A stretch of DNA of 32,000 nt from Propionibacterium freudenreichii subsp. freudenreichii. Its GTDB lineage: Bacteria > Actinomycetota > Actinomycetes > Propionibacteriales > Propionibacteriaceae. Each line of letters begins with the position of its first letter. Positions within the stretch are counted from its first letter, which is position 1. The stretch covers positions 1,320,001-1,352,000 of the forward strand of contig NZ_CP010341.1 in assembly GCF_000940845.1 (NCBI RefSeq), given 5' to 3'. Below are positions 1-32,000 of the stretch, piece after piece. The position numbers and the translations under genes were made by a program. The notes under the pieces were generated by a model. It ran no database searches and was not told the origin of the DNA. It saw only the letters and a list, made by a program, of their open reading frames with translations.

Positions 1-1152
1 CCGGCCAACACCCTGCAGGAATATCCGACCCCTGTGATCTGGGTGTTGCTGATCCCCTATCTGATCGGCTTCGGCAATGAACACGGCTATGTCATTGCGT
101 TCGTCTGCATGATGTTGGCCCTCGATGCACTGTTCTCGTGGTCGCTGTGGCACTCAGGTGGCTCCATGGGCGGGCAGGCGGTCGTCTTCTGGACACTGTT
201 CCTGGCCATGGTGGGACCCACCGCCTTCCTGCGCTTCGACCTGATCACCTCGGTGTTGGCGGGCTGGTCGATCATCTTCCTGTTGCGACGCCACAGCGCA
301 GTTGCCGGGGGCCTGACTGCGCTGGGGGCTTCGGTGAAACTCTGGCCGGCCCTGTTGTGGCCGGCGCTCCTACCGGGCCCGGCCAGGCAGAAGTTCCGGG
401 CCACGGCGGGCTTCCTGCTGACCGGGCTGGCCATGGTGGGGCTGTCGCTGCTGTACGCGGGGTGGGACCGACTGCTGTCGCCCCTCACCTGGCAGCAGGG
501 CCGTGGACTGCAGATCGAATCGGTGTGGGCGACCCTTCCGATGTTGGCCCGCACCGTCAACTCCGACAACTACGCCGTCACCCTGTCGCGGTACCAGGCC
601 TTCGAGATCTGGGGCCCGGGGGTGAACACCCTGCTCAGCGCCTCGGACATCTTCTTCGCCGGCGGGCTTGCCGTGGCGGTCCTGGCCTATCTCGTGTGGC
701 TGTGGCGCGGACACGGCCGCCTGATCGAGGCGGTCGTGCTGGTGCAGTTCGTGATCATCGTCATGATCGTGACGAACAAGACCTTTTCGCCCCAGTACAT
801 GATGTGGCTCGGCGGCCCGCAGGCGGCGGCATTCGCCGTCCTTGGCACACGCAGCCACCATGTGGAGGAGTTCTACGTCGACCGCTCCCGGCTCAACACG
901 CTGTCGATGTGGATCCTGGTGGCCACCTTCCTCACGCTGTTGGTCTATCCGATCAGCTATGACTTCCTGGTCAATGACTGGAATGTGCGCGACAGCCTGC
1001 TGAGGTTCCCGGCCACCCTGTTACTCGCCGCCCGCAACATCGTGGTGGTGATCGTCCTGATCGATGTCATCAGGTGGGTGTGGAGCTTCCTGAGGCCCCG
1101 GGCCGTGAAGGCCGTGCGACAACGCCGCCGTGGGGTCGAGGCCCCTCAGTGA
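1..1152 (+). CDS. Polytopic membrane protein, GT-C-type (GT87/DUF2029-like) glycosyltransferase paralog 1; 5' end lies outside the window
   Basis: The frame is open from base 1 (PANTLQEYPTPVIW...), so the listed 34..1152 ORF is only the internal part. The protein is strongly hydrophobic. It shares KLWPALL, SPLTWQxGRGLQIESVWATLPM and NKTFSPQYMMWL motifs with the next two genes. The family call is from memory of DUF2029/GT87 features (D..YY and EYPxP in the first loop) and has not been searched. Confidence 0.6.
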   Translation, partial: PANTLQEYPTPVIWVLLIPYLIGFGNEHGYVIAFVCMMLALDALFSWSLWHSGGSMGGQAVVFWTLFLAMVGPTAFLRFDLITSVLAGWSIIFLLRRHSAVAGGLTALGASVKLWPALLWPALLPGPARQKFRATAGFLLTGLAMVGLSLLYAGWDRLLSPLTWQQGRGLQIESVWATLPMLARTVNSDNYAVTLSRYQAFEIWGPGVNTLLSASDIFFAGGLAVAVLAYLVWLWRGHGRLIEAVVLVQFVIIVMIVTNKTFSPQYMMWLGGPQAAAFAVLGTRSHHVEEFYVDRSRLNTLSMWILVATFLTLLVYPISYDFLVNDWNVRDSLLRFPATLLLAARNIVVVIVLIDVIRWVWSFLRPRAVKAVRQRRRGVEAPQ

Positions 1153-1292
1153 GTCGCCAAGCACTTGACCGACGACCCGACTCCCGTCCACCCGCCAGCA
1201 TTCCGGTGACCCGGCCGGTGACAGCGAGTCGCCCGGAGACGGCGAGCGCCGGCGTCCGCCGGGGATGGCATCGCCGGTCCGGCATAGCGACC

Positions 1293-2588
1293 ATGCCACG
1301 TGTCCGCCCGAACGGCTGGTGGGCCGTGGTCGCCTGGATCGTGTCGCGATCCCTGATGGCGTGCCTGTTCATCAACCTGGGCAGTTACCTGCGCTCCGAT
1401 GTCATCTACTACTTCACCTCCGTGCAGGGCGCCAGTCCCATGCACCTGGCCGGGGTGCTGTCCGAGTATCCGGTACCGATCGTGTGGCTCATCCAGCTGC
1501 TGGCAGCGATCTCGGGGCCATCCGCCGATGTCTTCGTCTTCGTCTTCGCCGCAACGATGGGTGGGCTCGATGCCGCCTGTTGCCGATGGTTGTGGCGGCA
1601 CTCACCACGCGCCTGCAGCTTGTGGATCGCCTTCACCTTCCTGATCGGCCCGCTCATCTGGTTCCGCATCGACCTGGTGCCGGCCGCGTTGGTCCTGGCC
1701 GCGCTGACCATGACAACGCGGCGCCCGGCATGGTCCGGGGCGGCCGTCGCGCTGGGCGCGGCGACGAAGCTGTGGCCGGCACTGCTGATCGTTCCCCTGG
1801 CCGGCACGCGACGCAGCGCACGACGCCGCGCAGGCGGATTCCTGCTCGTGGGCGCACTGATCGGCACGGCCGTCGTGGTCAGTCAGGGTTTGGCCCGTTC
1901 GGCCTCTCCCCTCACCTGGCAGGCGACCCGGGGCCTGCAGATCGAGTCGGTGTGGGCGACGCTGCCGATGGTGCAACGGCTGGTGTCGCCCGATGACAGC
2001 TGGTCAGTGGCCGTCAGCAGTTTCCACGCCTACGAGATCTCCGGCCCGGGCGTGGCGGGATGGCTGCAGGTCTCTTCCGCCGCCACAGCCGCCCTGCTGG
2101 CGCTGACGGCGCTGCTCGGCTGGCTGATCGCCCTGGACGGCATGGGACTTCCGGGCCACCGACGCGCGCTGCCGGCCGATCCCGACCGTGACGCCCAGCG
2201 GCACGAAGCCATGCTGTGGGCATTGCTCGCAATCATCGTCGGCGTGATCGTGGCCAACAAGGCCTTCAGCCCCCAGTACATGATGTGGCTGGCGGGACCC
2301 CTGGCGATGTTGTGGGCCGAGGGCACCCGGGCCGGTTCCCGCAGGCCCGCACGGCGCGTGACCATCATGGCCCTCGCAGCGGCCGGCCTCACGCAGCTTG
2401 TCTTCCCGCTCAACTACACGGCCCTGGTCGGCGATCATCCCGGCGGGTTCGTGACCACGGTGCTGGTGGCCCGCAACCTGGTCATGGTCGGCCTGGCCCT
2501 GCACTGCACCCGACACGCCCTGCGGGCCGCGTGGCGGGTGGGCCTACGCAGCGATCCCGCCCCTGATTCCGGGAGAGAACTTGTCTGA
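1293..2588 (+). CDS. Polytopic membrane protein, GT-C-type (GT87/DUF2029-like) glycosyltransferase paralog 2
   Basis: Start chosen at ATG 1293 (MPRVRPNGWWAVVAWIV...), where the hydrophobic, paralog-alignable sequence begins. The first 73 codons of the listed ORF (from 1074) are Arg/Pro-rich noise overlapping paralog 1. Motifs: SDVIYY, EYPVPIVWL, KLWPALL, LTWQATRGLQIESVWATLPM, NKAFSPQYMMWL. Confidence 0.65.
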   Translation: MPRVRPNGWWAVVAWIVSRSLMACLFINLGSYLRSDVIYYFTSVQGASPMHLAGVLSEYPVPIVWLIQLLAAISGPSADVFVFVFAATMGGLDAACCRWLWRHSPRACSLWIAFTFLIGPLIWFRIDLVPAALVLAALTMTTRRPAWSGAAVALGAATKLWPALLIVPLAGTRRSARRRAGGFLLVGALIGTAVVVSQGLARSASPLTWQATRGLQIESVWATLPMVQRLVSPDDSWSVAVSSFHAYEISGPGVAGWLQVSSAATAALLALTALLGWLIALDGMGLPGHRRALPADPDRDAQRHEAMLWALLAIIVGVIVANKAFSPQYMMWLAGPLAMLWAEGTRAGSRRPARRVTIMALAAAGLTQLVFPLNYTALVGDHPGGFVTTVLVARNLVMVGLALHCTRHALRAAWRVGLRSDPAPDSGRELV

Positions 2589-3987
2589 GTCGAACACACC
2601 ATCCGGGTCGAACGCCCCCAGGCCCACCGCAGCGTCCGCCGACAACGGGTCCACGACGGGTGTGACCGTCACGATCGGCCCACCCGCCATCGCGGACGCC
2701 CGTACCGGGAGCTGGGTGGCACGCTTCCCCCTGCTGGTGGCCTTCTGGGCGCTGTCCCGCGTGGTCATGGCCTGCATCTTCATGACCGACCTGTGCAGCT
2801 ACATCCGCAACGACGTGCTCTACTACGGCACGGCGGTCGCCAGCTCACCGGTCCCCCTGCTCGACCGCATGACCAATGTGCTCGACGAGTACCCGACGCC
2901 GATCGTCGGGTTCCTCCAGGTGATCAACGCGTTGGCGGGCGGCTCCACGTCCACCTTCGTCTCCGTTTTCGTCCTCGTGCTCTGCCTGGCAGACGGTTTC
3001 GCCGTCGCTGCCCTGTTCTTCCGTGAATCGCCGCGAGCCGGCTGGGTCTGGGCGGCCGCGGGCCTGCTACTGGGGCCGCTGCTGTGGTTCCGCCTAGACC
3101 TGTTGCCGGCGCTGGCCGTGCTCGGGGCACTGCACTGGATGGATCGTCGCCCCAGGCTGGCCGGGGTGATGATCGCCCTTGGTGCCGCCCTGAAACTGTG
3201 GCCGGCCCTGCTGATCATTCCCATGATGGGCCGGGGCCGGCTGGCCCGCTCCCGAACGCTGGGCTTCGTGGTGGCCGGGCTGGTGCTCGGTCTCGGGTCG
3301 CTGCTGACGCAGGGCTGGGCACGCTCCGCCTCGCCACTGACCTACCAGGGGGATCGTGGCCTCCAGATCGAATCGGTGTGGGCCACGGTGCCGATGGTGC
3401 GGCGCGTCATCTCCGGTGATTCGGGGCTCACGGTCTTCTTCAGCCAGTACAAGGCCTATGAGGTGTCGGGCCCGGGCGTGGCCGGCTGGATCCAGGTCAG
3501 CGACCTGCTGCTCGTGGTGATGATCGTCGCCACCGTGGCGCTGGGATGGTTGATCGGCCTGCGCGGTGTCGGCCTGCGCGGGCATCGATGGGCTGCACCC
3601 GGTGAGAAGGACCTGGGGGCCATCGACTGGGCGATCCAGTTGTCGCTGCTGGCCATCATCTGCGGGGTCATCGTGGCGAACAAGACGCTCAGCCCGCAGT
3701 ACCTGATGTGGCTGTTCCCCTCGTTGGCGATCATCACGGCCCGCGCCCGTGGCGAGCGCCAACGCCGGGTCGTGCGGCGCATCCTGGCGTTCGCGGCGAC
3801 GTCGCTGGCCCTGACGCCCTGGGTGTTCCCGCTGGGCTACTCCGGGTTGATCTCCTCCACACCGAATGCAGGGGTTACCTGGCTGCTCGTGCTGCGCAAT
3901 CTCGGACTCGTTACGCTGACCGCATATTCATGGTTTGAGGCGTGGAGGGCGGCTGTTCGCAGCGGGGTTTTCGAACCCGAACTGTAG
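2581..3987 (+). CDS. Polytopic membrane protein, GT-C-type (GT87/DUF2029-like) glycosyltransferase paralog 3
   Basis: TTG start at 2581 overlaps the paralog 2 stop (2586-2588) and follows GGGAGAG at 2571-2577. Motifs: NDVLYY, EYPTPIVGFL, KLWPALL, LTYQGDRGLQIESVWATVPM, NKTLSPQYLMWL. The start codon is uncertain; the N-terminal ~45 aa are not hydrophobic. Confidence 0.65.
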   Translation: MSESNTPSGSNAPRPTAASADNGSTTGVTVTIGPPAIADARTGSWVARFPLLVAFWALSRVVMACIFMTDLCSYIRNDVLYYGTAVASSPVPLLDRMTNVLDEYPTPIVGFLQVINALAGGSTSTFVSVFVLVLCLADGFAVAALFFRESPRAGWVWAAAGLLLGPLLWFRLDLLPALAVLGALHWMDRRPRLAGVMIALGAALKLWPALLIIPMMGRGRLARSRTLGFVVAGLVLGLGSLLTQGWARSASPLTYQGDRGLQIESVWATVPMVRRVISGDSGLTVFFSQYKAYEVSGPGVAGWIQVSDLLLVVMIVATVALGWLIGLRGVGLRGHRWAAPGEKDLGAIDWAIQLSLLAIICGVIVANKTLSPQYLMWLFPSLAIITARARGERQRRVVRRILAFAATSLALTPWVFPLGYSGLISSTPNAGVTWLLVLRNLGLVTLTAYSWFEAWRAAVRSGVFEPEL

Positions 3988-4056
3988 AGTCGGAGAGGTA
4001 AGCCGCCCGCCCAGAAATCACATGGAAGTGAGGGACGTGGCTCAGCCACGAACATC

Positions 4057-7842
<3,786 letters not shown>

Positions 7843-7845
7843 TCC

Positions 7846-7889
7846 CATCGTGCCCGGCCCGCCCGTCACGGTCCGGGCCGGGCACGATG
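7846..7889 (+). terminator. Hairpin terminator downstream of kgd
   Basis: Perfect 16-bp inverted repeat: catcgtgcccggcccg (7846-7861) and cgggccgggcacgatg (7874-7889), with a 12-nt loop. It begins 4 nt after the kgd stop. There is no U-tract, as is common in high-GC actinobacteria. Confidence 0.7.
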
Positions 7890-8086
7890 CACGTCCGCCC
7901 GCGAGTTAATCGGTCGTGCGGGATTCTTGTCATGCCGGGACCCTGTTGAAAACTCTGCGAACATGGCAGAGTAGTCAGGCGGGGATTCTTTGCGTTACTG
8001 ACGTTCTTCCCCATCCCGCTTGATCATTCGCACCCGGCGCCCAGTGTCATCGGACGCTTGTGCTTTGCAGAAGGAGTCACACCCAG

Positions 8087-8335
8087 ATGGACTGGCGCCA
8101 CAAGGCTGCCTGCCTCAATGAGGATCCGGAGCTGTTTTTCCCCATCGGAAACACTGGTCCGGCTTTGGCGCAGATCGAAGAGGCCAAGAAGGTCTGCCAG
8201 CGATGCGAGGTGCGCGAAGAGTGCCTGGCCTGGGCCCTGGAGGCCGGTCAGGACCACGGCGTATGGGGCGGGATGTCGGAGGACGAGCGCCGCGCGATGA
8301 AGCGCCGGGCCGCGCGGTCACGTCGTAGCGCCTGA
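8087..8335 (+). CDS. whiB1: WhiB-family Fe-S transcriptional regulator, WhiB1/WblE ortholog
   Basis: 82 aa: MDWRHKAACLNEDPELFFPIGNTGPALAQIEEAKKVCQRCEVREECLAWALEAGQDHGVWGGMSEDERRAMKRR. It has four Cys and a GVWGG turn, and is collinear and highly similar to M. tuberculosis WhiB1 as I recall it. AAGGAG RBS at 8071-8076. The listed GTG start at 8060 is probably 27 nt too far upstream. Confidence 0.93.
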   Translation: MDWRHKAACLNEDPELFFPIGNTGPALAQIEEAKKVCQRCEVREECLAWALEAGQDHGVWGGMSEDERRAMKRRAARSRRSA

Positions 8336-8353
8336 ACAGCCTGCTGATACAGA

Positions 8354-8388
8354 AAGGTCGTGCCCGCGAAGCCTGCGGGCACGACCTT
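8354..8388. terminator. Bidirectional hairpin between convergent whiB1 and pdtaS
   Basis: Perfect 14-bp stem: aaggtcgtgcccgc (8354-8367) and gcgggcacgacctt (8375-8388), with a 7-nt loop. It lies between the whiB1 stop (8335) and the pdtaS stop (8440). Confidence 0.7.
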
Positions 8389-8439
8389 CTGCTTGCCGAC
8401 GCCACCGGCGGGCAGGACCCGCCAGCTGCCGTTGCTGGC

Positions 8440-9948
8440 TCAGACGCTGAGCGTCGACGCCGGCACCACGATGCGTGAGGTGGCTCCCGGACCGTCGGCA
8501 TTGTTGAACAGGGTGAACTCTCCCCCCAGATCGGCCACCAGGGTGGTGACGATGGAGGTACCGAGGCTGTTGGTGGCACCCATCTGGAAGCCCTCGGGCA
8601 GCCCCTCCCCCTCATCGACGACGTCGAGCACCAGGTCGCCGGCGGCATTGCGCTGGGGACGCACGAAGACATTTCCCGAATGGGTTGCCAGCCCGTGCTC
8701 GATGGCGTTCTGGCACAGCTCTGTGAGTATCAGGGACAGGGACGTGGCCACCTTGGCCGGCACGAGTCCGAAGCTTCCCTCACGCTTGGCGCGCACGGTG
8801 CCCGACGCCGCCGCAACGTCGCCGACCATCTGCAACAGCTTGTCGGCCACCTGGTCGAATTCTGCCTCCTCGTCGTAGCTCTGCGAGAGGATCTCGTGCA
8901 CCACGGCGATGGACTGGACCCGATTCGTGGCGTCGGTGAGTGCATTCTTGGCCTCGTCGGAGTGGGTACGGCGCGCCTGGAGGCGCAGCAGCGCGGCCAC
9001 TGTCTGGAGGTTGTTCTTCACCCGGTGGTGGATCTCACGGATCGTGGCGTCCTTGGTGACCAGCTCGCGTTCGCGGTCGCGCAGCTCGGTGATGTCGCGG
9101 CACAGCATCAGTACCCCGACCTGTCGCCCGTCCTTGCGCAGTTGCAGGACGCGGGCGCGGATGCACCCGGCATCGTTCTCCAGGTCGTACTCCCCGGCGA
9201 TGTCGGTGCGGAAGACTGACTGGCTGGGCTCCGATTCATGGTCGGCGAAGGTGCCCTCGCCGTGGGGGGACACCGCAAAGATGGACACCCGCAGGCTGTC
9301 GGGCGCCGGATGATGGACATCTTCGCCCACCAGGTCCCCCACCATCCCCAGTCGGCGATAGGCGGACACCGCGTTGGGACTGGCGTACTTGATGGCGCCG
9401 TCCATGCCCGCATAGATCAACCCATCGCCCACCCGCGGACTCATCGAGGGATCGCTGGCGGGGCTCACGGGATAGTCGGCGTGATGCACCATGTCGGTGA
9501 GGATGTCGGCGATTTCGAGGTAGTAGTCCTCCATCGCCCCCGGCGCACGCACGCCCATCCGGTTGGTGTGGCGTTCGACGACACCGATCACATCGCCGTG
9601 GCGCAGGATCGGGATGGCCCACACGTCCACCGGGATACCGGCCCGCAGCCGGTTGTTGCTCGTCTCGCTGACCTCGCGCGACATGAAGGCCTCGGTCACC
9701 AGCGAGTCGGGCTCGTAGCGGATCTCATCACCGACGACGTCATCCTCGAGCGCCGTCGGCCCGGTCACCGGACGCTGCTGGGCTGCGGCCCAGAAGACGT
9801 TCTCGTCCTCATCGGGGACCCACAGCACCAGGTCGGAGAACCTCATATCGGCCAGCAGGTGCCATTCACGGACCAGGGAGGTGAGCCACTCGCGATCATC
9901 CTCGTCGAGGACCGTGTGATCAGCCAGGACCCGGTTCATTGACACCAT
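8440..9948 (-). CDS. pdtaS: Soluble GAF/PAS sensor histidine kinase, PdtaS ortholog
   Basis: The kinase core has KDATIREIHHRVKNNLQTVAALLRLQARR (HisKA_2-type H-box) and ATPase motifs ELCQNAIEHG, DEGEGLP and SLGTSIV. It is collinear with ~500-aa M. tuberculosis PdtaS from M(VS)MNRVLADHTVL. Start is ATG 9948, or alternatively 9939. The upstream 130 codons of the listed 632-aa ORF are rejected. Confidence 0.88.
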   Translation of the reverse strand: MVSMNRVLADHTVLDEDDREWLTSLVREWHLLADMRFSDLVLWVPDEDENVFWAAAQQRPVTGPTALEDDVVGDEIRYEPDSLVTEAFMSREVSETSNNRLRAGIPVDVWAIPILRHGDVIGVVERHTNRMGVRAPGAMEDYYLEIADILTDMVHHADYPVSPASDPSMSPRVGDGLIYAGMDGAIKYASPNAVSAYRRLGMVGDLVGEDVHHPAPDSLRVSIFAVSPHGEGTFADHESEPSQSVFRTDIAGEYDLENDAGCIRARVLQLRKDGRQVGVLMLCRDITELRDRERELVTKDATIREIHHRVKNNLQTVAALLRLQARRTHSDEAKNALTDATNRVQSIAVVHEILSQSYDEEAEFDQVADKLLQMVGDVAAASGTVRAKREGSFGLVPAKVATSLSLILTELCQNAIEHGLATHSGNVFVRPQRNAAGDLVLDVVDEGEGLPEGFQMGATNSLGTSIVTTLVADLGGEFTLFNNADGPGATSRIVVPASTLSV

Positions 9949-10092
9949 GGGACCAACTTTATGCGGTGGACAGCTCCCTGCCCTGCCCCCGGGCCCGGGC
10001 TGGTCGTGGTGGGCCGGTCGCCCACCATGTGCCTGCGCTGGCGGCCCCGGGGCGCGGGTTTTCGCGGCGATGGCCTGTTTGGGGCAGGGACT

Positions 10093-10104
10093 TGCCACGT
10101 GGCA
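10093..10104. promoter_or_regulatory. Perfect 12-bp palindrome TGCCACGTGGCA in the pdtaS / bL37 divergent intergenic region (candidate operator)
   Basis: Read directly from the sequence. It is exactly self-complementary and lies 88 nt upstream of the bL37 ATG and 145 nt upstream of the pdtaS ATG. No binding protein is known to me. Confidence 0.3.
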
Positions 10105-10191
10105 GAATTGGAATCCACGCCCGTAGACCTCGGTATGCGGGGATACTTGAATTGCGCCGAACCCCCGGTTCGGCTGCGGGATGGAGGGCCT

Positions 10192-10266
10192 ATGGGAAAG
10201 ACCGGACGCAAGCGTCGTGCTCGCCGAAAGAATGCCGCCAACCACGGCAAGCGACCCAACGCCTAA
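10192..10266 (+). CDS. 24-aa highly basic peptide, probable actinobacterial large-subunit ribosomal protein bL37
   Basis: ATG 10192 to TAA 10264-10266 encodes MGKTGRKRRARRKNAANHGKRPNA. GGAGGG sits at 10183-10188. A strong hairpin terminator begins 18 nt after the stop. The length, charge and C-terminal ANHGKRPN(A/S) match my recollection of mycobacterial bL37. In the ORF track it is hidden as the tail of the 9961..10266 ORF. Confidence 0.7.
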   Translation: MGKTGRKRRARRKNAANHGKRPNA

Positions 10267-10283
10267 TTTCTGACCACTACTAC

Positions 10284-10324
10284 CGATGATGCCGGCACCC
10301 CCAGTGGGGATGCCGGCATCATCG
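10284..10324. terminator. Strong bidirectional hairpin between bL37 and rshA
   Basis: Perfect 14-bp stem: cgatgatgccggca (10284-10297) and tgccggcatcatcg (10311-10324). Four further C:G pairs form inside the loop (cccc agt gggg). Confidence 0.75.
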
Positions 10325-10433
10325 TCTGTCAACTGCATTGTCTGTCAGCCACATCTCCCTGGCGCGACACCCGGGGACGAAACCGCGAGGATCATCGTCG
10401 CGGACCCACCGGAGCCTGACGCCCGGGCGGGGT

Positions 10434-10745
10434 TCAGGCGGATTCGGTGGTGACGTCGCCGCCCGACATGGAACGACGATGCTCCACGCTCAATGCGGTG
10501 ATGCGGGTGCGCAGGGCCGGCGACGCACAGGGTGTGCCGGTGCAGCGCTTGACCATCGATGAGATCATCTCCTCGATGTCGAAGTCGTTCATACAGCTCT
10601 CGCAGATCATGAGGTGATGGCGGATCTCGTCCGCGTTGGCCTCGGGCAGCTCGCCGTGCAGGAATGCCTGCAGGCTACCCAATGCCATCTCACAGGCATG
10701 CTCGTCAGTGGCTGACACGAAGTCGCCATGGCCCATTTCACTCAT
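10434..10745 (-). CDS. rshA: Zinc-binding anti-sigma factor (ZAS family), RshA/RsrA ortholog
   Basis: 103 aa from MSEMGHGDF. It carries an upstream Cys (DEHAC) and the HxxxCxxC motif (HHLMICESC). The start ATG at 10745 overlaps the sigH stop (ATGAGTGA). It sits directly downstream of sigH, as in mycobacteria and streptomycetes. Confidence 0.88.
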
Positions 10746-11391
10746 GAGTCCGGTCTCCCCCGATTCCATTCTCACGTGCATAGTCGGCCAGCAGCTTGCG
10801 CAGTTGCGCACGTCCCCTGTTGAGCCGTGACATCACCGTGCCGATGGGCGTGCCCATGATCTCGGCGATCTCCTTGTAGGAGAAGCCCTCGACATCGGCG
10901 AGCAGGACTGCCTCACGGAATTCGTCGGACAGCTGCTCGAGTGCATTGGTCACTGCCGCATCCGGCATCTCACGCAGCGCCTCCATCTCCGCCGACCGCA
11001 GCCCGGTGGCCTCATGGGACGCCGCCTTGGCCAACTGCCAGTCCTCGACATCGTCCGACCCGGTCTGGGGCTGACGCTGCGCCTTGCGGTAGGTGTTGAT
11101 GTAGGTGTTGGTGAGAATGCGATACAACCAGGCCTTCAGGTTCGTGCCCGGCCTGAACTGCTTGAACGAGCTGAACGCCTTGGCGTAGGTCTCCTGGACC
11201 ACGTCCTCGGCGTCGCTCGGGTTGCGCGTCATGCGCAACGCCGCGCCGTAGAGCTGGTCGATGTAGACCATGGCATCGCGTTCGAAGCGCTCCGCCCGTT
11301 CGGCATCCGTCTCGGTATCGCGCACGTCGCCAACCGGCTCGGCGGATGCGCCGCGAGCCGATGAATTAGTCGCAGGGGTTGGAATCGTCAT
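10738..11391 (-). CDS. sigH: ECF sigma factor SigH/SigR (thiol-oxidative and heat stress)
   Basis: 217 aa from ATG 11391. [62 protein letters not shown] and [13 protein letters not shown] are closely similar to M. tuberculosis SigH (216 aa). An in-frame GTG at 11436 would add 15 aa. Confidence 0.92.
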
Positions 11392-11445
11392 CGCATATGA
11401 CAGTACCGAACTCCGCGGTTGGGTGATCGTCTGCACGCCATGAAG

Positions 11446-11472
11446 AACGTAGCCAACGAGGTCTCTTATTCC
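11446..11472 (-). promoter_or_regulatory. Candidate SigH/SigR-dependent autoregulatory promoter (GGAATA-N17-CGTT)
   Basis: The minus strand reads GGAATAAGAGACCTCGTTGGCTACGTTCTTCA. GGAAT is at 11472-11468 and GTT at 11448-11446, giving 19 nt between GGAAT and GTT. This is one more than the N18 I recall for SigR and equals N17 in the GGAAYA/CGTT notation used for SigH. It lies 10 nt upstream of GTG 11436 and 55 nt upstream of ATG 11391. Confidence 0.5.
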
Positions 11473-12218
11473 CCCGCCATGATCGGCTCGGTCAATCCGG
11501 GGTCATCGGTGCGGGGAGAATTCACCCGCCGACTCACCGGGTGGGCGCTGAGCAGGCCGGCCGCCAGGGGTGCGATGAGGCCCAGTGCCTCCCGGCTGTC
11601 GGTGCAGCTGGGGTCGAGCCAGTCGCCCCACGCGTCGGGCTGGAGCAGTACCGGGCGGCGGTTGTGGATGGCGGCCATCTCGCCGGTCGCCTCCGTGGTG
11701 ATGATGGTGCACGAGGACAGCCAGCTGCCCTGTGGCGAACGCCAGAAGTCGTAGAGGCCGGCCAGGGCGAGGAGGCCGCCGTCGGCGGGCTCGATGTAGA
11801 ATGGTCGGGCCGGCACGGACTTGTCCGCCGGGTGCTGCCACTCGTAGTAGCCACTCGCCGGCAGGATGCACCGACGCCGCGCCAGGGCCGTGCGGTACAC
11901 CGGCTTCTCGTCGAGGGTCTCGACCCGTGCGTTGATCATGCGTCGGGTGCTGCCGGGCCCCTTCGACCATGACGGGACCAGCCCCCAGTACATGCCCGCG
12001 ACCTTCCGCACCGGATGGTCCTGTCCGCGCGTGACGACCACCGGGATCGTCTGGGTCGGGGCGATGTTGAACCGCGGCCGCATCCACTGCGGGTAGTCGG
12101 CCTGCGGCTGGCCGGGGGTCAGCGCCAGCGACTCACCCGAGTCCTCGGCGATCTCACTGATGTCGAAGACCTCGACCAATTCATCGGGATCGGCGCTCAG
12201 CGCATATCTTCCACACAC
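11466..12218 (-). CDS. SOS-response-associated peptidase (SRAP/YedK, DUF159) - abasic-site DNA-protein crosslink enzyme
   Basis: GTG start at 12218 gives (M)[10 protein letters not shown], with the family-defining Cys2. Other motifs: [37 protein letters not shown] and CTIITTEA. The listed 399-aa ORF adds 149 non-homologous codons upstream that run into aroA. Confidence 0.88.
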
Positions 12219-12365
12219 GCCATCAGGGTACGCGCGGGCCCCACGGACCCGGGGCGAACGCCCACCGCCCTGTCCCCTGACGTCCCACCTCGTTGGTCCA
12301 CCCCGTTGGCCTCCCGAATGGCCCGCACGCCGCGACCATCCGGGAGGACTCGGTAGCCTGAACAC

Positions 12366-13718
12366 ATGACTGAGCACGTTGCCGGAGACCGCCAGACCGC
12401 TGCCGATCCCCGCGTCACCACCTCGCAGGGCTGGCCGGCGCCCCGGGCACGCGTCCCCCTCCATGCGACGGTGCACGTGCCCGGCTCGAAGTCCGAGGGG
12501 AACCGGGCCCTGGTGCTGGCCGCGCTGGGCGACGGCCCCAGCACCATCACCGGCCTGCCGGACGCCCGCGACATCCGACTGATGATCGCCGCACTGCGTG
12601 GCCTGGGCACAACGATCGCCCCCGGCGACGCCCACGAGGTCACGGTGCACCCGGGTCCGCTGCACGCCGCCACCGCACCCATTGATTGCGGGCTGGCCGG
12701 CACGGTGATGCGCTTCGTGCCTCCCCTGGCCGCGCTGGTGGCGGGCACCACCCGGTTCGTGGGCGATGACCGGGCTGCCGAGCGTCCGATCGCCCCGCTG
12801 CTCGAGGGTTTGCGCCAGCTGGGGGCCGCCACCAGTTCAGACGCGATCCCCTTCGACCTCACGGCACCCGACGAACTCACCGGACATGAGGTGAGCATCG
12901 ATGCCTCGGCGTCCAGCCAGTTCATCTCCGGCCTGCTGTTGGCTGCGGCCGCCTTCCCGCAGGGCATCGATCTGATGCACACCGGCGCCAACGTGCCTTC
13001 GGCGCCACATATCGACATGACGATCGCCATGTTGGCTCGTCACGGCGTGAGGGTCGCACAACCGGAGCGGGGACGCCGCTGGGTGGTGGAGTCGGGAATG
13101 ATCCGTGCCGCCGATGAGCGGATCGAGCCTGACCTGACGAATGCGGCGGTGTTCCTGATCGCCGGCGTGATCACCGGTGGCTCGGTGGCCGTGGCCGACT
13201 GGCCCCGACGCAGCACCCAGCCCGGGGCACTCATCGGGCCCGTCCTGGCAAGGATGGGTGCCGCCTTCGCCACCGGGGCGGGCCGGGCCACCGCCACACA
13301 CCGCGACGACCTGCAGGGCGCGGAGCTTGACCTGCGCCCCGCCAGCGAACTCACCTGCTCGGTCGCCGCCCTGGCCGTCGCCGCCAGGGGGACGACCACC
13401 ATCCGCGGGGTGGGCCACATCCGCGGCCACGAGACGGACCGCATCGCGGCCATCGCCACGGAGCTGACCCGCGTCGGCGTGGACGTCGCCGAACTGCCCG
13501 ACGGCCTGCGCATCGAGGGCATGGCGGGGCGCCTTGACCAGCTGCACCCAAGCACCGGCGATGGCCTCTTCCGGTGCTACGCAGATCACCGGATGGCCCA
13601 CCTGGGCGCGCTGATCGGACTGATGGTGCCGGGCATCAGGCTGGACGACGTGGGTTCGACCACGAAGACGATGCCCGATTTCCCCGGCGAATGGGACAGG
13701 CTGGTGAACGCACGGTGA
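12366..13718 (+). CDS. aroA: 3-phosphoshikimate 1-carboxyvinyltransferase (EPSP synthase)
   Basis: 450 aa. It has VPGSKSEGNRALVLAALGDGPSTITGLPDARDIRLMIAALRGLG and further collinear EPSPS motifs, including the LAGTVMRF and DHRMAH regions. Confidence 0.93.
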   Translation: MTEHVAGDRQTAADPRVTTSQGWPAPRARVPLHATVHVPGSKSEGNRALVLAALGDGPSTITGLPDARDIRLMIAALRGLGTTIAPGDAHEVTVHPGPLHAATAPIDCGLAGTVMRFVPPLAALVAGTTRFVGDDRAAERPIAPLLEGLRQLGAATSSDAIPFDLTAPDELTGHEVSIDASASSQFISGLLLAAAAFPQGIDLMHTGANVPSAPHIDMTIAMLARHGVRVAQPERGRRWVVESGMIRAADERIEPDLTNAAVFLIAGVITGGSVAVADWPRRSTQPGALIGPVLARMGAAFATGAGRATATHRDDLQGAELDLRPASELTCSVAALAVAARGTTTIRGVGHIRGHETDRIAAIATELTRVGVDVAELPDGLRIEGMAGRLDQLHPSTGDGLFRCYADHRMAHLGALIGLMVPGIRLDDVGSTTKTMPDFPGEWDRLVNAR

Positions 13719-14785
13719 GCCCCCGCCAGACCCGCGGCGTGATCGGACGCGGAACCGATTTCGACAGCCACGACTTCGGGCGTCCCGCGAAGCGCACCCG
13801 CCCCCGCACCAAGCGTCGCCCCGATTACTCCGAGGCCCCCACGGCGCGGGTCATCACGGTCGATCGGGGCCGGTACCACCTCCTGCTGGACGCACCGGAT
13901 TCCCCGCGCCACCTGGTGGCGGCCAAGGCCCGCCAGCTCGGCCGCGGTGCGGTGATCGTCGGTGACGTGGTGCGCGTGGTGGGCGACACCAGCGGGGAGG
14001 AGGGAACCCTGGCGCGCATCGTGCAGGTGGAGCCGCGTCGCACCGAGCTCAACCGCACCGCCGACGACACCGATCCCTATGAACGCCCGATCGTGGCCAA
14101 CGCCGATCAACTCGTGGTGGTGACCGCACTGGCGGATCCCCAGCCCAGCGCCGGCATGATCGACCGCGTGCTCGTCGCCGGCTACGACGCCGGCGTGAAG
14201 CCCCTCATCTGCCTGACCAAGGCCGACCTGGCCGACCCGACGGAGCTGGTCGACCTCTATGAGCCGCTTGACGTGCCGATCTTCGTCTCCATGCCGGACA
14301 GCAACCTCGATGAACTGCGTGCCGCCCTAGCCCACCATGTGACGGTGTTCGTCGGACATTCCGGCGTCGGGAAGTCGACCCTGATCAATCGACTCGTCCC
14401 CGATGCGGATCGGGCCACGGGCGTGGTGAACGATGTCACCGGCAAGGGACGACACACCTCCACCTCGGCCATCGCCCTGCAGCTGCCGCCCTTCGCGGGC
14501 GACCCGGAGGCGGGCTGGGTGATCGACACACCGGGCGTGCGCAGCTTCGGGCTCAGCCATGTGAGCGCGGAGACCATCCTTGAGGCCTTCCCCGACCTGA
14601 TGCGTTTCACCGCTGACTGCCCCCGTGGATGCAACCACCACGCGGGAGCCCCCGAGTGCGGACTGGACGCGGCGTTGGCCCGTGGCGACCTGTCCGCCCA
14701 GCGCCTGACCTCCTTCCGCCGCATTCTGGAGGCGGTGGACGGGGCCAGGGCGGACTACAGCTCGGTGCAGGAGCGCAACCACTAG
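13715..14785 (+). CDS. rsgA: Ribosome small-subunit-dependent GTPase A
   Basis: GTG 13715 overlaps the aroA stop (GTGA). It has an OB-fold N-terminus, a circularly permuted GTPase (LTKADL, then GHSGVGKSTLINRL, then DTPG) and a C-terminal Zn-knuckle (CxxGCxHxxxPxC). The listed ORF start at 13574 lies inside aroA. Confidence 0.9.
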   Translation: MSPRQTRGVIGRGTDFDSHDFGRPAKRTRPRTKRRPDYSEAPTARVITVDRGRYHLLLDAPDSPRHLVAAKARQLGRGAVIVGDVVRVVGDTSGEEGTLARIVQVEPRRTELNRTADDTDPYERPIVANADQLVVVTALADPQPSAGMIDRVLVAGYDAGVKPLICLTKADLADPTELVDLYEPLDVPIFVSMPDSNLDELRAALAHHVTVFVGHSGVGKSTLINRLVPDADRATGVVNDVTGKGRHTSTSAIALQLPPFAGDPEAGWVIDTPGVRSFGLSHVSAETILEAFPDLMRFTADCPRGCNHHAGAPECGLDAALARGDLSAQRLTSFRRILEAVDGARADYSSVQERNH

Positions 14786-14838
14786 TCCCACCCGGACGGG
14801 CGGCGAGCGCGCTCACCCACACCACTAGAGTCTGGGCC

Positions 14839-15654
14839 ATGGCTGACCGAATTGATTCCACACGCTCTGATCTCACGGCCGATCTGCTGCTGGCCCAGCG
14901 CATGGCATCCGAGGCGGACACCATCACCACTGGCCGTTTCCGGGCCAGTGACCTGCGGGTGCAGACCAAGCCGGACCACACGCCGGTTTCCGAGGCCGAC
15001 AAGGGCGTCGAGGGCATGGTGCGGGCCACGCTGGCCACCGAACGTCCCGATGATGCGGTCCATGGCGAGGAGATGCCCGACACCGGATGGGGATCACGTC
15101 GCTGGATCGTCGATCCGATCGATGGCACCGCGAACTATGTGCGGGGCGTCCCGGTGTGGGCCACCCTCATCGGCCTGATGGTCGACGGCGAGATGACCGT
15201 GGGCGTGGTCAGCGCTCCCGCCCTGGGCCGACGCTGGTGGGCCTCGAAGGGCCATGGTGCCTTCGCCGGCCCCGATTTCTCGCGGGGAACGCGCCTTGCC
15301 GTGTCGGCCGTCGGCACCGTGCACGACGCATTCCTGTCCTATTCGTCGCTCGGCGGCTGGTCGCGCGACCATCGCGGGCAGGCCTTTGCCGAGCTGCTGG
15401 CCAGTTGCGGGCGAACGCGCGGTTTCGGCGACTTCTTCAGCTACATGCTGGTGGCGGAGGGAGCTGTCGACCTGGCCTGCGAGCCCGACCTGGAACTGTA
15501 CGACATGGCTGCGCTCGTGCCGATCGTCACCGAGGCGGGCGGCCGGTTCACCAATCTCGAGGGTGCGCCGGGACCGGTGGGGCGGGGTGCCCTGGCAAGC
15601 AATGGCCTCCTGCACGACGAGGTGCTGAACCGGCTCCAGCGCGACGACCACTGA
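14839..15654 (+). CDS. hisN: Inositol monophosphatase-family protein, probably histidinol-phosphatase HisN
   Basis: 271 aa from ATG 14839 (MADRIDSTRSDL...). IMPase motifs are KPDHTPVSEADK, HGEE, WIVDPIDGTANY and WD-like C-terminal residues. The HisN assignment rests on resemblance to actinobacterial HisN/ImpC and is an inference. Confidence 0.7.
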   Translation: MADRIDSTRSDLTADLLLAQRMASEADTITTGRFRASDLRVQTKPDHTPVSEADKGVEGMVRATLATERPDDAVHGEEMPDTGWGSRRWIVDPIDGTANYVRGVPVWATLIGLMVDGEMTVGVVSAPALGRRWWASKGHGAFAGPDFSRGTRLAVSAVGTVHDAFLSYSSLGGWSRDHRGQAFAELLASCGRTRGFGDFFSYMLVAEGAVDLACEPDLELYDMAALVPIVTEAGGRFTNLEGAPGPVGRGALASNGLLHDEVLNRLQRDDH

Positions 15655-15707
15655 CCCGGGAGCCCCGATCGGGACCGGTGCCCGCCGGCTCTCGGCCGTC
15701 ATCGGTC

Positions 15708-17441
15708 TCAGCGGGGCCCGGGCGCTCCCATGGCGCCACCCATCGTGTTGCCGGTCGACTGATTCGCCGTGACCGTGGTGGCGGAGCCACCATTGACGCT
15801 CACCAGGTAGCTTGAGCCGGCGCTGATCGCCGAGGAGCTGAAGACGATGTTCCCGGTTGCCTTGGCCACGGTGTAGCTGGCGATCTGGGTGCCGTCGGTG
15901 GTGGAGATCGTCACGCTCTGCCCGGCACTGGCCGTGAGTTCGCTCTGGAGCCAGGCCTGTGACGAATCCGTGTCGGGGCTCTCGGCCATGCCCGAGCTCC
16001 CTGCTGCGAACAGCGTTCCGCCGCTGATCCTCAGCGTGCCACCGGTGTCCAGGGCACCATTGCCCGAGTCGGTCGGTCCGTTCACGACGATGGTGCCGCC
16101 GCTGATCGTCATGGCGCCATTGGAATCCAGTCCATCGCCGCCCGCGTCGACCGTGATCGCCCCGCCGGTGATCACCATCGTGGAGTTCGACGCCGACCCG
16201 GCGCCGGGATCGTCGGCCTCGCCGGAGCCGTCGGAGGCATTGATGCCATCATCGGAGCTCGTGATGTTGATCGTCGCGGCGTTGAGGGTGATGGCGTTGG
16301 ACTCCAGGCCCTCATAGCTCGCGGTCACGTCGATGGTGCCGCCGTTGGTGGTCAGGGCGTTGTCGGCGTGGATGGCGTCATCGCCGGTGGACAGCTTGAG
16401 CGTGCCGCCGTCGATCTGCACGGTGTCGTTGCTGTGCACCGCGTCGTCGGACGAGGTGATGGTGTCGGTCCCATCGCTGATGACCAGCTGCGCCCCGGCC
16501 TTGATGCCCTTGGTGGACGCGGCATCGGTGCTGTCGCTGGGCCTGCTGGACGAACCGCCGGCGGTCGTGATCGTCAAGGAGGCGCCCGTCTGGACGAAAT
16601 CGCTGGTGACGTCCACGCCGTCACCCGCGGTCGCATTGACCGCGATGGTGCCGTTCTCGATGTCCACATAGCCACGCGTGGAGTCCTGCGAGTTGTCCGA
16701 CTTGATGCCGTCCCCGCCGCTGGTCACGTTGATGGTGCCATCCTCCACGATCACATAGTCCTTGCCCCTGATGCCGTCATCAATGGCCTGGACCCGAATC
16801 GTGCCCGAGACGATCACCAGGCCGTCGGTGGAGGCGATGCCGTCGTTGGTCCTCCCGTCGACGCTCAGGGAACCCGTGCCGGCGATCGTCAGGTCGGCAC
16901 GCGAATACAGCGCCGCGTTGGCCGCGCCGTCGGCGCTCGTGTCATAGCCGGATCCGTCGGTCAGCGTGTTCTGCGATCCGTCGGCAAGGATCACGTTCAC
17001 CTCGTCGGCAGCCTGGATGTCGATCGCCGGGCCGCTGCTCGACGTGATGTCGGCGCCGTCGAGGATGATGCGGGTCTCGCCGGAGGCTGTTGAGTTCACC
17101 ACGAGCCGTCCGTCGGTGAGCTGCCCCGAGACCTTGTAGGTGCCCGGCTCGGTGATGGTGACGGTTGAACCATCGATGCCCACGCCCGGGCCGCTGGCGG
17201 ACGCGGAGCTCCCCGACAGGGTCACCGTCACCACCGAGGATGCCTCATAGTCAAGGTCGCTCGCCTTGTAGTGCGAGTCCTTGTTGTCGGCCAACACCGA
17301 TTGCGCACTCGACGAGACGCTGGTGGCCGCGGCCTGCGCGGAGGCGGTCGTGGTGGGGCTGGACGCGGTGGTCGCGCCGCAGCCGGTCAGCGTGGCCGCG
17401 ACGGCGAGCGCGGCCAGTCTCTTCTGCCATGACAAGTTCAT
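15708..17441 (-). CDS. Surface lipoprotein with Cthe_2159-type beta-helix carbohydrate-binding repeats (DUF4353/PF14262-like)
   Basis: Signal peptide MNLSWQKRLAALAVAATLTG|C with a lipobox, followed by a Ser/Thr/Ala linker. More than 10 short coils follow, carrying DGI/DDGI/DDAI/GDG motifs (NDGIAS, DDGIRG, GDGIKS, DDAVHS, DDAIHA, DDGINA, GDGLDS) and SYEGLES. The start overlaps the stop of the upstream VTC gene (ATGA at 17438-17441). Confidence 0.75.
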   Translation of the reverse strand: MNLSWQKRLAALAVAATLTGCGATTASSPTTTASAQAAATSVSSSAQSVLADNKDSHYKASDLDYEASSVVTVTLSGSSASASGPGVGIDGSTVTITEPGTYKVSGQLTDGRLVVNSTASGETRIILDGADITSSSGPAIDIQAADEVNVILADGSQNTLTDGSGYDTSADGAANAALYSRADLTIAGTGSLSVDGRTNDGIASTDGLVIVSGTIRVQAIDDGIRGKDYVIVEDGTINVTSGGDGIKSDNSQDSTRGYVDIENGTIAVNATAGDGVDVTSDFVQTGASLTITTAGGSSSRPSDSTDAASTKGIKAGAQLVISDGTDTITSSDDAVHSNDTVQIDGGTLKLSTGDDAIHADNALTTNGGTIDVTASYEGLESNAITLNAATINITSSDDGINASDGSGEADDPGAGSASNSTMVITGGAITVDAGGDGLDSNGAMTISGGTIVVNGPTDSGNGALDTGGTLRISGGTLFAAGSSGMAESPDTDSSQAWLQSELTASAGQSVTISTTDGTQIASYTVAKATGNIVFSSSAISAGSSYLVSVNGGSATTVTANQSTGNTMGGAMGAPGPR

Positions 17442-18249
17442 GATGATTCGCTCCTCATTGTGGCGGCCGCGGTCTCAGGGCGGCCTTCGCGTAGTCGTGA
17501 CCGGAGATGTCCGATGGTCGAATGCCACCGGTTGTGGGGCAGCCCGGGCTCAAGGATGGCCAGGCCGGTGGCGAACTTGCTGAAACGGTGGGGCCGAACC
17601 CCGATCGACCACAGCAGGTGGTCCACCCGGCCCGGTGCCATGCCCGCCGACTTCGTCTCCACCACCGTCAGCTCACCCAGCCGCACCGCGCGGACATCAT
17701 CGGCCGAGGTCCAGATGAGTCTGCGGTCGAGGGTGACCCGCGTCCCGCTGCCCGGTTCGACCAGGGTGGTCCGCAGATAGGACGTGTTGAGCCGGGGCGC
17801 CAGGGCATCCAGCGGGACAGACGGCATGCCGCACACGGACAATGCCCGGTGCATCTCGTGGCGGTCCCCGGCGCTCCACCGGCCACGCTCGGCGACGTCG
17901 ATCTGCAGGCGTTGCTTGACGGTCCGTTCCCCACGACAGGTCTTCACCTCGAGCCACCGCATGCCGCTGTCGAGGTAGTCGCGCTCGCGGATCTTCCATC
18001 GTCGCCGGCGTCCCCGCGCCGAGGCGAGGTAGCTGTCCTGGCCGGGGGTGTCGAAGTAGACCGACACATAGCGGAACTCCCGGATGCCTGCGATCGTGAG
18101 GACCCTGCTGTCAGCGGGCAGGGCCCGAGGAAGGTCCGCACCTCGGCCGGGGTCGCCAGGTATTTCCTGTCCACCCGCGTCTGCAGGGCGGCGGTGCGGT
18201 TCAGCTCGTCGAGTCCGATATCCGCCAGATCGGTGATCGTCCTGCTCAT
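17438..18249 (-). pseudogene. VTC-domain (CYTH/triphosphate-tunnel, polyphosphate-polymerase-like) protein gene interrupted by a 1-nt frameshift
   Basis: ATG 18249 gives MSRTITDLADIGLDELNRTAALQTRVDRKYLATPAEVRTFL (frame of ORF 17944..18249). The homologous sequence then continues in the -1 frame (ORF 17438..18484) as ALPADSRVLTIAGIREFRYVSVYFDT, RRRWKIRERDY, WLEVK, TVKQR, VVETK and SKF. The span is 812 nt (3n-1). It is either a real pseudogene or an assembly error. Confidence 0.75.
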
Positions 18250-18881
18250 GCGACGGCCTCACGCGCACCGGGAACCTCACGCTCCGCACAGGGCACCGGG
18301 GCACGACCATCCACCGCGATGTCCGGGGCGCCGCCAGCCCGTGATCCGGGCCGGAAGCGCACCTCCACCAATGTCGTGTCGTTGACGAAGTCGAGGCGCT
18401 GCACGGACACCGACAGGATCCGCCCGCCCAGGCGCTCCCCCAGCGCCGCGCGCAGCTGCGCCGCATCGGGATACGCCCGATCAAGGGCCACCACCTGGCG
18501 CTGCATCCCGCGCCCGATCCACCGGGAGTCGCTGATGCAGGTGACCGCCACGATCAACGCCATGAGGGGCACCGAATACCCCAGTGGCACGTCCACTCCG
18601 CCGAGCAGGCCCAGCGCCAGCGCGCTGAAATAGTAGGCGGTCTCGATCTGGCTCAGCTCCTCCGAACGGAGCCGGATGATCGACAACACCCCGAACAGGC
18701 CCAGGCCGAGCCCGGCTGCAACACTGCTCACCGACAAGGCCGTGGAAACTGCCAGCACGCCGACGTTGACGCTCAGATAGGCCACGACCATGTCGCGTCG
18801 GTGGTGGCGCGGCAGGTAGACGGCGAAGGTCAGGATGACGATCATCAAGGCGTCGGCGCCAAGGGCAACAAGGTCGGTCAT
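18246..18881 (-). CDS. DUF4956-like small polytopic membrane protein
   Basis: 211 aa. It has several hydrophobic helices and the GLFGVLSIIRLRSEELSQIETAYYF motif I associate with DUF4956, plus a soluble C-terminal ~90 aa. AGGAG lies 7 nt upstream of ATG 18881. Its stop overlaps the VTC start (ATGA 18246-18249). Confidence 0.7.
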   Translation of the reverse strand: MTDLVALGADALMIVILTFAVYLPRHHRRDMVVAYLSVNVGVLAVSTALSVSSVAAGLGLGLFGVLSIIRLRSEELSQIETAYYFSALALGLLGGVDVPLGYSVPLMALIVAVTCISDSRWIGRGMQRQVVALDRAYPDAAQLRAALGERLGGRILSVSVQRLDFVNDTTLVEVRFRPGSRAGGAPDIAVDGRAPVPCAEREVPGAREAVA

Positions 18882-19037
18882 GGGTGGCTCCTGATTCGGA
18901 ATGGATGACGTTGAATCAACCCGCCGCCGCTGTCGGTTCTCTGTGCTGGAATCGGCATGTGCCTATGCACCTGACGTGCCAGAGGAAACCCAGCGAATCC
19001 CCTGCCGGTGCACATTTGTCGCGGGAAGTGTGTGGCC

Positions 19038-19985
19038 ATGACTCACTTACCCAGCAGGTTCTCCCGGCGCGCGGTCCTCACCGGGGCAGGCGTCGCCGTC
19101 GCCGGTGGCGGCGCGGCATGGGCCGCGGAGAGATTCCTCATTCCCCATGTGGAGAACTCGGACGTCGCGGCTGCCGAGGCCGCAGCCAGCGCCTCCAATT
19201 CATCCAGCACCGGACAGATGGCGGCCGACCGGCGCGAGATCGGCACCAACTACTACCGCAACGGACAGACCCAGCTGACCATCGCCAACCACAGCTCCGG
19301 CAACGGCTCCGATGCGCTGGCCTGGTTCGTCGCCGATCTGCGCATGGGCGATGCCACGGTGCTTCGATCGGCCTTCGCCAACAACCAGTTCGGTGAGAAC
19401 ATCACCCAGGACCCCTCCACGATCGCCACGGCGCATGATGCCGTCTTCGCCGTGAACGGGGACTACTACGGATTCCGTGATGACGGCATTGAGGTGCGCA
19501 ATGGCGTCGCCTGGCGCGACAAGGGCACCCGGCAGGGTCTGTCGCTGTACCGCGACGGCGCGGTACGCCTGTATGACGAGACCGCGACGAACGCGGCACA
19601 GTTGGTGTCCGAGGGTGTCTGGAACACCCTGTCGTTCGGTCCCGGCGTGGTCGCCGACTCGCAGGTCGTCGCGGGAATCGACCAGGTGGAGGTCGATACC
19701 AATGTCGGCAACCACTCCATCCAGGGGGACCAGCCCCGCACGGGGATCGGATACCTGGCCGATGGTCACCTCGCGCTGCTGGTCGTGGACGGGCGCAGCG
19801 AGGGATACTCGCGCGGCGTCACGCTGCCCGAATTCGCGCAGATGTTCGTGGACCTCGGTGCCCGGACCGCCTACAACCTGGACGGCGGTGGCTCGTCGGT
19901 CATGTACTTCAACGGGTCGCTGGTCAACAACCCATTGGGCACAGGCCGGGAACGCGGCGTATCCGACATCCTCTACCTGGCGTGA
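19038..19985 (+). CDS. Tat-secreted phosphodiester glycosidase family protein (NAGPA/DUF2233-like)
   Basis: 315 aa from ATG 19038. It has a twin-arginine signal (MTHLPSRFSRRAVLTGAGVAVAGGGAAWA). FAVNGDYYGFRDDGIEVRNG and AYNLDGGGSSVMYFNG are typical of the family. GGGAAG RBS at 19023-19028. Confidence 0.78.
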   Translation: MTHLPSRFSRRAVLTGAGVAVAGGGAAWAAERFLIPHVENSDVAAAEAAASASNSSSTGQMAADRREIGTNYYRNGQTQLTIANHSSGNGSDALAWFVADLRMGDATVLRSAFANNQFGENITQDPSTIATAHDAVFAVNGDYYGFRDDGIEVRNGVAWRDKGTRQGLSLYRDGAVRLYDETATNAAQLVSEGVWNTLSFGPGVVADSQVVAGIDQVEVDTNVGNHSIQGDQPRTGIGYLADGHLALLVVDGRSEGYSRGVTLPEFAQMFVDLGARTAYNLDGGGSSVMYFNGSLVNNPLGTGRERGVSDILYLA

Positions 19986-19994
19986 GGGAGCGTC

Positions 19995-21153
19995 ATGCCC
20001 GTTCTCGTACCCAGCTTCCAGCCGGATCGCCGGCTTGTAGAACTCGTGGGTGACCTGCAGGCACATCCCGACACGAGCGACATCCTGATCGTCAACGACG
20101 GCTCCGGACCGGACTACTCCGCGCTGTTCGCCGCGGCTGCGGCGGCCGACGCCACCGTCATCGGCTATCCCGACAACCGGGGTAAGGGACACGCGCTGCG
20201 GGCGGGCTTCGCCTGGGCGATCGCCAACCGCCCCGGGGAGCCCGTGGTGTGCGCCGACTCGGACGGGCAGCACGCCGCGGCGGACATCAGGGCCGTGGCC
20301 AGGGCCACGGCCCTGATGTCCGCAGGCCTGGTCCTCGGCACGAGGAACTTCGGCTCTCCCCGCGCCCAGCCGGATGCCGAGGGGATCCCGTGGCGCAGCC
20401 GCCTGGGTAACAGGGCGACGGCCCGGCTCTTCGCGTGGGTGACCGGCCTCCACCTGGGCGACACCCAAACGGGCCTTCGGGGGTTGCCCCGCGCCCATGC
20501 TCGGCTGGCTGTGCACCGTCCCCGGCGAGCGCTTCGACTATGAGTTCAGGGTGCTGCTCGAGGCCCACCAAGCGGGCTGGCCCATTGTCGAGATCCCGAT
20601 CACCACCGTCTATTCGCAGCACAATGAATCGTCGCATTTCAGACCAATTCGTGACTCGGCACGCATCTATGCCCCGTTGGTCGGCCACATTGCGCGCTCG
20701 GGGTCCGGGCGTCTGCTGGTCTTTGGCGCCTCCAGCTTCGGGGCCTTCCTGGTGGACCTGGTGCTCCTGCTCCATGCGACCCTCGGGAACCTCCTGGTGT
20801 CCGTGGTGGGCGCCAGACTGGTCAGCTCCGCCGCTAACTACCTGGTGAACGATCGGATCGTCTTCGCCCACGGTGTGGGACGACGCACAACCCGAACCTC
20901 CCTGCCCCGATATGCGCTACTGGCGGGCGTACTGCTGGGTGCCAACTACGGCCTCATGTGGCTTGGCACGGTGCCGCTGCACCTACCGTTGGTGCTCACT
21001 AAATTAGCCACAGAGCTGGGCCTGTTCGCCGTCAGCTACGTGGTGCAGCGCACGCTGGTCTTCATGGGACGCCGAGCACGCACCACGCCCCCCACCTCTG
21101 GACCGGTGAAGGACGTGGTCGCTCGGCGAACCGACGTGCGCGTCAGCGAATGA
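19995..21153 (+). pseudogene. Bifunctional GT2 glycosyltransferase / GtrA-like membrane module gene interrupted by a 1-nt frameshift
   Basis: ORF 19995..20543 carries the N-terminal GT2 half (VPSF, IVNDGSGPDY, DNRGKGHAL, CADSDGQH, DTQTGLRG). ORF 20497..21153, in the +1 frame, continues the same catalytic domain (MLGWLCTVPGERFDYEFRVLLEA, IVEIPITTVY, SSHFRPIRDS) and then a 4-helix GtrA-like tail. The span is 1159 nt (3n+1). The shift lies between 20479 and 20497, a region with G5, C4 and C3 runs. Confidence 0.8.
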
Positions 21154-22336
21154 CGCGGCAGCTGATGGTGTTGGGCACCTCGGCGAGGTCTTCCTCCCAG
21201 CCGGAGGTGGCAGCGGTCACGTCAGTGACGGCGTAGCCCACATCCCCCCGCGTGCTCAGCGCCTGGAAGGCGATGTTCGCGTCATGGCCCGACAACACGG
21301 AGTTCAGCTGGGCCATCACGCCGGGCACATTGCGGTGGATGTGGAGCACCCGTACGCCGTGGCGCGGAGGCGTGTTGACTTCGGGCAGGTTGACGCTCAT
21401 GGAGGTTGAACCGGTGTCCATGTATTCCTGCAGCTTGTTGGCGACATAGCGGCCGATGTCCACCTGTGCTTCCTGGGTGGAACCACCGACGTGCGGGGTG
21501 AGGGTCACATTGGGGATCCCCTGCAGCGGCGACACGAAGCGCTCCCCCGCGGACTTCGGCTCGGTGGGGAACACATCAACCGCAGCACCGGCCAGGTGCC
21601 CGGACTTCAGGTTCTCGGCCAGGGCCTGGTCGTCGAAGACAAAGCCACGGGACAGGTTGAGGAACAAGGAGCGGGGACGCATCGCCGCGAACTGGTCGGC
21701 TCCGAAGAACCCGGCGTTCGACTTGCGCCCGTCGACGTGCAGGGTGACGGTCTCGGCCTTGCTCAGCAGTTCGTCGAGGCTGTCGCACCGCTGCGCGTTG
21801 CCCATGGCCAGCCGATCCTGGATGTCGTAGAAGTAGACGCGCATACCGAAGGCCTCGGCGAGCACGGACAGCTGGGAGCCGATGTTGCCGTAGCCGACGA
21901 TGCCCAGGCGGCGTCCACGGACCTCGTGCGAACCGGTGGCGGACTTGCTCCAGATGCCCTCATGCATCTGGGCGTTGCGATCGGTGAGGTGGCGCGCCAT
22001 CGCGACGATCTCGGCCATGGCCAGCTCGACCACTGAGCGGGTATTGGAATAGGGCGCGTTGAACACCGCCACGCCCTTGGTGGCGCACTGCGGTAGGGCA
22101 ATCTGGTTCGTGCCGATGCAGAAGGCACCGATCGCATTGAGGCCGGCGGGGATCCTGCGCAGCACATTGTCCGTCACGTGGGTGCGGGATCGGATGCCCA
22201 GCAGGTTCACCCCGTCCAGAGCCGAGACCAGCTCTTCCTCACTCAGGGCACCGGCGCGTGTCTCGACGTCATAACCGGCGGCGGTGAGGATGCGGGTGGC
22301 TTCGGGGTGGATGTTCTCGAGCAGGAGTGCCTTCAC
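21143..22336 (-). CDS. serA: D-3-phosphoglycerate dehydrogenase (E. coli-type, with C-terminal ACT domain)
   Basis: Collinear with E. coli SerA throughout, including GIRSRTH, CIGTNQ, FNAPYSNTRSVVEL, GIVGYGNIGSQL, HLAGAAVDVFP, TPHVGGSTQEAQ and HIHRNVPGV. Start taken as GTG 22336 (VKALLLENIH). The listed TTG at 22363 is also possible. Confidence 0.92.
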   Translation of the reverse strand: MKALLLENIHPEATRILTAAGYDVETRAGALSEEELVSALDGVNLLGIRSRTHVTDNVLRRIPAGLNAIGAFCIGTNQIALPQCATKGVAVFNAPYSNTRSVVELAMAEIVAMARHLTDRNAQMHEGIWSKSATGSHEVRGRRLGIVGYGNIGSQLSVLAEAFGMRVYFYDIQDRLAMGNAQRCDSLDELLSKAETVTLHVDGRKSNAGFFGADQFAAMRPRSLFLNLSRGFVFDDQALAENLKSGHLAGAAVDVFPTEPKSAGERFVSPLQGIPNVTLTPHVGGSTQEAQVDIGRYVANKLQEYMDTGSTSMSVNLPEVNTPPRHGVRVLHIHRNVPGVMAQLNSVLSGHDANIAFQALSTRGDVGYAVTDVTAATSGWEEDLAEVPNTISCRVIR

Positions 22337-22396
22337 GCGGCAATAGTAGGGGGCCGCACCCAATCCTCAAGGCCCCATCTCAGTAGGCGTCGGATG

Positions 22397-23239
22397 TCAG
22401 GATCCGCGCGGACCCGTGGCACGCAATCGCGGGATGCTCGCCAGCAGGGTGCGGGTGTATTCCTGCGAGGGATGTTCGTACACCTGTTCGATGTTTCCGT
22501 GCTCCACGATGCGGCCTGATTTCATGACCACGACCGAGTCGCAGACATGTCGGACCACCTCGAGGTCGTGGCTGACGAACAGCAAGGTGAGCTCGTGGCG
22601 GCTGACCAGGTCGGCGAACAGGTTGAGCACATGGGCCCGCACCGACACGTCCAATGCCGACACCGCCTCGTCGGCGATGAGCACATCGGGACTCGGGGCA
22701 ATGGCACGGGCGATCGCGATGCGCTGTCGCTGGCCCCCACTGAACTCGTGGGGATAGTGCTCGGCCGCGTCGGCCTCCAGCTGAACCTGTTCGAGCACCT
22801 CGGCAAGTCGCGCACGATGGTCGCGCGGCACATCGGGACGCCCCCGCAACAGGCGGGAACGCAGGGGCTCAGTGATGATCTGGCCCACCTTCATGCGGGG
22901 GTCCAGGGAACTGCGTGGGTCCTGGAAGACCATCTGCACGCTCGACCTGAGCTCGCCGAGCTGACGCTCCCTGGCGCCGTCGATGCGTTGCCCGCGAAAC
23001 CTGATCTCCCCTGAGCTGGGCGCGATGATCGCGTCGAGCATCCGCACCAACGTCGACTTCCCCGAACCGGACTCCCCCACGATGCCCAACCGCTGGCCGG
23101 CCATCACGTCGAGGTCGATCCCGTCAACGGCCTGCACGTGTCGGTAGCCGCTGCGCGCACCCTGCTCAAAGCCCTTGCGCAGGCCGCGGACGCGGAATTC
23201 CGGAGTTGCAGGGGCGTCACTCATGGTGGTTCCATCCAT
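22397..23239 (-). CDS. Peptide/nickel-type ABC transporter ATP-binding protein (DppF/OppF-like)
   Basis: Walker A GESGSGKST, signature FSGGQRQR and Walker B LIADEAVSALD. An alternative ATG at 23224 would overlap the upstream gene's stop by 8 nt. Confidence 0.9.
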   Translation of the reverse strand: MDGTTMSDAPATPEFRVRGLRKGFEQGARSGYRHVQAVDGIDLDVMAGQRLGIVGESGSGKSTLVRMLDAIIAPSSGEIRFRGQRIDGARERQLGELRSSVQMVFQDPRSSLDPRMKVGQIITEPLRSRLLRGRPDVPRDHRARLAEVLEQVQLEADAAEHYPHEFSGGQRQRIAIARAIAPSPDVLIADEAVSALDVSVRAHVLNLFADLVSRHELTLLFVSHDLEVVRHVCDSVVVMKSGRIVEHGNIEQVYEHPSQEYTRTLLASIPRLRATGPRGS

Positions 23240-24074
23240 CGTCGGGGTTCCAGAAGTCCTCGATCTCGGGCAGCCGCTGCCCCGGTGGCACCGCGCTGAT
23301 GGCGGCGGTGGCGATCAGGCCCCTGGTGTAGGGGTGCTGGGGATTGCCGAGCACCTGCGCCAGCGGTCCTGCCTCGACCAGCTCACCGCGATACATCACG
23401 ATCAGGTCGTCGCACACCTGGGAGACGACGGCCAGGTCATGGCTGATGAACAGGCAGGCGGCATTCACGGCACGCAGTTCGGCGTTGAGCACCTCCAGGA
23501 CGCGAGCCTGCACAGTGACGTCGAGGGCCGTGGTCGGCTCGTCGCAGATCACCAGGCGCGGTCGGTTGATCAGCGCCATGGCGGTCAGGCTGCGTTGGCG
23601 TTGCCCTCCGGACAATTGGTGGGGGAAACTGTCCGCCACCCGACGGGCATCGGGCAGCCCGACCTCGCCGAGCATCTCAAGCACCCGTTCGCGGGCCTTG
23701 CCGGCCGGGGCCCCGCCGTGCAGGCGCAGGGCCTCGGCCACCTGGCGCCCCACGCGCATGGTCGGGTCGAGCGCGGTCATCGGTTCCTGGAAGATCATCG
23801 ACATCGCGTCGCCTCGCAGCTTGGTGTATTCGCCGTCCGACATCCCGACGAGCTCGAGGCCCTCCCAGCGGATGGAACCCTCGACATGGGCGGTCTCCGG
23901 CAGCAGTCCCATCAGGGCCAGGGCGGTGACCGATTTGCCCGAGCCCGACTCACCGATGAGGCCGAGCCGTTGTCCGGCCCGCAGGTCGAAGTCGATACCA
24001 CGCAGGGCCGGGGCACGACGGCGTCCGAAGTCGACCCTCAGGTCACGCACCGCCAGCAGGGGTTCGCCAGCCAT
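23217..24074 (-). CDS. Peptide/nickel-type ABC transporter ATP-binding protein (DppD/OppD-like)
   Basis: Walker A GESGSGKSV, signature LSGGQRQR, Walker B VICDEPTTALD and a C-terminal oligopeptide-type extension. Confidence 0.9.
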   Translation of the reverse strand: MAGEPLLAVRDLRVDFGRRRAPALRGIDFDLRAGQRLGLIGESGSGKSVTALALMGLLPETAHVEGSIRWEGLELVGMSDGEYTKLRGDAMSMIFQEPMTALDPTMRVGRQVAEALRLHGGAPAGKARERVLEMLGEVGLPDARRVADSFPHQLSGGQRQRSLTAMALINRPRLVICDEPTTALDVTVQARVLEVLNAELRAVNAACLFISHDLAVVSQVCDDLIVMYRGELVEAGPLAQVLGNPQHPYTRGLIATAAISAVPPGQRLPEIEDFWNPDDGWNHHE

Positions 24075-24075
24075 C

Positions 24076-24891
24076 TCAGGAGTCCTCCCTCAGGCGGGGA
24101 TCGATGATCTCGCGAAGGCCATCCCCGGTCAGGTTGAACCCGAGCACGGCAATCGCGATGAACAATGCCGGCCACAGTACCTGCAGCCAGTCGGCGTACA
24201 TGTACGGCTGGGCGTCGTACAGCATGCGTCCCCAGGTCGGCGTGGTGGGCGGTGTGCCCAGCCCCAGGTAACTCAATGCGGCTTCGGCGAGCACGGCCAT
24301 GCCCAGGCTCGACGAGGACTGGACCAGGACCACGGGGGCGATATTGGGCAACACATGTGACCTGGCGACCTCCACCCATCCGATGCCCGATGACCGCGAT
24401 GCGGCGATGCAGTCGTGGCTCATCACCCCGCGGGTGGCGGAGTTCGCGACGCGCGCGAAGGCGGGAACGGCCGCGATGCCGATGGCGCTCATCGCGGTCA
24501 GGGTGGTGCCCGAGCCGTTCGCAGCCGCCAGCAGGATGGCCAGGAGGATCGCGGGGAAGGCGTACAGGATGTCGCTGCCCTGCATGATGCGCCGCCCCAC
24601 CTTGGGACGACTCATGCCCGACCAGATGCCCACCGGAACGCCCACGATCGCCCCGATGGCCACCGAGACGACGCCGACCAGCAGGCAACTGCGGGCCCCG
24701 ACCATGAGGCGCGCAAGGATGTCGCGGCCGTAGCCATCGGTGCCCAGGAGGTGGTCACCGCCGGCTCGCAGCAGGGCCTGCTGGGCCTGGACCTTGACCG
24801 GATCGTCAGGCAGCCAGAACAGTCCGACGAGCGCGAACACCACCACGACCGTGAGCAGGCCGACACCCACCACCAGGCTCGCGCGCCTCAC
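24076..24891 (-). CDS. ABC transporter permease (DppC/OppC-like)
   Basis: 271-aa polytopic protein with a BPD-transport EAA-type loop (AASRSSGIGWVEVARSHVLPN). It is tightly packed in the operon. Confidence 0.88.
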   Translation of the reverse strand: MRRASLVVGVGLLTVVVVFALVGLFWLPDDPVKVQAQQALLRAGGDHLLGTDGYGRDILARLMVGARSCLLVGVVSVAIGAIVGVPVGIWSGMSRPKVGRRIMQGSDILYAFPAILLAILLAAANGSGTTLTAMSAIGIAAVPAFARVANSATRGVMSHDCIAASRSSGIGWVEVARSHVLPNIAPVVLVQSSSSLGMAVLAEAALSYLGLGTPPTTPTWGRMLYDAQPYMYADWLQVLWPALFIAIAVLGFNLTGDGLREIIDPRLREDS

Positions 24892-25856
24892 AGCGTGCGC
24901 TCCTGGTCGGGATCACGCAGGCGTGGATCAAGCAGGCGGTAGGCCAGGTCGGCCAGTCCGTTGATCACCAACACCAATGCCACCTGCAACATGACGATGC
25001 CCTGCACAACCGGCAGGTCGCGTTGGTTGACCGTGCTCACCAGCAGGGACCCCATGCCCGGCAGCACGAAGACGTTCTCCACCACGATGCCGCCGGCGAA
25101 CAACGAGGCCAGCTCGAGGCCCAGCACCGTGATCACCTGCAGCGCCGCATTGCGCAGTCCGTGGCGCGCGACCGCTGCGCGGAAGGGCCATCCGATGGAG
25201 CGCGCGGTGCGGAAATAGTCCTCGTTGAGCACATCGATGAAGGCGGACCGCACATAGCGCCCCAAGACGGCTGACTGGACGATCGCCAGGGAGACGACGG
25301 GCAGCACCATGTGGCGCGCCCATTCCACCGGGTCCGCCGTCAGCTTGGTGTAGCCATTGGCCGGCAGCCAGTGCAGCTTCACCGCGAACAACACCGACAG
25401 CAGCAGTCCCGCGAGGAAAGCCGGAACGGCCATCCCGACCTGCGACATCCCGGCGACCAGTAGTCCGTCGAGATGGCGCCGCCGCAGGGCGGAGATCACC
25501 CCCACCGGGATGGCAATCACGATCGACAGGGTCATCCCCAGCAGCACGAGCCAACCGGTCACGGCCAGCTTGGGGGTGATCATCGCCGCGACGCTCACCC
25601 CGGACAGGGCGGACGTGCCCAGGTTGCCCGTGACCAGCCCACCCATCCAGTCCAGGTAGCGCAGCGGCCAGGGCCGGTCCAGCCCCAGCCGCCTCCGCAG
25701 CTCGGCAATCGACTGGGCGTCCGCGTTGGTCCCCAGAATGGTGCCCGCCACATCGCCGGGCAGCAGGTTGACCAACATGAAGATGATCAGCGAGGCAACC
25801 AGGAGCGCCACCACATAGGTGACGACCTGGCGGCCGATCATGCGCGCTACACGCAC
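24888..25856 (-). CDS. ABC transporter permease (DppB/OppB-like)
   Basis: 322-aa polytopic protein with DYFRTARSIGWPFRAAVARHGLRNA (EAA loop). It overlaps the downstream permease by 4 nt. Confidence 0.88.
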   Translation of the reverse strand: MRVARMIGRQVVTYVVALLVASLIIFMLVNLLPGDVAGTILGTNADAQSIAELRRRLGLDRPWPLRYLDWMGGLVTGNLGTSALSGVSVAAMITPKLAVTGWLVLLGMTLSIVIAIPVGVISALRRRHLDGLLVAGMSQVGMAVPAFLAGLLLSVLFAVKLHWLPANGYTKLTADPVEWARHMVLPVVSLAIVQSAVLGRYVRSAFIDVLNEDYFRTARSIGWPFRAAVARHGLRNAALQVITVLGLELASLFAGGIVVENVFVLPGMGSLLVSTVNQRDLPVVQGIVMLQVALVLVINGLADLAYRLLDPRLRDPDQERTL

Positions 25857-25862
25857 AGAGCC

Positions 25863-27386
25863 TCAGAAGTTCTTCGATGAGATCGACGTGATGTCGAAGC
25901 TGCTGGACGTCAAGTTCTTGGGCACTCCCTCAAGATCGGCCCGCGTCACCACGAGGTTCGCCAACAGATAGAGGAAATCGGCGACGGCGTCGGTGGCCAG
26001 GATCCTGGCCGCCTGCTTCATGAGGCCCACCTGTTCATCGGACGGACCGGTCTCTGCCTCGGCGATGAGCTTCTGGAAGTCCGGATTGTTGTAGTGCCAG
26101 TAGTAGCCCGGCTCGGCCCACTTGATGATGTCGCGACCCTCGGCATGCCCAACGATCGTGAGGTCGTAGTTGCTCTTGGTCATCACCTCGTCGATCCACC
26201 GGGTGAAGTCGAGCTGGTCGACATTGACGGTGATTCCGACATCCTTCAGGGCGCTGGCCACGAAGGTCGCCGAGGCCGTCGCATAGGGCAGCGTGGGCAC
26301 GCGCAGCGCCAACGTCAGGTTGTTTTCGTGGCCGGCGTCCTTCAGCAGCTGGCGGGCCTTATCGGGGTCGTAGCCGTAGGTATTGGACAAGTCCTCGTAC
26401 CAGGGATCGGTGGGAGGGACCATCGACCCGATCAGCGTGCCATGGCCGGCCGCCACCGTCTTCAATAGGTCACCACGGTTGATCGCATAGTTGATCGCCT
26501 GGCGCACCCGGATGTCCTGGAAGGCATCCTTCTGGTGGTTGAAGCCCATCACCACCTCGGAATTGGTGGTGCCGTCCAGGATCGTGTACTTGCTCGTGTC
26601 GTTGAACTGGCTCAGTGCCTGGGGGGCCTGCACATTCGAGATGATGTCCAGGTCCCCGCTGCTCATCGCGGCATTCTCCGCGTTGGGGTCGGTGAAGCTC
26701 TTGAAGGTCACCTCGTCGAACTTCGTGGGGGTGCCCCAATATGACCCGGCCCGCTTGAGGGTAACCAACTCGTTCTGGTGCCACTCCTTCATCTCGAAGG
26801 GACCCGAACCGGCCGGCTGCTTGTCGATGTCGTTGATCTTGGTGGGGTCGTAGACGATGCCGGCTGCCTGGGCCATGTAGTAGAGCCAGTTGTTCGACCG
26901 CTGCGACAGCACCACCTCCACCGTCGTGGGGTCCTTGACGTTGACGGCTGCCATCGGGGCAATCTGCTGCTTGATGGCCGAGGTGATCTTGGGCTCGGTC
27001 ATCACCCGGTCGAAGGAGGTCTTGACGGCGTTGGCATCGACTGCGGCGCCGCTGGCGAACTTTGCCTGGGGCTGCAGGTTGAAGGTGTAGGTGAGCCCGT
27101 CATCAGACTGTTCCCATTTCGTGGCCAGCAGCGGCTTGATAGCGCCGTTGTTGTCGAGCTTCACGAGCGTCTCGTAGACGTTGTAGAGCAGCGCCTGCGG
27201 AATGGCGGCCGCGCTGTTGGTCGACGGATCCAGTGCATTGGGAGCCACCGACGTGCCGATCACCAGATTGTGGGCCTGGCTGGAGGCTCCACTGCCGCTA
27301 CCCGAGGTGGAACAGCCCACGAGTGTTGCCATCGACCCGGCGAGAACTGCCCCTATGAGGGGACGACGGCCAACCCTGAATCCCAT
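25863..27386 (-). CDS. ABC transporter substrate-binding lipoprotein, family 5 (DppA/OppA-like)
   Basis: 507 aa. It has a signal peptide with lipobox LVG|C and a Ser/Gly linker, then a typical family-5 SBP N-terminus (LVIGTSVAPNALDP, YNVYETLVKLD, PLLATKWEQSDDGLTYTFNL). Confidence 0.88.
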   Translation of the reverse strand: MGFRVGRRPLIGAVLAGSMATLVGCSTSGSGSGASSQAHNLVIGTSVAPNALDPSTNSAAAIPQALLYNVYETLVKLDNNGAIKPLLATKWEQSDDGLTYTFNLQPQAKFASGAAVDANAVKTSFDRVMTEPKITSAIKQQIAPMAAVNVKDPTTVEVVLSQRSNNWLYYMAQAAGIVYDPTKINDIDKQPAGSGPFEMKEWHQNELVTLKRAGSYWGTPTKFDEVTFKSFTDPNAENAAMSSGDLDIISNVQAPQALSQFNDTSKYTILDGTTNSEVVMGFNHQKDAFQDIRVRQAINYAINRGDLLKTVAAGHGTLIGSMVPPTDPWYEDLSNTYGYDPDKARQLLKDAGHENNLTLALRVPTLPYATASATFVASALKDVGITVNVDQLDFTRWIDEVMTKSNYDLTIVGHAEGRDIIKWAEPGYYWHYNNPDFQKLIAEAETGPSDEQVGLMKQAARILATDAVADFLYLLANLVVTRADLEGVPKNLTSSSFDITSISSKNF

Positions 27387-27468
27387 GTGTCTTCTCCTAG
27401 TGGATCGGCCCGCCCCACGGTGGGGCAGGCTGTGCGAAAGACGGCATGAATGCTACCGCCTGTGCGTA

Positions 27469-27482
27469 CTCGGCGCGCCGAG
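27469..27482. promoter_or_regulatory. Perfect 14-bp palindrome CTCGGCGCGCCGAG upstream of the ABC operon (candidate operator)
   Basis: Read directly from the sequence. It lies 83-96 nt upstream of the SBP start codon (27386), in the only intergenic space available for the operon promoter. Confidence 0.3.
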
Positions 27483-27554
27483 CAGGGCCCGGTGGCACAA
27501 GTGCCGCGGCCACACCCTCCCGGCATCCCTGTGGACCGGGAAGGAAGCGCCCAT

Positions 27555-27583
27555 TTGGTTTTCCTGAAGCTTGTCTGTAATGT
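27555..27583 (+). promoter_or_regulatory. Candidate housekeeping-sigma promoter for tRNA-fMet (TTGGTT-N17-TAATGT)
   Basis: TTGGTT at 27555-27560, a 17-nt spacer and TAATGT at 27578-27583. This places the predicted start a few nt before the mature tRNA 5' end at 27595. The surrounding region is locally AT-richer. Confidence 0.4.
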
Positions 27584-27594
27584 TGAACAGGCGA

Positions 27595-27668
27595 CGCGGG
27601 GTGGAGCAGCTCGGTAGCTCGCTGGGCTCATAACCCAGAGGTCACAGGTTCAAATCCTGTCCCCGCTA
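27595..27668 (+). tRNA. Initiator tRNA-fMet (anticodon CAT), CCA end not encoded
   Basis: It folds by hand as CGCGGGG TG GAGC AGCTCGGTA GCTC G CTGGG CTCATAA CCCAG AGGTC ACAGG TTCAAAT CCTGT CCCCGCT A. Three consecutive G:C pairs close the anticodon stem. The 1:72 position is unpaired (C1/U72), an initiator hallmark. It is near-identical in layout to E. coli tRNA-fMet. The next bases are cga, not cca. Confidence 0.9.
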
Positions 27669-27673
27669 CGAAT

Positions 27674-27709
27674 AATGGTCCTGGTCATAATTGACCAGGA
27701 CCATTTTGC
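27674..27709. terminator. Intrinsic terminator after tRNA-fMet (possibly bidirectional, also serving bioB)
   Basis: Perfect 14-bp stem: aatggtcctggtca (27674-27687) and tgaccaggaccatt (27692-27705), with a 4-nt loop, running into TTTT on the plus strand. Confidence 0.8.
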
Positions 27710-27726
27710 ATGTCCCGGACATCCTC

Positions 27727-27760
27727 CGTGCCGGTGTCCCAGTCGTGCCGGTGTCCCAGT
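27727..27760. repeat. Perfect 17-bp tandem duplication (cgtgccggtgtcccagt x2) in the bioB 3' flank
   Basis: Copies at 27727-27743 and 27744-27760 are identical and directly abutting. They lie 11 nt downstream of the bioB stop codon (27771-27773). Confidence 0.9.
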
Positions 27761-27770
27761 ACTCATCGAC

Positions 27771-28916
27771 TCACACGTTCGGCACCCGGGCGGTACCGGC
27801 CCCGCGCAACCGGATCGGGACCCCGTCCCCATCCAACCTGTCATGGGACTGCGCCGCGCGCAGCCCGTCCAGTTCCTCTTCCACTGCCTGGCGGGCCCGC
27901 TCGTGGTTGCCCCGGCCGAAGCAGATCCCGCCGTCCCCATCACTGGCGTCGACGATGTGGAAGCCCGCGTCGCGAATCATCGACAGGTCGTCATTGCCGG
28001 TCTGCCCCTCGCTGGTCAAGTAGTCACCCAGGAAGATGGAATTGCACACCTCCAGCACCAACGGCTGCAGGGTGCGAACGTGGTATTCCCGTCCGGCCGC
28101 CGAGCGGAGCTCACTGTCGGGGTGGACCAAGCGCATCATCGACAGGATGCGCAGGCACCGCTGCGGGGTGAGCTCCCGGTGGGAATGCAGCGGCGTGCCC
28201 TCGAAGGGAAGCAGGAAGTTCACCGGCACCGACTCGGCGCCGAGCTCCCGCAGTGCGAAGGCCACCTCCACGAGTTCCTCGTCGGTCTCCCCCATCCCCG
28301 CAATGAGGCCGGAGCAGGCGCTGATGCCGGCCCGCTGGGCGGTCTGCACCGTGTTGACCCGATCGGCATAGCTGTGGGTGGAGCAGATGTCGGAATAGTG
28401 CTCCTCGGCGGTGTTGAGGTTGTGGTTGTAGCGATCAGACCCGGCCGCAGCCAGCTGCTCGGCCTTGTCGTCATCGAGGAAGCCCAGGCAGGTGCAGATG
28501 TGCAGCCCCGGATGTTCGGCGTGGATGCGGGCGACAATGCCCGCCACCTTGGCCACCTCGCGACGTGACGGCCCCCTCCCCGAGGCGACCAAGCAGACGG
28601 TGGAGGCACCATGCGACACACCCATCTCGACCGCCTCGTGCACCTGGTCATCGGTGAGCCAGGTGTAGCGCAGGATGTCGGCATCCGAACCCAACGACTG
28701 GGAACAATAGGAGCAATTCTCCGGGCACATGCCCGACTTCAGGCTGACCAGGTAATTCAGCCGCACGCCACGGCCGAAGAAACGACGACGCACCTTCCCG
28801 GCAGCGGCGACGATCGACAGCGTCTCGGCGTCATCGGCCGCCAACACCTCCAGTGCCTCGTCGCGGGTGATCGACGTCCCACGCATGGCGGTGGCGGTCA
28901 TCTGTTCCAGATCCAT
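27771..28916 (-). CDS. bioB: Biotin synthase (radical SAM)
   Basis: Radical-SAM motif [17 protein letters not shown] (CxxxCxxC). Other BioB-typical motifs: [17 protein letters not shown] and VPVNFLLP. It is 381 aa with a ~55-aa low-complexity C-terminal tail. Confidence 0.92.
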
Positions 28917-29026
28917 TGGACTTCCTCATCTCATGGGCGCATACGCCCGCGATGAGGGCCACGGAGCACCGTGCGCCCGTGGAATGACCCTCTTCGCGCA
29001 TTCGCGAGAAGCCTACAATGAATCAC

Positions 29027-29039
29027 TTAACACTGTTCA
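29027..29039 (-). promoter_or_regulatory. BioQ-type operator-like imperfect palindrome TGAAC-AGT-GTTAA upstream of bioB
   Basis: The plus strand reads ttaacactgttca (29027-29039). On the bioB strand this is TGAACAGTGTTAA, versus the TGAAC-N3-GTTAC / TGAAC-N3-GTTCA consensus reported for corynebacterial and mycobacterial BioQ. It lies ~110 nt upstream of the bioB ATG in an AT-richer stretch. Confidence 0.4.
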
Positions 29040-29078
29040 ATGAAGTCCGGGAACAAGACGTCCGCCACCTGCCGGGTG

Positions 29079-29369
29079 CTACTTCACGTAGCCCGCGAAC
29101 TCCGGGTGCTTGTCGATCCAGCCGCGGACGAACCAGCAGGCCGGGATCATCGACAGGCCCTTGTCCGCCGCCTCACGCACCGCCCGGGACGCGAGCTGCG
29201 CGCCGATCCCCCGCCCGCCGAACTGCGGATGCACCTCGGTGTGCGGGAACAGGACGATGCCCTCGCCCAGCTGGTATTCAAGGATCCCCGCCAGCTCGCC
29301 GTCCACCCGGGCCTCGTAGCGACCCTGGGCCTCGTTGTTGGTGATCGTCACACTCGTGTCATCACTCAT
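29079..29369 (-). CDS. Small GNAT-family N-acetyltransferase (YjdJ-type, ~96 aa)
   Basis: ATG 29369 gives MSDDTSVTITNNEAQGRYEARVDGELAGILEYQLGEGIVLFPHTEVHPQFGGRGIGAQLASRAVREAADKGLSMIPACWFV. This is the typical short GNAT layout, with Q/RxxGxG/A (FGGRGIG). The upstream 83 codons of the listed ORF are rejected. Confidence 0.8.
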   Translation of the reverse strand: MSDDTSVTITNNEAQGRYEARVDGELAGILEYQLGEGIVLFPHTEVHPQFGGRGIGAQLASRAVREAADKGLSMIPACWFVRGWIDKHPEFAGYVK

Positions 29370-29401
29370 GATGGTGTCTCCCCCCAGTCGGCGCACCCAC
29401 G

Positions 29402-29433
29402 GTGGGTCGCCCTTCGAATCGGCGGACCCACCC
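29402..29433. terminator. Hairpin between the hydrolase gene and the GNAT gene (possible terminator or 5'-UTR structure)
   Basis: ggtgggtcgcc (29402-29412) pairs with ggcggacccacc (29422-29433), giving 11 bp with one bulged base and a 9-nt loop containing ttcgaa. It lies 103 nt after the hydrolase stop and 33 nt before the GNAT start. There is no U-tract. Confidence 0.35.
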
Positions 29434-29535
29434 ATGGTGGATGGATTCGTCAAACGCAACGACGTTGTCTGTGCAACACCCGGGCGGGCCTGCGGATTCC
29501 GGACCCGTGGGAGCGCACCGGGCAGACGTCGGCAC

Positions 29536-30780
29536 TCACCTGGCGATCTCGCCCCTGGCGAGCCTGATGAGTCGATCAAGTACCGCCCCGCCGGAGGCAT
29601 TTGAGCCGTTGTGCTCATACTGGCTGGTCGCCCAGGGGTGCATCGTGGGGATCAGGGCCGCCGTTTGCATCGAGAACTCGAAGGGCACATAGGCATCATT
29701 CACGTAGATCGCTGCGGCGCACGGAGCCTCCACGGCCTGCAGCGCCCGCGCGTCGTACAGTCGCGGCCAGGCCCGGTCGGCGATGATACCCGCACACTCA
29801 CGCCAGGGGCGCAGCGACGAATCCTCGTCGAACCACTCGGGAAAGACGTGTTCACCGGTCAACAGGCTGGTGTCCTGGCGGAACTGATCGGGCAGGACGC
29901 GAGCCGCCGACCAGCCGGTGACGCCCCCGTCCGCGAATGACGACTCGTGGATCACCGTATAGAGAGGATTGCGTCCCCCGAAGCTCAGTGCGTCGGCCAG
30001 GTCGTAGCGGAAGACCCGAGATCCCGGATCGTTCTCCAGCAGGTAGTGCAACCGCTCGGCGCCCCCTGAGGCTCCGAGCAGGTGGCCCAGGGAGCGGATC
30101 CGTGAGGGCCCCACGACATCGCCGTTGGGCGTGTGGATGGCCTCCTGCTCGGCCAGTCCGACCAGCCGGCGCATGCGGTCCCGATCGGAGGGGAAACGTT
30201 GGTAGAACGCCCGGGACTTCGCGGCGAGCTCGCGGTAGGTGGCTGTGTACACGTCGTCGGCGGAACGACCCACCGGCGGTAGCCCACCGGTGAAATAGGC
30301 GGCCGAGATCGCATCGGGATGGGTCGACAGATAGTGCAGTGCCGTGAACCCGCCGAAGGACTGGCCGAGCACCGCCCAGGACTCGACGCCCAACTCCTCG
30401 CGCAGGTCCTCGCAATCGGCGACGATCTCATCGGCCCGCATGTGGCTCAGGTACTCCGCCTGGTCCTGCGGGGCACCGATGGGCTCGCTCACCGGATCGG
30501 ACAACCCCGTGCCGCGCTGGTCGAGGAAGACCAGCTGGTAGTCCTCCAGAGCCCGGGGCAACCAGGCCGGGGTGGGTGGATCGAGGCTTGGCCGGGGGGA
30601 CTCATGGCCGGGCCCGCCCTGCAGGAACAGCAGATAGGGCCGGCCGGTGCCCCCGGGTAGTGCCACGACGCGGGCGAAGATCGACAGCCGTCGTCCGTCG
30701 AGCACGTTGATGTGGTCCAGTGGCACGTCGACGCGAATCGAACGGGTCATCAAGCCGGGGATACTGTGCTGCCATGTCAT
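29536..30780 (-). CDS. Alpha/beta-fold hydrolase, S33 proline iminopeptidase / prolyl aminopeptidase-like
   Basis: 414 aa. Motifs: LFLQGGPGHESPRP, FLDQRGTGLS and nucleophile elbow GQSFGG. The length and motif order are typical of the long actinobacterial prolyl aminopeptidase group. Confidence 0.78.
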   Translation of the reverse strand: MTWQHSIPGLMTRSIRVDVPLDHINVLDGRRLSIFARVVALPGGTGRPYLLFLQGGPGHESPRPSLDPPTPAWLPRALEDYQLVFLDQRGTGLSDPVSEPIGAPQDQAEYLSHMRADEIVADCEDLREELGVESWAVLGQSFGGFTALHYLSTHPDAISAAYFTGGLPPVGRSADDVYTATYRELAAKSRAFYQRFPSDRDRMRRLVGLAEQEAIHTPNGDVVGPSRIRSLGHLLGASGGAERLHYLLENDPGSRVFRYDLADALSFGGRNPLYTVIHESSFADGGVTGWSAARVLPDQFRQDTSLLTGEHVFPEWFDEDSSLRPWRECAGIIADRAWPRLYDARALQAVEAPCAAAIYVNDAYVPFEFSMQTAALIPTMHPWATSQYEHNGSNASGGAVLDRLIRLARGEIAR

Positions 30781-30894
30781 GCCCCAAGGCTAGGGGCCGG
30801 ACCGCGCCCACGACAGGGCCCCGGAGAAATAGGCGCGTCCCGACGCGTCACCGGCGACCTGCCACGAACTTGTCGCACTCATAGACTGACTAGC

Positions 30895-32000
30895 GTGTCG
30901 CCCATTGAGCTTGATTACCGCCTGTCACGTCACACCCTTGACAACGGCATGCACGTGGTCATCAACCACGACCCCACTGCGCCGGGAGAGGCGCTGAACA
31001 TCTGGTACCGCGTCGGATCAGCCGATGAACAACCCGGCGCCACCGGTTTCGCCCACCTGTTCGAGCACCTCATGTTCACCGGATCCGCGCAGGTGGCCGC
31101 CAGTGAGCACCTGTCACTGCTCGAGTCGATCGGCGGCTCGGCGAATGCCACGACGTCATTCGACCGCACCAACTACTTCGAGACGGTGCCCCCGGGTGCA
31201 CTTGACCTGGCGTTGTGGCTGGAGGGCGATCGGCTGGGCAGTCTCACCATCAGCGATGAGAGCTTCGCAACCCAGCGTGAGGTGGTCAAGGAGGAGAAGC
31301 GCCAGCGCTACGACAATGTGCCCTACGGCGATCTGCAAGACCTGATGATCGAGTTGAACTTCCCGCAGGACCATCCCTACGGGCACCTGCCGATCGGATC
31401 CATGGCCGACCTTGACGCAGCCACCCCCGATCAGGCACGGGCCTTCTTCGCGCGCTTCTACCGACCAAACAACGCCTTCCTCACGCTGAGCGGGCCGGTC
31501 GACCCGCAGCAGGCCCTGGCCTCGGTCCGCCGTTACCTGGGGGACCTGGACCCGGGTCCGGTGGATCGCCAACCCTCCCGCGGGCTGCCGCGCCATGAGG
31601 GCGTCCCGACGCTGGAGGTGACGCGCCCCGCGCCCAGCTCGATGGTGCACCTGTGCTGGCGGACGCCGGCCTATGCCGAGCGTGACCACCTGGTGGTTGA
31701 GCAGGCGCTGGCGGTGTTGGCATCCGGTCAGTCGAGCAGGCTGCCCGACCTGCTGGTGCGCCAGACGCAGATCGCCGATTCGGTGGGCGCCGGCGACTTC
31801 AGCCTGTCGCGCGGTGTCTCCCTGGCGGTGCTCTCTGCACGGGTGGCTCCGGGGCACAGCACCGAGGAGGTCTCCGAGGCCCTGGTCAGCGAAGTCGCCC
31901 GACTGTGCGACGAGGGACCCGACCAGGCCGAGATCGACCGCATCAATGCGGGCTTCGACCGATCGTGGCTCAGCCGCCTGGCGAGCGTGGACGAACGGGC
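30895..32000 (+). CDS. M16-family (pitrilysin-like) zinc metallopeptidase; 3' end lies outside the window
   Basis: Absent from the ORF track because it has no stop inside the window. My own translation from GTG 30895 reads VSPIELDYRLSRHTLDNGMHVVINHDP...GFAHLFEHLMFTGS (HxxEH zinc motif)...NATTSFDRTNYFE...REVVKEEKRQR...FYRPNNAFLTLSG, and stays open to base 32000. The start codon is uncertain; an ATG at the internal DNGM is the alternative. Confidence 0.85.
   Translation, partial: MSPIELDYRLSRHTLDNGMHVVINHDPTAPGEALNIWYRVGSADEQPGATGFAHLFEHLMFTGSAQVAASEHLSLLESIGGSANATTSFDRTNYFETVPPGALDLALWLEGDRLGSLTISDESFATQREVVKEEKRQRYDNVPYGDLQDLMIELNFPQDHPYGHLPIGSMADLDAATPDQARAFFARFYRPNNAFLTLSGPVDPQQALASVRRYLGDLDPGPVDRQPSRGLPRHEGVPTLEVTRPAPSSMVHLCWRTPAYAERDHLVVEQALAVLASGQSSRLPDLLVRQTQIADSVGAGDFSLSRGVSLAVLSARVAPGHSTEEVSEALVSEVARLCDEGPDQAEIDRINAGFDRSWLSRLASVDER

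Follow-up and report, generated by a model that had tools for sequence, protein, structure and literature searches.

In bacteria, polyphosphate synthesis is ascribed to PPK1 and PPK2; VTC counts as a eukaryotic system, which in yeast combines the tunnel-type catalytic domain of Vtc4 with a membrane channel of Vtc1/2/3. A cotH-VTC-DUF4956 gene trio has been noted as a set of accessory genes beside Gram-positive pel loci (PMC7112168, PMC12345266), and the mBio authors reported that they did not find this trio outside pel loci. In S. intermedius, loss of SIR_1593, the VTC gene, did not produce an aggregation phenotype, and DUF4956 and CotH mutants shifted Pel levels in opposite directions (PMC12345266).

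We analyzed a 32,000-nucleotide stretch of the Propionibacterium freudenreichii subsp. freudenreichii genome (NZ_CP010341.1:1320001-1352000), referred to here as the window, in which a DUF4956 gene, a VTC-domain gene and a Cthe_2159-family gene lie together on the minus strand (Table 1). Profile searches recovered the three families named in the initial annotation of this DNA and establish family membership. PF16316 matched the DUF4956 protein over profile positions 1-169 of 169 (E 5.7e-57, 192.6 bits, cut-off 30.6); PF09359 matched the C-terminal frame of the window VTC copy (E 1.6e-21, 77.4 bits) and its intact ortholog P0001 over positions 2-234 of 235 (80.7 bits, cut-off 23); and PF14262 matched the lipoprotein in two stretches (E 6.2e-94, 314.6 bits, cut-off 25.8). 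None of the three proteins has a model in NCBIfam. The AGGAG ribosome-binding site, the two 4-nt ATGA stop/start overlaps (18249-18246 and 17441-17438), the LSIIRLRSE motif of DUF4956 and the LTGC lipobox of the lipoprotein, which occupies codons 18-21 (17379-17390) and ends in Cys21, were all present in the sequence as originally described. The neighboring genes in the window encode NAGPA, GT2-GtrA, serA, inositol monophosphatase, rsgA and aroA products, and a CotH HMM found no match in the 32 kb. No sigma-70 consensus was found in the divergent intergenic region, a promoter and terminator scan gave no signals on the minus strand, and a plasmid megablast gave no match.

Table 1. Positions of the module and its neighbors, counted from the first nucleotide of the window.
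Feature	Coordinates	Strand	Basis
AGGAG ribosome-binding site	18888..18892	-	6 nt before DUF4956 ATG at 18881; sequence reading
DUF4956 membrane protein, 211 aa	18246..18881	-	ORF map; Pfam PF16316; AF2 model; conservation in 40 homologs
VTC-domain gene (Vtc4-like triphosphate tunnel), broken by 1-nt deletion	17438..18249	-	Two frames; PF09359
Frameshift site: GGG here, GGGG in six other strains	18124..18126	-	Alignment
Cthe_2159-family beta-helix lipoprotein, 577 aa	15708..17441	-	ORF map; PF14262; PDB 4peu
Divergent intergenic region, DUF4956 operon / NAGPA gene	18882..19037	.	ORF map and gene calls in other strains
Phosphodiester glycosidase (NAGPA family)	19038..19985	+	Pfam PF09992, E 1e-33
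GT2-GtrA fusion, split into 19995-20543 and 20497-21153	19995..21153	+	PF00535 and PF04138

The second gene had been annotated as a single VTC-domain gene; its family assignment stands, but its coding sequence lies in two frames. The frame that opens at 18249 (MSRTITD...RVDRKY...TFLG) runs on into out-of-frame sequence, and the rest of the protein (LPADSRVL...FRYVSVYFDT...WLEVK...VVETK...SKF) is found in another frame. The motifs originally listed span both frames rather than one. In an alignment with six strains, the window gene is short one G of a GGGG run (CCC on the plus strand), while an intact 270-aa VTC protein is encoded in all six of these other P. freudenreichii strains. A search with the truncated product found no other assembly on record with the same frameshift. 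Since the window and its closest strain are separated by only two indels across 20.6 kb, we regard the frameshift as an isolated event, which could be either a real strain-specific mutation or a single base-calling error; a low-quality assembly was rejected as its cause on the same count.

We used the intact ortholog to examine the fold of the VTC protein. Its AF2 model (pLDDT 91.4, pTM 0.89) returned Vtc4 as the top 9 Foldseek matches in the PDB (E 2e-12 to 6e-11), with the catalytic-domain entries 3g3r and 8i6v (E 2e-12, TM about 0.6) ranking above YgiF and CyaB-type CYTH enzymes, which gave significant but weaker matches (E 8e-9 to 1e-5). Profile alignment to Vtc4 (3g3q/8i6v) paired K29 with K200, R88 with R264, R90 with R266, K103 with K281, K112 with K294, Y158 with Y359, R160 with R361, and R171 with R373. 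These eight tunnel residues were invariant in 27 actinobacterial VTC homologs. The mapped residues were also invariant in 50 metagenomic VTC genes located beside Cthe_2159 genes (GC 25-77%), with Y158 being either Tyr or Phe, as were E198, K200, S224 and K225 (VTC numbering). The tunnel Lys and Arg residues and a putative tunnel Glu, whose presence in intact orthologs had been proposed as a check on the original reading, are present and invariant across distant relatives. Together, the model and the alignments establish the tunnel fold and the conservation of its mapped residues. Among the invariant residues is the equivalent of Vtc4 Lys200, which distinguishes the polymerase.

The C-terminal part of the tunnel was harder to align. 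Here the motifs VVETK and SKF do not vary and the Pfam match spans them, but HMMER left this region unaligned to Vtc4, and a C-terminal sub-profile aimed at Vtc4 E426, S457 and K458 found no match in the PDB; the counterparts of these three residues are putative assignments by motif. Single-sequence PDB searches with the VTC and DUF4956 proteins returned nothing, and Vtc4 was reached by the VTC profile only. No signal peptide or TM segment was predicted in the 270-aa protein, in which the VTC domain was the only match (no SPX, no Vtc1-type domain). The VTC profile matched about 4,200 protein clusters (50% identity) at E<=1e-10 in an unannotated library, counted without regard to taxon.

The DUF4956 protein, an identical copy of which is present in P. 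freudenreichii genomes, is predicted to cross the membrane with five TM helices and to end in a beta-alpha-beta-beta (ACT-like) domain (AF2, pLDDT 78). The motifs PRHHRRD and IIRLRSEE are conserved in 40 homologs, and these charged motifs and the ACT-like domain are predicted to lie on the cytoplasmic side. Comparison of DUF4956 with the PDB, including the VTC cryo-EM entries, gave no significant match. Because DUF4956 has no detectable similarity to the Vtc1-type channel, with its three-helix membrane domain, or to any solved transporter, translocation is purely something that we infer. None of the refuting conditions set out for the original reading was borne out, and the proposal that this operon is a split version of the VTC complex is supported in part: the three families, the tunnel and the gene linkage hold, but in view of the unlike membrane domains "split analogue" is best used as an analogy only.

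No DUF4956-VTC fusion was found among the VTC matches; the long matches P0379, P0331, P0278 and P0262 were rejected as fusions because they carry the VTC domain only. This absence of fusions, the lack of an aggregation phenotype on deletion of SIR_1593 and the frameshift in the window were counted against a polyphosphate reading. The label "MgtC-like" for DUF4956 was likewise set aside for want of Pfam or hhalign sequence support: MgtC (PF02308) gave no Pfam match to DUF4956 at E<=10, and hhalign of DUF4956 against E. coli YhiD, a bona fide PF02308 member (E 5e-39), gave a probability of 0.2% in a single-sequence, low-power comparison.

The third protein of the operon matched the Cthe_2159 structure (PDB 4peu_A) with E 3.2e-37 over residues 85-293. 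Of 56 orthologs, at least 97% retain its lipobox Cys21, which is invariant in a 15-sequence alignment. Asp-rich motifs are conserved across the 56 orthologs, with DDG..GKD being invariant, and these Asp-rich coils probably bind Ca2+. Cthe_2159 of Clostridium thermocellum binds cellulose and polygalacturonate, as cited in 10.1101/401869, and these documented ligands were also counted against a polyphosphate reading. Taken together, the topologies predicted for the individual proteins fit a module with a soluble VTC protein, a DUF4956 membrane protein and a Cthe_2159 lipoprotein.

Co-occurrence of the three genes, which the initial annotation had proposed to survey, proved strong whether loci were anchored on VTC or on Cthe_2159, establishing a bidirectional linkage. 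Among 70 VTC-anchored genome loci with enough flank, which are phylogenetically non-independent and include many from Arthrobacter, DUF4956 was adjacent in about 70/70, and Cthe_2159 was present in 53, lying directly downstream in 50. CotH was found in 17/70, such that 64/70 carried either Cthe_2159 or CotH; in most Actinomycetota, Cthe_2159 lies where other loci have CotH, and 14 of 15 CotH neighbors have a lipobox. When metagenome loci were anchored on Cthe_2159, VTC lay within 6 kb in 27/33 and both VTC and DUF4956 in 24/33, with adjacency being kept while gene order and orientation varied. The VTC and DUF4956 pair was widespread without pel in these surveys. We read the window genes as the P. 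freudenreichii representative of a three-part envelope module that is conserved and widely distributed.

We tentatively favor, at somewhat less than even confidence, a polyphosphate polymerase that is docked on a membrane partner and serves an extracytoplasmic lipoprotein. The cytoplasmic VTC enzyme, with its Vtc4-like tunnel, would polymerize the gamma-phosphate of NTP, and its product would most likely be polyphosphate. It would act with the adjacent, translationally coupled DUF4956 protein, whose Arg-rich cytoplasmic motifs and ACT-like domain may dock the enzyme and whose Gly-rich helices may carry product or signal through the membrane. An extracytoplasmic lipoprotein, which would be Cthe_2159 here and in most Actinomycetota and a CotH kinase in other loci, would then bind or use the product. 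The DUF4956-VTC complex, membrane passage and the lipoprotein as receiver are, like the identity of the product, steps that we infer. P. freudenreichii already has a PPK for cytoplasmic polyphosphate (PMC2909200); the presence of another, putative synthase beside it hints at a separate function.

An unlikely alternative is that the module modifies a surface glycan, with an envelope polysaccharide as substrate and no free surface polyphosphate: VTC and DUF4956 would supply or regulate phosphate, for example as the phosphoryl donor of an extracellular CotH, while GT2-GtrA makes the polyprenyl-phosphate sugars from which the glycan is built, NAGPA trims the glycan, and the beta-helix of Cthe_2159, which is pectate-lyase-like, binds or cleaves it. 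NAGPA and GT2-GtrA accompany the trio in 33/70 VTC-anchored loci and only beside Cthe_2159 (33/33, compared with 0/17 loci without it). The GT2-GtrA protein is of the polyprenyl-phosphate sugar synthase type, with a weak PpgS-like NCBIfam match, and NAGPA carries a membrane anchor or a Tat-like signal at its N terminus, where anchors are also present in its orthologs. Polygalacturonate binding by Cthe_2159 and its resemblance to PL9 lyases, as given in 10.1101/401869, are consistent with a glycan substrate, as are the invariant DDG..GKD and Asp-rich motifs, which look like a Ca2+/Lys site, and the position of the VTC-DUF4956-CotH trio beside pel genes in Firmicutes and Bifidobacteria, where DUF4956 and CotH mutants alter Pel. 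However, over half of the loci lack NAGPA and GT2-GtrA, which were found in 0/33 fully flanked metagenome loci and 3/80 of all metagenome loci even as the trio persisted, and no pel or other polysaccharide synthase recurred in the actinobacterial loci. Moreover, that the tunnel residues of the polymerase are invariant argues for an enzyme that is active and not for a regulator in an accessory role.

Most members of the TTM superfamily are hydrolases or cyclases, and the VTC protein also matches the structures of YgiF and CyaB-type enzymes significantly, so it could instead be a cytoplasmic sensor or regulator that binds or hydrolyzes triphosphate or short polyphosphate, with no export; its VTC domain would control an MgtC-like DUF4956 with an ACT-type ligand domain and thereby phosphate homeostasis or envelope functions. 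We consider this improbable, since the best matches are specifically to Vtc4, the Lys200 equivalent is invariant, and the near-obligatory extracytoplasmic lipoprotein partner would be left unexplained. Although DUF4956, with its five TM helices and ACT-like domain, is built along MgtC-like lines, and is so described in PMC12345266, the sequence comparisons with MgtC and YhiD gave no similarity. OmpR/PhoB-type two-component systems are frequent neighbors (13/70 VTC-anchored and 12/33 Cthe_2159-anchored loci), but all fell below the cut-offs for PhoPR and other equivalogs. There is, finally, about an even chance that the window holds a decaying remnant, in which the VTC frameshift and a split GT2-GtrA gene are real losses of function and the three genes no longer play a part in this organism. 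The GT2-GtrA frame is broken by one G too many in the G-run at 20479-20483; three strains encode the intact 387-aa protein, and three others share the split with the window. Given this split and the VTC deletion, which is absent from the six other strains, the module is probably inactive or decaying in this strain unless the deletion is a sequencing error. Strain-specific frameshift pseudogenes occur in P. freudenreichii (PMC2909200), and the low indel count relative to the nearest strain indicates that the assembly is not error-prone. Nevertheless, a single homopolymer miscall is possible, and on either side DUF4956 and Cthe_2159 are intact, with about 99.9% identity to their counterparts in other strains. 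In any case, decay would bear on the window copy only and not on the function of the module.

Returning to the docked polymerase, its boldest form is that a PPK-independent, VTC-type synthase and DUF4956 deliver polyphosphate outside the membrane, where dedicated lipoproteins either hold it at the surface as a polyanion, in the case of Cthe_2159, or draw on it as phosphoryl donor, in the case of CotH kinases. Although we rate this as rather unlikely, it would constitute a new polyphosphate synthesis route and the first bacterial polyphosphate export system, providing a surface polyanion or phosphoryl donor in an ATP-free compartment and a function for three large families known by domain name only. 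It would also cast the Cthe_2159 and secreted CotH families in a new light and explain the link to streptococcal Pel biofilm loci and the C. perfringens NELoc-2 virulence locus. In the 130 bacterial homologs examined, the Vtc4 catalytic tunnel is kept, with DUF4956 and a surface lipoprotein adjoining. The searched literature contained no paper defining the function of the DUF4956-VTC-Cthe_2159 gene set and no biochemical data on bacterial VTC-domain proteins, in line with the earlier statement that bacterial VTC/DUF4956 pairs have no defined function, although their pairing with CotH had already been noted at pel loci.

Compared with the yeast VTC complex (PDB 3g3q/3g3r, 7ytj, 8i6v), the bacterial set shares PF09359, the triphosphate-tunnel fold and the eight mapped Vtc4 tunnel residues, and it likewise pairs a cytoplasmic enzyme with a membrane component whose far side is topologically non-cytoplasmic. 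In contrast with the yeast complex, it lacks SPX and a fused three-helix Vtc1-type domain, relies at the membrane on an unrelated protein of its own gene that has five TM helices and an ACT-like domain, and includes an extracytoplasmic lipoprotein. Bacterial CYTH/TTM enzymes (E. coli YgiF, CyaB-type class IV adenylate cyclases) share the superfamily fold, but the N-terminal strand of the window protein, R-x-D-R-K-Y, resembles R-x-T-T-K-Y of Vtc4 rather than E-x-E-x-K of the hydrolases. MgtC is linked to phosphate and ATP homeostasis, and MgtC/SapB proteins resemble DUF4956 in overall layout, with a small ACT-like domain in the cytoplasm after about five TM helices, yet they belong to a different Pfam family with no detectable sequence relationship.

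Cthe_2159 of Clostridium thermocellum (PDB 4peu) has the right-handed beta-helix and an N-terminal lipobox-like sequence in common with its window homolog (E 3e-37, residues 85-293), whereas the window protein, at 577 aa, has a second Cthe_2159-like half and lies in an operon with VTC and DUF4956. The C. perfringens NELoc-2 locus (PMC2879425) similarly combines a VTC and DUF4956 pair with a secreted or lipoprotein partner. A related arrangement is the Gram-positive pel-locus set of cotH, "polyphosphate polymerase" and DUF4956 (S. intermedius SIR_1594/1593/1592), in which VTC and DUF4956 again lie side by side and are joined by a partner that is secreted or a lipoprotein; the window differs in having neither pel genes nor CotH, with Cthe_2159 standing in the place of CotH.

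Pfam searches and the sequence itself bore out what the initial annotation had said of the families, the start/stop overlaps and the AGGAG of the trio, whereas its picture of one intact operon did not hold: the enzyme gene is frameshifted in the window copy, which that annotation had not disclosed. The GC content of the window is ~67%. All three products were searched against NCBIfam, and no model was found for any of them. The DUF4956 product is identical in complete P. freudenreichii genomes (2.5-2.7 Mb), and its gene sits among the same neighbouring genes there.

Features of the DUF4956-VTC-Cthe_2159 trio (window positions)
Feature	Position	Strand	Basis
AGGAG	18892-18888	-	Six bases ahead of the ATG at 18881; read from sequence
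DUF4956 ORF, 211 aa	18881 to 18246	-	Pfam DUF4956, E 5.7e-57
ATGA overlap, DUF4956 TGA with VTC-gene ATG	18249-18246	-	Read from sequence
VTC-domain gene	18249 to 17438	-	Pfam VTC, E 1.6e-21
ATGA overlap, VTC-gene TGA with third-gene ATG	17441-17438	-	Read from sequence
Cthe_2159 ORF, 577 aa	17441 to 15708	-	Pfam Cthe_2159, E 6.2e-94, two stretches

The VTC frame from 18249 reads MSRTITD...RVDRKYLATPAEVRTFLG and then continues out of frame, with the remainder of the domain (LPADSRVLTIAGIREFRYVSVYFDT...WLEVK...VVETK...SKF) in another frame. Alignment with six other P. freudenreichii strains revealed that one G of a GGGG run is missing from the window (+ strand CCC at 18124-18126), and the same intact 270-aa VTC protein is encoded in all six. 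Since the window differs from the closest strain by only two indels over 20.6 kb, namely this G deletion and a 17-bp duplication near 27760, the 1-nt deletion is an isolated event: a loss-of-function mutation specific to this strain, or else one miscalled homopolymer. Strain-specific frameshift pseudogenes are known in P. freudenreichii (PMC2909200). An extra G in the run at 20479-20483 breaks the divergent GT2-GtrA fusion gene of polyprenyl-phosphate sugar synthase type (19995-21153) into ORFs of 182 and 218 aa; the split is common to the window and three strains, and three further strains carry an intact 387-aa version. Thus, with both the VTC and GT2-GtrA genes frameshifted at homopolymers, two genes of one neighbourhood are affected in this strain.

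The 17-bp tandem duplication (GTGCCGGTGTCCCAGTC, + strand, about 27743-27776), found in none of the six strains used for comparison, sits immediately downstream of the biotin synthase gene (27771-28916, minus strand). At about 10332, near the predicted start (10338) of a PdtaS-type histidine kinase ORF (8440-10338), the strains differ by a 16-bp indel (TGACTGACGATGTAGC) that is missing from the window and one other strain (L001) and present in the remaining five. Three tandem paralogous genes for GT87-family membrane glycosyltransferases, which depend on polyprenyl-phosphate sugars, occupy 34-3987 (+), and next to them comes the gene for a fused OdhA/Kgd 2-oxoglutarate dehydrogenase (4057-7842); the GT87 enzymes might use the product of GT2-GtrA, encoded 16 kb away.

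A profile built from 27 actinobacterial homologs of the intact VTC protein matched the catalytic domain of yeast Vtc4 (3g3q, E 3.4e-9). In native Vtc4 numbering, confirmed by the alignment coordinates, K29 aligned with K200, R88 with R264, R90 with R266, K103 with K281, K112 with K294, Y158 with Y359, R160 with R361 and R171 with R373. These eight Vtc4 positions, catalytic according to structural work on Vtc4, have equivalents that are invariant in 27/27 homologs. When the AF2 model of the intact protein (pLDDT 91.4, pTM 0.89) was compared with the PDB by Foldseek, Vtc4 took the first nine places (E 2e-12 to 6e-11, TM about 0.6), followed by Vtc3 and Vtc2, and then by YgiF (8e-9), CyaB-type and other TTM enzymes. 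The C-terminal motifs VVETK and SKF are invariant among the homologs, and no residue-by-residue alignment of this region to Vtc4 E426, S457 and K458 was obtained. No signal peptide, TM segment or SPX domain was found in the protein. In 50 VTC genes from the Cthe_2159-anchored metagenome loci, R25, K29, Y65, D67, K86, R88, R90, Y92, E101, K103, K112, R160, R171, T173, D175, E198 and K200 are invariant, with R114, S224 and K225 nearly so. Judging from these sequences, we consider a Vtc4-like tunnel enzyme, with predicted catalytic residues under strong purifying selection, to be established. The profile recovered 10,181 clusters at E<=1e-3 and 4,201 at E<=1e-10 (50% identity; 1.84 billion representatives), probably with eukaryotic Vtc proteins among the weaker matches since the cluster library carries no annotation.

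When one genome per species was scanned with the VTC profile, 80 loci were obtained from Propionibacteriales, Micrococcales, Actinomycetales, Micromonosporales, Kineosporiales, Nocardioidaceae and Acidimicrobiia. Neighbouring genes were clustered, HMMs were built from the clusters (the CotH cluster being confirmed with Pfam), and counts were taken over the 70 loci with enough flank. DUF4956 lies directly upstream of VTC in 68/70 and is adjacent in another arrangement in the remaining 2, establishing that the membrane partner of VTC is essentially obligatory. Cthe_2159 is present in 53 of the 70 loci, directly downstream in 50, and a CotH kinase in 17; 64 loci have at least one of the two, 6 of them both, and 6 loci have neither. 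A lipobox is found in 14/15 CotH neighbours, and a Cthe_2159 beta-helix or a CotH kinase is established as the usual extracytoplasmic lipoprotein partner. The phosphodiester glycosidase gene NAGPA, whose proteins bear an N-terminal membrane anchor, and GT2-GtrA occur as a pair in 33/70 loci, never without Cthe_2159 (33/33 versus 0/17). Arthrobacter-type loci show the full string RR-HK-NAGPA-GT2GtrA-DUF4956-VTC-Cthe_2159-CotH. A locus titled Sporosarcina beigongshangi (L047) has this eight-gene arrangement on a contig of 65% GC, probably reflecting contamination or a mislabelled assembly and not a true Firmicute locus.

Scanning metagenomes with a Cthe_2159 alignment yielded 80 further loci (GC 25% to 77%), 33 of which were fully flanked (>=2.5 kb on both sides). 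VTC was within 6 kb in 27 of these 33 and VTC together with DUF4956 in 24; at least one of the two was found in 58/80. Gene order varies by lineage (D-V-C, C-V-D, V-D-C, or divergent V-D beside C), and adjacency kept despite this variation argues for functional coupling over inherited synteny. Among lower-GC relatives, the VTC/DUF4956/Cthe_2159 set very often has a response regulator of OmpR type and its histidine kinase next to it (12/33 fully flanked loci), a pair not seen in any of the nine metagenome loci that were fully flanked and of high GC.

The AF2 model of DUF4956 (pLDDT 78) has helices at 2-25, 29-49, 53-72, 78-95 and 100-118 and then, at 127-178, a beta-alpha-beta-beta domain (pLDDT about 90). 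Conservation is seen in PRHHRRD, which follows helix 1, in the Gly-rich helix 3 (GLGLGLFGVL) and in IIRLRSEE..Q.E, at the turn between helices 3 and 4; by the positive-inside rule, the charged motifs and C-terminal domain would be cytoplasmic. A Foldseek search of the model against the PDB returned nothing significant, the C-terminal domain alone giving weak local matches, to domains of ACT type and ferredoxin-like ones, and DUF4956 therefore appears unrelated to the three-helix Vtc1-type membrane domain. The label "MgtC" applied to DUF4956 (PMC12345266) is without sequence support.

The third product carries the lipobox LTG|C and shows clear homology to Cthe_2159 over residues 85-293 (4peu, E 3.2e-37), with a second Cthe_2159-like half after them. 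Among 56 orthologs, the lipobox Cys is kept in at least 97%, and the Asp-rich motifs DGI, DDG..GKD, DDA, S.EG.E, DDG.N and GDG.DSNG are kept.

On the most economical reading, the Vtc4-like enzyme would synthesize polyphosphate at the inner membrane face, and synthesis would be coupled to polyphosphate delivery at the outer face. Polyphosphate accumulates in P. freudenreichii, which carries ppk, and the VTC gene is missing from its genome paper's list of polyphosphate enzymes (PMC2909200). In the literature searched, no study was found that assigns a biochemical function to DUF4956 or to any bacterial VTC-domain protein. Alternatively, the genes could form a glycan-modification module with VTC and DUF4956 in a supporting role, which we regard as doubtful. 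Cthe_2159 is documented solely as a polysaccharide binder (as cited in 10.1101/401869). Whitfield et al. (PMC7112168 / 10.1101/768473) list cotH, a "poly-phosphate polymerase" and DUF4956 as accessory genes that directly adjoin the pel loci of Gram-positive bacteria. In S. intermedius, deletion of the DUF4956 gene raised Pel, deletion of the CotH gene lowered it, and no aggregation phenotype was seen when the VTC gene was deleted (PMC12345266); these streptococcal genetics do not clearly support polyphosphate delivery. The statement in the same paper that the cotH-VTC-DUF4956 trio is not found outside pel loci is contradicted by our surveys. A purely cytoplasmic role for VTC and DUF4956, as a pair that senses or regulates, seems improbable; in its favour, an OmpR-type two-component system accompanies 13 of the 70 VTC loci.

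In C. perfringens NELoc-2, two VTC-"tubulin/FtsZ" pairs lie beside a CotH gene (PMC2879425), and these "tubulin/FtsZ" proteins, membrane proteins of 222-226 aa, are presumably DUF4956. An Actinomyces bowdenii locus (L016, 7254-12379), in which two tandem DUF4956-VTC pairs precede a single Cthe_2159 gene, recalls these duplicated pairs. The initial annotation had read the trio as a split bacterial analogue of the eukaryotic VTC complex; the tunnel residues and gene linkage lend this partial support, but the likeness to yeast fails for the membrane part, such that the proposed module would be analogous to the yeast VTC complex with a membrane part that is not homologous.

Follow-up and report, generated by a model that had tools for sequence, protein, structure and literature searches.

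Layout of the locus

The window, a stretch of 32,000 nucleotides from Propionibacterium freudenreichii subsp. freudenreichii (GCF_000940845.1, NZ_CP010341.1:1,320,001-1,352,000), was studied at 18882-21153. This interval holds an intergenic region and a plus-strand gene pair, referred to here as the right arm, and is preceded by three minus-strand genes, the left arm. Pfam matches were obtained for the proteins of all five genes of this module, and four of the five had no NCBIfam family. The features are:

15708..17441, minus strand: Cthe_2159-family beta-helix lipoprotein of 577 aa that ends the left arm (PF14262, E 6e-94)
17438..18249, minus strand: VTC-domain gene (TTM, polyphosphate-polymerase-like), a pseudogene in this strain (PF09359, E 4e-21, in the downstream frame)
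18124..18126, no strand given: C-run lacking 1 bp, which causes the VTC frameshift; C3 here, C4 in intact strains (9-strain alignment, run count in 29 loci)
18246..18881, minus strand: DUF4956 membrane protein of 211 aa that opens the left arm (PF16316, E 6e-57)
18882..19037, no strand: divergent intergenic region, 156 bp, between the DUF4956 and NAGPA starts
19038..19985, plus strand: NAGPA-type phosphodiester glycosidase of 315 aa whose N-terminus is a twin-arginine signal or anchor (PF09992, E 9e-34)
19995..20543, plus strand: 5′ fragment of GT2/GtrA, 182 aa, the GT-A core up to DTQTGLRG plus 19 out-of-frame codons (PF00535, E 1e-8)
20479..20483, plus strand: G5 run with one extra G compared to the intact G4, giving a +1 frameshift (G5 in 21 sequences, G4 in 13)
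20497..21153, plus strand: 3′ fragment of GT2/GtrA, a 218-aa ORF from an internal ATG, covering the interface region and the GtrA/DPMS membrane module of four helices (PF04138, E 1.5e-11)

A previous interpretation made from the letters of this DNA (the sequence-only reading) had described the two arms as divergent across 156 bp, which is borne out by the start codons (DUF4956 CAT at 18879-18881 on the minus strand, NAGPA ATG at 19038). Likewise, the 9-nt spacing with a GAGGGAG ribosome-binding site between the plus-strand genes is found in TGAGGGAGCGTCATG at 19983-19997, which comprises the NAGPA stop, the ribosome-binding site and the GT2 start. That the 156 bp form a shared control region, on the other hand, does not hold as a general feature, since only 9 of 47 linked loci are divergent and neither a sigma-70-like promoter nor a repeat nor an Rfam match was detected in this region. 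A terminator was likewise not found there. A block CTGTnnGnTnnCTGTG at ~18929-18948 is partly conserved among three Propionibacterium relatives.

The NAGPA-like protein has an RR signal and the Cthe_2159 protein a lipobox (LTGC, residues 18-21), which places both outside. The GT2 domain and VTC are without signal sequence, and DUF4956 and GtrA are membrane proteins. The predicted compartments of the five proteins are complementary.

The NAGPA-type glycosidase

The N-terminus of the NAGPA-like protein, MTHLPSRFSRRAVLTGAGVAVAGGGAAWAA, contains S-R-R-A-V-L at residues 9-14, and the family motifs FAVNGDYYG and NLDGGGSS start at residues 137 and 280, so that the twin-arginine signal and the NAGPA motifs reported by the sequence-only reading are both present. 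The PF09992 match (117.5 bits, cut-off 25) covers profile positions 2-168 of 169. The two arginines and two hydrophobic residues are retained in each of the 17 aligned homologues whose N-terminus is present. An A-W-A is present as well and the residues beyond it are also conserved (AWALDRFVIxHVE); an uncleaved signal anchor and a cleaved Tat signal are, from the sequence, equally possible. An apparent NAGPA truncation in one related locus (L191) was caused by a run of N.

Among 18 NAGPA homologues, D282-G-G-G-S286 is invariant, as is E305-R306-G307. The DGGGS loop corresponds to residues 286-290 in human NAGPA (PMC13474241). R306 lies 24 residues past the Asp, and the alignments to vertebrate NAGPA end short of the phosphate-binding R316 of the human enzyme. 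An AlphaFold model (pTM 0.71) was compared with the PDB: the best 15 fold matches were all NAGPA/DUF2233 proteins (probability 1.00, E ~1e-10, 265-275 aligned columns), by which the predicted NAGPA catalytic-core fold was confirmed. The protein thus shares this fold (TM-score 0.5-0.6) and the invariant DGGGS with vertebrate NAGPA and bacterial DUF2233 (6pku, 6pky, 3ohg). Sequence identity to these proteins is low, at ~20%, and a twin-arginine N-terminus stands where the vertebrate enzyme has a signal peptide, a propeptide and an EGF stalk.

The GT2/GtrA gene is split by a frameshift

The second right-arm gene had been described as a GT2/GtrA fusion. Both domains, PF00535 and PF04138, are indeed there, but they lie in two ORFs in different frames and not in one. 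A tblastn search with an intact orthologue of 398 aa (L009) covered the 5′ fragment, and homology to this orthologue located the break at ...DTQTGLRG|CPAPMLGWL; the peptide across the frameshift junction is ...TGLRGCPAPMLGW.... Codon composition changes at the same place: GC3 of the upstream frame drops from 0.83-0.93 before the G-run to 0.44-0.51 after it, where that of the downstream frame is 0.78-0.81. The same G5 lesion was found in 21 independent P. freudenreichii sequences and is therefore not a sequencing error. In the intact alleles P0259 and P0241, and in the P. furiosus DPMS structure 5mlz, the two halves are continuous.

The GT2/GtrA profile aligned end to end with 5mlz (E 5e-15, positions 3-338 of 361), followed by ArnC and then GtrB, all of which are polyprenyl-phosphate glycosyltransferases. 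D88 and D90 (DSD) and DTQTGLR are invariant in the homologues. This supports the assignment of the predicted protein to the polyprenyl-phosphate sugar synthase class, in agreement with the sequence-only reading. The protein is related to the PpgS equivalog NF058614 and no member of it (59 bits, cut-off 370). Single GT2/GtrA and VTC sequences gave no phmmer matches in the PDB; the matches reported here for both families came from profiles. Like 5mlz, the GT2/GtrA protein would consist of a GT-A core, an interface region and a four-helix membrane domain; unlike it, it is bacterial, is always paired with a NAGPA-like gene and is frameshift-split in this window.

The left arm: DUF4956, VTC and Cthe_2159

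DUF4956 adjoins VTC in every locus that holds them, and is predicted to be a helical membrane protein bearing a small domain of cytoplasmic type. Its model (pLDDT 79) has five helices and a C-terminal beta-alpha-beta-beta domain and gave no significant match in the PDB (best E 0.085), with weak ACT- or ferredoxin-like matches to the C-terminus; the sequence did not match MgtC even at E up to 10. As the protein is without significant structural match, a channel role is a guess.

In the VTC gene the N-terminal 42 codons sit in another frame than the rest. The VTC profile matched Vtc4 3g3q (E 2.5e-8), with the invariant K29 aligned to the lysine of TKY at Vtc4 residue ~200. The other invariant residues within the aligned stretch are K86, R88, R90, E101, K103, K112, R114, Y158, R160 and R171. 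Judging from these alignments, the basic residues found in the tunnel of Vtc4 are retained in the VTC family. The bacterial gene thus resembles yeast Vtc4 (3g3q, 8i6v) in its TTM tunnel domain, in the lysine and arginine residues kept and in being encoded beside a membrane protein. Unlike yeast VTC, it has no SPX: Pfam finds the VTC domain alone, and the membrane partner is DUF4956, without a Vtc-type transmembrane domain. Polyphosphate synthesis by it is putative. The start of the Cthe_2159 gene overlaps the VTC stop by 4 nt.

According to the excerpts of two sources, the VTC-DUF4956 pair accompanies Gram-positive Pel loci as an accessory, together with CotH and DUF4832, and deletion of the DUF4956 gene of S. 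intermedius (SIR_1592) reduced Pel-dependent aggregation; in these excerpts a reduction is reported for the SIR_1592 and CotH (SIR_1594) mutants and not for the VTC gene (SIR_1593) (bioRxiv 10.1101/768473; PMC12345266). The left arm shares the DUF4956-VTC pair with this pel accessory set, in which, as these excerpts have it, the pair is tied to an exopolysaccharide system and the DUF4956 gene affects the polymer phenotype. It differs in its Actinomycetota hosts and in its partners Cthe_2159, NAGPA and GT2/GtrA. CotH kinase and pel genes were absent from the Pfam lists of the window neighbourhood and the related loci.

Alleles among P. freudenreichii strains

The module is genetically broken in this strain, with GT2/GtrA split at the +1 frameshift and VTC cut short by one of -1. 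The five-gene set, going by these lesions, is probably inactive here. The sequence-only reading had all five products acting on phosphate-containing polymers or carriers at or outside the membrane; with two of the five genes frameshifted, 'all five products' are not made in this strain.

Both frameshift alleles segregate in P. freudenreichii beside fully intact loci. Other strains carry an intact GT2/GtrA gene of 385-387 aa, the 182-aa product is encoded on ~97 contigs, and further truncations give products of 215 and 303 aa. An intact VTC of 270 aa is present in most strains (truncated form on 47 contigs, compared to at least 217). Three states were found: all five genes intact, only GT2/GtrA broken, or, as in this strain, GT2/GtrA and VTC broken. 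CEI29612-type and CEP26863-type strains are examples of G4, and CP030279-like and ARO11881/2-type strains of G5 with VTC intact. Extra lesions in partner genes occurred at 4 of 12 haplotype places on the frameshift background and at 0 of 11 otherwise, a difference that is not significant (p = 0.09). A look-up by the exact NAGPA sequence gave the frameshift in 8 of 8 places, as if it were fixed in the species; this look-up was biased, and a search with the repaired protein returned many intact alleles.

At position 20493, 10 nt past the G-run, a SNP is linked to the run length, the G5 (21 sequences) and G4 (13 sequences) alleles each having their own base. Phase variation at the G-run was rejected on this ground, as the linkage points to a single mutational origin; recombination explains the mixed flanking haplotypes.

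We considered whether the split gene still works, either because the 182-aa and 218-aa polypeptides assemble or because of a +1 ribosomal slip at GGG-U (20481-20484), so that the right arm would be active. An ATG lies 14 nt past the G-run, the G5 run could act as a weak Shine-Dalgarno sequence, and the frameshift allele is common. Moreover, neither half-ORF had acquired a second lesion in the 21 sequences, and between strains the dN/dS of the 218-aa ORF is 0.26-0.41 in frame compared to 0.65-2.0 out of frame. However, this divergence is probably older than the frameshift, because the tracts resemble nested recombination tracts. In addition, the break falls inside a chain that is continuous in 5mlz, in 76 of 78 loci and in directly read intact proteins, and the 215-aa and 303-aa truncations in other strains are as expected of a dispensable gene. 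The single mutational origin indicated by the linked SNP speaks against a tuned or reversible site, and UUG, at 10.8% of Leu codons, is not rare, so it makes no 'hungry codon'. We regard a working split gene as very unlikely and the set as probably inactive in this strain.

Conservation and linkage of the two arms

When related loci were searched, NAGPA was followed on the same strand by GT2/GtrA in all 78 loci with both genes (median gap 12 nt), and a single ORF spanned both the GT2 and the GtrA tblastn matches in 76 of the 78. This adjacency spans Actinomycetota and also occurs in Paenibacillus. The right arm is, as far as gene order and domains tell, a fixed two-gene cassette of a predicted exported NAGPA-type enzyme and, ~10 nt on, a putative DPMS-type GT2/GtrA.

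Of the 68 genomes that have enough flank, 47 carry the five genes as one linked set. The arms are arranged in three orders in these 47 loci, namely divergent (9), triplet upstream (18) and triplet downstream (20). When the search was begun from VTC, the NAGPA-GT2/GtrA pair was found in ~21 of 25 informative metagenome loci. No other gene family is recurrent beside the module and the flanks differ among the linked loci. These results agree with the proposal of the sequence-only reading that the two arms are one functional unit.

Alternatively, the arms could be independent and merely often neighbours, with NAGPA-GT2/GtrA serving a wall glycopolymer and DUF4956-VTC-Cthe_2159 being a separate phosphate or polyphosphate device, without a shared substrate. 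In 21 of the 68 genomes no triplet lies within 10 kb of the pair, nor does one accompany it in Paenibacillus, and Cellulomonas has the triplet without the pair, so the arms can work apart. In Rothia the arms are separated by ~0.9 kb without a convincing gene, a spacer that suggests separate promoters, and in Firmicutes, by the excerpts of the pel reports mentioned above, VTC-DUF4956 has CotH and pel genes as partners instead of NAGPA. In L106 the genes between the arms (GlyRS, DUF885 and a HAD hydrolase) are unrelated housekeeping genes. Against independence stands the linkage itself, in 47 of 68 genomes and ~21 of 25 loci, through three gene orders, several Actinomycetota orders and differing flanks. 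So does the gap between the arms, estimated at 83-170 nt for most of the downstream-collinear loci and at only 9 nt for L010, where it is consistent with a single operon. Independent arms are thus an unlikely explanation in our view, and we prefer to read the arms as one module.

A possible mechanism of the module

In Gtr-type three-component glycosylation, a polyprenyl-phosphate sugar made by one component is used outside the membrane by a GT-C transferase; examples are GtrA/GtrB/GT-C, CsbB/YfhO in B. subtilis and PpgS/Rv3632/Rv3779 in M. tuberculosis. The right arm is similar in having a GT2 predicted to make a polyprenyl-phosphate sugar, a GtrA-type four-helix module and a sugar that would be used outside the membrane. 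Unlike in these systems, GT2 and GtrA form one polypeptide, and their constant partner outside the cytoplasm is a NAGPA-type glycosidase. No GT-C family is recurrent next to the NAGPA-GT2/GtrA pair in 80 loci. The GT87 (GT-C) genes at 34-3987 of the window are 15 kb from the pair and unlinked elsewhere; the sequence-only reading could show no link to these paralogues, and none was found here either.

We lean towards reading the interval as the right arm of a cell-envelope module of five genes that is conserved in Actinomycetota, is broken here and works through a lipid-linked sugar and NAGPA. In this mechanism GT2/GtrA would attach a sugar to polyprenyl phosphate on the inner membrane face, and the lipid-linked sugar, itself a glycosyl phosphodiester, would get to the outer face. 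There the NAGPA-like enzyme, which its twin-arginine N-terminus would keep outside, would break the sugar-O-P bond and hand the sugar on, with an acceptor or water as recipient, regenerating polyprenyl phosphate. It would thereby stand where the GT-C transferase does in Gtr-type glycosylation. The partner polymer or acceptor would most likely come from the VTC-DUF4956-Cthe_2159 arm: a phosphate-rich chain could be made in the cytoplasm and passed via DUF4956, and the Cthe_2159 lipoprotein could retain it at the surface. That the locus serves polyphosphate decoration, as suggested before, is speculation.

In a variant that goes back to the sequence-only reading, the NAGPA-like enzyme would hydrolyse sugar-1-phosphate diesters that a surface polymer already carries, rather than the lipid-linked donor, in a genuine 'uncovering' or remodelling role, and GT2/GtrA would only supply a decoration. 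Glycosyl-1-phosphate wall polymers are reported in many of the host genera, which counts in favour of this variant, as does the conservation of DGGGS and of the fold. Moreover, the sole proven activity of the NAGPA family is GlcNAc removal from GlcNAc-1-P-6-Man (PMC13474241). However, no builder of sugar-1-phosphate diesters (phosphoglycosyl transferase, Stealth-type) was found in the module in 80 loci, and the sole partner conserved at ~10 nt is predicted to make a polyprenyl-phosphate sugar, which is already a glycosyl phosphodiester. We consider the uncovering variant rather unlikely, and the transfer of a lipid-linked sugar by the NAGPA-like enzyme remains our preferred mechanism.

A bolder possibility is a new surface polymer, with Vtc4-like polymerisation, export by DUF4956, retention by the beta-helix lipoprotein and glycosylation, capping or anchoring by NAGPA via the polyprenyl-phosphate sugar. 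We regard this as a long shot. If true, bacteria would gain their first VTC-type polyphosphate exporter, and a lipid-linked sugar would for the first time be seen to serve glycosyl transfer outside the cytoplasm without a GT-C enzyme.

In a literature search of one searchable library, the module was undescribed, 'phosphodiester glycosidase' was never mentioned together with GtrA, and DUF4956 was mentioned in no more than five papers. The conserved coupling of a NAGPA-type enzyme, instead of a GT-C transferase, to a predicted synthase of lipid-linked sugars offers a concrete idea for the role of bacterial NAGPA homologues. In addition, the link to a Vtc4-like enzyme leads one to ask whether a second, membrane-coupled polyphosphate route exists in bacteria. 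P. freudenreichii is a food and probiotic organism, and its surface composition affects its immunomodulatory properties. Its strains with and without the breaks are natural controls that are already in culture collections and can be compared directly.

Layout and conservation of the two arms

The locus consists of two divergent arms with 156 bp between them. The left arm (hereafter triplet) contains three minus-strand genes that run leftward from 18881 with overlapping stop and start codons, and the right arm (hereafter pair) encodes an NAGPA-like protein and GT2/GtrA sequences.

Features of the locus
15708-17441, minus strand, Cthe_2159-family protein (PF14262, E 6e-94; lipobox LTGC)
17438-18249, minus strand, VTC-domain gene (PF09359)
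18246-18881, minus strand, DUF4956 gene (PF16316, E 6e-57)
19038-19985, plus strand, NAGPA-family protein of 315 aa (PF09992, E 9e-34)
19995-20543, plus strand, GT2 domain ORF, in a different frame from the GtrA ORF
20497-21153, plus strand, GtrA domain ORF, in a different frame from the GT2 ORF

The NAGPA gene is separated from the GT2 sequence by a 9-nt spacer, TGAGGGAGCGTCATG. The coordinates, spacings and motifs of the sequence-only reading were correct, as the gene positions, the 156 bp and the 9 nt were re-read in the sequence. The NAGPA protein of the window is found as an identical sequence on 79 contigs, including LT576034.1.

Scanning an NAGPA alignment against one genome per species gave 80 loci from Propionibacteriales, Micrococcales, Actinomycetales, Micromonosporales, Geodermatophilales and other groups. 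Each of the 78 loci having both genes places GT2/GtrA after NAGPA on the same strand (median gap 12 nt), and the two are also adjacent in Paenibacillus. Of 68 loci with sufficient flank, 47 have the triplet next to the pair: divergent as in the window (9 loci), upstream on the same strand (18) or downstream (20). We also entered metagenome loci from VTC. There, DUF4956 and VTC are paired without exception, one to four Cthe_2159 genes come after them, and the NAGPA-GT2/GtrA pair is present in about 21 of 25 loci of sufficient extent. The linkage of the arms is therefore mutual and outlasts rearrangement, which argues for a functional tie and not merely inherited synteny. Both counts support the earlier idea that the two arms form one unit. 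The linkage is not obligatory, as the pair occurs alone in 21 loci and the triplet alone in Cellulomonas; that the arms are independent neighbours is nevertheless unlikely.

Two to four tandem Cthe_2159 paralogues, against one in the window, separate VTC from the NAGPA pair in metagenome loci L118, L122, L129-L132, L138, L147, L160, L163, L167 and L173, whose GC content (53-58%) is Rothia-like. Around the lone triplets of Cellulomonas L194 (CP002665.1) and L195 there are several ECF sigma/anti-sigma-like pairs, together with a gene for a proton-pumping pyrophosphatase. No further gene family recurred around the module in the 80 loci. The most frequent extra neighbour, in a minority of loci, is a two-component system: a sensor histidine kinase and a response regulator adjoin the module in L027, L045, L047, L052, L079, L080, L081 and L085 (Microbacterium, Actinoplanes, Herbiconiux, Specibacter, Arthrobacter) and are possible regulators of it.

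Intergenic region

Searches of the 156-bp divergent region for sigma-70-like promoters, repeats and Rfam families found none. A block at 18929-18948, CTGTnnGnTnnCTGTG, is partly conserved across the window and two other Propionibacterium relatives, L009 and L012, and could be an operator or promoter element. The arms are in tandem in most species. Where the triplet is downstream and collinear, the tblastn-estimated gap is mostly 83-170 nt; in L010 it is 9 nt. Co-expression of both arms is thus plausible, but what is conserved is not the divergent promoter region.

Predicted functions

The GT2/GtrA profile aligns end to end with the Pyrococcus furiosus dolichyl-phosphate mannose synthase (5mlz, E 5e-15), followed by ArnC and GtrB; all three are polyprenyl-phosphate glycosyltransferases. 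The best NCBIfam match, PpgS, is far under the cut-off. The VTC profile matches the Vtc4 catalytic domain (E 2.5e-8): an invariant lysine is aligned with that of the Vtc4 TKY motif, and the remaining invariant basic residues fall within the aligned tunnel stretch. No significant structural match was obtained for the DUF4956 model, which combines five helices with a small beta-alpha-beta-beta domain. The modelled NAGPA-like protein has the NAGPA fold. Its twin-arginine motif is retained in 17 of 17 homologues; since residues past the putative AWA cleavage site are conserved too, the N-terminus may be an uncleaved anchor. Its DGGGS loop, which binds sugar-phosphate in human NAGPA (PMC13474241), is invariant.

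We propose that the GT2 domain and VTC would act in the cytoplasm, the GtrA module and DUF4956 in the membrane, and NAGPA and the lipoprotein outside. GT2/GtrA, the constant neighbour of the NAGPA-like enzyme, would make a polyprenyl-phosphate sugar. In chemical terms such a sugar is a glycosyl phosphodiester, and NAGPA cleaves bonds of this type. No GT-C gene was found alongside the pair in the 80 loci. Because of this neighbour and the missing GT-C partner, the NAGPA-like enzyme is proposed to use the lipid-linked sugar outside the membrane, either by hydrolysis or by sugar transfer to an acceptor. The earlier suggestion that it "uncovers" a wall glycosyl-phosphate polymer is possible, if rather doubtful, as the module, across the 80 loci, is without any enzyme able to build such a diester. 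Alongside the proposed use of the lipid-linked sugar, the triplet would provide or retain a phosphate-rich polymer as its partner.

In Streptococcus intermedius, aggregation that depends on Pel is supported by two genes next to a VTC gene, one for DUF4956 and one for CotH (bioRxiv 10.1101/768473; PMC12345266). This is the only experimental precedent found, and its partner set differs from that of the module. We rate the module as a variant of Gtr-type lipid-linked glycosylation and of VTC-DUF4956 accessory sets.

The GT-C genes named earlier are three consecutive paralogues at 34-3987 with weak GT87 (PF09594) matches (E 8e-8 to 7e-5; the third below the cut-off). No homologues of these recurred near the module in other genomes.

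Frameshift in GT2/GtrA

A single GT2/GtrA fusion product had been described, yet in the window the two domains lie in different frames. With the intact 398-aa orthologue of the related Propionibacterium L009 as tblastn query, the frame junction was placed between ...DTQTGLRG and CPAPMLGWL. The split is caused by a G-run (20479-20483) that is one base too long, and third-position GC content changes frame at the same place. The lesion is real, since 21 independent sequences carry it. When the repaired protein was used as query, many P. freudenreichii strains proved to carry intact "bifunctional glycosyltransferase family 2/GtrA" proteins of 385-387 aa, and loci with all five genes intact exist; the frameshift has not gone to fixation in P. 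freudenreichii. As both kinds of allele, intact and broken, occur naturally in a food bacterium that can be cultivated, the module's role is directly testable.

Position 20493 is A in 13 of 13 intact sequences (G4) and G in 21 of 21 frameshifted ones (G5). As each allele is bound to its own base, a phase-variable tract was rejected, and the frameshift arose once. G5 is found on different flanking haplotypes, consistent with nested recombination tracts in the gene's 3' half. The GtrA half (20548-21260) is much more polymorphic between strains than the remaining locus (dS up to 0.25; a 6-bp insertion in one strain), and its divergent tracts are nested, with a common right-hand end near the stop codon. 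They look like recombination imports.

Despite the split, the gene might remain functional, either as two polypeptides or by way of +1 ribosomal slippage. This is quite improbable, because the fold is continuous across the site of the break and other strains truncate the same gene differently (215 aa and 303 aa).

Lesions in partner genes

In the window, the VTC gene has three C instead of four at 18124-18126 and loses its frame after codon 42; this truncated product is on 47 contigs, against over 217 for the intact 270-aa form. Among other G5 strains, an extra G truncates DUF4956 in L008, Cthe_2159 has a 1-bp deletion in L184, and a 119-bp tandem duplication lies at the Cthe_2159 start in L007 and L182. 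The duplication, seen in one strain lineage at the equivalent of position 17399, also covers the VTC end and gives a 613-aa call versus 577 aa. Such lesions occur at 4 of 12 G5 haplotype places versus 0 of 11 G4 places, which is suggestive of decay following a first hit, although not significant (p = 0.09). The sequence-only reading holds in part, both for what it observed and for how it interpreted the locus. At strain level, the locus in the window is a pseudogenised copy of a five-gene module that is real and conserved.

In L092, from a strain whose module is intact, the adjacent gene for inositol monophosphatase (1844-2659) falls into ORFs of 167 aa and 69 aa, a further case of strain-specific frameshifts in P. 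freudenreichii.
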